Source: Selaginella moellendorffii (Eukaryota > Plantae > Lycopodiophyta). From it: a stretch of DNA of 64,000 bases. The first letter of the stretch is position 1. Every line of letters starts with the position of its first letter. The notes beneath the pieces are model-generated. The model worked only from the letters and a program-made list of their open reading frames with translations, did no database searches and was not told where the DNA came from. Both the position numbers and the translations under genes were made by a program. The stretch is from the NCBI RefSeq assembly GCF_000143415.4, contig NW_003314268.1, forward strand, positions 1,069,247 through 1,133,246. Direction: 5' to 3'. This document shows positions 1-64,000 of this stretch, piece by piece.

Positions 1-3000
1 GCACACCAAGCCTCCAATTCTTAACATCTTGGTACAACAAAACTTAATTATATGATTCTCTAAATTCTAAGCTTTGGGTGCAACACTTGCTTTGGGACAC
101 TAGAAGGAAACACTGTGGCATAACGGCCCAATATGGGTACTCTTACTCCCCCACTTCCATCCCGAAGGGAAGACCCAAGCCCTTATGAAGGGTGAGGATT
201 AATAAGCCACAAAGTATTCAAGTGGGGCACTACTCTATATAAGTTGGAAGCACTGCAGTCGGTTTCCTTTTTAGGGGTGGGAGCTACTCTTGAGCACGTC
301 TTTGGGTAGCCCCTCCGACACCACCCTAGTCCATGCTCACTCCCACCCAAAGCCCTTCAACCCCAGTTTTAACCTCAAGTCAGTTTAGAAGCACTACTAA
401 AGAGTTCTTTCAAAACTGATTTCTGTACCTCATTATCCCTACTATACTTTTGGACCCCCCCCCTGGAGACACACGCTTTGGACTCGGTCTTGATTTCGAT
501 CTCAGACTCGACCTCGGACTCGTCCTTGGACCCGATCTCGAACTCAATCTTGGACCCGACCTTGGACTCTATCTTAGACCCGATCTTGGATCTCAGACTC
601 AGTCTCGAACTCAATCTTGGATTCGGTCTCAAACTCGGTCTCGGACTCGGTCTCAAATTCGATCTCGGACTCGGTTTTAGAGTCGGTCTTGGACTCGATC
701 TTTGACTTGGTCTCATCTGATGAACTCTTTATCATTTTGGTCATGCTTTCAGGGATCCTTTAGCCTTCGATACCTCGGGGAGTTAATTCCTTACAATTAA
801 CAAGTAGAGTAACCATATCTTCATGTTAAACCACTAGTATACTAAAATAGCACTAGATTTTGTTTAGCTTTATTTTATGTGTTAATTTTGGCATTGAGGT
901 ACTAAAACCTCAAAGATTATTTTGGAGTTGCTTTGTGCTCATGTTTCTATGCTCTTTGGCTATATGCTCAAGTGTTATTCAATACTCTTATTCCTTCACT
1001 TCTTATTTGTATGATTGGGAATTATTGTGTGCTTCTATACTTTTACTCCTTGGTTGTATGCTTGGGATTTGAGTCTTGCTCCATTGCTTTTGGCACACAT
1101 GTTCAAGGGTTAGATTTTGCTTCATGGTTATTGTGTTGTATAAACTTTTGCTTAGGCTTATAAAAATGGATTTGAGATGTACTATTTGTATGAGTTTACT
1201 TGGGCTCATGACTGAAGTATATTAACAACTTAAAGTCACATATTAAGTTGGCAAAATTAGTGTTAGCCTTTTAGTAGTTATCATATAAGCTATTACCATG
1301 TTATTATAGGTAAGCCTTGGGTTTGACATGAGTGGCAAATAAACTAGTCTATAAGTATATAATATGACACTAGTTGATCATTTGATTATGAGTGGATCAA
1401 ACAAGACTATAGGGATTAGTCTATAATTCAAATAATCATTGCCATATTCTTTCATAAACTCTTCTTATAGGATTGAAAGCAGTGTGAATGCAAGTTTAAG
1501 GTTTAATTAAAGTTGAGGCCAAAAAGAGAGTCATAATAGACAAAGGATCAAACATGTAAATCATTTTTCTCTAAAAAATGATTTGCAATAAAATGTGATC
1601 TCATTACTTGTGTTTATGTCATCTGATCAGGAGTCTCTACTTCAATACATATTGGTTATAGTGATTTTACAAGTGGTGTGCTATAAGATGGATAACAAAG
1701 AAGTGTTAAACCATTTTGTTTAGGCTTGTTAATGGAAAGTTAATGTTGTAATGCTTAATTTTTCGCAAGAAGCCTTACTATTACTCTTTGAGTAGCTTGG
1801 TGTTAGATTATTTTTGAGTTTGGTTGGAAAGTAGGTGATATCAATTTATTTATATTGTAAATAAAACTAATGGTGTTATATTTATTAGTGGGATGTGGCA
1901 TTTATGTTTTATTTTATCAATTAAAGTTGTTACTTGATAATATGATAAATCTTTGTAGTAATATTATGAGCTTACTCATTGTATTGCTCAATTTGATGAT
2001 CAAATTATTGTGATTCTATATCATATTTTAATGTTCATGAGCAATGTATTTATGAAGTTATTTATTCAAACAATAATCAACCCCAAATTGGTTGATAGTG
2101 ATGTCTACTTGCAAGTAATAACATTGTAATAGCTTTGATTGAGTTTTCAAAGGTGATCCATTATACTAAACTAGAGTTAGTACCTTAGTTCCTATTCATT
2201 AGGTTTTGAAAAGGTTTTAACATTCATTTATTATACATTGTCAATGAATTTATTAGTATTTAAAATAGATTATTGGATAGAGAAGGTGTGTAGTTGAGAT
2301 GTTAACATCACTAACACTTATGTTAGTGAAAGTTATAGAATTATATTGAGTGAGGAGAACTTTTCCTTAGAACTTGATTTTTTATGTTATTTTTCTTGTT
2401 AGTGTTTAACTTATACTTGATCTTGAAGGTGATTGAAAAAGAATGTTAGTGAAATATTTAGTATTTATAATTAAATTTTAGGTATTTATTATGATATTAA
2501 TGTTGAATATTTAAGCATGTTATTAAATACTTTAGTATTTTATTGGGTCATAAGAATTTGTGTTAAGGTGAACCTATGTGATGTTGTAAATAAAAAGAAG
2601 TTGGTTAAGTCTTAAAAATTTGCATTCTTAGTCTAAGAGTCATTCTTTCTTTAGGATAGAAAATTTTTCACACATTTTTTAGACTTTTTTAATGGTTGAT
2701 ATATTATTTATTTTGCCTAAAAACCATTCTATTTTTGTAAACTATTACAAACTAGTGAAAGGGTTGGAATTGACTTCAGTTAGATTAGACTTTAGTAAAT
2801 AGTTTATATACTTAAAAGGGATGCTAACTTTTAGGGTTAAGACAATTGAGTTGAATGAAATTTAGAGTTGAAGTAGAAAAGTGGTTATTACATTTTTCTA
2901 AGAAAATGATTTTTATACTTTTCTTCTAAATATTATGCTCAATGGTAAGTTACACTTTGCATTTGGTATGAGAATAGTGAGCTCTCATTGATTTTGACTT

Positions 3001-3240
3001 GGTTTTGGTAGCCCTATGCATTTGGTTGGTTGAGGATAATGATGTGTAACTTAATTATTTGTGGTTGAGGTGTTAGTACTCGTATTATAATTTTATCCAT
3101 TAGGAAGTTGTGTACATATATGAGCTAATTTAATAGTCTTCACTTTAGTTTTGCTTAGTGTTGATTATTTATAATTAGCCTCTTCAGTTATACTCAAAGT
3201 TATTGGCTAAATGTATTAGTGTTTATTGTTGTACAATTAA
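1..3240. mobile_element. Heavily decayed retroelement-like sequence (AT-rich, CpG-depleted, no long ORF)
   Basis: No intact ORF. Faint RT-like remnants near 2200-2700 on +. The 1-860 part resembles, in reverse complement, the decayed repeat at about 20100-20800. Family assignment is tentative. Confidence 0.4.
478..716. repeat. Degenerate 6/12-bp tandem array (gactcg/gtctcg/atcttg units)
   Basis: Visible periodicity, e.g. gactcggtcttg, gactcgatcttt, aactcggtctcg. It produces the low-complexity ORFs 375-716 and 450-705. Confidence 0.85.
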
Positions 3241-5191
3241 AGTCAAGTAGTCACGTTATCTGTACTTAACCCACTAACCTTGACGTATTCTCCCTTGTAA
3301 AATCAAGCATCCTCTTATCCCATTTGAAGCTTTGACCATAATCATTTATAAGCTTGGTGATTACTGAAGCACTTCGAATAAAGCATTGCATTGTTGTTAA
3401 AATTTGTAAGAAGCTCACTAAAAACATAAGTTCCATACCATTAAGAAAAGTGCTAATACTCTTGAGCTTTCCACCATTGATGTGCTTTCCTGGGTCAACC
3501 AGCTTTCATCAGACTTAGAGCATCAATTTCAGTCTTTATTCTACTATTTTCTGTAAGCCCCTAACCTTTACTCGTTCCTATAGTAGCTCATTTGTCTCCT
3601 TAAGAACCTTGAGAGCAATAATGTGTAATGTAATGTAAATAGAGGCAAAAAAATCTTGCTGAAATCTTGCTGATGATGTAGTCAAAATATGACCTTTAAC
3701 ACCAGCAATTGTAGCATCTACAATATTGCCCAATTGCAAACAACAAACCCCTGTAAGCACACTTAGCATCATTCATGGTGGATTTAAACATCTTCATATG
3801 TGTTCCCCTGTTATTATTCACCACCAACACCTTTGACAAGGAACAACACCACCTTCTACAGAAAAGAGTCAAATATAAAAATAAGTAAGAACGAAAAAAT
3901 ATTGAGATTGCCAAATGAAAGCTTGAGGAGTTAACATTCAGCTACGTGATCAGTTGTGATAGCATAAACAAGGCTCCATAGCATACACTAAAATGGCAGT
4001 CCAAGAACTTTCATACCATAAAAAACTTCAACTCCCACATAGAAAAACTCCTCAAATTCTGCAATAACATGTTCAAAAACAGTATCTAAAGAGTACACAC
4101 CTTCTAGTTTTATGACATCCTTGCAAATATACAGAACAGACAGTACAAGCTTCTCCACTGCAGCTATTCCACTGGCTCCACCATTAAGCATTGTAATGCA
4201 TATGAGTTATGCATTTTAGTCCTTGTGCCTGAATCCTGGTTGAAATGAGCTTGGCAGAAAGCAATGTGAAGGTCTGGCCATGCACGAATGTATTTGCTGC
4301 AGTTTGGACAACAAGCTGGCAGCTCCCAGCTTTTCTTCTCATTGAAAACGTTTTTATACTCTTGGAACTTCGCACTATACCAGATTTCACAAATTGTTGT
4401 TGAAACTTGATTGTTGTCTCTCAGTATAATAATAATAATAATAATAGTAATATATAATTCACACCTTCCTTAGTTCGCCACAAACCTTGCAAGCTTCTGC
4501 TGCTTTCCATTCACTCTCATGGGATATGGAGGCATGTCTTTGTGAAAACAACCAACATGCCTCTCCATCTTTGATTTTCCCAAATGCCTATATAAATTTT
4601 GTCGACTGCATCCCAAATTTCAGGAATTCAAATCCCTGGCACTATCTCAATCAAACTTCAAATGCTATGCCCCCTATTGTCACCTGAAAAAAGTATCTTC
4701 AACACTTTATCCATGCAATTTTGTGAGCCATCCAATGTTGCAAGAAGCTTCATATTTTTTTGCAAAGCATGATCTTTTATATGTAGCATGTTTGTGGCTA
4801 GAGTAAGAAGAATTTGCCCACTCCCACCTTCATGTTGATTAAAATCCTTTGGTAGATCAGGGCCAACCATTTGAGCATCTTCTATTTGGAAGTAGCACCA
4901 GGTGAGAAGATCTACTACCCTCCACAACTCTAAGGATGTGTCTACTGTAATAATTTGCTGAGAAAAATCATCCATCAAAATGCGTTGCTAAACAAGTAGA
5001 GCATCTACACAGAATCTTTGCTCGAGATGATGAACTCTCACCCTCTTTTGCTTTAGCTTCTCGACGCAGCAGCCGACTAACCCATCTGCCTGCTTGTATC
5101 TCGGACTGAACACGCAAAAAACCTTTGTTCGTAAAACTTCCTATCATATTCAGGCATTAAAGTGAAATTAATTACAATGCCCTAGAGCGGC

Positions 5192-6352
5192 ATGGCGATG
5201 GCTGGAGGAGTGGAATTCGCGAGGGTACGTCTCTGATACGATATCAGTCTCGAATCCTTCTGACCGCAGGTGAGCGCATTCACGGATGATCCATTTGGTG
5301 GAAATCCGGCTGCTGTGTGCATTCTCTCGAGCGAGAGAGAGGACTCATGGCTGCAACGCGTTGCCAAGGAATTCAATCTCTCGGAAACCGCATTCTTAGT
5401 AGATCAATCTCGCGACGAACTCGCGGAAGAGGCAGAGTACAATTTGCGATGGTTCACGCCCAAAGTTGAGGTAACTATTCTTTAGATGGTTTCTTTTGCC
5501 TTGTTTCTACTAAGTCTGCGATTTCTTCTCTATTTGTAGGTTGATCTGTGTGGACATGCAACACTAGCTGCTGCTCACACTCTCTTCATGAATCACGTCC
5601 AGAAGACCTCGATCGTTTTCCATACCAGGTCTGGCGCATTAAAAGCTCGCAAAGTCACAGGCTATGGAGATGCCGAACAAAATCCTCCTTCATCGCTCAA
5701 AGCACAAGGCCTTCTGGAGCTTGACTTCCCTCTAGCTTTGGCAACACCGTGTTCTTCTCCGGAAACCACCCGTGTCTCAAACAGCCTTGGAATATCAAGC
5801 GTTGTTTGGTGTGGCAAGACAGACTTGGGAGATTATCTGGTGAGACAATATTCTCTATCTCAGCTTCTTCACAAGTTTTGTGTGACTAGGTGGAGCTTGA
5901 GAGCAGCGAGCAAGTGATGGAGATTGTCCCCAACTTTGACGCCATGCTCGATTTTCCAGGCCGAGGTGGAGTGATTGTCACTTCTCAAGCTCCATCCGAG
6001 AGTGCGGACGATTTCGTGTCGAGGTTTTTCTGTCCAAAGTCGGGTATACTGGAGGTGAGCTACAATGAAAATAGTTCCTTTTTGAAAAGCTATGGTATTT
6101 TTGTAGGATCCAGTGACCGGAAGCGCGCACTGTACACTGGGTCCTTACTGGGCCGAGAAACTCGAAAAGAACAGCGTGCGAGGATATCAGGCAAGACGAA
6201 GTATTTAGTTTCTCTCAAATGAAGCCATGGTTTTCTAGGGCTTGGAGCGAGGAGGACGCGTGTTAGTAACAGTGGACAAAGCCAATGGTAGAGCACACTT
6301 GCAGGGCAGTGCGGTCATTACAATGGCCGGAGTTTTGCTTGTCGATGCATGA
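5192..6352 (+). CDS. PhzF/phenazine-biosynthesis-like isomerase (diaminopimelate epimerase-like fold), multi-exon
   Basis: Spliced motifs AFTDDPFGGNPAAV, EFNLSETAF, LRWFTPKVEVDLCGHATLA, FVSRFFCP, EDPVTGSAHC, RGG...LQGSAVITM. ATG 5192, TGA 6350-6352. Last intron 6191-6238 is GC-AG. Confidence 0.92.
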
Positions 6353-6879
6353 CATGGCTTCGCGACCTTCAATAATTCGTTATTGGTTTTCTGTAATAAT
6401 ACCGTTAAATTAAAACAAATAAATCCAAACCATAACCTTACCAAAGTATTAACTCGCCGCATGTCATCAATGTTTTCGTGCGAGGACTTGACTTGCCGTT
6501 GAAATGTCAATAATGTTCTACGTAGGCAGCAATCTACAGCAACTCGCATTGCATTTTTACAACTCCCCGACTGATTCGTTCATGCGCGTGTCCTCAGCGG
6601 TAGAATGCTTGACCGCCGAGGCTCGAGGCCCCGACGTGTTCCCGATGGTCAGCTCTCGAGTCATGAAGTTCTTGCCCTTGCACAATTGAGAAATATCAAG
6701 TCTAGACTCTGGGAATGTCCAAGAAACCGCACTAACAAGCGAATTGAGTGGAACTTTCTCGTACCAAACACTTACATTTCTCACCATTGGGCCATCCCAA
6801 GTGAAGAACACTGTTATAAGCTTTGGCTGGAGTGCAAAAAAGTAAGTGACAAATATTCTACATGTTTCAATGAATGTAT

Positions 6880-6953
6880 TGTTTAGGCCCGGGATTAAAC
6901 CGGGGACCTCTAGTGTGTGAGACTAGCGTGATGACCAACTACACCATCCTCAT
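6880..6953 (-). pseudogene. tRNA-Val(CAC) pseudogene
   Basis: Reverse complement matches the 12841 tRNA across the D and anticodon arms. The acceptor stem (atgagga/cctaaac) is mostly unpaired and the T-loop is tttaatc instead of ttcgaac. Confidence 0.85.
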
Positions 6954-7024
6954 TCATATGTCTTTGCCCACAAAAGATTCTTTTAGCATGAAGAACAAAC
7001 TTTGTATCTCCACTATTTTTCTCT

Positions 7025-7325
7025 CAATCATTGGAAGGTAGACGCTGCAAATGTTCTTGCAAAATTCAAATGGTTTGTTGCTGATGAAGGCTGTGCTCAA
7101 GATATGCAGACCTCTTCTTGACAATAGAGCTTCACGATATGCTTATATTAACGCAGGTGTGACAAACCACGAAGTGGATGTAGATCCACGCTACACGTTC
7201 ACTGGCGAATTCAAAGTGAACGACGTCCTCGAAATGATAAAGAAGAAGTGTATCTGTGTGGAGTCGATTCAGGAGATTTCTGACACAGACAAGACACCAG
7301 CTGTTGCTGCTCTTCTTGCTGCTAG
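7025..7325 (+). pseudogene. Broken copy of the HMA/poly-Cys gene
   Basis: Aligns to 12345-12746 (DPRYTFTGEFKVNDVLEMIKKKCICVESIQEI). The ATG is lost, most of exon 2 including CxxC is deleted, and the Cys tail is frameshifted. Confidence 0.85.
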
Positions 7326-8114
7326 TTTCATCAAGAGTGGTCTGAAGTGTGACCGTCGATAGAAGTTTTAAGTTCTTTTTATCGCCAATTCTTTGCTTTC
7401 TGTGTCAGCTCAATCTCAAGAGTTGTCATATGTGGATCCATGGAATATAAGGATGGGAGTAAAAACATCGTTGCGTCCTGGAAGTGGAACTCTTCCATAA
7501 AAACTATATGAATTCCTCAATTGTAGCACTCTTCTCGGTGGCCTTTAGGTTGTCGTCCACCTTGTGAAGTTGTAAATTACTTCGCTTTCTGCAAAACCTG
7601 GAAATTTGAGAGAGAATAAAAAAGCACGACATTTGCTGTTCAAAAGAACAGCAAACCTGTAGACTTTATCAAAAGCCTTAATTCATTGTACCGCCGTTGG
7701 ACAAAGATACACTATCTCACATCATGTCAAAGTCAATTTTTATCAACGGGGACTTGACTTGACCGCTGAATAGTCAAGCGCACGTGTGTCAACAGCCTTG
7801 AAATTTAAACATTGCCGCTCCCGCCAAGATGGGAGGACCACTTCAACGTAGCACTCGCGGTGTTATCAAAAAGAAATAGATGCTACAATTATAGATGCCA
7901 AAAGCAACTCCCGGAGGCTTCTATGCGTGACTTGGCGTTAGACCAGGTATTTCTTTCACCTAATTTTTGTAATCCCGAGCACACCATCGCAACAGGAGAT
8001 GCATATTCATTCATTCATTAACTCTTTACAAGGTCTTGTAGTGCCCTTATAGTGAGTTGTTTTGATGATGAAAAGAACATCATCTCAATCCCAGCAAAAC
8101 TCAAGTGGCCCACC

Positions 8115-8315
8115 TGCAAGATGTCGATGCAAATGTTGCCGTGCTGATCGACATTGGGATGGAAACATGGCGTCTCAAGGTGGCTTGAATGGATAATTGG
8201 TGGGAAAGCGCAGCAAGAGCTTGAAAGAGAGACCTTCATACACAGTCTCCCTTGATGATGCCAATCCATGTAAAGATGTTGTCACCATGTGGAAACGCTG
8301 AAATTCTGGGATCCC
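8115..8315 (-). pseudogene. Ubiquitin-conjugating enzyme E2 (UBC19/20, UBE2C-like) pseudogene fragment
   Basis: ISAFPHGDNIFTWIG, ETVYEGLSFKL..FPTNYPFKPP and ETPCFHPNVDQHGNICIDILQ, broken by small deletions/frameshifts. No C-terminal exon found. Confidence 0.8.
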
Positions 8316-8980
8316 TGCAAGGCTATAGCAAGATCAAAACATAGAAGACACCACTGAGACCAGCTAAGAAAGAAGAAACAATGAGAGCCTTCCAGCCCTT
8401 CACAAACCAAATGGAATAAATCAAGAGCAATCAAGCATAAACATACCAAGTTCATCTTCTCGCATATCTCCTCTTCATCACGCGCCAATCGCAATCCTGG
8501 ATCTTCGCCGCCGCTCTTTTTTCCTTTGCCAGGAAAACCAACTAAAAATTCCCCCACACAAGCACACCTCTCGAATGGCCCACATTTGTTAATAAAAGAC
8601 AGTGCTCTCTGGCCGCGTATCACCTCGACCGCCTATCGCTTATCGCCCTATCGCTTATCGCTTATCGGGCTGGTAAAGTGGTCGCCGATAGTGGTTTTTT
8701 TTTGCTTTGCTTGTCATCTGTCGGCTATCCAAATAGCCGCATCGGCAGGGAGGGAGGGCTTGATACTATAAACCCTAAAAGGACTTTCAAACAGCTGCTC
8801 CTCCGCCGCGCTGCCACCGCGCTCCAGCACGCTGCGCCGCTTCCCGCCACAGCGCAATCATCCTCCGCCCACCATTCTCTGCGTCACTACGCCTTTACCC
8901 GCGGGAATGCGGGAACTCAAATTTGTAAATAATTTTAACTGGAATTAATTTCAATTATAAAGGTTCATGTGATTCCAGCA

Positions 8981-9391
8981 TTAGGAGGAAGAGCAGCAGC
9001 AGCAGCAGCAATCGTCCTTTGGCTTCGGCTTGGGCTTTTCCACCTTGATCTCCTGGAAGGATTCCACAGATATACACTTCCGTTTCTTCTCGATGGCTTT
9101 GAAGATGTCGTCCACCTTGAAATCACCTGTGAAGGTGTAAAGGGGATCTTTAACCTCCACTTTCTTCACACCTGCAAGAGCACGAAGATCTCTTGATCAG
9201 CGATCACAGCATCGAAATTTGGGAGAATTCGCGGAATCTACACTCACCGGAGACGCCGTGATAGATCTGAGACATCATCTGGTCCTTGCATTTGTTGCAA
9301 GAGTCCACTTTCAAGACAACCTGCAGCGAAGAGCTCGAGATCAAACAAGGTTCAAGGAAATCAGTGGCGCAGTGCTCACCTTCCAAGTCAT
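8981..9391 (-). CDS. Small HMA-domain (HIPP-like) protein with C-terminal poly-Cys tail, 3 exons
   Basis: Exons 9391-9380, 9320-9248, 9171-8981 (GT-AG) give MTWKVVLKVDSCNKCKDQMMSQIYHGVSGVKKVEVKDPLYTFTGDFKVDDIFKAIEKKRK...KPKPKPKDDCCCCCCSSS*. VVLKV..CxxC..GV..VEV fits an HMA fold. Confidence 0.8.
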
Positions 9392-9481
9392 CTTGATTGT
9401 CTAAGAATTCGACTGAGATTCAGATCACAACTCACAACTTGAGACACTAGATTATCGCGATCAACCAGAGGTGGGGAGACG

Positions 9482-9630
9482 GAGAAGCAGAAGAGAAGAG
9501 GGCCCTGCTGCTGACTGGGGAGACGTCATGAATTTATATCCGAGAAGATTCCCAACAGGTCCGAGAAGCAGAAGAGAAGAGGGCCCTGCTGGGAGACGTC
9601 ATGAATTTTTGATCGAGAAGATTTCCAACA
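9482..9630. repeat. About 80-bp direct tandem duplication upstream of the HMA gene
   Basis: gagaagcagaagagaagagggccctgctg...ggagacgtcatgaattt...cgagaagatt.ccaaca occurs twice. Confidence 0.8.
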
Positions 9631-9710
9631 CGATGAAGTGCTCCTTCGTGGAAATGAATTTGCTTTTTTCCTCAGATGCAAAACTTTTTTGACTGGAAAG
9701 CATTAAAAGT

Positions 9711-9766
9711 TAGCGCGTAGGTCCTGAGAAATCCCTAGGTCGAGAGTTCGAGCCTCTCTCACCCCA
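9711..9766 (+). pseudogene. 5'-truncated elongator tRNA-Met remnant with intact B-box
   Basis: tagcgcgtaggtc...aatcc.taggtcgagagttcgagcctctctcacccca matches the 3' two-thirds of plant intron-containing tRNA-Met(e) as recalled. The 5' acceptor strand and anticodon are missing. Confidence 0.75.
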
Positions 9767-9887
9767 ATTCCATTTTCTTTTTCTGCCAACTTTTTCAAAT
9801 CCTTTACCATTTGCCCAAGAGCCCTAGAATCGCCCTAATTTTTGAACCGTTGCACAGGAAATGTAGGGCTTGATCTTTCTTGGAGCG

Positions 9888-11497
9888 ATGGATTGGTCCG
9901 CGCTGCCGCTCGACGTCTTCCTCCAGATCTTCCGGTACCACGCTCTCGATTTCCTCTTCTTGCTGGCGATCTCAGGCGTGTGCAAGACCTGGCGCGCTCA
10001 CACCGCCTGGATCGGCACGCTCGTCGTGCGATGGCCGCCGGTGGAAGATCGCCCCCAATTCGACAACCAGGGCGTCATGATCCAGAAGGAGCGCCGCCGA
10101 ATCTGTGGCAACCACGGCGTGGAGCTCCACCTCTGCGATTGCGTCCACGGCGCCATCTCCAGCGTCATCGCGCGCTTCCGCAAGGTATGGTACCTGGATC
10201 TTTGCTGCACGGAGATTTGTCCCCGCGGACCCACGGCAGTGCAAGTCGCCAAGCTCCGCGACGCCGACTGGGCCAAGGTTGTCAAGTCGCTCCTCCATCT
10301 CGAGCTCGCGGCCGGGGTGGTGGATTCCAGGGCCATGAATCACATCCTCCAGTGCAGCGATCTCCGCGAGCTACGGCTCGTGAGTTTCGAGTTCGCGGAT
10401 GGATTGGAGTACCCGCTGCTCGGGGATGCCGGCGAGTTCTCGAGCTCCAGCGGCGTTTTGGAGAATCTCTGCCGGCTTTACATCCTCACGTCCTCCATGC
10501 AAGAGGAGGCGCTCAAGAGGTTCCTGGAGCGCTGCCCGGAGGTGGAGGAGATCGAGCTCAACGCTTGCGGCGCCAAGAGCGAGAGGGAGTTTAACTTCGA
10601 AGCTCCCACCAACTTACACGACTATGATCTCAAGCTCACGTCCTTTAGCCGGTTCAAGAGGGTGAGAGCTGCTGGTGCTCGGCGGCTGGAGATTCTTGGG
10701 GGCCAGCTCTTGATCCTGGAGGAGGCGGAGTGTGTCGAGGAACTGGCGGTGCTGCCCGTGTACATAGAATTCGCGGAGCCCGAAGCCATGAAGAACTTCT
10801 GGAGGCTGACGCTCAAGGGGAGCTTTTGGGAAGTCCATGAAGCTATGTCGGCTTGCCAGACGGCTCCCACGACCAAGAGGCTTTGTCTGGACGATGATTT
10901 TGGAGTCTACTTTTTCCCGTACGTGCAGAGAGATGAAAACGACGACTCGGTCGAGTGCTACAAGCTTTTCTCGCTCATGTTTCGGGGAGGTTCTCTGGAG
11001 GAGCTGGAACTCAAGTATGGTTTCCTTTGCAGGGTAAGTTCTTACCTTCTCTTGTCGTTGCATGACTTGACAATGGTTTGGTTTTTCTTGTTTTCAGATG
11101 TGGCTAAACGAGCAACAGGAAGAACTGAGTGAGCTTCTGCCGAAAATGCCAAAGATTGAGATCCTCGTTCTGGACCTCCACGTACGTCCCGAGAAGGAGC
11201 CCAACATTCCGAGGTTTGCAGATTCAGTCGAGTCGCTCATCAGCTCTTGCAACATGGATTGGATCTCGCTAAGCTTCGGCGGGGACAACAACGAGGACGT
11301 CAACTTCCACCGGGAGTGTTTTGACAAGGAGCTGTTTTCTTCGGTTGTACAGAATGGTAATTTTCTTTCTTTGTTTCCGCAAGTTCTTGCTGATACACTT
11401 TCTTTTTCTGTTATTTGCAACAGTTGTGCGCCATGGAAACCCCGGACCTTGTCCCGAGGACGTACGCCTTCAGCAAAACTCGGATGTTAAGCGCTAG
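9888..11497 (+). CDS. F-box protein with LRR/RNI-like region, 3 exons
   Basis: N-terminal F-box MDWSALPLDVFLQIF...ISGVCKTWR followed by LxxLxL repeats. Exons 9888-11033, 11098-11356, 11424-11497, GT-AG and in frame. Confidence 0.85.
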
Positions 11498-11780
11498 AGT
11501 TTTGCTATTTACACACACACACACACACACACAACCAGGTATTTGGCTTCAAAATCAAGTTGATTCCAGCATATCCAAAGCTTATGTGAAGACAACATGC
11601 CAACGATTGGCGAGAGTTAACTAGCAGCGATAGCACTGGATTAATCGGCTCTGAAACCTCTTGGGTGAGTTCCACATATATATTTATCTTATCTTCTCGG
11701 CAACTTAGGAGAGCATTCATATATGAGATTTTTATTTTAGTCTAGGATTACGTGCCTGAAACGTCGTCATTGCTCTAACC

Positions 11781-12212
11781 ACGCAAAGGAGTGATCCGGA
11801 AACTTGGGGACTCTGGTGAATGATATATATGGTCATTCGAATGTGACCTTGTTTATCTTGACGCGAACACATGCATTGTGACAATAGTGGCAAAAGGTCT
11901 CAAATCATAGCGGTCAGGTTGGCAAAAGGTCTCAAATCATAGCGGTCAAGTGCTACGACTGAGATTTTCTATTGAAGAGTTTCGTTTCCAGGACGCAAAG
12001 GAATGATCCGGAAACTTGGGGACTCTGGTGAATAATATATATGGTCATTCGAATGTGACCTTGTTTATCTTGACGCGAACACATGCACTGTGCCAATAGT
12101 GGCAAAAGGTCTCAAATCATAGCGGTCAGGTTGGCAAAAGGTCTCAAATCATAGCGGTCAAGTGCTACGGCTGAGATTTTCTATTGAAGAGTTTCGTTTC
12201 CAGGACGCAAAG
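11781..12212. repeat. 212-bp tandem duplication, each unit with a nested 32-bp tandem duplication
   Basis: acgcaaag recurs at 11781, 11993 and 12205. tggcaaaaggtctcaaatcatagcggtca occurs twice per unit. Units differ by only a few substitutions. Confidence 0.92.
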
Positions 12213-12344
12213 ATGTTCTTACTACCATCCTTTGAATCCACACAGATGAAAACTTGAGATTGAGCTGACAGAATATATGTAGTATAAGAAACTAGGAAAG
12301 CAAGCAATCTAGTTGTCAAGCTTCAGAGACCATTGTCGATGAAA

Positions 12345-12746
12345 CTAGCAGCAAGAAGAGCAGCAACAGCAGGAGTCATGCTTATCTTTGTCCGGCTCCG
12401 CAATCTCCTGAATCGACTCCACGCAGATACACTTTTTCTTCTTCTTTATCATTTCGAGGACGTCGTTCACCTTGAAATCGCCAGTGAACGTGTAGCGCGG
12501 GTCATCCACTTCCAGCTTTGTCACACCTGCGTGCATAAATTAAGCGCATAGGATGAAACAGCTCTATTGCCATGAAGAGATTTCTCTTGGACGAAACTAC
12601 GTGCCTGAGACGTTGTGATAGATCCGAGACACAATCTTGTCTTTGCATTTCGTGCAGGTGCATATCTTGAGCACAACCTTCATCAGCAACAAAACCATTT
12701 TTGTGAATTTTGCAAGAACATTCGCAGCGATTACCTTCCAAGCCAT
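12345..12746 (-). CDS. Small HMA-domain (HIPP-like) protein with poly-Cys tail, 3 exons
   Basis: Exons 12746-12735, 12677-12605, 12526-12345 give MAWKVVLKICTCTKCKDKIVSRIYHNVSGVTKLEVDDPRYTFTGDFKVNDVLEMIKKKKKCICVESIQEIAEPDKDKHDSCCCCSSCC*. Exons 1 and 2 are the same size as in the 8981 paralogue. Intron 2 has a GC donor. Confidence 0.78.
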
Positions 12747-12840
12747 TATCGAGAGCAAAATACTGGAGATAGCTAGGCTTGCTCTTCTCCATTAAATACC
12801 TAAGAAGTCATGACTTTCAATGACTTACTTACCATCATAA

Positions 12841-12914
12841 GTCTGGGTGGTGTAGTTGGTTATCACGCTAGTCTCACACACTAGAGGTCTCCGGTTCGAA
12901 CCCGGACCCAGACA
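12841..12914 (+). tRNA. tRNA-Val(CAC)
   Basis: Acceptor gtctggg/cccagac, anticodon arm ctagt-ctcacac-actag, T-arm tccgg-ttcgaac-ccgga, A and B boxes, downstream T-run. Confidence 0.96.
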
Positions 12915-13072
12915 TGCAGTTCTTTTCGAGAATGTCAGACCTTTTTGTTGCATTCCTAGTCTACGACGGACTTTCTAGCAAGCCAAAGAGATCAGTAGAC
13001 CTCTCTCTTCCGATCTCTCAATGGGGCCAAGTTGTGTAAGAGTTCCACTTCTGGTTTCTTGAGCTTTTTCTC

Positions 13073-14176
13073 ATGATCACGTCCCGAGCCCATGCAGACA
13101 TTGTCCTGGTTGGAGAGAACAGTGCACACGACACCGACGGCGGCAAACGCTTCGACTCGGATCTCGGTGGCCTTCAAAGTTCTGGGCGATGCAATCAACT
13201 TCATCCCGTATATCAAAGGGGTGATATACGTTTGGCAGTTTTTGGGCAAGGAACTCCCAGTGAAGTGACGGAAGGAGTGCGAGCACTGGTCTCGAGTTGA
13301 CCAATCCTTGCAGCCGACTTCTCAAGCTCGGAGGTAACTTCATTTCTCGTTTCTTTGGCGTGCTTAGAATAGTTTGTTCGTGTTCTCTTCTCAGGTAAAC
13401 CCAGGTCTAGTCGTCTTAGAGTTCGCTTCAGCAGATACCAGACTAAACGCAGGCAAACAGCAGCCGTTTTTCAGTTAATCTCCTTGCCATCGTCGTCCTT
13501 CTTGACTCCCTTGCAGCAACCTGACACCGAGTTCTTTCCTGATACTTTCACCCGAGCAGCTGTACGAGCATTCCTGGACACCCCTGACCCGTTTTCAAAG
13601 TCTCCGTCAACTAGAGAGCTCTACCAGATGACATAACGTCCAGCGTAGTCTGTCTTATAGTCTCTGCAGCCTCTCTGTGAATCCGCTAGCAGCTTCAGCT
13701 AGATCATATTCTCGCTATCACCATCTCGTTGCAGTCGTTCCCAACATTATACCGCAGCAGTAGCTCCTGTCTCATCTCTGTCGACTGGAAAGCTGATAAA
13801 ATAGAAACCTCCTTGTTCCAGACACTGTAGAGTGTAGTCCCGCTTATAGTCTTTGCAGTAAGGTGAACACCAGCCTCAGGCTTGACTAGAGAGCTTGGAT
13901 CAGAGTTCGCAAGCTGCATCGGCTGATTATGTCAGGCTCAAAGCCGGACTTACACTGTCTCACTGGGTGGAACCTGGAGGTGGTGAGACTTGGGATCAAG
14001 GCTACGACGTGACTGCTTATTTCTTGGACTACTGCAATGGCATTCAGGGTGATTTTTTGTGGCAGATGAATGCAAGGCTTGCAAATGGTGTGTGGAGTGA
14101 GTCTGTGTTCTTTGATCTCCTCGGAAAGAGCGTTCAGGACTTGTGGACTGACGATAAGAACGCTTTCAAGTTTTAG
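13073..14176 (+). pseudogene. PR-17/basic secretory protein (BSP) pseudogene, centre replaced by about 700 bp of non-coding DNA
   Basis: N-part ENSAHDTDGGKRFDSDLGG and C-part ADYVRLKAG..HWVEPGGG.TWDQGYDVTAYFLDYC...FFDLLGKSVQDLW. The HExxH-containing middle is absent. Confidence 0.8.
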
Positions 14177-14275
14177 TCTATTTTGAAGACAAACTGTTGG
14201 CCAATTGGCGACAATTTAATGGTAAATGTCATTTTTTATATAATGCCTTGCCTACACGATTTTTTCCTTACAAAC

Positions 14276-14650
14276 ATGACTGTATTATATATCTTGATTT
14301 TAGTTTTGTGTTTGCCAAATGCATCATCGTCTAGTATTTGTCCTGATAATGAGGTGTTAGGCAAGGTAAGATATAATACAGCTGTAGCTTCTCCAGATCA
14401 AGGTTTTCATATTCCCCTGCATGAAGCCTTTGACGAACTTCTTCCACTTCACAACCACGAAGTAAAGAAACAAATTGGCTCTATGTATGCTACCTCACAG
14501 TGCTCAGAGGAGCTTGATATTGATGCATGTGCCTTTTGCTTATCTAATATTGCAGCCTCGATGGAAATGATTAATCCAGTTCCTCTTGGAGCAAGCTCTT
14601 GTTCTGCAGGGGGTGAATGTTATCTCCGCTATGAGACATATAAATTTTAA
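14276..14650 (+). CDS. Secreted single-domain DUF26/Gnk2 (ginkbilobin-2-like) protein
   Basis: Hydrophobic signal MTVLYILILVLCL, C-X8-C-X2-C (CSEELDIDACAFC), terminal CYLRYETYKF. Intronless, 124 aa. Confidence 0.85.
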   Translation: MTVLYILILVLCLPNASSSSICPDNEVLGKVRYNTAVASPDQGFHIPLHEAFDELLPLHNHEVKKQIGSMYATSQCSEELDIDACAFCLSNIAASMEMINPVPLGASSCSAGGECYLRYETYKF

Positions 14651-14795
14651 ATTCCAAACTTGAAATGATCATTCAAAAATACTAAGAGATAATGCTGTCT
14701 TTGATTACTAACTAGTAAAATAAAAAATAATGAGTGATTAGATTTTAAACAAATCCTAAAAGAAAATGGCATTCATGCCCTAGCCTTGTAGCGCC

Positions 14796-16656
14796 ATGGA
14801 GGCTCTCGTCGCATCGATCGGAGCTTCTTCATCTCAGTCTCCCTCTTGTCACGACAAGAAATCGGCCAGGTATGTCCCCGCGGCAATGCAGCCCTCGAGG
14901 AATCGAGCATCGCCGCTCCCTAGGCTGGCAGCAGCTCGTCGCGATGATCAAACAGCTACCGCCGCCAGGATTACGAGCGAGCAAGGATCTGCCGCTCCCG
15001 CCAAGGAATTCCGGGGGATCCTCGCCTCTCCTGGGCTGCATTTGGGCCCGGCATGCCACGACGCGCTCAGCGCCAAGCTCGTCCAAAACGCGGGCTTCAA
15101 ATTCACGTTTATGAGCGGTACGCGTGTTTGTTCTTCGTGTTCTTCTTCTTACACAGCACTCTTAGTTTTTTTTCTCTACTTCGTCCAGGCTTTGGCGTGT
15201 CTGCCTCTAGACTAGCTTGTCCAGACACTGGGCTTATTTCTTATGGAGAGATGGTCGATCAAGGAAGGAACATCACGGCGGCCGTGTCCATCCCCGTCAT
15301 AGGAGATGGCGACGCTGGCTATGGAAATGCCATGAACGTTAAGAGGACTGTAAAGGGGTACATACAAGCTGGTTTCGCAGGAATTCTTCTGGAAGATCAG
15401 GTAACAAGAGTTTTTTCTTCTGTTTCGCTAGCACAGTCAGTGGTTTTGAACTACTGTTTAACAGATATTGCCCAAGGCCTGCGGTCACACAACTGGAAGG
15501 GAAGTTGTGTCGAGGCAGGAGGCGATTGCGCGAGTCAAAGCTGCGGTCGATGCTCGAGAAGAGTCAGGAGAGGATTTAGTGATAGTTGCAAGGTCTGATG
15601 CTCGACAGGCGGTTTCTTTGGAGGAAGCGCTGTGGCGAGCGGAGGCATTTGCCGATGCGGGAGCTGACGTGCTTTTCATCGACGCTTTGATGTCGAAAGA
15701 GGAGATGCGGAAGTTTTGTGGCCGTGTTCCAGCCGTGCCGAAGCTGGTAAGCTTTTTCGTTTCGTCCATTTTTGTCAATGTTGTATTGTTTGTTTTGTTC
15801 GAGTTTCAGGCTAACATGCTCGAGGGAGGAGGGAAAACACCGCTGTTGGCACCGATCGAGATTGAAGAAATCGGGTATAAGATTGTAGCCTATCCACTGT
15901 CCTTACTTGGGGTCTCAATTCGCGCAATGCAGGTTGGTGTGATGGTTTTCCTTTCCTTTCTTCTCGTTTGATTGCCATGGAAAACAGGATGCTTTGGTAG
16001 CTCTTAAAAGTGGACGATTTCCCAACAAAGTTCCTGCGTTTGACGAAGTGAAAGACGTGGTGGGATTCAATCGCTATTACGATGAGGAGAAGCGCTACTT
16101 TGGTAAGGGGTGTTGGTGTGCAGTACTTTCATCCCTTGTCTATAATCATAATTGTTGCAGGTACCAGCAAAAGCAGCAGAACATCTGAAACCGCAAATAA
16201 CTCCAGCACGAAAGAAGAAACACCATTCGACGATAAGCAAAGTTCGACTGTGCAAGTTATCACTCCAGAAGTTTTAGAAGAAGATTCTGATTCTGACTGG
16301 GCAAAGAAAAGCAGCAATCTGCTTGGAATTTGGTCGCGTGTTCTACGAGTTAAAATAACAGGGAGCAGTGGAATAGTGAAGCTCGATGTCAGAATTCCTG
16401 TGAGTGATATTACTTTTCACCGATTGCAAAACTTACGTTCCGTTCTGCAGGCTGGATTTCTCGATGGTCTGGCTAAAACAATACCTGGTACTAAGATTTT
16501 TAATTGGGTAACCATTACATTGCCTGCTTCTTTGCAGGTGTTGCTGGGATAAATTTCAAGGAGATACTCGATAACGCGTCGTCTCCCACCAGCGGCCAGC
16601 AGCTCCTTGATATTGAGGATAAGCAAGGGGATCGGATCCAAATATTTTTCGAGTGA
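14796..16656 (+). CDS. Isocitrate lyase/PEP mutase superfamily enzyme with transit peptide and C-terminal extension
   Basis: ACHDALSAKL, FMSGFGVSA, PVIGDGDAGYGNAMNV, LEDQ..PKACGHT, ARSDARQA, ANMLEGGGKTP, LDVRIPAGFL, GDRIQIFFE*. Confidence 0.92.
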
Positions 16657-17034
16657 GACGTTTGGCGATCTCAGTAGCAAAGTGCACAGCAGGCTGCATG
16701 CAGTGCGCAACATGACTTACTTTATCGCATTGCCACTAAAAGGTACATAGAATTATTCTTTCTCCAAATTGATTAAGAGTTCTACTGCGACAGGAAATTA
16801 TAAAAATGTTTCGAGGACCCGAAATGAAGGACTGCTGTTGAGCGGCAGAGTTTACTGTACGACTTCTTTGTTTCGCTTTCCTCTTTCACATTTCTCTTCA
16901 TTTCTCTCTATGAGATGGGCATAAGCAGCGAAGAGAATAAGTAGTGATCTGGCTTGTGTTTGCATTCAGTCATTTAGATTAGTTATCACATAGTTTTTTT
17001 CATACAAGGTCATAACCCGATAAGGTTGCAGAGT

Positions 17035-18447
17035 ATGTGGGCGTTGCTTAAGATTCATTCTGGAGTGTTTTCTCCTGTAAGAATTTTCTACGCTGGTGCT
17101 TCCAGGGCAGTCAGACGCCACGCACAACCAGGTAAACTCAAATTTGAATGATCTCTGCGGCTGAGGTTTGATGGTATTTTTGCAGCGTCTGCAGTACTGA
17201 TTGATCCATTGGTTTCAAGTGCTTGGCTAGAGAAAAACTTGTACAACGTGTCTATTCTGGATGTCCGAGGTCAGCATTACCCTGCATCTCACTGCGTGAC
17301 TTTGTTGGTCCCTAGGAATTGTTGACACAAAGACACTGTCTAAGGGAGTGGAAAAGTCGGACTACATCGCCTGCTACGACGATTATCTCTCAGGCCACAT
17401 TCCCGGAGCAGTGTTTTTCAATTGGGTAAATTTTTCGTTTTTGTTATTGATGTTTTCCTTTTCTAACTCGGTATCTATTTTGCCGAACCAGCTTACAGAT
17501 GGAATCGACATAAGCCAATCCGAAGTGTCTTGTAGACAACTAACAAATGACACTGCTAAGTTCTCCGCGGTGGTATGTATTAATATACTTGGAATTCCAC
17601 ATTTATAGGCAGTTCTTTTCAGGTAGAAGCCAAAGGAGTGTCATCTGAAAAGCCAGTAGTCGTTTACGATGATTGCGATTGCCTTTTGGCTTGCTGGTTA
17701 TGGTGGTCTCTTGTAAGACACGGCCACGAGCGTGTGCATGTCCTCGACGGAGGATACAAAAAGGCTCTGAATGTTATATTTTCTTTGTACTTCCTTGGAG
17801 TAACTCTATGTTGTACAGTGGACGGCAGAGGGAAGAGCAACTGAACTCTACGAGCCTTGTCCTCTGAAGGTTAATATTGTTCATTCCAGCTACTATAACT
17901 TATCGATGTTATGGCAGATTTATGGAGATTTCAAGCCATCAAATCCAAGGCCTTTCACTTCAGTCACTTGTGATGAGATTCTTGAGCTCTTGTCGACAAA
18001 AGACCAGAGTATAGCATTTGTGGACGCTCGAAACTTAGAACAGTACTCGGGACATGTTAGGAGATCCAAGCGTGCCGGAAGAATTCCAGGTGCCATCAGC
18101 ATTCCAAGAAAGGTGCGTCGATGCATTCTTTTGCGTGTAATATATTCAGCAAGGTCTTCACCAGAGCTTGATTACTACCAATGGGATCTTTAAGACAATA
18201 GACGAATTGCGAGAAGTGTTCCTTAATGCTGGACTCAACCCGGAGCAGCAAAAGAGACTAGTAAGTAGAATCAAAATGGAAATGCTCTACCTATTAACTT
18301 TCTCTAGCTCAGATTTTCTACTGCAATGGAGGAGTAGCATCTTGCAGCGTCTTACTATCATGGCACCGGATTGGTGGCAAGCTCTGGTCAAATTACAGTG
18401 GCAGCTGGAACGAATGGGGTAACAGAGAGGACGTTCCTGTTGAGTAA
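17035..18447 (+). CDS. Two-domain rhodanese/sulfurtransferase with putative organellar presequence
   Basis: LVSSAWL, Y.SGHIPGAVF, VVVYDD, VHVLDGGY, FVDAR, GRIPGA, active-site loop FYCNGGVAS, NYSGSWNEWG. Exon 1 (MWALLKIHSG...RAVRRHAQ) splices in frame. Confidence 0.88.
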
Positions 18448-19199
18448 GTAGTATCGAATTAATTTGGACAACTTGCTTTTGCGTAACTCAGCTGATTTCT
18501 GTTCAGGTCATAGATCACCATGTAGACAAGCAACCAACATGCATGCTCGTTCCAAGGATGCCCAAGTCCGCGTTTGGGCCATCAGGTTCTTTAATCTTAA
18601 CACAAGTGTGAGCACCGAAAAGGTAGCTCACTTGAAACGGGGTGCGAGCGGCACCGAAGTAAAATGAGCAAAGGAAGGCTTTTCAGCGACTGCGCTTCGT
18701 TGTAGTGGTAACACAGGGGACGGTCCAAAGCTTTGGAAGCCTGCGTTAGCGCTCTATCAAACGCGATTTGCACACTGGTGAGGAGGTCTTCCAGCTTCTT
18801 GGCTGGAAGAAGCACCGGAATCGAAGATAAGTCGAACTGATGCTGAGATGAAGTCGCTCAAGCAAGTGGAATGGATTTTTCACAGGCATGCCGGTTGGAA
18901 GGGCAAGCTTGAAGAGTATAGATGGGCTCTGGATTTCTACAGTGGAGGGAAATTCAATACAAAGTGAAAATGGATTGTTCATTCCTTGGCCAGAAGAACA
19001 TGGAGAGGATGTAATAAAAGCAGTACAAACTTTTCTCATTCTATACCATTAACCAGGAATTAGTCTAGATGATCCAAAATTTATATTGCCTGTTGAAGAT
19101 GCCTAGAAGAGCTCTTGGAAAATCTAGATGTTGCTTTCAAGATTGTTATGGCTGTAAATAGTTGGTAGACTAGACTCATTGTGGCTATTGGGTTAGTAA

Positions 19200-22130
19200 A
19201 AAATAAAACTCAAAAATAAATAAAACTAATACAACATTGAATTGATCTTTATGATAATATAAGTTTAATAATATTATTTAGTAACTTCAAGTATGACATT
19301 TAAGGAGTGATTAAGCAGTGCTAGAATCTCTAACTTCTGTCTAGAAACTTCTACACGAAAAATATTTCTTTATAAAGTTTTTTGCTATTATTATTGATCA
19401 AATCAACAGTTAAAGAAAAATTATAAGAAAAATTGTTATTTAAACAGAAAGGAAAATGTAATTCTATTATTTCCAGTGTGTAAGTATTATAATTATTTGT
19501 GTCCCAGATTTTAAAGATTTCACTACAATGCTAAAATCAATATATTAAAATTTACAGCTATAAACTATACAATTCACTTTAAATCTATTTAAAAGAGGTA
19601 TATATGGGATTCATGGTTGAGATAAGATTATCAATCCAGGGTATTAAATTATAAAGTTTTATGTTAAATTTTGTGAGTTTGGCAAGTTTTCATAGTAATT
19701 ATTGATAATAGTAAATATTATAAATGAATTTATGTTCCAAGTAGCATATTATATAGAAGATACTTTCATCCATTTTAGTGAGTTTTATGGTTGTAACCCT
19801 TCTCTACCATGATTGTTCTTTTTCTCGGTGCTACAATTGTAAATCTATAATGAGAAGGTATCTTTTGACATAAAATAGTTATATGATGGACAAGTGAAAA
19901 ATTCATGTTTAAATTAAGATGGTGAAAAAATTAAGAATTCACACCTAAGTTATAAAAGGCATGCAAAATCCTTAACTTAACATTGTTTTTGCACTTAAAG
20001 TTAGGAATATTAATGTAAGACTAAAATCCCTAAGTGGTAAAATAGAGCTAAAGGTGTGTCATGTGCTAAAGCAAAGTTTAATAAATGTAACACATTTGGA
20101 CCAAAAACTCTAACTCAAAAAGTTAAGAATGTGAATAGAATTCCTAAAAAAGGGTTTGAGAAACAAGCATCAAGTAATTAATGAATGAGTCTCTAGAAAA
20201 GGAAAAAAAGAAGAAGAAGGATTGACATATGGCAAATGTTATAATATGTAGAAGTGTTGAGATTGAGTCTAGGATTAAGTCCAAGATCAAATCTAACATT
20301 AAGTCTAAAATTAAGTTCAAAATTAAAATTGAGATTGAGACCAAAACTAAGACTAAAATTGAGACCAAATCCAATAGGTGAAAGCCCAAAGTAATCATCT
20401 CCTAGACTTTAGAGGATTTAGTGAGTCCTTACAAAATAGTAGGAGGAGGACTACAAGAAAATTAGTGTGGGCCAAAAAAGCTAGTGTAACAAAAGGATAT
20501 ACTCATGTGGTGGATGATAATATAAACATTAGGGAGTTTAAGATTATAATAAATATGGATAAACAAAAAATGTGACTTGGTGAAGTATTTAAAAGTTAGT
20601 TTTAGATCCTTTAAGAAATCGAATGGTCAATATTTCCAATTTAAGTATAGGCTGCACTACTTACTTAAATATTTTGTGTGGTTCATTAGAACCTTGATTT
20701 AGCTATATAGTTGGGGCTAGAGTACTTAGACAATTTATGTTTAGCCATAGTATTTTGAAATGTCATTATAAAGTCCTTAACAATAAAAAGGAAGAGGAGT
20801 GACATTTTTTCTTAATAACTAAAAGTATAGTTACATTGTGTAATAAGTTTTAAAGATTAGTAGGACTTAGTGGTCATGATGTTAGCGAGTACTACTATGG
20901 ATTAAGGATTTAGTGGGGATTGAATAAAGGATATTGGAGAATGTTATTCCTTATGTTTTGGGGCATTTTAAGGATGTTAATAATTAGTCATAGTATAATC
21001 ATTCATGAATGAAATATTTAGTCTTGAAGAAATGGGATTGTGGCATATAGTTTTTTACTATCAATAAAATAGTCAAAATTAAAATAACCTTGAGATCACT
21101 TATAAGAGTTAGTAAGTAACCCAAATTGGGATGAAAATCTATAGAGATTATGAGTGGAACTCTTTCAAGTAATTTAAAGTGTGGTTAATTGAATAAAGTA
21201 GAATAGAAAATTTAGTCAATTATAATTAACAAAAAAGTCATCCTACTATTGCAAGAATTAGATCTTGGGTTTATTTATAAATATGACATCATGCCTCTTA
21301 AGTTGGGAAGATGGTCTAGAAACATAGTAATAATCTCTTCAGGAATATTATGGTTTTTGAACGTTGTAAATTTATCTATTAGAAATAATTGTAAAGAATT
21401 TTAAATATAATTAAACTCATATATATATGTTTGTAAATAAATTGTCTAAAATCTAATTGACATTTTCTTATGCCTTTAAAATCCATATGAATGACTATGA
21501 GAGTGTTGTATGCCACGGCTAAAGGCTATGGCATTTTCACCACCACTTTATTATTGTGTTTTAGAATTACAAAATAAAAGCTACACTATAATGCAATTAA
21601 TTTGGATGAGGTGTTGTTTTCTTTTTGACAAACTAAGTATGAAAAAGCCCAAATGTGTTAGATTCCATATTGTAGTTATCAATAATTAGCTGTTGTGCAA
21701 TGCAATAATACCATGTAATAATTTCCTCTAAATGTCTCTTTTTGAAAAGAAAAGAAAATTCAAAATTAATATCCATTATAAAGATCCTTACACATACTGT
21801 TTAGTATCTCCGAATTTAAATTATTTCCAAGTTCTATATAAACATTGCATCAATAAGTAACAAGAGTTAGTGGGGAAAACAAAAAAAGAATAGAATGTAC
21901 TAACATTTAAATGAATTGAGGAGACAATGGTATAATAACGTGATAAAAGAATATAATTGTAATGAATCTAAAAATATATTATAACTTTTATAGAAATTAC
22001 TTTCTGAATTAGTTTTGTGATGTCATCACATATATTTCATAATAAAACTTGTAGAAATTTACTTTTTGCTAAAAATAGTTAAGTTTCATGAATAATTTTT
22101 TTTCATAACTTTTTATCACTCTTTTATACA
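19200..22130. mobile_element. AT-rich decayed retroelement/repeat block
   Basis: No credible ORFs. Decayed 6/12-bp array at 20260-20372 is the reverse complement of the 478-716 type. Faint integrase-like remnant near 21030-21170. Confidence 0.45.
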
Positions 22131-22212
22131 AAGCTCGAGCTAAGCAACCACGAGCAGCGCTTGAAAAGTCTGCCATCATTGGTTACTCAGGCTGGATCAT
22201 GCAAGACCTACG

Positions 22213-22805
22213 GAATGGTGGTAGAGCACCTCTGCGCAAGGAATACGCTCCTGCCGCCGCAGGACGCTGTGCTCGAGGGGAGGATGACGGTTGCGCTGGC
22301 TCTGGACAACACACTCGTCTCCTCCACGTCAATTCTGCTGCACCGTCGGAGCCAGTGTGATTTCGAGGTGAGAGATAATGGCAGTCGCAAGTGCATCAAG
22401 AAGCGAGCGCATCTCGACGAGTTTCTGGACGCCCTGGCGCTGTTTGCCGAGGTTGTGCTCTTCAGCTCGGCCCCCTACGCAGCTCGATCCTCGCGGGACT
22501 CGCTTCCGATACGTTCTTGGTCTGAGTGATTGCACGCTGTGGCACGACACCCGCTCGGCAAGGAGGCGCTGTTCAAGGATCTGGCCATCCTCGGCAGGGA
22601 CTTGCGCAAGGTTGTGCTGGTGGACGACGACCCTGGCTTCTTTTGCCAACCTGGGAGTGGCAACGAGATTGTGATTGGGAAGTTCACTGGGCAGAGGAGC
22701 GACGACGAGCTTCTCAAGCTACTTCCTGTGTTGCAGTCTCTGGCACAGCTCGACGACGTGAGGCCTGCTGTGCGCACTTATCAGCAGCCTCAAGCACAAG
22801 GTAAT
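22213..22805 (+). pseudogene. FCP1/SCP-type (NIF, HAD) CTD small phosphatase-like pseudogene, intronless
   Basis: LLPP..RMTVALALDNTLV (DLDET motif degraded), KRAHLDEFL, LDPRG.RFRY, FKDLAILGRDLRKVVLVDD, DDELLKLLPVL, DDVRP. Spread over three frames. Confidence 0.85.
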
Positions 22806-23039
22806 AATAGTTCACTTGTTCTCGATCTAAAAGCTTCAATGGTGTTGGTTTTCTACGTAGTTGTGAGAGGTCAAGGCCTGAAGAGACGTGGCGAATGGCT
22901 ATAGAGGACAAGTATTCGAGGAAGTTGTTTTCATGTTAAGGTTTGGTGAAGTTGACGATTAGCCAGAACTAAGACTTGTATTCGTTTATAAGTTGACTCA
23001 AAGCAACGTGGGGTTTCTTATTTGATCCATTTGATGCAG

Positions 23040-23250
23040 AAGGAAACAAACCCGGAAGCGGGTATATCCAAACGCTGGCAGCAAGAGACATCATGACCAT
23101 CGTCGCGTGTGAAGGGCTAGTGGACACGTATCACATCTGGGATGCTCGGGTGAAGCGAGCAGGCTTCGAAGGGGTGGCAGTGACGGAGGAGATTTACGAG
23201 AAAGTGAGTGGCGCCTGCACGAGCAGGAACAAAGAAGTTAAAGAAAGAAT
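23040..23250 (+). pseudogene. GRAS C-terminal (SAW) fragment
   Basis: LAARDIMTIVACEG...TYHIWDARVKRAGFEGV matches the GRAS I.N.VACEG...W..R..RAGF motif. Confidence 0.75.
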
Positions 23251-23439
23251 GTAGCTGGTTACAGGCACAGGGTGGATGACTGGTGTTTGAAGCGCGCTAG
23301 CTTCTCAATCGGCTTCCAGACGCTCAAAGCATTCAAAACTACGTCTTTCTCGTCCATTCAGCAAGTCAAGTTCTCGCAAATGGCCATGACCATCTCGAGC
23401 GCTTCCGAGCCAGGCGGTCCCAGGTTTTGCACGAGGAGA

Positions 23440-24110
23440 TGCGCTCCACATATCCATGAAGTCAAGCTGCGACTGCTTATGTCAGCGTGCACCACGGACT
23501 GGAACAACATAACAGGCTTGAAGCTGAGGATCTTCTCGAAGAAGAGCTTCCGGGGCTGTCGATGATCCCGTCCTCGCAGACGTGCCACATCCAAAGGATG
23601 ATATCTCGGCTGCGCTGACTCCCATGCCACGGTGGCGATGGAGTGCAACTCGAGGTGCATCCCACACGTAGTCGACCAGCCGGTTTTCTCGAGGTTGACA
23701 CGGGACGGGAAGTTAATGCCGGTGATCTTGAATAGTGGCAGCCCCTCGGCTCTCTCGGACAGCGCCTTGATGAGCGACGGCCACTGATCGCCATAGAGGA
23801 CCCCATAGTCAATTATGTGGACGCGCTTGGCAGGATCATCTGGTTGGTGAAGCGCTCCATGGCCCGGAGGCTGGGAAGGTTCATCCGGATGGAGATACTC
23901 TGCATCCTCGTCACGTCCTGGTGCATCGCAGCGTACATCCGGACAGCCTTCTCCACTAAACGCAACAGAGGTGAGGCTAAAGTTCTGATCTCTCTCACGA
24001 GCTCATGGACTTCGGTAGAATTGTTGGCAGCCACGGCGGGCGCAGTCCATGAGCTTTAAGCTGTGGAAAGAGACGGTGGAGGTGCGGAGGAAGAGAGGCG
24101 GCGTCCATGG
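23440..24110 (-). pseudogene. GRAS transcription factor pseudogene (LISCL/SCL14-like; LHRI-VHIID-LHRII part)
   Basis: FTNQMIL, HIIDYGVLYGDQWPSLIKALSERAEGLPLFKITGINFP, LEKTG, PRKLFFEKILSFKPVMLF. Frameshifts present. Confidence 0.85.
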
Positions 24111-24867
24111 ACGAGGTACTGCTAGCACAAGAATTTGGGGAGAGACAAGGAGACAATTTCCGTGAGCTCGCAGAGCAGTCTTTTGCCATTGCCACCACCA
24201 CTCTTAATTCCAGATTTATTTGATTCAACTGTAGAATTGGGTTGGAAGTTTAAGCAATCAATAAAGAATATTGACTATAAGATTAAAAATAATATGCTAA
24301 GAATATTCTTAAAACTCCCAAACAATATCAAATAAATATATAAGATAACTTTCTTAAAGACCAATAGAAGCACAATGAAGGTTGCCATCTTCTTTCTCCC
24401 TCTCATGTTTGTGAGCACTACTTTGAGAGTGGATATTTGTGAGCGCTACTTTGAGAGTGGATATGGACAAGGATGTGAAAGATGCGATGGCTAAATTGTT
24501 TCTGGCAATTGATATCCTTCCAAAGGACAACTTGATTCATTTAAGGGATTCAAGACTTGATCAAGTTTGAATACAAATGGGCCAAGAGTGCAATTCAAAG
24601 CTAACAGCACAAGAAGTCTTTCAACAGGATTATGACACACACAATACTCCATATTATGGTAGACTTAATCTTGATGATCCAAAATCAAATTTGTCTGATG
24701 AAGATGCAAGACTGATGAGCCTGGAAGAGCCTTGCGAGATCTTGGAAGATGTTGTTTTCAAAATTGTTATGGCTGCAAGAAGTCCAGATGTTATAGAAAC
24801 AGTTGTTGTAGTAAAATAGAAAAAAGTAAAACTAAAACATAGAAACTTTCAAATAAATAAAGAATGA

Positions 24868-25120
24868 AAATTCAAACTTCAGATCTTGTACTAGTGTCAT
24901 TATACGGTCTAGAGAATAAATTCAAACTTCAGATCTTGTACTAATGTCATTATGCCGTCTACATTCTCTAGAGGAAAACTCGCCACCTTCTTCCTCAAGT
25001 CGAAATAACTGTAGAATTATCGGCTTCCTTTTTCACAAGACGAGTCAAAATGACTGTAGAATTATCGGCGACGAGTCGAAATAACTGTAGAATTATCAAT
25101 TTTCTTTTTCACAAGACAAG
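24868..25120. repeat. Short tandem duplications 3' of the AKR gene
   Basis: aaattcaaacttcagatcttgtacta.tgtcattat twice, and agtc.aaat.actgtagaattatc three times. Confidence 0.75.
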
Positions 25121-25247
25121 GCCTATGCAATGTTGTGTATAACCTTTTCAAGCAAACACCCAAATCCAAGGTTGGGGAATATATTTCTGTTTGAGCAAAG
25201 CAACAGACACACCAAATTTACAATGTTTTTATGTTTCTCGTTTCCAC

Positions 25248-26422
25248 CTATATGTTTTCTGCCTGCTCTACTTCGTCTTCTTTCACAGCTTGGAGTGGGG
25301 CGTTCTCTGAGAGGTAAGAGAAAGTGCTGTTGATAAGACGAACCTGTGGTTCCATGGCATTGATGGCCTTCCAATCATCGTCAGCCAAACACCAATCCAG
25401 GATGTCGATGTTGAGCTTGATCCTTTCGGGTGTCAAGCTCCGAGGAAGAACACTCGTCCCTCTTTGCAATCCCCATCGCAGTATCACCTGCAAGTGCACC
25501 AATACTTGAGAAAACTAGTGACGAAACAAGACACAAACTCGTACCTGTGCTGGAGTTTTCCCGAGTTCTTCAGCGATGGCTGCAACTACAGAAGCTTTGA
25601 GCATTGGACTGTTCACGGATTTGGTTCTTAAGAACGTCTTTCCTTCGGCGTTGGAGCTCTCACCGTTACTCGGGAGTTGCAAACTTCCAATGTTGGTGCC
25701 CGGAATCCCGAGCGGTGTGTGGGCCGAGACATGGATTCCTTTCCTCTTGCAGAACTCCACCAGATCGTCTTGCCTCCAAAAAGGATGTAACTCCACCTAA
25801 AAAATCCAATGAAGTGACAAAAGCTTTAGAGAAGCCTTGAAGAAGAAAACAAACGACCCATCCATACCTGGTTTACTGCTGGAACTATGAGACAAGAGCC
25901 CAAAAGCTCTTGAAGCTGTGAGATCCCAAAGTTGCTCACACCTATAGCTCGAACTTTGTTCGTGGCAAGCAAAGCTTCCATGGCTTGCCACGAATCTTTG
26001 ATCTGTCTAACCTCTTCCCGGTGCTCCAAGGCAGCAGCTGGAGGTGGATCGGTAGCGTCTCCCATCGGGGCTGGAGTCGGCCAATGGAGCAAGTAGAGAT
26101 CCAGATAATCTAGCCCCAAGTTCCTAAGCGACGCATCCACGCACGTCTCAACATGCCGTGGGGTCTTGGCAGTGAACCACAGCTTGGAGGTCAGGAAGAG
26201 ATCCTCGCGCTTGATCCCTCCTCCATCTCCAAGGATCTCCCTCAAGGCAAGGCCTACCTGGATCTCATTACCATACAAATGCGAGCAATCTATGTGCCTG
26301 TATCCAGCCTCCAGCGCCGCAAACCTCACTGCTCTTGTGCACGCCTCGCCATCGGCCTCCCAGGTTCCAAGCCCAACCGCGGGAATCCTTGCACCGGTGT
26401 TGAGCGGGAAGAAATCCGTCAT
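25248..26422 (-). CDS. Aldo-keto reductase (AKR4-like), 3 exons
   Basis: IPAVGLGTW, GYRHIDCSHLYGNE, EDLFLTSKLW, LDYLDLYLLHWP, IGVSNF, PAVNQVELHP, QVILRWGLQRG.SVLP. Catalytic D/Y/K/H present. Confidence 0.95.
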
Positions 26423-26523
26423 GATCCTCGTCTACTCACTCAAGAACCCTAAAAATCGGGCAATTTGGGGGCAAATTCAAATTAGGGTTTTCGCGCCAAA
26501 TTTCAAAATAATAGGGTTTTTGG

Positions 26524-27764
26524 CTAGCAGCGCCTTAGGAGCTGTATTTCTATTGTGAGCCCCGGGCCAAAGGAGAGCAACACGCCCCATTCGCCGCTAC
26601 GCGAGCTCTGGCGTACGATTTCCTCGAGCACGAACAAGACTGTGGGACTGGACATATTGCCGTACGATGCCAGTGTCTCCCTTGTCGCGCGGAGCTTGTC
26701 ACTGCGTAGCCCTAGCTTCGTTTCGATTTGATCCAGTACCGCTCGCCCTCCCGGATGGATCGCCAGAAGAGATCATTCGGAGCCAAATCCCTCGTCTTGG
26801 AGGATGCCGCGAGCGCGGTGGGCAGCAATTCGCGGACGCTACTGGAGATTAGGTCTGGGACGTGCTTGGAGAGAAAGTAGATCAATCCCTGCTCGCTTAG
26901 GGTAGCGGTGAGATCGTCCTCACTGTCTGGGACGAAGAACTGGCCGGCCCAATGGAGCTCGAGGAGCTGCCCGGGGCTGGAATCGAGCCTGGGATCCCGA
27001 CAGCCCACCACGAGTGACGCGGCGCCGTCACCCACGATGGCGGAGCCAACAAGCCTGTCGGGATGCTTCTCGTTGGGCGGCCGGAATGTGAAGGCCCCAA
27101 CTTCGCTGCACACGATGAGAACACGTGTCGAGATTCCGCCGCTCTCCGCCATCTCCTTGGCGATTCTGAGAGCGGTTCCGCCGGCGTAACAGCCTACCTG
27201 ATTGAGCATCAATCGACGGACGTCGTGGCGGAGGCCCAGAATCTTGGCGATGGCCAGGTCAGGGCCGGGCATGCGGATGCCGTTGGATGTGGCCACGATC
27301 AGGTGGGTGATTTCCGCCGCGGAATGTCCACCTTCCTGGAGAGCTTTCTTGGCGGCCCGGGCGCCTAATGCGGCCACTTCGGCATTGGAGATGGATTGCC
27401 TGGCCAGAAGAGAGGATGTCTCGCTGCTATCTTTGCAAAGCTCTGGATTTCCCGCGAGGATCGATTCGGTGAGATGGAGGTGGCGCTTCTGGATTCCCGA
27501 CTTGTCACCTATGAATTCGAAGAACAACACAAATGTTGGATGGGATGGATACCACATTTCTCAATTGGCGCAGGAAAACTACTCACAGATCCTCTTGAAT
27601 TTCTCCTTGAGCTCCACCAGATTCTCTGACTCTGTGATCCGGAAGAAGAAATCCGGGTAATCGCTCTGCAGCACGAATTCCTCCGGAGTAGCGGTGCCAA
27701 TTGCGAGAATCGTCGCGACACAATGGTTGAGATCTTCGTTCTCGTCCTCCTCATCGCAAGGCAT
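26524..27764 (-). pseudogene. Type III polyketide synthase (CHS superfamily) with a single 1-bp frameshift
   Basis: Conserved intron 27509-27586. GCYAGG (Cys). FW/AIHPGG is broken by one missing base near 26762. The shifted frame continues with YGNMSS and FGPGLTIE to TAG at 26524. Confidence 0.9.
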
Positions 27765-28194
27765 GATCGATCAATCCAAAGAGAAATTGAAGAGAGGAGA
27801 TATAAAGTCTAACAGCATAAGTATATTTATGTGCTAGCCTCCAGGCCACGATGGGCACTTCTGAGATTCGACCCCACGACTGATTAGACACCACGGTTTC
27901 TTATTTGTCCACGTGGTGTTTTCTGATTAAAGAATGAAAATTTGCGTGGCAAACTCTGATTGAGAGGATTCCGTGGGATTCTGTGGCTGTAAGGGTGGCC
28001 TTATTTGGGATCTTCTCTAGCGCCATAGCTTGGGGGATCTCGCGGTCGGGGACGGACTTGCTGCGTCATCGCATTGTCGCCGCGATCAACCCAGGTATCT
28101 TTGATCTGCTCGGATGAGATAGAATCGATCGGGATTCAGCTGTTAGAGCGATGCCGCGGTGACAAGAATCCCTCGTCTTTCTCGGAAATCCAGA

Positions 28195-31100
28195 ATGCAG
28201 TGTTACGGTTTCCTCCAGACGAGCTGCGTTTCGTGCCGCATTTTCAGTGATCAGACGCTTGTGGCGTTGAGATCGATCAATCCGCGGCAATGCGCTTGCC
28301 GGATCCAGTCCTCGCGGATTATGCTATCTCGCACGCGCGATGATTTATTTTTGTCCAAGATGTTTGGAGCCAGCCCCAATTCCAGGAGGCTTAAAGATTC
28401 CGGAAGAAAGAGAGCTACCATTTTTGTTCCACAGGCTGCTTCAGAGGTACTTAAACCTTTGCTCCTGGTCAGTTCCAACGATGGATTTCTTTCTTCCCTT
28501 TTCCTGTTTGTGTTCTTTCTTTTAGATCTCTCAAGATTTCAATCTTGATGGTGGTGGCATTTTAAAGGTAAGCACGCAAGGTTCTCTCTCCTTCTCTCTC
28601 ATTCTTTTCAGCTCATTCCAGATTAAAACGGGTGTGCCAAAGGATGGCGGCCCAGCTTATGTCGAGTTTCAAGTTCACAACACCCATACCACATCTCTCT
28701 TTCTTCACTGGGGCGCGCTTAAAGCAAATGATGCGTGAGTTCTGCCGTGTTTCGTTTTGCCTCGTTATATTTCTCACATGTTTGCTGTGGGGTTCACGTG
28801 TAGAAAGTGGAGGCTTCCGTCGCATCGACCACCTGGAACACGGGATTTCAATAATACTGCGTTGCAGTCGCCTTTTGTTACGGTGAGCCTAAACTTTGTG
28901 GCTGAGTCTGTTGTTAAAGGAATGTTTTTGATCACCACTCGCAGTCTGGTGATGTCAACACATTAAAGGTTGAAGTACCCGACAAAGAATTGAAGACGAT
29001 CGAGTTTTTGTTGCGGGATGATGCCACTGACAGATGGTGAATCTCAGCAGACTTTAACTTTTTCTAAGGAAATCTACGTTCTGATTTGTGCAGGTTCAAG
29101 CTCAATGGCAAGAATTTCCGACTGGACATTCCTCACTCACAGGTATATATACCAGAAGACCTCATTGCCCTTCAAGCATTTATTAATTGGGAAAAAAAAG
29201 GGAAAAAAAACTACACACCTGAACAAGAGAAGGTAGATGAATGCCTCGTGCTTGTTTGGAAAATCAGCCGTAAAACATGCTCTGTTGATGTCAGTCAGAA
29301 TACGAGGATGCGCGCAAGAAACTTCAGGAAGAGGTTGCTAATGGTGCAACTATCGAGAGTGTTCGAGCAAAGCTGAAGGGAAGCAACTCGGCTCCACCAA
29401 AACCGGCTTCAAGGGGATCCGGGGGCAGGATTTCAAGGAAGCAAAGGGATTTTGGAAAGCTTATTAACAAGTATACAGGTAAAACTGAAGAGAGTACACC
29501 TGTATCTGCAACACCTCGAGAAACTAGTAAATTGGAGTCGGCATTGTCACAAATGGCGGAAGAAGCGGGTGATGCTGTTCTTTTCAAAAAAGTATTTAAG
29601 CTGGGCAACAAAGAGCTTATGGTAAGGTCGTCAAGTTTTCCTTACCTTGTTATTGATGAGAAAATTGTGGTGCATGTAGAATAGACTATTGCGACCAAGG
29701 TTGATGGAAATGTTCGTGTGACTATTGCGACTGACTTTGAGGAGCCTGTGGCTATTCACTGGTCATTATCGCAAGATAATCCAAGAGAGTGGAAGGTAAA
29801 ACTTTTGCCAGATTTCAAGTTACCTTCTGGGTAAATGCAGAGGCCGCCAGCAGAGTTACATCCTCCTGGATCTGAAGACATGAAAGAAGCAGTAGATTCG
29901 CCTTGCGAAGGAGAATTTGGCGGTGACACGTCTTTGCAGGTAATGCAGCATTTGTTTTGTTCCTTAATAAGTTTGCTCAATCGTCAATTTTTGCTCACGC
30001 TTGTGTTATAGTCCTTGGAAATCGATCTTGGGAAAGGAAAATTCCTTGGAATGCCGTTCGTTGTAAGAGCGGGAAGCAACTGGATTAAACTTAATGATTC
30101 GGACTTCTATATCCCTCTTCAACCATCCGAGAAGAAGGAAGCAAAGGTAGCTTTGTACATCGTAATTTTAATCCTGAAAGCTAGTGTTCTTTCTCTCTTC
30201 CAGGGAAAGCTAGATGGTTCAGGAACTGCGAAGTGGTTGCTAGATGAGATGGCCAGCTTGGAAAGTGAGGCGGAACGTTCGCTGATGCACAGGTTCTATC
30301 CTCCGCTTTCGAAGTTTTTGCTGTTCATAATTTTTATAGTTTCCTATAGGTACAATATAATGGCAGATTTGTTGCAGCGCTCAAAAGATGGCGGAGAACT
30401 TGTACTTGCGGGATTTCTTGTTTGGCTGCGTTACATGGCCATGCGCCAACTGACTTGGAATAAAAACTACAATGTGAAGCCTCGGTTAGTACACAATTTC
30501 CAAATAACAATATGCTTATGCACTATATAATTGGCTGCAGTGAAATCAGCGCTGCTCAAGACCGACTAACAGACTTACTTCAGGCAATCTACGTGGAGCA
30601 GCCCCATAATCGGGAGCTTGTCCGACTAACTTTAAGCACCGTGGGAAGAGGTGCACAAGGGGACGTTGGCCAACGGATTCGGGATGAAATATTAGTTATA
30701 CAGGTAGAGTTGATATTGTCTTTGTTTGCGTGCTGAAATAGTCTAAAATGCAGCGGAATAACGATTGCAAAGGCGGTATGATGGAAGAATGGCATCAAAA
30801 GTTGCACAATAATACTAGTCCTGACGATGTTGTTATTTGCCAGGTAAGTGCCTTATCAGAAAAATTTTATATGTTTGAACAACGAATTTTTTCTGTAGGC
30901 TCTCTTGGACTACATCTCAAGTGATTTTAATATTGATGTGTACTGGAAAACCTTGAACGACAACGGAGTCACAAAAGAACGGCTGGCAAGCTACGACCGA
31001 CCGATTGTCTCAGAACCAAGGCTAAGACCAGACCAAAAGGATGGTTTACTTCGAGACTTGAAAGCGTATATGAGGAGTTTGAAGGTGCGTTGCAGGCTGC

Positions 31101-34100
31101 ATTTGAGTAGCTACCTGATTCCGTTTTTACTGTGTAGGCGGTTCACTCAGGTGCAGATCTAGAGTCCGCCATCTCAACATGCATGGGTTACTCTTCAGAG
31201 GTAATAGCTCTGTGTGCTCTCATTTTGATTGGCTTATTTCTTGAAACAGGGACACGACTTCATGAAAACAATTGATGTGCATCCCATTAGTGGTCTGTCC
31301 CCAGCGTTGCCGGTAATAATCATGAGTTTTCTTCGTTTCTGGTTGATTCACTCACGTAGATTCACTCCAGGAACTGTTAAGGTTTGTCATGCAACGTGTT
31401 GAAGACAGGGACGTGCTTCCACTTCTTGAGGTTCGTCTTTCCTGTAAAGAGCGGTGTTAGGATCATGTTCCTGTGCAGGGTTTATTGGAATCCCGAAGGG
31501 AGTTACTCCCAACTCTTCAGAAACCTCATAACAGGTTAAAAGATATCATTTTTTTGGACCTTGGTTTGGACTCCACGGTGCGGACTGCAGTAGAAAGAGG
31601 CTTGGAAGGATTGAGTAAAGCGAGCCCCTCTGTAAGCCAGCTCTAAAATGCACTCATTTATTTTCCCTCGCTAAACATCTTTCAAACATTTTCAGGATAT
31701 GATGCTCATAATTTGTCTTGTTCTGGAAAACTTGTGTCTGTCAAGCGATAACAATGAAGAGCTCGTTTACTGTTTAAAGGTAGAGGCTTTACTTTATGAA
31801 AAAATGTCCTCTAACAGCTTCCCTTTGCAGGATTGGTACAATATCATCAAGCTTTGCAACTCTAAAGCCGAAAACTGGGCGTTACAAGCGAAATCAGTTC
31901 TTGATCGCACTCGTCTTGTTCTTGGTGATAAAGTAGAGCATTATCAAAAGGTTTTGCAGCCGACAGCTGAGTATCTTGGTATTTCATTTGGCGTCGAACA
32001 ATGGGCGGTATGTACTTACTTTTATGCTAACTCCTGATCAAAATGTTGGAATGTTGTTTCTGTGTCAGATGGAAATTTTTACAGAGGAGATGATACGAGC
32101 GGGCTCAGCCGCGTCTCTCTCTCTTCTTCTCAATCGATTAGATCCGGTTTTGCGTAGTACAGCGCATTTAGGAAGGTGTGTTTTTGTTTCTTTCTATGCA
32201 TGTTTGTCTTACAAATTTTTTTCCATACAGTTGGCAAGTTATTAGTCCAGTAAATGTTCAAGGTTTTGTCTCGGTAGTACATGAGCTCGGTGACGTGCAA
32301 GATAAAGTTTATGATAAGCCGACAATACTGATATCCGGAAGAGTCAAAGGGGAGGAAGAGATTCCTGATGGCGCAGTTGCAGTTTTAACTCCTGATATGC
32401 CTGACGTGCTCTCTCATGTATCTGTGCGTGCACGAAACAGCAAGGTAAATGCCAGAGTTTCAGGATGCTTCAAAAGTCACTCTGATTTTTCGCCTATGAT
32501 AGGTCTTATTCGCGACATGTTTCGATCCTAACATTTTAACGGACCTGCGTTCGTTGGAAGGCAAAGCTTTAAAGCTGCAGCTCACTGCGTCTTCTGAGAT
32601 CGTGTACAGGTAGTACGAATGACAAGGCTCTTTTTCTTACGTTGGTTTTGCCATAGTAAGGTGAGCGACACGGAGTTGTCAGGCGACGTTGCTGCAGCAG
32701 TGGAAGAGGAACCCCCGCACATTGTGTTGAAAACCAAGAAATTCATGGGAAAGTACGCGGTCACGGCCGATGAATTCACGCCTGAGCTGGTAAAGTAGGA
32801 TCCATTTCTGTGTTTGTTGTTGACAGCATGTAGAAACAGGTCGGCGCTAAATCTTTGAACACTGCAAACCTGCGAGGGAAACTTCCTTCGTGGATAAAAC
32901 TTCCAACTTCTGTTGCGTTGCCATTTGGAGTTTTCGAGGAAGTGCTTTCAAACAGTATCAACAAGGTACTGGTCCGCTCTAATATTTTTCAGGTTGACGC
33001 TTTCTTTTTCCTCGTTGCAGGAGGTTTCCGCAGAAGTTGAGCGGCTTAAAAAGCCGCTGCTCGGCGGTGATTTGAGCAAACTCAAAGAAATTCGCGACAC
33101 TATTTTGAAGCTCAAGGCTCCACCGGAACTGGTAAATTCGGCTGCCACGACACTTACACTAAAGTTCTTGACTCTTTTGTTTCGAACAGGTTGAGGAGCT
33201 GAAAACTACAATGATCAATTTCAACATGCCATGGCCGGGTAACGAAGGCGAGCATAGATGGGAGCAGGCGTGGATGGCCATCAGACGAGTATGTCCCCTC
33301 TCTTTTTTTGCTCTTTTCCTAAAGCTATGGTCAAACAGGTGTGGGCGTCGAAATGGAACGAAAGGGCCTTTATCAGCACTCGCAAGGCAAAGATAGATCA
33401 CGAACATCTTCGCATGGCAGTGTTAGTTCAGCAAATTATCTGCGCGGACTATGCGTTTGTCATCCACACTACGAATCCTTCCAATGGGAATGCCTCGGAA
33501 ATCTACGCAGAGGTGAAGAAACCTGGCTTGTTTCTCATGTTTTTTAGAAAAAAAACTTGTTTCCAGGTCGTCAAGGGATTGGGAGAGACATTGGTTGGCG
33601 CATACCAAGGCCGTGCGTTGAGTTTTGTCACGCAGAAATCAGACTTGAAAAATCCAAAGGTAAATATAAAGTTTCTCGTCTTTGCTCTCGGTAAAGCTTG
33701 CATTGCATTCTCTGTTGGAGCAGATCTTAGGATTTCCCAGCAAGCGACATGGCTTGTTCATCAAACCTTCGGTGATTTTTCGCTCCGATTCAAATGGAGA
33801 GGATTTGGAAGGCTATGCCGGAGCTGGTTTATACGACAGGTAACTCCGCATTTCCTTTTCCATTGAAGAGCAAAGCTAAAGCTATGATCAAACAACAGCG
33901 TTCCAATGGATCGAGAGGAAGAGCGAGTGGTGGACTACTCCACGGACAAGTTACTCCTGGATGCGAATTTCCAGAAGACGATTCTATCCAACATCGCTCG
34001 CGCCGGAGCCGAGATCGAGAGAGTCTATGGAACTCCTCAAGATATAGAAGGGTGTATCAAAGATGGAGAGCTCTACGTTGTCCAAACGAGACCTCAAATG

Positions 34101-34103
34101 TAA
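28195..34103 (+). CDS. GWD1: Alpha-glucan water dikinase (GWD/R1/SEX1), about 30 exons
   Basis: WNKNYNVKPREISAAQDRLT, GQRIRDEIL, WHQKLHNNTSPDDV, phospho-His PDVLSHVSVRARN, VWASKWNERA, VVQTRPQM*. The start codon position is uncertain. Confidence 0.95.
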
Positions 34104-34263
34104 GAGTAGAAAGTGAAAGTAAAGAGTTTACTACGGTGTGGTAAAACGTGAGACCGCCAAGTAACTAAAAGGACGGTACGGTATCGTGAAAGCCAGGCGC
34201 GTGAGAGAGAAGAGAGCTAGGCTAGAATTTGCGGGAGAGAGCGAGAGCGCGAGAGCGAAAGCG

Positions 34264-35200
34264 ATGGCGCAAGCAATGGAGCTGCCGGCGATGCCAACGG
34301 AGGCGAAGCTCTTCGGCAAGTGGAGCTATGGCGATCTTGCGGAGGTTTTGTGGAATTTCTTGCTTCTTGCTGCCGCCGGTCGATCGATCGATCGATCGAT
34401 CGATCTGATGATCTGCATTGTTTCTTGCTGGATCGCAGATCGAAGACATGAGCCTCGAGGACTACATCGCCGTGAATGGCCACAAAGTGGGAAGCTTTGT
34501 CCCTTGCACCGCCGGGCGCTACTCGAGGAAGCGATTCAAGAAGGGGCGGTGCCCGATCGTGGAGAGGTGCGTGCCCGAAATCTCCCTCGATCTTGATCTT
34601 GGCAAGATTTCTCTCGATCGATCAAGTCAAGCGATGTTCTTGATCTCTCTGTGTCTGATCGCCAGGCTCGTCAACGTGCTCATGTTCCACGGCCGCAACA
34701 GCGGCAAGAAGGTCATGGCGGTGAGGATCGTCAAGTACGCGATGGAGATTATCCATCTCCTCACGGATGAGAACCCGATCAAAGTGGTCCTGGACGCCAT
34801 CCAGCACTGGTATGGAACGCGCATTTCTTGGATAGAAGTTCTTTTCGGTGTGCCTGATCGATCTTTCCAGCGCTCCTCGCGAGGAGTCGGTGAGCCTGGT
34901 GACGAGAGGCGTCGCCAGGCGCAGCTCCGTGGACACCTCGCCGCTGAGGAGGGTGAATCAAGCCCTGGCCTTCATCGCCACCGGCACGAGGGAGAGCGCA
35001 TTCAAGACCGCCAAGCCCATCGCCGAGTGTCTGGCGGACGAGCTCATCAACGCCGCCAAAGGATCGTCCAACAGGTGAAAGAGATGAGAGATTCAAAGCC
35101 TCCTCCTCTTCTTCTTGTTCGACTGGGGGCGATCTTTGCTTGCAGCTATGCGGTGAGGAGGAAGGATGAGATCGAGCGCGTCGCCAAAACCATGCGATGA
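34264..35200 (+). CDS. RPS5: 40S ribosomal protein S5 (uS7), divergent paralogue, 5 exons
   Basis: [68 protein letters not shown]. All introns are GT-AG and in frame. Confidence 0.92.
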
Positions 35201-35899
35201 GTGGAAAGCTCGATTCAAGGTCTTTGATTTCGTTCTTCGCTTGACTAATGATATTTTGGATACCCTATTTTCTATTTTCCCGTTGTGGCGAGAGAGCCAA
35301 AAAGATTTCTAAGTATGAAAACTGTGTTCTTTGGGTGCTCTTGGAGGCGAGCTTGCCGCGACCGCGCCTTCAAAGAGATAAAGTAAGGGCCTCCCAAGGT
35401 CGTGCTTGAGCCTCGATGGTGCTGGAGCAAAGCCCTGGCTGCGTTCTTGGATAAAATGTGGGAGTGTGAGGATGATTACATGGTTTTCATTCAGCGGCGT
35501 GGAAGCTTTGGCTGGCGGATGGGAAGTGATAGAGCAAACCCTGGCTATGGCGAACTAGGTCGCTGTTTGAGGGAAATTGGAAGCGGTGCGGCAGTGGCGG
35601 TGGTGGCGGCGGTGGGCGGGGTGGCAAGGAAAAGATCTCCATCCCTGAGCGACCAGGAGATGATCCGGCTGCACGGCGAGGTGATCCGGGCGGAGGGCGT
35701 GCTGAGATTCTAGTGGACCTGGAGCAGGCGGTGTCGCCAGAGCCACTGAGGACGAAAATGCGCGAGGGATCATCAAGATCTCACGGAGACTTAGAATTCT
35801 TTTACTGTCTCGCCACATGTTTTCTAAAGCTTAACGAGTCTTTATACAAGTTTTCTAAAGCTTGGAAGTCTGTCTAGATTGTGGCATGATTATGGTTTG

Positions 35900-38800
35900 A
35901 AATTTGGTTTGATCAAGGTGAAACATACTCACTGAAATTCACTGAAAATTAGGCATCTGAATATCTCTTGGAAATTTGTTTGCTTTTGCATATGCCTTCA
36001 AGACAAAAAGTATATTTTATTATATTTTAAATAGTTACTAATAAATAAGAATTGAACTTATATTATTTGCTCTAATACCACATGTAACACACTCTATTTC
36101 TCCCTTTAAACTAACTATAAAAAAACAAGATAATTAAAAACTATTTGATCCATATATATCCTAAAATTCCCAAGATTCAAAAGATTCATAACTAAATTTT
36201 AATAAATTGATCTATTTTTGGGTTTTATCCTATATAGAAAGCATCAATAGCAAGAAAGTGGAGAGTCTTTTGTTATTACTAACTGCCACTCACTAAAGGG
36301 AATTCGTCGATATCGGCCAGGATTTCAAAAGTTTTTTAATCAATATTTATCTTCTAAACAATGCATTAAATTCTCTATTTCTCTATTCTTTTGATGCAAG
36401 TGTCAAAAGTGAAATAAATCATCATAAAATCCAACAATATTTTGTGACTCAAAGATCAAATTATATCATACATAATATTTTAATAGTTAACTAAATTTAT
36501 GTCATATATACTAAACTTATTTAGTTTTCTGACTAAATTCAGCAGAATATAATAGATTTACAAGAATTAAAAGTTATTTGTGATTATATTATAAATATTT
36601 ATAAAAAAGTATAAATACAAACATAATTACTACCATGAATTATATACCAACATTACATTGTTGTATTTAAATTTTAAATAAAATTCATAAAGAGATTTTT
36701 CAAAAATCATAAAATACAGCAAAAAAATATGAATTTTAATAACACATAAAAATTCTATATTAAAACTTATAACTAGGTATATTATATTGAAATTATTAAC
36801 TAGTTAATATAAATCTTGTTAACAATTATGACTAAATGTTTGAAACTTAAAGATATTTTTCTTTCAACCTAAAGCAATACAACATAACCATGGTATTTTA
36901 TTAATTGCATACTATAATTGAAATTTTTGAAAATTAAAAACTGATAAATTTTTTTATTGAGTTTAACTGACAAATTTTCATGTATCATATTATTAAAGAA
37001 ATTCTTCTTAAGGAAATTAAATTAATTATTTCATATTGCTAATTTGAAAATGTAAATAATATAATTATTTATATAAACTTATATAAAGTACATTAAATGT
37101 ATTGTAAAGATGAAATATTGAATTTTTTTTTACAATTGTCACTTTGATAGATGCAAGGTTTACTTTATAAAATTGAAAAAATTAAATTTTTTTAACATAC
37201 TGAACTTTATCAAATAAAAAATAGATTTATATATAAAAAATATCAAAAGTAAAATTTTAAATTATTCAAAAGTACAAATAAATAAATAAATAAATAAGTA
37301 ATAAAAAAAATAATTTAAAAAATAAGTTAAAAATTAGAATAATAATAAAATTTTACCTTAAACTATGTTTTCCTTTTTCAGAATTTCACTTATATTAATT
37401 ATTAAAGTTATAAATATAATAAAAATAAATTTAAACTAAATTTAAGCCACTCAGCAAATGAATGAATATGAAAATGGGTATTTTCATTAATTTTAGATTA
37501 AATTTCAAATTTTCTTTTAGTTAATGTCTATCTATTTAATAACCTCACAAGTATATATTAATTTTTTTAAATTCTTAATTAATTTGTGCTATTAGTAAAA
37601 TGAATAATTTTAGAGTCATTATTTTATTGTGACTTAAAGTTAAAGTTGAATTTTAAATTTAAACTATTCTTTTAGAACTTCAAAACATACATTAAAAGAG
37701 TCTACTGACATACTCTAAAAGATTATCATTGCTTAGCTTGAGTTAGACTATCTCTAACTTTATTTTTTTGTGGTTTGCTACCACCCTAGAAAGAAAAAAA
37801 AAGTTAAACTTTTTGTAAAAAAAGAAAATGTGTAATAAAAATTTAAGTTAAAATGATATAGTGGTGTATACTCTTCCTTAATATTAACCTAATATCTCAT
37901 TATCTACACAATAAATCTGGAAATTGTAAAGAAAAGGAACATAAACTAGCTAAATTATAAAAGTTTATTAATGCATTTATCCATTACAAAATTGAAACTA
38001 ATTTTTTTATCAAGTTTAATTGACCAAAGTTCATGTTTTATATTCATAAGAGCAATTGTCATAAAGGAAATTTAATTAATTATTTTATATTATTAATTTG
38101 CAAATGTAAATAATATATTTTTTCATATGGAGTTATATATTATATGGTATATGTTGTGATCATAAAACACTAAAATTATTTACTATTACTACCATGATAA
38201 ATGCAAGCTTTGTTTTATAGTATTAGCAACAATCAAAACTTTTGATATACTTAACTTTATCAAATAAATAATATGGTTTGATATATCGCACTCGTGATTT
38301 GTAGCTGATTGACAAGTGCCCCAGAGATCAGATCTAACTATGCAAAGTGAAGAAGCTTTATACCATATACTAAAAATTAAATTTTCAAAATTTATATTTA
38401 TAAGCTTAATTAAGTAGTATAAAATAAAATAACTAACAATGAAGCAAAACTTTAGAAAAGTAACTAAAAAAATAATATTATAATAAAATTTTACCTTAAA
38501 CTATTCTGTCCTTCTAGAATCAAATAATAGAAGGAAATTTAAGTTATAATTAAGAAAGTTTAAATATATTTTTAATATATGCAAAACAATATTTTAATGA
38601 TGTGGAAAGCAACTTCAAGAGCTGATTAATAATAATATTCACCATAATATTTCTTGTTTATATATACATGTAAATTTTCTTTAAAATAAATCTAGTAATT
38701 GTTATTTTAAAAAATTCTTACTTTTTATGATCTCAGTATTTTTAATAATTGTTTTTATTTTGGTTCATAGTGGTCAAAAGACCTACTTATTTCCATAGTT

Positions 38801-39166
38801 AATCTATAAGAGATATTACATAAATTGTTTAAATTTAAATGTTTATATATATCTTTGATAAATATTATTAGAAATACCAATAATGATATTAGTTTAACAA
38901 CTAAAACTAATTTTTTTATCTGAACTAGTTATAAAAAAATTCAAAATAACTAGAAAAAGTTGATAATTTCCTGTGCATTACGTGCAACAATGCTGTACTT
39001 GCTTAATAGTTCAAATTAAAGTTTATAATTGTAAACATGTTTATAATTTATAAACACAAGATTAATCATATTACATAACACCCATTAGATCATAGAATAG
39101 GTTGAATATACTAGAAAGTGTTTAGAAAAGTTTTTAAATTATAAACATGCTTATAAATTATCAATT
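35900..39166. repeat. Extremely AT-rich decayed repeat block with internal direct duplication
   Basis: No ORFs. About 37000-37400 resembles about 38050-38520. The right end (39010-39166, continuing at 44177-44290) is the repeat family seen again at 47570-47800 and 48440-48720. Confidence 0.65.
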
Positions 39167-39340
39167 TGTGAGGGCCAAGTGTACGGCTACGATGCCGTAT
39201 ACTAATATTAGCGTAGTGGATTTTGGTAGCCGTCGGATTGGTTTTAATCCGGACCACTCGCTCCTGTATATAAGCTAGGGTTTTTGGGTTAATTGATATG
39301 CACATTTCTGTATTCCCTTTCCATATTCCATGCACTCACA
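39167..39340 (+). repeat. 5' LTR
   Basis: tgtgagggcc...gcactcaca with terminal inverted TGTGAG/CTCACA and a TATATAA box. Confidence 0.97.
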
Positions 39341-39341
39341 T

Positions 39342-39357
39342 TGGTGGAGATGAGGGG
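39342..39357 (+). other. Primer-binding site complementary to the tRNA-Ala 3' end
   Basis: tggtggagatgagggg directly after the LTR; tRNA-Ala ends ...CAUCUCCACCA. Confidence 0.8.
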
Positions 39358-39573
39358 CACCTTTGATTGTCCCTGGGGAGTGCTTGGATTTGGGATTTCG
39401 GTTTAGATCTAGCTTTTGCATTGTCTAGATCTAGCTTTTTCCATTTCCTTTCTTTTGTTCTTTCCTTTCAGGATTTTGGTTTAGATCTAGCTTTTTGCAT
39501 TGTCTAGATCTACCATTTCTTTCTAGCTTTTTGTCATTTCTCTTCTTTTGCTCTTTCTTTCTCATTCATTTTC

Positions 39574-40506
39574 ATGGCCGATCCGCAATCTCCTCCTTTG
39601 ACTCTAGAGCAACAGTTGGTTCAATTGCTTGATGCTATGCGCCTGCAATTGAACAACCAAACTCAGTTGATGGCGGCGTTCACGGCACATGGTACAACTC
39701 CTCCTGCTTTTGGTGCCAATCCTCGCGTTCGGCCGGAGTTCTTTCGTGGGAATCCTGGGGATGATGTGTACCATTGGTTCGATCACTTCACGGTGATTGC
39801 CACATATCATTCTTGGGATGATGCTCGGCGTTTGCGTGAGTTCCCCACATGTCTTCAAGGGATGGCATTGCAGTGGTACAATGGATTGAGCGCAGCTACT
39901 TGTGGCGATTGGAGTGTTCTTCCGGATGTCTTCAAACGCGCCTTCGGACACGCCGACGATTGTGATGATGCCTTCCAACAATTGCATCGTCTTCGCCAAG
40001 GGCCATATGAGTCGGTGATGCAATTTGGCGTTCGTTTCCGAAGTCTTTTGCTTCGTGCGGAGCCAAATATGTCGGAGCGGATCAAGCTAGGAATGCTGTG
40101 GCCAGCACTTCGTCAAGATCTTGTCGGACTTGTGCATGCACTTGCTCCTGCCACTCTTGACGATGCTCTTCGTTTGGCACAACGTTATGAGACGTCGCCT
40201 CTTCCACTTCTTGCTACACGTCCTTCAGCTCCACTTCCTATGAGTGATGGTCCTGTTCCCATGGAGGTTGATGCTGCTGCTACTCGAGTCCAAGGACAAG
40301 GGCGAGGACGTGGTCGTGGCCGTGACATTCGTTGCTGGGCGTGTGATGAAGTTGGTCATACTTATCGGCGTTGTCGGCGCTTTCCGGATTGGCGACCTCC
40401 ATTTCCTGGGTGGAGACCTTGGCGTCAGCAACGTCCCGTTGGTGCTGCTGCGGTGGAAGGTTTGGATACCGAGGTGCATTCGGGAAACGAGGAGTCGCAC
40501 GAGTAA
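39574..40506 (+). CDS. gag: Gag
   Basis: 310 aa. Retrotransposon gag helices, LRQGPYESV, PVPMEVD, zinc knuckle CWACDEVGHTYRRC. Confidence 0.93.
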   Translation: MADPQSPPLTLEQQLVQLLDAMRLQLNNQTQLMAAFTAHGTTPPAFGANPRVRPEFFRGNPGDDVYHWFDHFTVIATYHSWDDARRLREFPTCLQGMALQWYNGLSAATCGDWSVLPDVFKRAFGHADDCDDAFQQLHRLRQGPYESVMQFGVRFRSLLLRAEPNMSERIKLGMLWPALRQDLVGLVHALAPATLDDALRLAQRYETSPLPLLATRPSAPLPMSDGPVPMEVDAAATRVQGQGRGRGRGRDIRCWACDEVGHTYRRCRRFPDWRPPFPGWRPWRQQRPVGAAAVEGLDTEVHSGNEESHE

Positions 40507-43500
40507 TGGAGGGACCTTGCGCGAATAAGTTAGTGACCCCTCCATCTTTCTTTCGGGAGTATCATCAAGGGGTTCACTCGGCACCGGTTCATCCAGTGTT
40601 TACTTTCCAAGCTCGTTTTTATAACAAGAGGTTTCCTATTCTTCTCTCCATGTTGGTTGATACAGGTTTGAGTTTATCTTCTATTGCTCGACCTGTTGCC
40701 ACACGTTGTCGTCTACACTTGCGTCGTGCGACGGATCCAGTTTTCATTCTTTATGGCAACGGCCGTACACATGCATGTGCACGAGATGAGGCGGACCTGG
40801 TTGTGTGTGTGGGCGATCTCGAGCTTGAGTTGCAGTCGTTGCGGGTGGTGCCGAGTCAAGCTTTTGACCTCATTCTTGGTATGGATTGGTTGCAGCACAA
40901 TCATGCCAAGTGTGACTTTGAGGCTTTTCCCCCTTGTCTCATACTTCCTTATGTTTCATCCATTCCTCTCACTTTTGTACCTCTTCGTCCCTCTACTTCT
41001 ACCTCTGCTTCCATTACTTTTGTTCCCCCATTATTTCCTCTTGTGTTTCCATCTTGTTCTGCTCTTCCCTTTTCCGATCCCTCTGATGATCTTTGTGTTG
41101 CAGCTGTTGATCAGCTCATGAAGGAGTATTCTGATCTCTTTGAATTTGACCTATCGTCTGGGGCCAAGATTGCCACACGTCATCCCATTCCAACCGGGGA
41201 TGCTCGTCCAATCAAGGTTCCTGTTCGTCGTCGGTCACCCAAGGAGATCAAGATTTTACGTGCAAACGTCAAGGAGATGTTGGAGAAGGGTGTTATTCGG
41301 AAGTCGCGGAGTCCTTGGGCATGTGAACCTCATCTTGTGACGAAGCCTGATGGGAGTATTCGTTTCTGCATCGACTATCGTCCGTTAAATGAAGTGACGA
41401 TCCCGGACGTGTACCCTCTTCCTCACACTGCTGATCTCTTGGATCGTCTGGGGCGAAGTCGTTGGTTCACCAAGCTAGATCTTGCTTCTGGGTATTGGCA
41501 AGTACCGATGGCTGAAGACGATATTCCTAAGACTGCTTTTCGTACACCATTTGGTTTGTACGAGTTTTTGGTGATGCCGTTTGGTTTGAACAATGCTCCA
41601 GCAACTTTTCAGCGAATGATGGACGAGGTTCTTTGCGATATGCCAGAGGTGACGGCTGACTTCATTGATGATGTCTTGATCCACTCGGAGGGGACGTGGG
41701 AGAAGCATGTTCGTGATGTTTGTAAAGTGTTGGATCGGCTACGCGACGTTGGTTTAAAGCTGAAGCGGTCGAAGTGCGTGTTTGGGTCCAAGGACACAAC
41801 TTATCTTGGGTACCGTATTTCTCGTGAGGGTTTGCAAGTTGATCCTGACAAACTTGTGGCTGTTCTAAAGTTCCCTACTCCGAAGTGTGTGAATGATGTG
41901 CAGCGCTTTTTGGGTAAGGTGCAGTATCTCGGTCGTTTTGTGGATCATCTTTCCGATCGCACTTTACCATTGCCAGTGTTGCTGAAGTCATCAACGTCAT
42001 CTTTCATCTGGTCTCCCGATTGTGAGCGGGCGTTCGTGAATCTCAAAGAGCTATTGACGACTCCTCCGGTTTTGGCATATCCTGACTACACTCGACCTTT
42101 TATTTTGCGCGTGGATGCTTCTGACATTGGTCTTGGAGGTGTGTTGATGCAAGAGAGCTCGAGTGTGCCTAGTCAGCGCCATCCCATTGCATACATAAGC
42201 CGTACATTACAACTAGCGGAGATGAACTACTCCACGACGGAGAAGGAGTGTTTAGCAGCAGTCTGGGGTTTCGAGAAACTTCATGCCTATCTACATGGTT
42301 CTCGGACGTTACTTGAAGGTGACCATGCTGCTGTTACTTCATTATTGAAGCGGAAGAACCTGGTTGGTCGTACGGCTCGATGGGCTTTGAAGCTTCAGAT
42401 ATATGATTTCGATGTTGTTCATCGCCCAGGGAGTTCTATGGCTGATGCTGATGCCCTTTCTCGAGCTCCTCTTCCTTCTCCACTCACTTCTCATGTTTCT
42501 GATGAACCTGTTGTTCCAGCATCTGTGGATTTTCTAGATGAGGATTCTGTGCCGTCGGCGGTTGCTGTCCTTGACGTTCAGTGTCCACAGGGCGTAGAGC
42601 AAGATCTACCTTCTCTGGATGAGGTTCGCGAGGCTCAAAAGATTGAGCCGTGGATTCGAAGGCTTCGAGATGGGTTTGAGAATCCTGCATCACTTGCTGA
42701 TGACTTGCCTTTTCGGCATTTACATTCTCAATATCGCCTTGAAGATGGCCTTCTTTATTTTGTGGGGACGGATCCTGATGCTCATTTACGGCTGGTGGTG
42801 CCTTCGGTGTTTATTCCGCGGTTTCTCCATGCCTACCATGATTCTCCTATTCTAGGTGGGCATATGGGACACCGTCGTGTCACCGAGAAGTTGCGCAGAT
42901 CTTTCTATTGGCCAGAGATGCGACGTGATATTATCCGGTATGTGCGTAGCTGCGTTTGGTGCCAAGCTCGTAATACTCCCCCTTGTGCTGCGGAAGGACG
43001 GTTGGAGTCAATTGCAGTTTCTCATCCGTTTGAGTTGGTGGCGTTTGATCTTATGGGACCTTTTCCGCGATCGACTGCTGGCAATGAGTATGTTATTATT
43101 GCTTCTGACTACTTGACTCGTTGGGTGGAAGTTGGTGCTCTTGCTAGTGCCTCTGCAACTGCTGTTGGATACTTCCTCCTCAATCGAGTGGTGTTCCAGC
43201 ATTCTTGTTCAGAACGGATTCTTTCGGATAATGGTCCTGCATTTATGGCTGAGGTATTTCATGTTTTGACATCTCGGTTGGGGATACGCCACACTTTTAC
43301 GAGTGCTTATCATCCACAATCAGACGGTCTGGTGGAACGGCTCGTTCGGACATTCAAAGGGATGATTGCGAAGTATGTGAACTTTCAACATTCGGATTGG
43401 GATGGTTATTTGCCGTCTCTTCGGTATGCTTATGTCACAGGGGTGCAGAGTTCTGTTGGTGCTTCACCATATAAACTTCTATATGGTCATGATCCAATAT

Positions 43501-43970
43501 TACCAATAGAGCTAGGTTTACCTTCGCGATTGCCACGAGCTCCTGATGCTAGGTCGTGGGATCAATATTTGACAAGCATTCTTCCACTTGTCCGAGCAGA
43601 GTCTGCTGAACACTTAGGCCGCGTACAAGTGGGACAACAACGGCGCTACAATTCCCATCATTGTCCACCAGCGGAGTACAAAATGGATGATTTGGTGTTA
43701 GTCCGTTTTCCCCATCTTACGGTACGTGGTTTATCTAAGGGGCTCCTTGCGCAGTGGAAAGGACCGTATCGGGTGTTGCGGCAAGTTGGACCACAAGTTT
43801 ATAAGGTTCGGCATGACGTTCAGCAGGCTGATCCTCCGGAGATTGTGCATGTGCAGCGGTTAAAACGCTTCATACAGAGGGATCAGGAGCAGTTAATACC
43901 GTCTACAGATCCACCGATGCCTCCTCCTGACGTTCCTCCAGATCCCGGCCCATCTACAAGAGAACCCTGA
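40482..43970 (+). CDS. pol: Pol (protease, RT, RNase H, integrase) in the -1 frame relative to gag
   Basis: LVDTG, RFCIDYRPLN, MPFGLNNAPATFQ, FIDD, DAS..GLG, YSTTEKECLA, HHCC, D,D(35)E core, WKGPY. The ORF is uninterrupted. Confidence 0.96.
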   Translation, partial: GKRGVARVMEGPCANKLVTPPSFFREYHQGVHSAPVHPVFTFQARFYNKRFPILLSMLVDTGLSLSSIARPVATRCRLHLRRATDPVFILYGNGRTHACARDEADLVVCVGDLELELQSLRVVPSQAFDLILGMDWLQHNHAKCDFEAFPPCLILPYVSSIPLTFVPLRPSTSTSASITFVPPLFPLVFPSCSALPFSDPSDDLCVAAVDQLMKEYSDLFEFDLSSGAKIATRHPIPTGDARPIKVPVRRRSPKEIKILRANVKEMLEKGVIRKSRSPWACEPHLVTKPDGSIRFCIDYRPLNEVTIPDVYPLPHTADLLDRLGRSRWFTKLDLASGYWQVPMAEDDIPKTAFRTPFGLYEFLVMPFGLNNAPATFQRMMDEVLCDMPEVTADFIDDVLIHSEGTWEKHVRDVCKVLDRLRDVGLKLKRSKCVFGSKDTTYLGYRISREGLQVDPDKLVAVLKFPTPKCVNDVQRFLGKVQYLGRFVDHLSDRTLPLPVLLKSSTSSFIWSPDCERAFVNLKELLTTPPVLAYPDYTRPFILRVDASDIGLGGVLMQESSSVPSQRHPIAYISRTLQLAEMNYSTTEKECLAAVWGFEKLHAYLHGSRTLLEGDHAAVTSLLKRKNLVGRTARWALKLQIYDFDVVHRPGSSMADADALSRAPLPSPLTSHVSDEPVVPASVDFLDEDSVPSAVAVLDVQCPQGVEQDLPSLDEVREAQKIEPWIRRLRDGFENPASLADDLPFRHLHSQYRLEDGLLYFVGTDPDAHLRLVVPSVFIPRFLHAYHDSPILGGHMGHRRVTEKLRRSFYWPEMRRDIIRYVRSCVWCQARNTPPCAAEGRLESIAVSHPFELVAFDLMGPFPRSTAGNEYVIIASDYLTRWVEVGALASASATAVGYFLLNRVVFQHSCSERILSDNGPAFMAEVFHVLTSRLGIRHTFTSAYHPQSDGLVERLVRTFKGMIAKYVNFQHSDWDGYLPSLRYAYVTGVQSSVGASPYKLLYGHDPILPIELGLPSRLPRAPDARSWDQYLTSILPLVRAESAEHLGRVQVGQQRRYNSHHCPPAEYKMDDLVLVRFPHLTVRGLSKGLLAQWKGPYRVLRQVGPQVYKVRHDVQQADPPEIVHVQRLKRFIQRDQEQLIPSTDPPMPPPDVPPDPGPSTREP

Positions 43971-44002
43971 CGGCCTTCCATTATTCCAAGAGGAGGGGAT
44001 GA

Positions 44003-44176
44003 TGTGAGGGCCAAGTGTACGGCTACGATGCCGTATACTAATATTAGCGTAGTGGATTTTGGTAGCCGTCGGATTGGTTTTAATCCGGACCACTCGCTCC
44101 TGTATATAAGCTAGGGTTTTTGGGTTAATTGATATGCACATTTCTGTATTCCCTTTCCATATTCCATGCACTCACA
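44003..44176 (+). repeat. 3' LTR
   Basis: Copy of 39167-39340, preceded by the polypurine tract aagaggaggggatga. Confidence 0.97.
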
Positions 44177-45655
44177 AATTCAAAATTAATTTAAATGAAT
44201 AACAACCATTAGGTGGTAGAATATCCTAGAATATCCAAGCTTATTCTAGGTATATCTACTACCACCCTACAGGTTTTCTTAAGCAAACTAATTAAAAAAA
44301 TGTAAGATATTCCGTAAAACTATATTAAAGTTGTTAAACTTTTAATTTAAAATGCTTATATCTAGAAAATGAATTATGATTATAATTTTTCACCAAGATA
44401 TAATGTTTAGTGAGACAAATAAGTATATAAAATATTAAAAATGTTGCTATATTCTAATAAAAATGTTTGAAGATAAACAAATAAGAAGATTATACAACTC
44501 ATCTATGGTTTGCCATATCTAAAGTTTTTTATATAGTAGTCAGCTTTTAGTAGCATAACTAATTCTTAATCTTATTTATCAGTTGATCTGCTGCACAGTT
44601 ATCAGTTATTTTGCAAACTCCAGTACTAACTCTTTCAATGATCTTCCTCAAACTTCGGACAAAGCCCAATAAGCATATTTCTATGACAACTTTTACTGGA
44701 TTGAACACCTTGGATTCTCAAGAAAATCCACTTCTTTATGGAACATAGCCTGTGGGCACTCCCTCTCCCAGCTGTGACCAAGTTCCCATCCAAAAAGCAG
44801 CTACATGTGAGCTCGACGTGAGCCAGAGCAGCGAGTCTATCAAGTTGGTGAGCTCCCATGCCGAAGGTCCCCTTTGCGGCCAAGAAGAGAGGAGACAGCG
44901 TGTGGGAGAGCATGGTAAGCTAGAGACCCGTCCATCCAAGAAAATCACATGCTCTCTCCTCTTTCCAATCCCCACCTCAAAAAGGATAGAGCAGATAGAT
45001 TCATTAACAGACAGCATTATACAGCCTCTACTCGGAGGTAACGCCATCAAAACCTCTGGCCAACATGGCTGGCACATTCCTCGTATAGATGGCCCAGACC
45101 CTCCACGGCCAAGAGTAGTTCAATGCCATCCATCACAGAATATTGGCCATGGCTCAGATTGATCGTCCCATTTCGTCCCATGAGCCCCTCCGGAGTATGC
45201 GGAGCCAGGTAACTTTGCATTCCTTTGCCAGTGAATGGCAAAGCTTTCCACTAGGCAATCTATGGCATCTCAACCGATCAAAAAAGGTAGCATGGAACTC
45301 CTAATGTCCAAACGAGAGTGATACATATGAGATGTTCGTTAATTGGCAAGCATTGCCAGCGCAAGCTTGCTGTGTCAAGATGGAAAGGATTTCGGAGCGG
45401 TGGACTACAAGCTAGTTTCCATAAAATCATTCTATCCCTCATTGCTAGCGCTGGAGCATATATACTGTACATTGTGTCTCAAAGGCCAGAAACAAACAAT
45501 TGAAGGAGATATTGTGAAAACTGAGGCTCTCGGCTAGAAATTGTTGAGCAAGAAATGGAGCTGCTGCAGATTCCAGAGGAGCAAACCTGTGTGTTCATCA
45601 CAGGGATGAAGCATTGCACGAAAGAGCATCACGGAGTCATAAGGATGAAACAAGC

Positions 45656-46483
45656 TCAAGCTGCAGAACGAGAAAATAAACGAGAGGAAGTTTTTTTTGA
45701 GGAGAGATAGATCACCTCGTTAGGGAGGAAGTCGGACTTAATTGGCTGCCGCTCGGGGGCCTGGCTGATCTCGGGGAAGCAGGGCAGACAAATGTACACC
45801 TCGTCCCTGATCACCTGATGATCCTTGCTCACGAGCCAAACCCAGCGGATGAGGTCGTGAGCCTTGAAAAGGATCGTGTGCCGCTCCATAAACATCTCCA
45901 CCATGAGCTTCATGCGATCCTCATTCAGTAAAACTTTCTCGTAGAACTCACGGTTGCCCGTCACAAAGACCTGATCAAACACCCAGTATCTGGGAGATAA
46001 AGAAGAAAATACTGAGCCGCAAGAAGTCGGACTTATTTGGCTGCCTCCACAGCTCCTTGCGATCCTCGTTCAGTAAAACTTTCTCGTAGAACTCGCGGTT
46101 GCCCGTCACAAACACCTGATCAAACACCCAGTATGATCAGCGGAAAAAAGACAACTTTTATAGCGTGCCAGCAGCGCAACGAGCTTGCTGGTTCGCGCGA
46201 ATGTATGAGAGTAGCGGAGGAAACATCCTCTCCTGCGCTTCCTTGTCCGCGATGCCAATCCTCTCAAACACCCACTCGCTGTAACCCTCGCAGAAATGCG
46301 AGAAAGGCCAGTGGTGCCATCCCGGCTGCTCCAAGTAGTTGACATCGGTGAAGAGCGCGCCATCGCCCAAGCATCCGCTTCACCCACAGGCCGAGAGGCC
46401 GCCCCTCCTCCTCCGCCGCGCTCGTCGTACGCCTCCTCGTCGCAAGCAAACTCATCGCCAGAATAGTGAAGGTTCTTCAGCAA
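45656..46483 (-). pseudogene. Fragmented gene of unknown family, with internal duplication
   Basis: Coding-like pieces in several frames (FTDVNYLEQPGWHHWPF..., NREFYEKVLLNEDRMK..VWLVSKDHQVIRDEVYICLPCFPEIS). 45920-45990 is repeated at 46065-46135. Confidence 0.55.
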
Positions 46484-47039
46484 CTCCTTCCGGTGTTGGT
46501 GTACACGATCCGATTCCTCGTGAGCCTTGACTGAGCTTGTAGATTGGGTGTTTCACACAGGAGATCTTCTGATCAGGCCACAAGTATGATAATCTGTGCA
46601 GATTCGGTCAGGTGCATGGCAAACTGTGGATCTCACATCAAATCCAGGAGCGCCTCCCTGATCTTGTTACCATCCCATCCCTGGCCAGCCGGTATTCTAC
46701 CACCCCAAAGCGTAATTCCTCACTCATGTATACAGCACTTGGACTCCATAAAGAAGCATACAAATCATCACAACTCAACAAGAAATTCAGCAAACACAAC
46801 CACATTAAAGACTGGGACACCCCATCTGCTAGTAGAAGTCACCACAACTTGACTGGAACTTGTGACACTCTACGTCACATAAAATGTATAGAAACTTTGT
46901 TAAAGTAAAGTGTGACGCTCCACATCACTACAACTAGCAAATTCCATGGACCCAGCTCATTCATTGCCCCTCATCTCCACCAAACATAGGGTGTATGCCC
47001 AAGCGAGATACATTTTAAGAGAAAAACTTACAGCACCAT

Positions 47040-49420
47040 ACATTTTCGAGATAACAAAATTTATCCAACAACAATGCAATCTTTAGTAATTAAGTTTTGC
47101 AAATCAAGGATTAGGATGACAGTACATTTATATATTTAAGTCATTGGTCCAGGGAGTCTTGTATCACATATTTGCACAATTGATCCAATAAGTTTATATA
47201 GCTATTGAGGTTGTGAAACTAAAATACTTTTTCAACAAATTATAAGATATAATCTTAGACAAAAAAAAATCCAATATCTCCACCAAATGTGAGAACTTTC
47301 AAAAAAGAGGTATGTTTAGATTACCCAAGTCTCATACTTATAATACAAATAATCAGTAGTTTACAAATGTTGGATCAGGTCTTTTTTTTGTGTTTATAAC
47401 ATCTAATTTTATTGCAAATAAGGGATGTTAGTATTGAAATTTTTTGGGTATTTTCAACTGTACTTATTGGTCAAAACATCTAAACTAACAATAGCTTAAC
47501 TTCAGAAAATAGGTAATTCACACTACAACCCATTAAATTTAAATTTCATAATTGAATATACCTTGTCTACAATGAAAATTTATAATTTTTGGTTTGCTTA
47601 AGCAAACCGACATAGTAGTGAATATACCTAAAATATGCTTTAATATTCTAGGATATTCTTCATTTATAGTAATTTTGTATTTATAATTTATAAACTTTCT
47701 TAAAAACTTTCTAGTATATTCTGTTTTATTTTACAATAAGATTAATCTTGTGTTTATAAATTACAAACATGCTTATAATTATAAACTTTTATCTGATCAA
47801 TTAGATTGATAAGTAAGAAAAACATTACTATTAAACAAACTAAACATTATTACATGCAACGCATAACAAATTATTAAAACTTTAAAGGATTGGCATTGTG
47901 GACAAGAAAGCCCAAGAGAGGATGTTTTCTCTGCTACTTTCGTACGTTCATGCGAACAAGCAAAGTCGTTATGCTCTTGGCACAGTAAGCTCAGTATTTG
48001 CTTCTTTATCTCCTGATACTGGGTGTTTGATCAGGAGTTTGGGACGGGCAACCGTGAGTTCTACGAGAAAGTTTTACTGAACGAGGATCGCATGAAGTTC
48101 CTGGTGGATACATTTATGGAGCAGCACACGATCCTTTGCAAGGCTTGCAACCTCATTTGCTGACGATCTCTACGATCCCTGTACTGTGGGAGACTGTCTA
48201 CCGCAGTGCCAGGAAAGGTCGGGTGTGGTTCGTGAGCAAGGATCATAAGGTGATCAGGGACGAGGTGTACATCTGTCTGCCCTGCTTCCCAGAGATCAGC
48301 CTGTGGAGGCAGCCAAATAGGTCCAACTTCCTTACTCAAGATTGCTGATTCTTGAAATATTATGGTGAACCACTTTTATATTATTAATTATTTCAATCAT
48401 TTAAAGTTTTAAGAATTTGTTAGTTCTACTTATTAATCCAATTAATCAAATAAAATTTATAATTATAAACATAATTTATAAACACAAGAGTAATACTATT
48501 TCATATCAACCATTAGATGGTAGAATAAAAAAGAATGTACTAGAAAATTTTTCAGCAATTTCATAAATTATAAATATATTATTAAACTATAAATACAAAA
48601 TTAAGATCTAAAAAATCTTAAAAATATAAATGAATAACAACCGTTGGGTGGTAGAATATCCTAGAATATCCAAGTATATTCTAGGTATATCCACTCCTAC
48701 AGGTTTGCTTAAGCAAACCAAAAACTATAAATTTTTGGGTATTATCATTAACCTTTACTAGAATAAATTAACTATAATTTTATTGTTAATATCTTGATAA
48801 ATATATTCATTACTAACTTCTTCACACACTATTATATTAGAAACAATTAGCTTATTATAATGTGTTATATCTCAAATAGTTGATGGAAATGCTAATTATC
48901 TTTAAAAACTACTAAATAGTTCATCTGAATTTCACCCAACAATTTTCACTACTAACATTCCTTATTTGCAATGAAATTAGATGTTGTATTGACATTATAA
49001 ACTTTTTTTGTTTAGTAAAATTCGTATGCATTGTATATCATCTATAGGAATTGCAAAGAAGTTATAATCAATAAAATTTCAAAATACAACCTGGACATCT
49101 CAAGAAAAAAGGACCTAATCCAACATTTGTAAACCTCTGATTATTTTTATTTTAAGTATGAGACTCCAGGGTTCTCACATTTGGTGGAGATTTTAGGTAG
49201 TTTTTTGTCTAAGAATATATTTTAAAATTCCTTGAAAAATTAATCTAGTGTCACAACCTTGATAGCTGTATATAGACTTATTACATCAATTGTGTCATAC
49301 AAGACTCTTTGGACCAGTTACTCAAACATAAAAATTTACTGTCATCCTAATCCTTGATCAGCAAAAGTTAATTACTAAAGATTATATTGTTGTTGGATAA
49401 ATTTTGTTATCTTGAAAACT
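47040..49420. repeat. Large imperfect inverted repeat (arms about 47040-47800 and 48440-49420) enclosing a gene fragment
   Basis: For example gataacaaaatttatccaacaacaat vs attgttgttggataaattttgttatc, and atctccaccaaatgtgagaac vs gttctcacatttggtggagat. Confidence 0.8.
47885..48345 (+). pseudogene. Inverted second copy of the 45730-46270 gene fragment
   Basis: DKKAQERMFSLLLSYVHAN and VWFVSKDHKVIRDEVYICLPCFPEIS match the minus-strand copy. Confidence 0.75.
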
Positions 49421-49784
49421 TGAAGCAATGCGTATTAAAATATAATTTAGAATGCTCCTAAATATATTTGGACTAAGAAAAAAAGGATTTCTAATTTAAA
49501 TCACACTGGGACAGTAGCTGAAATATAGGGTGGTGCCAATACTGATGAAGCTAATATGATGCTTAATCCCATGCTGCTAATATAAAAACTTGTAAACTCA
49601 AAGAATATTTTATTATGAGGCTCGAGAGGGAGTTATTATGAGGGCTCAAGATCAAAGTGTTCTTTGTTCAAAGATCTAGCTAGTTTAGTATATTCAAAAG
49701 CTTGTAAACTGTATATATTATGAAACTCCAACAATTTTGGCATGATTTTGTTAATCCAACCTATGATAATTAATTATATTTTTC

Positions 49785-50040
49785 AGTGAATATTAATATT
49801 TAATTTTCTAACTCAAACATAATATAAAATCTTAGAAAAAATAGGATACTTGATCATTTATTTTATTGGCTCCAATTTGCATAGGGTGTATGGAACAGGA
49901 ATCTTTGAATTAAACTCATGAGTGTAGATTTCACATGGCGGACCCAATAAAAAAAAGTACGGGTACCCTATTTTTTATATTGTGTTTTATTATGCTTGAG
50001 TTGAAAATTAATTTATATTTTCGAATATTAATATTCACTC
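49785..50040. repeat. MITE-like imperfect hairpin
   Basis: agtgaatattaatatt...aactcaaacataata...aaaaaatagg...ttttattgg mirrors ccaataaaa...cctatttttt...tattatgcttgagtt...aatattaatattcact. Confidence 0.6.
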
Positions 50041-50690
50041 CCAATAAGTGATTAAAGTAAGTTAGAAAAGATAATTAATTAACATTACTATTGTTGTTTT
50101 TATTAGATATAAAATTAATTACACAGTCTTATGGTAAGCCTTAAATGAATTTGCGTAGCTGGATAAATATCCTACCAAAATTGTACTAATAAATTTGGTG
50201 TCTCATAATAAAATATTCTATGAGTTTACAAGTTTTTATATTTGGGATTAAAACTCCTTATATGTTTAAGGGCTTAAAATCAAAGTGTTCTCTGCAAAGA
50301 TCCAAGCTGTTTGAAAACTTTCAGATTTTTACAAGTTTCATTAAAATCATCTTAATGGAGTGGGGAGCCCTCACCTTTAGAGGGCAAGAGGCCATAGTGG
50401 CAACATCATTCCCCACAATGGTCAGCATTCTGATATTAATTTCCAATGCTATTAATAACATGGATACTAAAAAGTATGAAACTTAGGTTGCTGCTTTAAA
50501 AATCTAAACGATTGGCAAATACCAAACATAAACTCCCTTTTTATTAAGCTAAATCTAGTTTAGAGCAAAAAGAAACCAAGCGTATATCCAAGGGGTGAAA
50601 AGATATTTTAGCACAGGATACGTTTAGGGCTCTTGAGGTGAGCATATTTTCTCCTGTGGTCTCTAGAGGTTTCTAAACATTGGTGCGTAG

Positions 50691-53289
50691 ATGGCGAGCG
50701 CGAGCACCAGCCTAACTGCGCTCACAGCCCTCAATTCCACCTTCCTCTCCGGCTCCAATTCGGCTTCTCCGCTGGGACTTAGCTTCCCCAAGCGAAGGCA
50801 ATGGCGGCACAAGAGCTGTGTGCGCACCTCCGCAATGGCCAAGGAGCTTGTCTTCAACAAGGACGGCCAAGCCACCAAAAGACTCCAGGTTTGCAGAAAA
50901 GCTTCCTCTCTCGGATTGGCATTGGGCCATTGGCGAGTTTTTCTTATCGACTTTTTGCGAAACAGGCTGGAGTGAACAAGCTCGCGGATCTTGTTGGAGT
51001 GACTTTGGGTCCCAAAGGAAGGAATGTCGTCCTCGAGAGCAAGTATGGTTCTCCAAAGATTATCAACGATGGTGTCACGGTGACCAAGGAAGTATGTGCC
51101 TTGTCTTTCTTGTTGATGCTGTGGTTTGCTGATGGAAATGTATTTTAGATTGAATTGGAAGACCCGGTTGAGAACATTGGTGTGAAACTCGTGAGGCAAG
51201 CTGCTTCTAAAACCAACGATTTGGCTGGGGATGGAACGACGACTTCCTTGATCCTGGCACAAGGATTGATTGCCGAAGGCGTCAAGGTTTTTTCTCGTTT
51301 TTCTGTTCTTCCAGATTCATTAAGCCTTCTGCTTGGCTGTAGGTTGTGGCTGCTGGCTCGAATCCTATTCAAATCACGAGGGGAATTGACAAAACCATCG
51401 CAGCTCTGGTGAAGGAGCTGAAGGAGATTTCGAAAGAGGTTTGCTTTTCCGGATTCCAAGTTGTACGTCAAGTGAAAAAAGTCTCTTTTCAGGTCGAGGA
51501 TAGCGAGCTCGCAGATGTTGCTACGGTGAGCGCCGGGAACAATGACGAAGTGGGCAAAATGATAGCCGAGGCCATGAACAAAGTCGGGAGGAAAGGCGTT
51601 GTCACTTTGGAAGAAGGCAAGAGTGCCGAGAACACACTGCACGTAGTCGAAGGCATGCAGTTCGAGCGTGGCTATATGTCTCCCTACTTCGTCACGGACA
51701 CTGACAAGATGGCCGTAGAGTACGACAATTGCAAGGTAAAGATCTGTTTTTGGTTCTTGCTTGCTCCCGTGCTGATGAAGAGATGCATGCGCAGCTCCTC
51801 CTGGTTGACAGGAAGATTGCTACTGCGAGAGACGTGATTGGAATCCTGGAAGATGCAATTCGCGGGGGCTATCCCCTTATGATTATGGCCGAGGAGATCG
51901 AGCAAGAAGCACTTGCAACTCTGGTTGTGAACCGGCTTCGTGGCTCTCTCAAGATTGTGGCCATCAAGGCCCCAGGATTTGGAGAGAGGAAGACGCAGTA
52001 TCTCGAGGATATTGCCATCCTCACTGGAGGTAAGTAGAGTTTTTTTTGTTTTCCAGAGGCTTGTGCTTATCGATTTGTACATCGTAGGCACGGTTGTGCG
52101 GGAAGAAGTTGGGCTGTCTTTGGATAAAGTTGGCCGTGAAGTCCTTGGGAATGCTGCAAAGCTGGTGGTAACAAAGGATTCGACGACAATTGTCGGGGAT
52201 GGAAGCACACAGGAGGCCGTCACAAAGCGCGTTACTCAAATTCGCAACTTGATGGAGGTGTTGTTATTTCTATTCTCTGTCACGAAGCTAACTTATGTTT
52301 GTAGGTTGCCGAACAAAGCTACGAAAAGGAGAAGCTGAACGAACGTATTGCCAAATTGTCCGGTGGAGTTGCAGTTGTGACTGTAAGACATCGCTTTTTT
52401 TGCCGTTTCCGGAAAAAATTCTTCTGACATTGATTCGCGCAGGTGGGAGCTCAAACGGAAACCGAGCTGAAAGAGAAGAAGCTTAGAGTGGAGGACGCTC
52501 TAAATGCAACAAAGGTAATATACCGGTCTTGTCACCCGTTTTTTCTGCAATTCCTCGCTTTTCGCAGGCTGCTGTTGAGGAAGGCATCGTTGTTGGTGGA
52601 GGCACAGCTCTTTTGAGGCTGTCGAAGAAAGTGGATGCCATCAAGGAAACGCTTGAAAACCAGGAGCAAAAGGTAAGGATATAGCGCAATCGCCATCTCT
52701 TTGACAAGTTTGGATGAATCGCTTGCCAGATTGGCGCAGACATTGTCAAGCGCGCCTTGGGCTACCCGATCAAACTCATCGCCAAGAATGCAGGAGTGAA
52801 CGGGAGTGTGGTCGTCGAAAAGGTTGGCAAAACTTCGTTTTCATGTGTAGCGAAGCGCGCTTACCGACTTGCATGCATGGATTTTCCAGGTTTTGGCCAA
52901 TGATAACTTCAACTTTGGCTACAACGCAGCCACGGGAACCTACGAGGATCTCATGGCTGCAGGAATTATCGATCCCACAAAGGTAAGAAAAAAGAAGAAA
53001 AAAACACTCGAGTTTCAAGTAGAAAGCGATAAATTTTCTCTTGGTTGTTTCGTTCTCTCAGGTGGTGAGGTGCTGCCTTGAACACGCGGGATCAGTGGCC
53101 AAGACCTTTCTTACGTCGGACGTTGTGGTAGTAGACATCAAAGAAGAGTTTATTCCCACTGGAGCTGCGCAAGGAATGGCCATGGACAATTCAGGTACAT
53201 TGTCTCTTCTTTCCTTTTGTTTTTGGTTTTTGGGCTATTGTGAGTGATGGAATCTCTGGGTTTTGGCTGCAGGCTATCCTCCTTACTAA
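50691..53289 (+). CDS. CPN60B: Chloroplast chaperonin 60 beta subunit
   Basis: Transit peptide then [69 protein letters not shown]. Confidence 0.96.
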
Positions 53290-53783
53290 GCAGGATCCAC
53301 ACATTTTGTTTCTATCGTGATTTTTTTTTTTTTTTTGTTGTTTTCTTTGGTACGTGCGGAAGAAGTATCAAACAAGTTTTGCGAGCAAAGCAAAAACAGC
53401 AGTTCTATTGCAGTTCTATTGTAGTTCAGTTTCATAACGGCCTTGAATGGAAAGATTTTTGTTTGAAGTGAATGAAGAGAAACTTCAACACCTTTTTTTT
53501 GGATGAGGAAAATGTTGGTGAATTTTCATAGATATTTTAGACACAATGTTTTTAATTTCTGCTTCAGGAGAAACTTCAACACATTTTTGGATGAGAAAAA
53601 CAATTTCATAAATATTTTTTAGACAAAAAGAAAAACCGTTAAAAAATTTTGTGGTGAGTGTACATGCCTGTCTTTTTTTGTTGGTTGTGGTGACAAAGGT
53701 TCCTCTTCTGGACCAACATTGGAGATCACAAGAACAAGGAATCACCACCCTGCTGATATTTCTTCTGCAAAACCATTCCATCC

Positions 53784-55832
53784 TCAGATCTCAACCTTCA
53801 TGTGCCCTGTGGGTAGCTGCACTGAGATTTGTGAAAAACAGAGTCAGAACCAATTTGGAAAAGATCCACAGCCAAGATTCCAACCTTGCAGCTCCTGAGA
53901 TAGTGCTCCAAAGCTCATCTGGACAACGCTTTGCAACTCGCCGTCCCAGACACTAGACGCCTGGAAGAAAAAGAAGAAAGAAGCATATGAGCTTTTTGCT
54001 GGAAGGAGATAAGTAAGGACTTACTTGAGATGCCGCATCTGTAAAGCCACCCTCCCCTGGAGCCCGGATTGCATTCTCCACTGTGCTGCTCAAGGCCCTG
54101 AGATCGAGGCCGCAACTTCCCAGTTGCATTACGGCCGCTTGTGCCTGCTGGAGCTGCTGGAGGTGGGAGTATGTGGAGCTCATGTCATGGTTTAGAACAA
54201 TGGGTGAAGTGGATCCACGGCCTTGGAGCACCTGTAAATGCAATCAGTAAGGCTGGCATCGGGATGGTCGTATGTGATCCAAGCTCACCTCTTTGGTTAG
54301 TAGGCCGTCCAAGTTGATGTCTAGCCTGGGATTTACCGCGGCTAACTTCATGGAGAGGAACTGTGGAAGAGAAAAGCGTAGCTTAGTTCCAATGATCCAC
54401 TAGGTTACAGTTGAGAGACCACCGTACCTCGACTTGGCGCTGTAGAGATTGGACGTAGTTGATTATCTCGTCGAGCATGACAGCTTTACCGGTGACCTGA
54501 AGAGAATAAACTTGCGTTAGAGTTTTTCTCTTGTCCTACATTATTATGTAAACAGCACCTTGCTGCAACCTGGTACCAAGTCCTGCAGAAACTTCATTCG
54601 CTCGCTGATCTTCTCTCTTCGAACCTGTACGTGCATTAGTTCATGTTAGATTAGATTCTCGCCGCACTACATGCAGAAACAAAAAAGAGATATACTCACT
54701 CTTTCGGCAAGGCTGTGGCTGTCAGTTGCTTGGCCTCTTCGAGCTCTCACATGAATGTAGTCTTGCTTCGGGGGCTCCGGGGGCTTGGAGTTCTCTTTTA
54801 CGGACTTTGGGCTCGAGCTGCCAGAGTTTTCACTGCTACTCCTCTCCGTCTTTGTTTTAGCCTCGTCCTTTTCCTTGGACCCCTCGGATGCCTTTTGGCG
54901 CTTGACTTTTGTCTCTTCGCCTTCGGGGTTCTACACATCCACAGAAACGTTACAAAGTTAGCCTATATTCGTTCTAGCCACTCACGCATCATTCAGAAAT
55001 GCAGTACCTTTACGTCTCTCCGGATTGGAGTATCCTTGCATTTGTCTTCGCTGGTCTTTCTCTTTTTGTTGCCTTGCTCCATTGAATTCTGTGCGGAGCT
55101 GAAAGAATCCTCCTTGGTGGGACTTGAGCCAGTTTCCTGGGAGACTTTATGGAGCTTGTTGAAGAGCTTGCCCTCGTCTAGCGCATTTTTCACGGCCTCA
55201 TCCGCCGCATTATTGTCGCCTCTCATACTCGACGTCCTGGACAGCTTGTTGGGACTTTGCTGCCCGTACCCGCCACCGCTGTGGAACGACGAGTACCTGG
55301 CAGCACGCTCCGCAAAGCCAGGATCAGCTGGAAAATCCGCAAAGCATTGCGACGAAATCCCTTGGAGAGCAAGGCCACCCTTTGAAGGATCCACTGTCAA
55401 GCTCAGGCCATTCGACGTCGCCCAGGCATTCGAGGGAGCCCTCTCTATCCCTTGGCTCGGGCTCGACGCCAGCGAAGAAGGCCCATAAGTTAAGTTGCTG
55501 CCGGGATGCTTGCTAGCCTCGGAATTACTCGCCGAGACGACTGCGTTGCTGGCCGGCATCGCCGACGAGAAGGAGATGCTTGGGTCGACAAACTGATGCC
55601 AGTCACCGCTGCCAATGGCGTTCAGAAACTCGGGGCCGAAAGCGCTACCTTCCGCCCCCGGCGCTGCTGCCCCCATTGGCCACGAAACCGGGCAGTCGGT
55701 CGATGGATAGCTCGAGTCCATGAAGTACTTGGATGATGATAAATCCGCGCCAATAGTACTGGAGAGTGGGACTGAGCTCCTCATATACGAGAATCCTTTG
55801 TGCTCTGACGACGAAACGTGAGCCATGGCCAT
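53784..55832 (-). CDS. bHLH transcription factor (CIB1/BPE/bHLH49-like)
   Basis: [102 protein letters not shown]. Confidence 0.93.
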
Positions 55833-56744
55833 ATAGGAGGAGGAGGAGGAGGCACAAAGCAACTAACCAAGCTCAGCTCTCCAAGCGGATGCTCCGAGCT
55901 AGCCTTCACAACTCTTGAATCGCTGATGCGTTGCAGTCATTCACCCTGTGTCACCCAAGTCAGAAGCGTGGAAAAAAAAAAAACTAAGCTTTCATCAATG
56001 CCAGAGAACCAGTTTCCAAGATCAAATTGGGAACACGACACCAAACAAATGTAAGCACTCCAAATTTGAGAATGGAACAGTTCTGTTCACTGATTCTAGA
56101 CAGCTCTCGGGAGCCAACACTAACAAACAATTCACAGGCGAGAAATAAGATATGGCAACGAAAGCAATCGTCGCGGCGGCAAAGTAGCGAAATCCACACA
56201 CAATGCAGGTCCCAATTCACACGGCCAGGCACGAGAGAAGGCCATGCCATCCAAACTCGGGAAAAAGATCGAGAGAAGGACGAAGTACCTGTCGAAAGAT
56301 CCGTGAACATATTTTGGATCGATTCCACAATGCCGGTTCGCGGCGCTACCCCTGGGGCCGAAATGCGGGAGAAATCGCCGAAATGCGGGAGAAATCGTGG
56401 ACGAGAGCCGAATATATCCAGGAAATCCACAGCCGCGGGAGCTCCCGGCGATGAATCAAGCTCGAATCAAGACGACAGACCTCGATAATCTTGGCGCAAG
56501 CCGCCCGTCGAGATCGTCCACCACGGGGGGCGCAAAAGGGCCTTCTCAAAAACCCTGGAAATGGGGGAGGGCCTTTAACGAGTTCTTCCACAAAGACACG
56601 CATAGCCCAGCCCTCGCTTTTGTGGCTCTACCAGTACGGCACCGCCGCGAGCATCCCGGCGCCCGTACAAACGAATATTCCGGGACGTCCGTATATGTTG
56701 ACCGGTCTCATTGATTGGCCGGAAATGCGGAACGCCCGCGACAG

Positions 56745-57900
56745 CTGCCTACGTGGCGGGCGCCCATAAGCGCCATGTCTGTCGGAATGCATCCAGTGGC
56801 GTGGGGCCACGTGTCAGAGCTTGCCACGTTGCGTCTTTTAATGGAAGGGGGACCGCACGCGGGAGGGCGGGTTCGAATCCGGCACGCCTCACTGCGAGCG
56901 ATTAATGTGCAATGCAACAATGTACAAAGGTTTAATCAAAACAATTTCCATCCTTTCTTGTTTAATATTCTCATTGTTTATCAATACTAAATTCTTGTTC
57001 TACCATCGTTACCCTTCCTGCTTGGCTTTTCTATGTTCCTGCCCATGGCTCAAATGCATGAATGCCTTTAAAAAACTGGGAAATACTGGAACTCCTATGT
57101 GAGTATCTCACATGGACAATCCAACCCATTGGAGTTATGGAATTTGTCCTTTGGCAATTTGATCCAGACAGTATCTTCCGTAGCGATAGCATTCTCCCGC
57201 GAATATTCCTTCGGCAGTTAGCGGGTTTAACTACGTTAAACAGTAACCGCCATTTCAATCGCAGCCGTCAAATATCGCTTTCATCTGAAAAAAAGTGGCG
57301 CCTTTTACCTGGTGACTTTACCATTTTTACTTACGTGTACAATTCCTAGGGGTGGGCCCGGACAGTCTGACATGGCTGTCGGCTATGTGGCAAGGCCAGT
57401 GGCCAAATTCAAGCGGGCTTTGGGCCACCCGGGCTCACGTGTCAGCCCTTCACGTGACCTGGGGCCAATTATAAGCTACGAGGTCCGCTGACGTCCGCCG
57501 GACTGCGTCAGCGCAATACCCGGCTTTACCGCATCGCCATGTCATATGCGCGCCAGCAAGGCCCGCGCACCTCCACGTCGCCTCCAGCTCATGGCCGACG
57601 TGTCGGGCGCGCCTCTCGAAAAGATGGGGGTTCGATTCCCCCTCTCTCTCTGATGACGTCCTTCTCACACACGTCACTCTCCCAGTGGGCTTTTTTGCTT
57701 GTACACATACACAGTGGACCCAGCCAAATGGCTAAATGGCCTCTGCCACGCTGGCAGCAAAATGCCGGGGGCAGTACCGGGCAAAGCCGCTTGAATGCCA
57801 GCATTATCGAGGCCTGGCCAGTCTTTGTCCGGGGCCCCGGTCAAAATCTCGCCTTGTCACGTCAGCGGCAGAAGGGAGAAGGGAAGGCACGCGTGGGAGA
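56745..57900. promoter_or_regulatory. GC-rich cluster of G-box/ABRE and TCP-like sites upstream of the bHLH
   Basis: CACGTG at 56808, 57436 and 57451, several other ACGT cores, GTGGGCCC near 57352. No credible ORF. Confidence 0.45.
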
Positions 57901-60820
57901 CGTATGGGCGTTATTGTAAAGAAATACCAACTCACACTGCCCTAAAGAAATTGTCCCTTCTTTCCCTTTTCTTTTATCTACTTGGTCTGGCGGTCAGTGA
58001 CGCGTACGAATGTATGTGCATGGGAATACACTTCTATATACAGTTATGCTACGCTGCTGGACGTGTATGTGGCCATGGAAATACATTTCCACATACAGCC
58101 ATACCTTCCTCTCTCTCCCTAGGGACAAGAGAAAAAACTTCCTCCCCAACTGCAGCAGATGCCTCAACTTGGCAATTGATGGGAAGTGGGGACTTTGTCT
58201 CTCACAGTGGGGACTGTTTGCATTTGTGTATAGGGCTGCTGTTTCTGGGGCTTTCTGATCACCACATTCAATCTCCTCCCAATGTGGTCCAGGTAAAAAC
58301 TTGTTTGCATACTCTTGGAGGATAAGCAGGATAGATTCTTCTGAGTGGGGTGATTAGTTGCTGGTTTCTCAAGAGAGAAATCTATCTGAGAAAGGCAGGA
58401 AGGGGGAGGGAGAAGATCAAGCATCATTTCAGATATGGATTGCTCATCCACCACCCTGACAAATGCCACCCTCCCTTTTTTCTTCACTAGAAAAAAAGAT
58501 AAAAACAAAGAGGGGGAGGGGCTAGCAGTGTAAGGGCCATTTTTCTTTTTATTAGAAGGAATGATGGACCCCTCCAACATGGGACCAAAATCTTTGTCCT
58601 CCAAAGGTCCCCAGTTGCCCCCACCTAGGGCAATTTGTCAATATTTGTTGTTCCTGTTTTCTAGCCTTGCTTTGCTTTTACCCAGAAGAAAGAATTGGGG
58701 GGGTGATGGAGGTATGGGACCAACCAAAAGCCAGCAACAACAACATTTATAAAAATCATATACATGTATATAGTTCTCTAACAAACTCTATCATTGCTTT
58801 CTTTGTTTGTTATTTATTTGACTGGCTCTCTCCTCCCTCCGTGCCCCCAAGGCCCGTTCCACAAAACTGAAGAAAAAGGAGATTGTCCTGTTGATCTATG
58901 ATCTAGCTATTTTTCTGCTTTGTGCATTATTCCCTCCCCTCTTTTCTCCTTCAAGCTGGTACTCAATCATGAAAAGACTCCACAGCAACTCAATACTGCT
59001 GGCTGGCTGGCTGAGGGGTACTTGGGAAAAGTCCTAAAGTTCTAACCCCTCCCTCAAAAGAAAACAAAAAAGAAAAGAGTGAGACAATGGTTAGGATTCA
59101 AAATGATGTGCTTGTCTTTGTGTGTGTGTTTTGCATAGCTGTGCATTCCTCATCTTGTCTGGCTTAGGTCTCAAGTAACACACACAGACACAAATCAAGA
59201 TGTATCAACAGTAGAGCTGTGGAGACTTTGTTGATAAGCTCGTGTTGGTTTATACATCTTTTTCCTCAGCTGTATGAAAACAAAGGGGCAACCAACTGAG
59301 AACAAAGTGCTCCTTGCAAATTGCACCCCACAGCAAACAATCTGCTGGTGCTGTGGTTGTAAAGAGCTCTCCCCTTTCCATTGTCAGTAGATTTCTTCGA
59401 GTCTGGTGAAAGAATCACATCACTTTTTTCCCCTTTTCTTTTTTTTTTTTAAGAAGGGGAAAAATGCAAAAATTAAAAGTGTGGATTTCAGTGGGATTTT
59501 AGCTGGTTTTTGTTGTGCCAGCCACCAGCCAGCATCTTTGTGGCTTGTCTACACTACTGCAAAACGAATGAATCTCACAATCAGCCCTCAAACTCCATCC
59601 GGCAAGACCAAGCCCCGTGTCAACTTTTGTTTTAAAAGCACGTCATACTCAAGCAGAAGAATTCCAACGCTTAACTAGACACCGATGTGGTAGCAACGCC
59701 CAGAATCCCCTTTCAGACCAGTAGACAGGATTCTCACCAATATCTTCTCTTTGATATATAGTTGACATCGTTTTCTCCTTCAACATAAAAGTTGGCGGTC
59801 ATGCTTTCCCTTCGTTAAACGGGCTCAAATTCTCGACTTTTAAAAAATGTGATGCCTTGTCTTGGTCTGAAGTACACGCGCTTCGCAGTAGCTGGCCGGA
59901 TCGGCCAAATAAAAATCGCTACAATATAGTATTATCGGGAAGAAGTGGGATCTTCGTCCTCTTAAAACGTACAGGGTGGTGGGATTTCCTCTCCAAAGTT
60001 TCCTCACGCGGAGGAGGAAAGAATCATTGGGAACAAGGTGGCGGAGCACTTGTTTTATGCGCTCGAGATTCGCTCGAGCCGAGAGAGCTCTAAAGAGCCT
60101 TGCCTTTTCTTTTCTCCTCCTTCCCGGATGGATGTTCTAACGCTTTTGTATATTACTTGAAAACTCCCAAATGCAAGCCAGAGCGTCCTAGGCCAAGATC
60201 TTGTACACCCAACACTCAGATCTTGTGGCTTATTCTAAGCATCTTTGTGATCGAAGTGTCGACACCGGAAAGAAAGAGATCCAGTGCCGCAAGGAAAGCT
60301 CAAACTAGTCGTCGATATAGTTTTGTAAGCCAACTTTCCACTGGGGTTCAATCTAGACCATTCTTTGTTGTATATATAACTAATAATCTAGATTATACAA
60401 GACAATTTATATATGAATCAACGGTCTTTTGTATCTCCACTTGATCACAAACTATAATAATTTTAAATAATAACTTAGATTTTGTTTGTGTGGCTCTTGC
60501 AAGCACTACGTAAGACAATTGCCCCCGTTTTCCATATCGTTCTCGTTTTGCTGCCAAACAATCTTCCATCCAGCCGGGAGTAAGTTGGTGCTTAGCTTTC
60601 AGTCATCAAAGCCTGATGGATACGAGATAATATACTCTTCTCTCCAATCCTTCTTTTAAGAGCTTTGCTGGCTTGTGGTGTGATGTTTCTCTACAGCTCT
60701 ACTTTACATTGTCGAGATCATTGGCGTTGCACCCATCGCTCGATCGCTGGATGGATCACACGGCTCATGATTACACGCCCAAAATTCCACCTTGTGAAAG
60801 AGACTCTGTAAGATATGCTT

Positions 60821-62082
60821 TCACACAATGATAAGGAAGGAATTCTTATATCTCGCTTTGCTCCAGGTTAAGCTTGGAGGTTTTAATGAAACCATGTGCC
60901 AAGGATCATTAAATCCGTGACGGTTAAGTTTTAAAACCTCGATCCTCGATCGATCGCTTTCCTGGCTTGGGCTTTCGTACTGGGTTCTCGCTATACTGTT
61001 TTTCTTTGATCGCGAGATAAAAAAACCATGTGGTTGTTCGAGTGTTTCATCCTTGCTGATTCTTCTTGTACTGGCTGCCATTGTGTCGCTTTAGTAGAAC
61101 GAGGGGAAAAAAAATGGAGAGAAAACGAAATTTAAACTGGAAGCTTAACTTGTTCTTGCTCTCTTGCAACTGGCACGATCGAAGGTCATTGTTTTGAGAG
61201 ATTCCCTTCTTTACAGCTGAACTAGCCCCGCACCATCCACCAAGATTTTCTGTGAGCTGGTTGTTTCGAGAGTACAGTCGCAACCTATCTGGAGAGCTAG
61301 ATCCTGCAGGCACTCGAGATCCCACTAGTAAAAACTTTGAGCACCAGAAACTTTAAGAAAAAAGTGATAGCACACTCACAGGGACAAGACGATTGCAGCC
61401 ACTTGGAGACCACCTGGAACAAAGGAATTCGATACTCAAAACGAGAAACCAAACAAAAGGAAGGGAGTAAAAAGAAGATTCTCACCTCTGTAATGAGCTT
61501 GTCCATTTTCATTTCGAACGGAGTAGTGTTGCCGCTTTGGGATTGCTGCAATGGCACCACCGCCACCACCTCGTCTTTAGTTTCGCTCAAAATTTGAGAG
61601 TTATCTGACACCTTGCCGGTAAAACCACCTTCCAAACTCCTGCAAGTGTTCCTCTCTCCGAGTTAGAAGAAAGAAAAAAGAAAAGCCTTTAAGCGAGTAA
61701 GTTACCTTGAAGTCTGGATTTCCGCATCGTTGAAATTCCTCTCACGGCCCGAGTTTAGAGTTGACAATCCCAGCGCTCCAAAGTCGTCGCCTCGGGGGAA
61801 ATGAGGAGCATAAGTTTGGTACCGCGCGGGCTCGAGAATCTTCTCCAGACGACGAGACAGATCTTTGCGTGACGGTGTTTGGCAGTACTTTGACAATTTA
61901 GCTCCCTCGATGAGAAACTCGATGGCGGACTTGATCACAGCATCCTCTCTCTCTCTCCAACGAGCAGCCTGAAAGTTTTCACCCAAGAGACAGGAAAAAG
62001 TAAATGTAAGATAGCGTAACCAAAGTTGACTTACCTGGATATCAGCAATAGTTTTGTCTCGAGACACCAGACTGCGCGCCAT
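60821..62082 (-). CDS. Uncharacterised multi-exon protein
   Basis: ATG 62082 (MARSLVSRDKTIADIQ) joins through five GT-AG introns, in frame, to ORF pieces 61702-, 61297-, 61047- and 60821-. No domain recognised; 3' end uncertain. Confidence 0.55.
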
Positions 62083-62217
62083 TGCCGAAGCTACAGCAAG
62101 AAAGTAAACAAACACGGAATTCGTCGCCCTAAGACTCGAAACTAAAGTATATTCATTTGCCGGTCCAGAATATGCTCCCAGCAAGAGAAAAACGTACCAC
62201 TTGCTATAGAGGAACTT

Positions 62218-63704
62218 TCAGTGTGGCAGAGCCATTTCGAGGATCTGCAAGCTGCAAAACAAAATCTTGAGATGAGTTTTGGAGACTTTTCGAGTAAAAA
62301 CACTTCATTCTTACCTTACGGACATGAGAGCCATGCCAATGAAGACGGCAGTGACTGCTCGTCGATGACCAGCGTACTCGAAGGCTAGAGGAAGCATTTC
62401 GTGAAGCGTAAGAAAAGCCATGACACCGCCGACTGTAAGATTAAAGGACGAAGAGTAAAGTCCACTACGTTTCTGCATTGCAAAAACAAAACGACACAAA
62501 TCTTACCACCTCCCAATAATCCTTCTAAAACGTCCGTAGAGAGACCGGAAGGAAAGAGTGCCGCTGTAAGCAAACACAAAAAGAGTAAGCACGTTTTGCT
62601 GTTCTTCCTTTCAAGCAGTGAAAAAAGAATAAAAATTTTCTTACCAACAATTATCACTCCGAGCGGCTCCGCGAAGCCAGACAATGCTGCAAGTTTGAAG
62701 CTCTGCCACTTGCTAGGAGCAAAAATCAAAGAGACAATGAGAAATCCTTGTTCTTTCCAGCACTAATGAATACCTGTTGGTTGCAAAATAAATCGGCAAA
62801 GCGACGGCAATTCCCTGTTAAACAAACTGTTGAGCAAAAGAAAGAACCATAACTTAAATTACCTCTGGGATGTTGTGCAAAGCAATGGCCAGGGCTAAGC
62901 TTATGCCAACTCGAATGCCCTGAAATGTAGCAACGCGTAAGGTTGGAAGTTTTTTCAATAAGCGGTAGTGTTTCATACCTTCATGGACCCAAGGAACACA
63001 GCCATTCCCTCAGGAAAATTGTGCAAGCTTATTCCTGCCCAAAACTTAAGACGAATGTAAACTTCTCTTGTGAGCGCGAGAGAACAGGGAGTACCTATAG
63101 CCGTGATTATGCCACTGAAGAGAACCTGCTTGCGGTGCTTTTTCATCACATCCTTGTCACTGCCATTTCTATCCTACAAATGCCACACAAAGTTTGAAGA
63201 TGAAAAACATAAGAAAAAATAGAACCTCAGAGCTGGAAGTTTTTGTGATGGAAGCCATTGAAGGCTCAGGAACAAACGTAACTATACCAGCAAAGAGCAC
63301 AACCCCTCCAAAGAACTGACCAGGGAGCAAACCAGAGAGAAGATTAGAAAACGAAGAAAGAAAAGAACGACTTACCCAAAGATTTGCTCTAGCAAAGCCA
63401 AGGTTGTTTATAGCGTTATACATGAGGTCTAGAAATGACAATGTGAGCATCAAGCCTGCTGCAAGCCCCTACATTTGAAGGAACAATGGCTCTTCAAGTC
63501 CACAAGGAAAGAATTTAAGGATCTTACTTGCAAGAGGCCGAGGCGATTGAGATTGGGAGCCGGATACAGGATCACGAGCAACGCACCTATCAAAAGGGAG
63601 GAGAGAATGGTAGCTAATCCAGAAGAATGTTACAAACCTAGGGCAGTGCTTGCTCCTCCAACCATGGACAGCGCCAGGGCGACTGGAACCGATCCAGTAG
63701 CCAT
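62218..63704 (-). CDS. ZTP29: ZIP-family zinc transporter ZTP29 (ZupT/GufA-like)
   Basis: VALALSMVGG.STALG, GFAAGLML, ISLHNFPEGMAVFLGS, AIALHNIPEG, LSGFAEPLGV, GVMAFLTLHEMLP, FIGMALMSVSLQILEMALPH*. Confidence 0.93.
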
Positions 63705-64000
63705 TTTTCTCATAAACCCTAATGTGCCATAAGTTTTAAAATGAAATTAAGGGGCATCAAATCAGAAACATTAAGTTAAAGGTTATTAACCATATCTTGC
63801 TTCAAACTCATTGGCTTTATTACTATTAAATACTATAGAGGCATTAGAAATACTTCCATATATAACTTTTTGGTCAGAATACTTTTATATAAAATGTTAT
63901 ATGATTTTTATATTAAAATTTTAAATATATGACTTTACTATAAAAAATTCTGGAAGATTGGAGCCACTTTCGCAACTAATCCATAGTTTTATTTTATAGA

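Follow-up and report, generated by a model that had tools for sequence, protein, structure and literature searches.

Ribosomal protein uS7 (RPS5) is located at the mRNA exit of the 40S subunit and makes contact with both eIF2-alpha and the initiator-tRNA complex. The beta-hairpin of uS7 is nearly fixed across eukaryotes, and single substitutions in the yeast hairpin alter the choice of start codon. A gene encoding a uS7 with an unusual hairpin is found in a 64,000-nt stretch of Selaginella moellendorffii DNA (contig NW_003314268.1; hereafter the window, numbered from its first nucleotide). Is this gene the RPS5 of the lineage, a decaying duplicate, or a second gene that is kept for a use of its own? 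The analysis described here identifies it as a real, selectively kept and unusually divergent paralogue, which is near-silent in the sampled sporophyte tissues.

The gene is comprised of five exons and four GT-AG introns of 94, 99, 61 and 71 nt, as established by a splice-junction test, and its 612-nt ORF encodes 203 amino acids (Table 1). The predicted product matches XP_002966189.2, '40S ribosomal protein S5 [Selaginella moellendorffii]', at 100%, and this gene model is already annotated as RPS5 in RefSeq. A literature search on the locus tags found no paper treating the gene. The protein cluster to which the product belongs contains XP_002982261.2, XP_002966189.2 and two older 194-aa models, SELMODRAFT_116250 and SELMODRAFT_85986. 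All the divergent strings quoted in the initial annotation, including FKTAKP, are present in the 203-residue product.

The assignment to the uS7 family is supported at several levels. Exon 3 and exon 4, each taken alone, match the Pfam family Ribosomal_S7 (PF00177) above the curated cut-off. In a phmmer search of the PDB with the full-length protein, the top matches are plant, fungal and animal uS7 with E-values down to 5e-79. Exons were joined solely for translation and for substitution counts; the searches used single exon frames or the database record. The product has the architecture of a eukaryotic-type uS7, namely an N-terminal extension with the KLF..W motif, a helical core, the beta-hairpin and a C-terminal helix ending in Arg, and it is collinear with 178 eukaryotic uS7 sequences, with no indel beyond residue 48. 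The KLF motif is preceded by 15 residues in the divergent copy versus 19 in the canonical one.

Table 1. Positions in the window of the divergent uS7 gene and of the elements that surround it
Feature	Position	Strand	Remarks
tRNA gene	12841..12914	+	Rfam RF00005, 64.5 bits
Spacer between upstream glucan-water-dikinase stop codon and uS7 ATG	34104..34263	+	160 nt; no telo-box
Divergent uS7/RPS5, whole coding span	34264..35200	+	XP_002966189.2 / SELMODRAFT_85986
Exon 1, M1-E27	34264..34344	+	Short acidic N-terminal segment; no organellar presequence-like extension
GATC/TCGA run, intron 1	34378..34410		
Exon 2, I28-R70, last codon split	34439..34566	+	PCTAGRY (near-invariant His replaced by Cys) and KKGRC; H50C, A63G
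GATC/TCGA run, intron 2	34590..34625		
Exon 3, up to split codon C118	34666..34809	+	Core helices; PF00177, E 2.2e-9; 74% identity to canonical copy
Exon 4	34871..35074	+	Beta-hairpin and next helices; PF00177, E 7e-13
Beta-hairpin coding stretch, C118-P142	34871..34943	+	H117 and first two bases of C118 at 34805-34809, in exon 3
Exon 5	35146..35200	+	C-terminal helix and stop codon; from the gene model
C-terminal tail codons, K-T-M-R	35186..35197	+	Yeast 222-225; K-A-N-R in canonical plant proteins; N202M
Spacer between uS7 and Cpn60/TCP1	35234..50155		~15 kb
AT-rich stretch	36001..38000		GC 0.19
Internal repeats of AT-rich stretch	36992..38285		~1050-nt period
Ty3/gypsy LTR retrotransposon	39167..44176		
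Ty3/gypsy terminal repeats	39167..39340, 44003..44176		174 nt each
Ty3/gypsy gag	39574..40506		Intact frame
Ty3/gypsy protease-RT-RNaseH-integrase	40371..43970		Intact frame

The assembly represents two haplotypes, and each locus is present in it twice. XP_002982261.2 differs from the 203-residue product by T12A and V74A only. It lies on scaffold GL377618.1 between the same neighbours as the gene in the window, and over 11 kb the scaffold aligns collinearly with the window, with 97.6% identity. This collinearity identifies XP_002982261.2 as the allele on the other haplotype. Intron 2 differs by 6 nt in length between the haplotypes, and one GATC/TCGA tetranucleotide run accounts for the difference; another run is present in intron 1.

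The canonical RPS5 of S. moellendorffii was found at a separate locus by a full-length search. It is SELMODRAFT_228853 / XP_002982486.1 (P0174), a protein of 204 aa, which is accompanied by a variant (P0231) differing by one residue. Both proteins bear the canonical strings, VAKANR among them, and those that the initial annotation had given for a plant RPS5 are exactly the ones of P0174. The two canonical loci (L002 and L003) have identical neighbours, AAR2, RINGv, DIRP/LIN9 and PPR, and are 97.8% identical; for these reasons they are alleles as well. The proteins listed by the searches correspond to two RPS5 loci per haploid genome, one of them canonical and the other divergent. The divergent copy is therefore a paralogue, as had been proposed, and the contrary case considered at the outset, that it is the only RPS5 and typical of its lineage, is excluded by the existence of the canonical locus.

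The two genes have a common DNA-level origin. Each of the four introns of the canonical gene interrupts the same codon, in the same phase, as its counterpart in the divergent copy, and exons 3-5 are of equal length in both; the preservation of frame, length and intron number noted initially was borne out. The identity of the intron positions and phases indicates a duplication at the DNA level, and the origin of the divergent gene as a retrocopy is ruled out by the four introns that it has in common with the canonical gene. The gene is an old duplicate of the cytosolic small-subunit uS7/RPS5 gene. In a free protein tree the divergent copy lies on a very long branch (3.98) at a basal position without resolution, a position typical of long-branch attraction. 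The tree that holds the divergent and canonical Selaginella genes together has a log-likelihood 5.1 above that of the free quick search and a p-AU of 0.67. An origin within the Selaginella lineage appears to be the best-supported placement, though not a proven one. Orthologues were sought in a collection of 5.8 billion proteins by word-index searches with exons 2-3, the full protein (P0121) and the exon-4 frame; the allele aside, no sequence was found that exceeds 66% identity over the full length or 68% in exon-4 fragments. This lack of orthologues is weak evidence of absence, as the sampling of other Selaginella species in the collection is uncertain.

The divergent and canonical copies are 65% identical in protein sequence and 67% identical in nucleotide sequence. 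Their codon composition also differs, third-position GC being 0.85 in the divergent coding sequence and 0.68 in the canonical one (L002 6001-6844). The extent of the protein divergence was measured against near-invariant columns, defined as those at least 95% conserved in the 178 eukaryotic uS7 sequences. The divergent copy keeps the residue in 70 of 84 such columns and replaces it in 14 (H50C, A63G, Q109K, D123E, T125V, R126S, G128V, Q136S, A137S, L152F, T167P, I189V, K190R and N202M). The median sequence replaces none, and a load of 14 is equalled or exceeded by just a few metagenomic (environmental) uS7 among the 178. In Tajima-type counts with six outgroups, the divergent copy has 43-50 unique changes and the canonical copy 6-11 (p at most 1e-5), and the rate of amino-acid change of the divergent copy is 5-8 times that of the canonical copy.

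The hairpin, which the initial annotation had described as rewritten, takes a larger share of these replacements than the remainder of the protein: 6 of its 16 conserved columns are changed, as against 8 of the other 68 (Fisher p = 0.02, the region having been chosen post hoc). In total, the hairpin of the divergent copy carries about 15 changes. The description has to be qualified, as the hairpin retains its length, its net charge (+1), the Glu of the first strand, the two adjacent Arg residues and the terminal V-D-x-S-P. The net charge of the entire protein, +10, is that of the canonical copy. AlphaFold2 models of both copies, computed with the same 50-sequence alignment, have a matching helix pattern and fold. 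The confidence in the hairpin is low in both (block means of 56 and 51 against 61 and 58) and does not discriminate between them.

The link of the hairpin and of the C-terminal tail to start-codon selection in yeast, stated in the initial annotation for the hairpin and the C-terminal helix, is confirmed by published genetics (PMC4513230, PMC5323038), and the Selaginella changes can be placed on the yeast protein by adding 22 to the residue number (residue 202 corresponds to 224 of the yeast chain; labels follow PMC4513230). In this numbering, which is used in the remainder of this paragraph, Glu144 and the C-terminal Arg225, which appear to be salt-bridged in the yeast 80S ribosome (PMC4513230), are both kept. 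So are Arg156, in contact with rRNA helix 23 close to the -3 context nucleotide, Arg157, a loop residue whose substitutions in yeast raise the stringency of start-codon selection, the hairpin residues Gly153 and Asp161, and Asp215 and Arg219, which face eIF2-alpha (PMC5323038). The changes in the hairpin are Asp145Glu, Thr147Val, Arg148Ser, Gly150Val, Gln158Ser and Ala159Ser. In the C-terminal tail, position 223 is Thr (Ser in yeast, Ala in plants) and Asn224 is replaced by Met.

Yeast rps5 mutants have been described at E144R, R148A/E, R156/R157 and R225K, and at D215, R219 and S223, and the natural Selaginella changes fall in the same elements. Substitutions of Arg148 increase the stringency against the near-cognate codon UUG, and those of Ser223 have the opposite effect (PMC4513230, PMC5323038). 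Of the sites examined in yeast, the Selaginella copy has lost Arg148 and is altered at 223, as it is at the adjacent 224, whereas it retains Glu144, Arg225, Arg156/157, Asp215 and Arg219. Each yeast allele was engineered as a single substitution, and its effect on UUG/AUG use and leaky scanning has been measured; in Selaginella ~15 hairpin changes are combined in one natural gene, with an unpredictable joint effect. We infer from this pattern, in which the scaffold and the eIF2-alpha contacts are kept and the loop and the tail are changed, a protein that would still be shaped by its ribosomal context.

The divergent copy is kept by purifying selection, which is relaxed relative to that on the canonical copy. 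Three observations lead to this conclusion: a low omega, constraint between alleles, and the survival of the gene structure. Comparison of the divergent and canonical genes gives a dN of 0.28, a saturated dS of at least 1.6 and hence an omega of 0.17 or less. Between the haplotypes, 4 of the 612 sites of the divergent coding sequence are different (two non-synonymous and two synonymous), as are 22 of the 819 sites in the introns and the 500 nt upstream; the coding sequence is less diverged than the non-coding DNA (Fisher p = 0.004). At the non-coding rate, 12.6 non-synonymous differences would be expected where two are seen (P = 3e-4), and this allelic non-synonymous divergence is as low as that of the canonical gene. 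Of the runs of a neutral simulation carried to a protein divergence of 30%, 0.3% retained an intact ORF with its start codon and all eight splice dinucleotides. The simulation introduced point mutations into the canonical coding sequence and ignored indels.

Expression of the divergent gene is very low. In the S. moellendorffii atlas (Table S2, bioRxiv 10.1101/744326), the gene, listed as Smo85986, has 0-1.9 TPM across 49 sporophyte samples. These do not include strobili, shoot apex, stems or stress treatments, and gametophytes are absent from the atlas. Values are 0-0.48 TPM in 39 aerial diurnal samples, 0 in roots (n=2), 0 and 0.34 in aerial roots and rhizophores (n=2), and 0.84, 0 and 0 in the root elongation zone (n=3); the highest values, 1.87, 0.85 and 1.04, are those of the root meristematic zone (n=3). 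The counts refer to one allele, and as reads may split between alleles the total for the gene may be about twice as high. The longest exact word common to the divergent and canonical coding sequences is 15 nt, so that the faint signal in the root meristem cannot stem from canonical mRNA reads mapped to the divergent gene. None of the four divergent and canonical gene identifiers was found in the supplement of a second comparative-transcriptome study. A contribution of the divergent uS7 to bulk ribosomes is excluded in the 49 sampled sporophyte samples. The initial annotation had named an unexpressed gene with dN/dS near 1 as the outcome that would speak against its proposal: the dN/dS part is excluded by the selection analysis, and near-absence of expression is what the sampled tissues have.

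The promoters of the two genes also differ. In plants, genes of the translation apparatus typically carry telo-boxes in their promoters. Two inverted telo-boxes (AAACCCTA) precede the canonical RPS5 in both haplotypes, at -51 and -22 relative to its ATG (L002 5949-5979; L003, same offsets), whereas no telo-box is found within 600 nt upstream of the divergent copy in either haplotype. The divergent copy has lost these promoter elements of the ribosomal-protein regulon. Elsewhere in the S. moellendorffii genome, the telo-box pair may mark the members of this regulon.

What, then, could a gene be for that is kept by selection and hardly transcribed in the sampled tissues? The specialised ribosome that the initial annotation had suggested is a hypothesis drawn from the residue pattern, and we favour a form of it which, taken as a whole, has about an even chance of being correct: a kept paralogue, competent for the 40S subunit, that is used at a low level or at restricted stages and alters the stringency of start-codon selection. 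The protein would still be able to sit in the 40S head, judging from the 70 near-invariant residues that are retained, the pair formed by the hairpin Glu and the C-terminal Arg, the helix-23 Arg-Arg pair, and the residues of the helix facing eIF2-alpha. The altered part would be the face at the mRNA exit channel and the E site, where Arg148, Gly150, Gln158 and the tail Asn224 (yeast numbering) are replaced. Its use is most likely at a low level, or in spores, gametophytes, gametes or the embryo, stages that lie outside the sampling. Ribosomes containing it would choose start codons at a different stringency; loss of the loop Arg makes yeast ribosomes more stringent against near-cognate codons, but the net effect of all the changes would be unpredictable. 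A narrower version, in which the protein is a 40S head component restricted to germline, spores or gametophytes and provides a natural 'altered-stringency' ribosome during reproduction, is decidedly unlikely. If true, it would imply altered use of start codons and upstream ORFs in reproduction and would make the gene a plant counterpart of the fly RpS5b, with changes, unlike those of RpS5b, at residues otherwise fixed across eukaryotes.

Several other explanations have to be weighed against this one. The divergent gene may be an ordinary uS7 backup that drifts under weak constraint, its hairpin changes having no designed consequence and selection only preventing harm or keeping a small dosage contribution. 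Very low expression, the loss of the regulon promoter elements, changes scattered over the whole protein and beyond the hairpin, and an omega clearly above that of the canonical copy all agree with such a spare, as does the Drosophila work that favours ribosome abundance over paralogue identity (PMC12704716). Less than 2 TPM, on the other hand, leaves little dosage to select on; the ORF, the eight splice sites and 83% of the near-invariant residues have outlasted synonymous saturation; and allelic non-synonymous divergence is no higher than in the canonical gene. We regard the spare as unlikely, though it deserves real weight. If it is correct, the gene still illustrates the extent of divergence that a core ribosomal protein can undergo without ceasing to be kept intact by selection. 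Somewhat harder to accept is a protein that works outside the 40S subunit by binding another RNA or protein partner. Its uncoupling from the ribosomal-protein regulon, its near-silence and the replacement of near-invariant residues, including His50 by Cys and the hairpin Arg and Gly, are what such a neofunctionalised copy might display. Glu144/Arg225, Arg156/Arg157, Asp215 and Arg219 are nevertheless kept, and they matter only in the context of the ribosome and of initiation; the length, the net charge and the predicted helices are unchanged, and there is no new domain or extension. An extra-ribosomal role is for these reasons rather improbable.

Much less credible is the replacement of a lost mitochondrial (or plastid) uS7 by this cytosolic-type copy. 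It has a precedent in tracheophytes, where a cytosol-to-mitochondrion swap is documented for uS8. The uS8 (RPS15a type II) of the plant mitoribosome is, like the present gene product, a divergent but intact extra copy of cytosolic type with no obvious presequence; it is, however, expressed and conserved across tracheophytes, whereas the uS7 copy is near-silent, has no detected orthologue and keeps its cytosol-specific contacts. Losses of mitochondrial rps7 are common, with no substitute known, and the uS7 copy is strongly divergent. To our knowledge, the mitochondrial genome of S. moellendorffii encodes no ribosomal proteins, which would also count in favour of a replacement. Yet TPM is 0 in most samples, where a mitoribosomal protein should be expressed everywhere. 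The N-terminus is not extended, and the protein keeps the residues that face eIF2-alpha, a partner found in the cytosol only. The protein collection yielded no orthologue, and hence none of the conservation to be expected across a clade that lost the organellar gene; in the available part of a 2026 pan-eukaryotic survey that includes three Selaginella species, no uS7 swap is given. Replacement in the mitoribosome is rejected, as the expression, the N-terminus and the cytosol-specific residues are all against it. Hardly any credence is left for a young decaying pseudogene or for the sole RPS5 of the lineage. Near-zero expression would suit a dead gene, but neither haplotype has a broken ORF or splice site, and the low omega with saturated dS, the rarity of intact neutral runs and the allelic depletion oppose decay; the canonical locus disposes of the sole-copy alternative.

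The favoured reading, a kept 40S-competent paralogue, can be compared with other duplicated RPS5 genes. In Arabidopsis there are two, RPS5A and RPS5B, which we take to be near-identical in sequence and both well expressed. All the angiosperm RPS5 sequences retrieved have the canonical hairpin, unlike the divergent Selaginella copy. A closer likeness is found in Drosophila, where RpS5b, like the Selaginella copy, accompanies a canonical uS7 gene, has an expression pattern of its own and encodes a clearly diverged protein. RpS5b is a gonad-enriched paralogue of RpS5a and the textbook case of 'paralogue switching' at the uS7 position (PMC6760144, PMC8887423), and it has been resolved in ovary ribosomes (PDB 6xu8). 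The two systems differ in degree. RpS5b is 76% identical to RpS5a, abundant in gonads and seen in ribosomes, whereas the Selaginella copy is 65% identical to its canonical partner, has near-invariant hairpin residues replaced, is almost silent in the sampled sporophyte tissues, and is known from gene and transcript data alone. A systematic study of 2025 on non-canonical ribosomal-protein paralogues in Drosophila, among them RpS5b, obtained no evidence that they have specialised functions (PMC12704716). The ability of such paralogues to tune initiation has been disputed since the Drosophila work, and the divergent Selaginella gene provides a ready-made test object for this question.

The divergent gene lies in a compact arrangement on its upstream side and in an expanded one downstream. 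The upstream gene, 160 nt away, ends in a PPDK_N domain, which identifies it as a glucan-water-dikinase (GWD). The spacer between uS7 and the downstream Cpn60/TCP1 gene is ~15 kb in the window versus ~4 kb in the other haplotype (L001 10964-15036), and the additional ~11 kb holds a retrotransposon and an AT-rich stretch with internal repeats (Table 1). The single match in the window at the Rfam gathering score is a tRNA gene. The retrotransposon, a Ty3/gypsy element located ~4 kb downstream of the divergent uS7, has terminal repeats that are 100% identical and frames that are intact, and looks like a very recent insertion.
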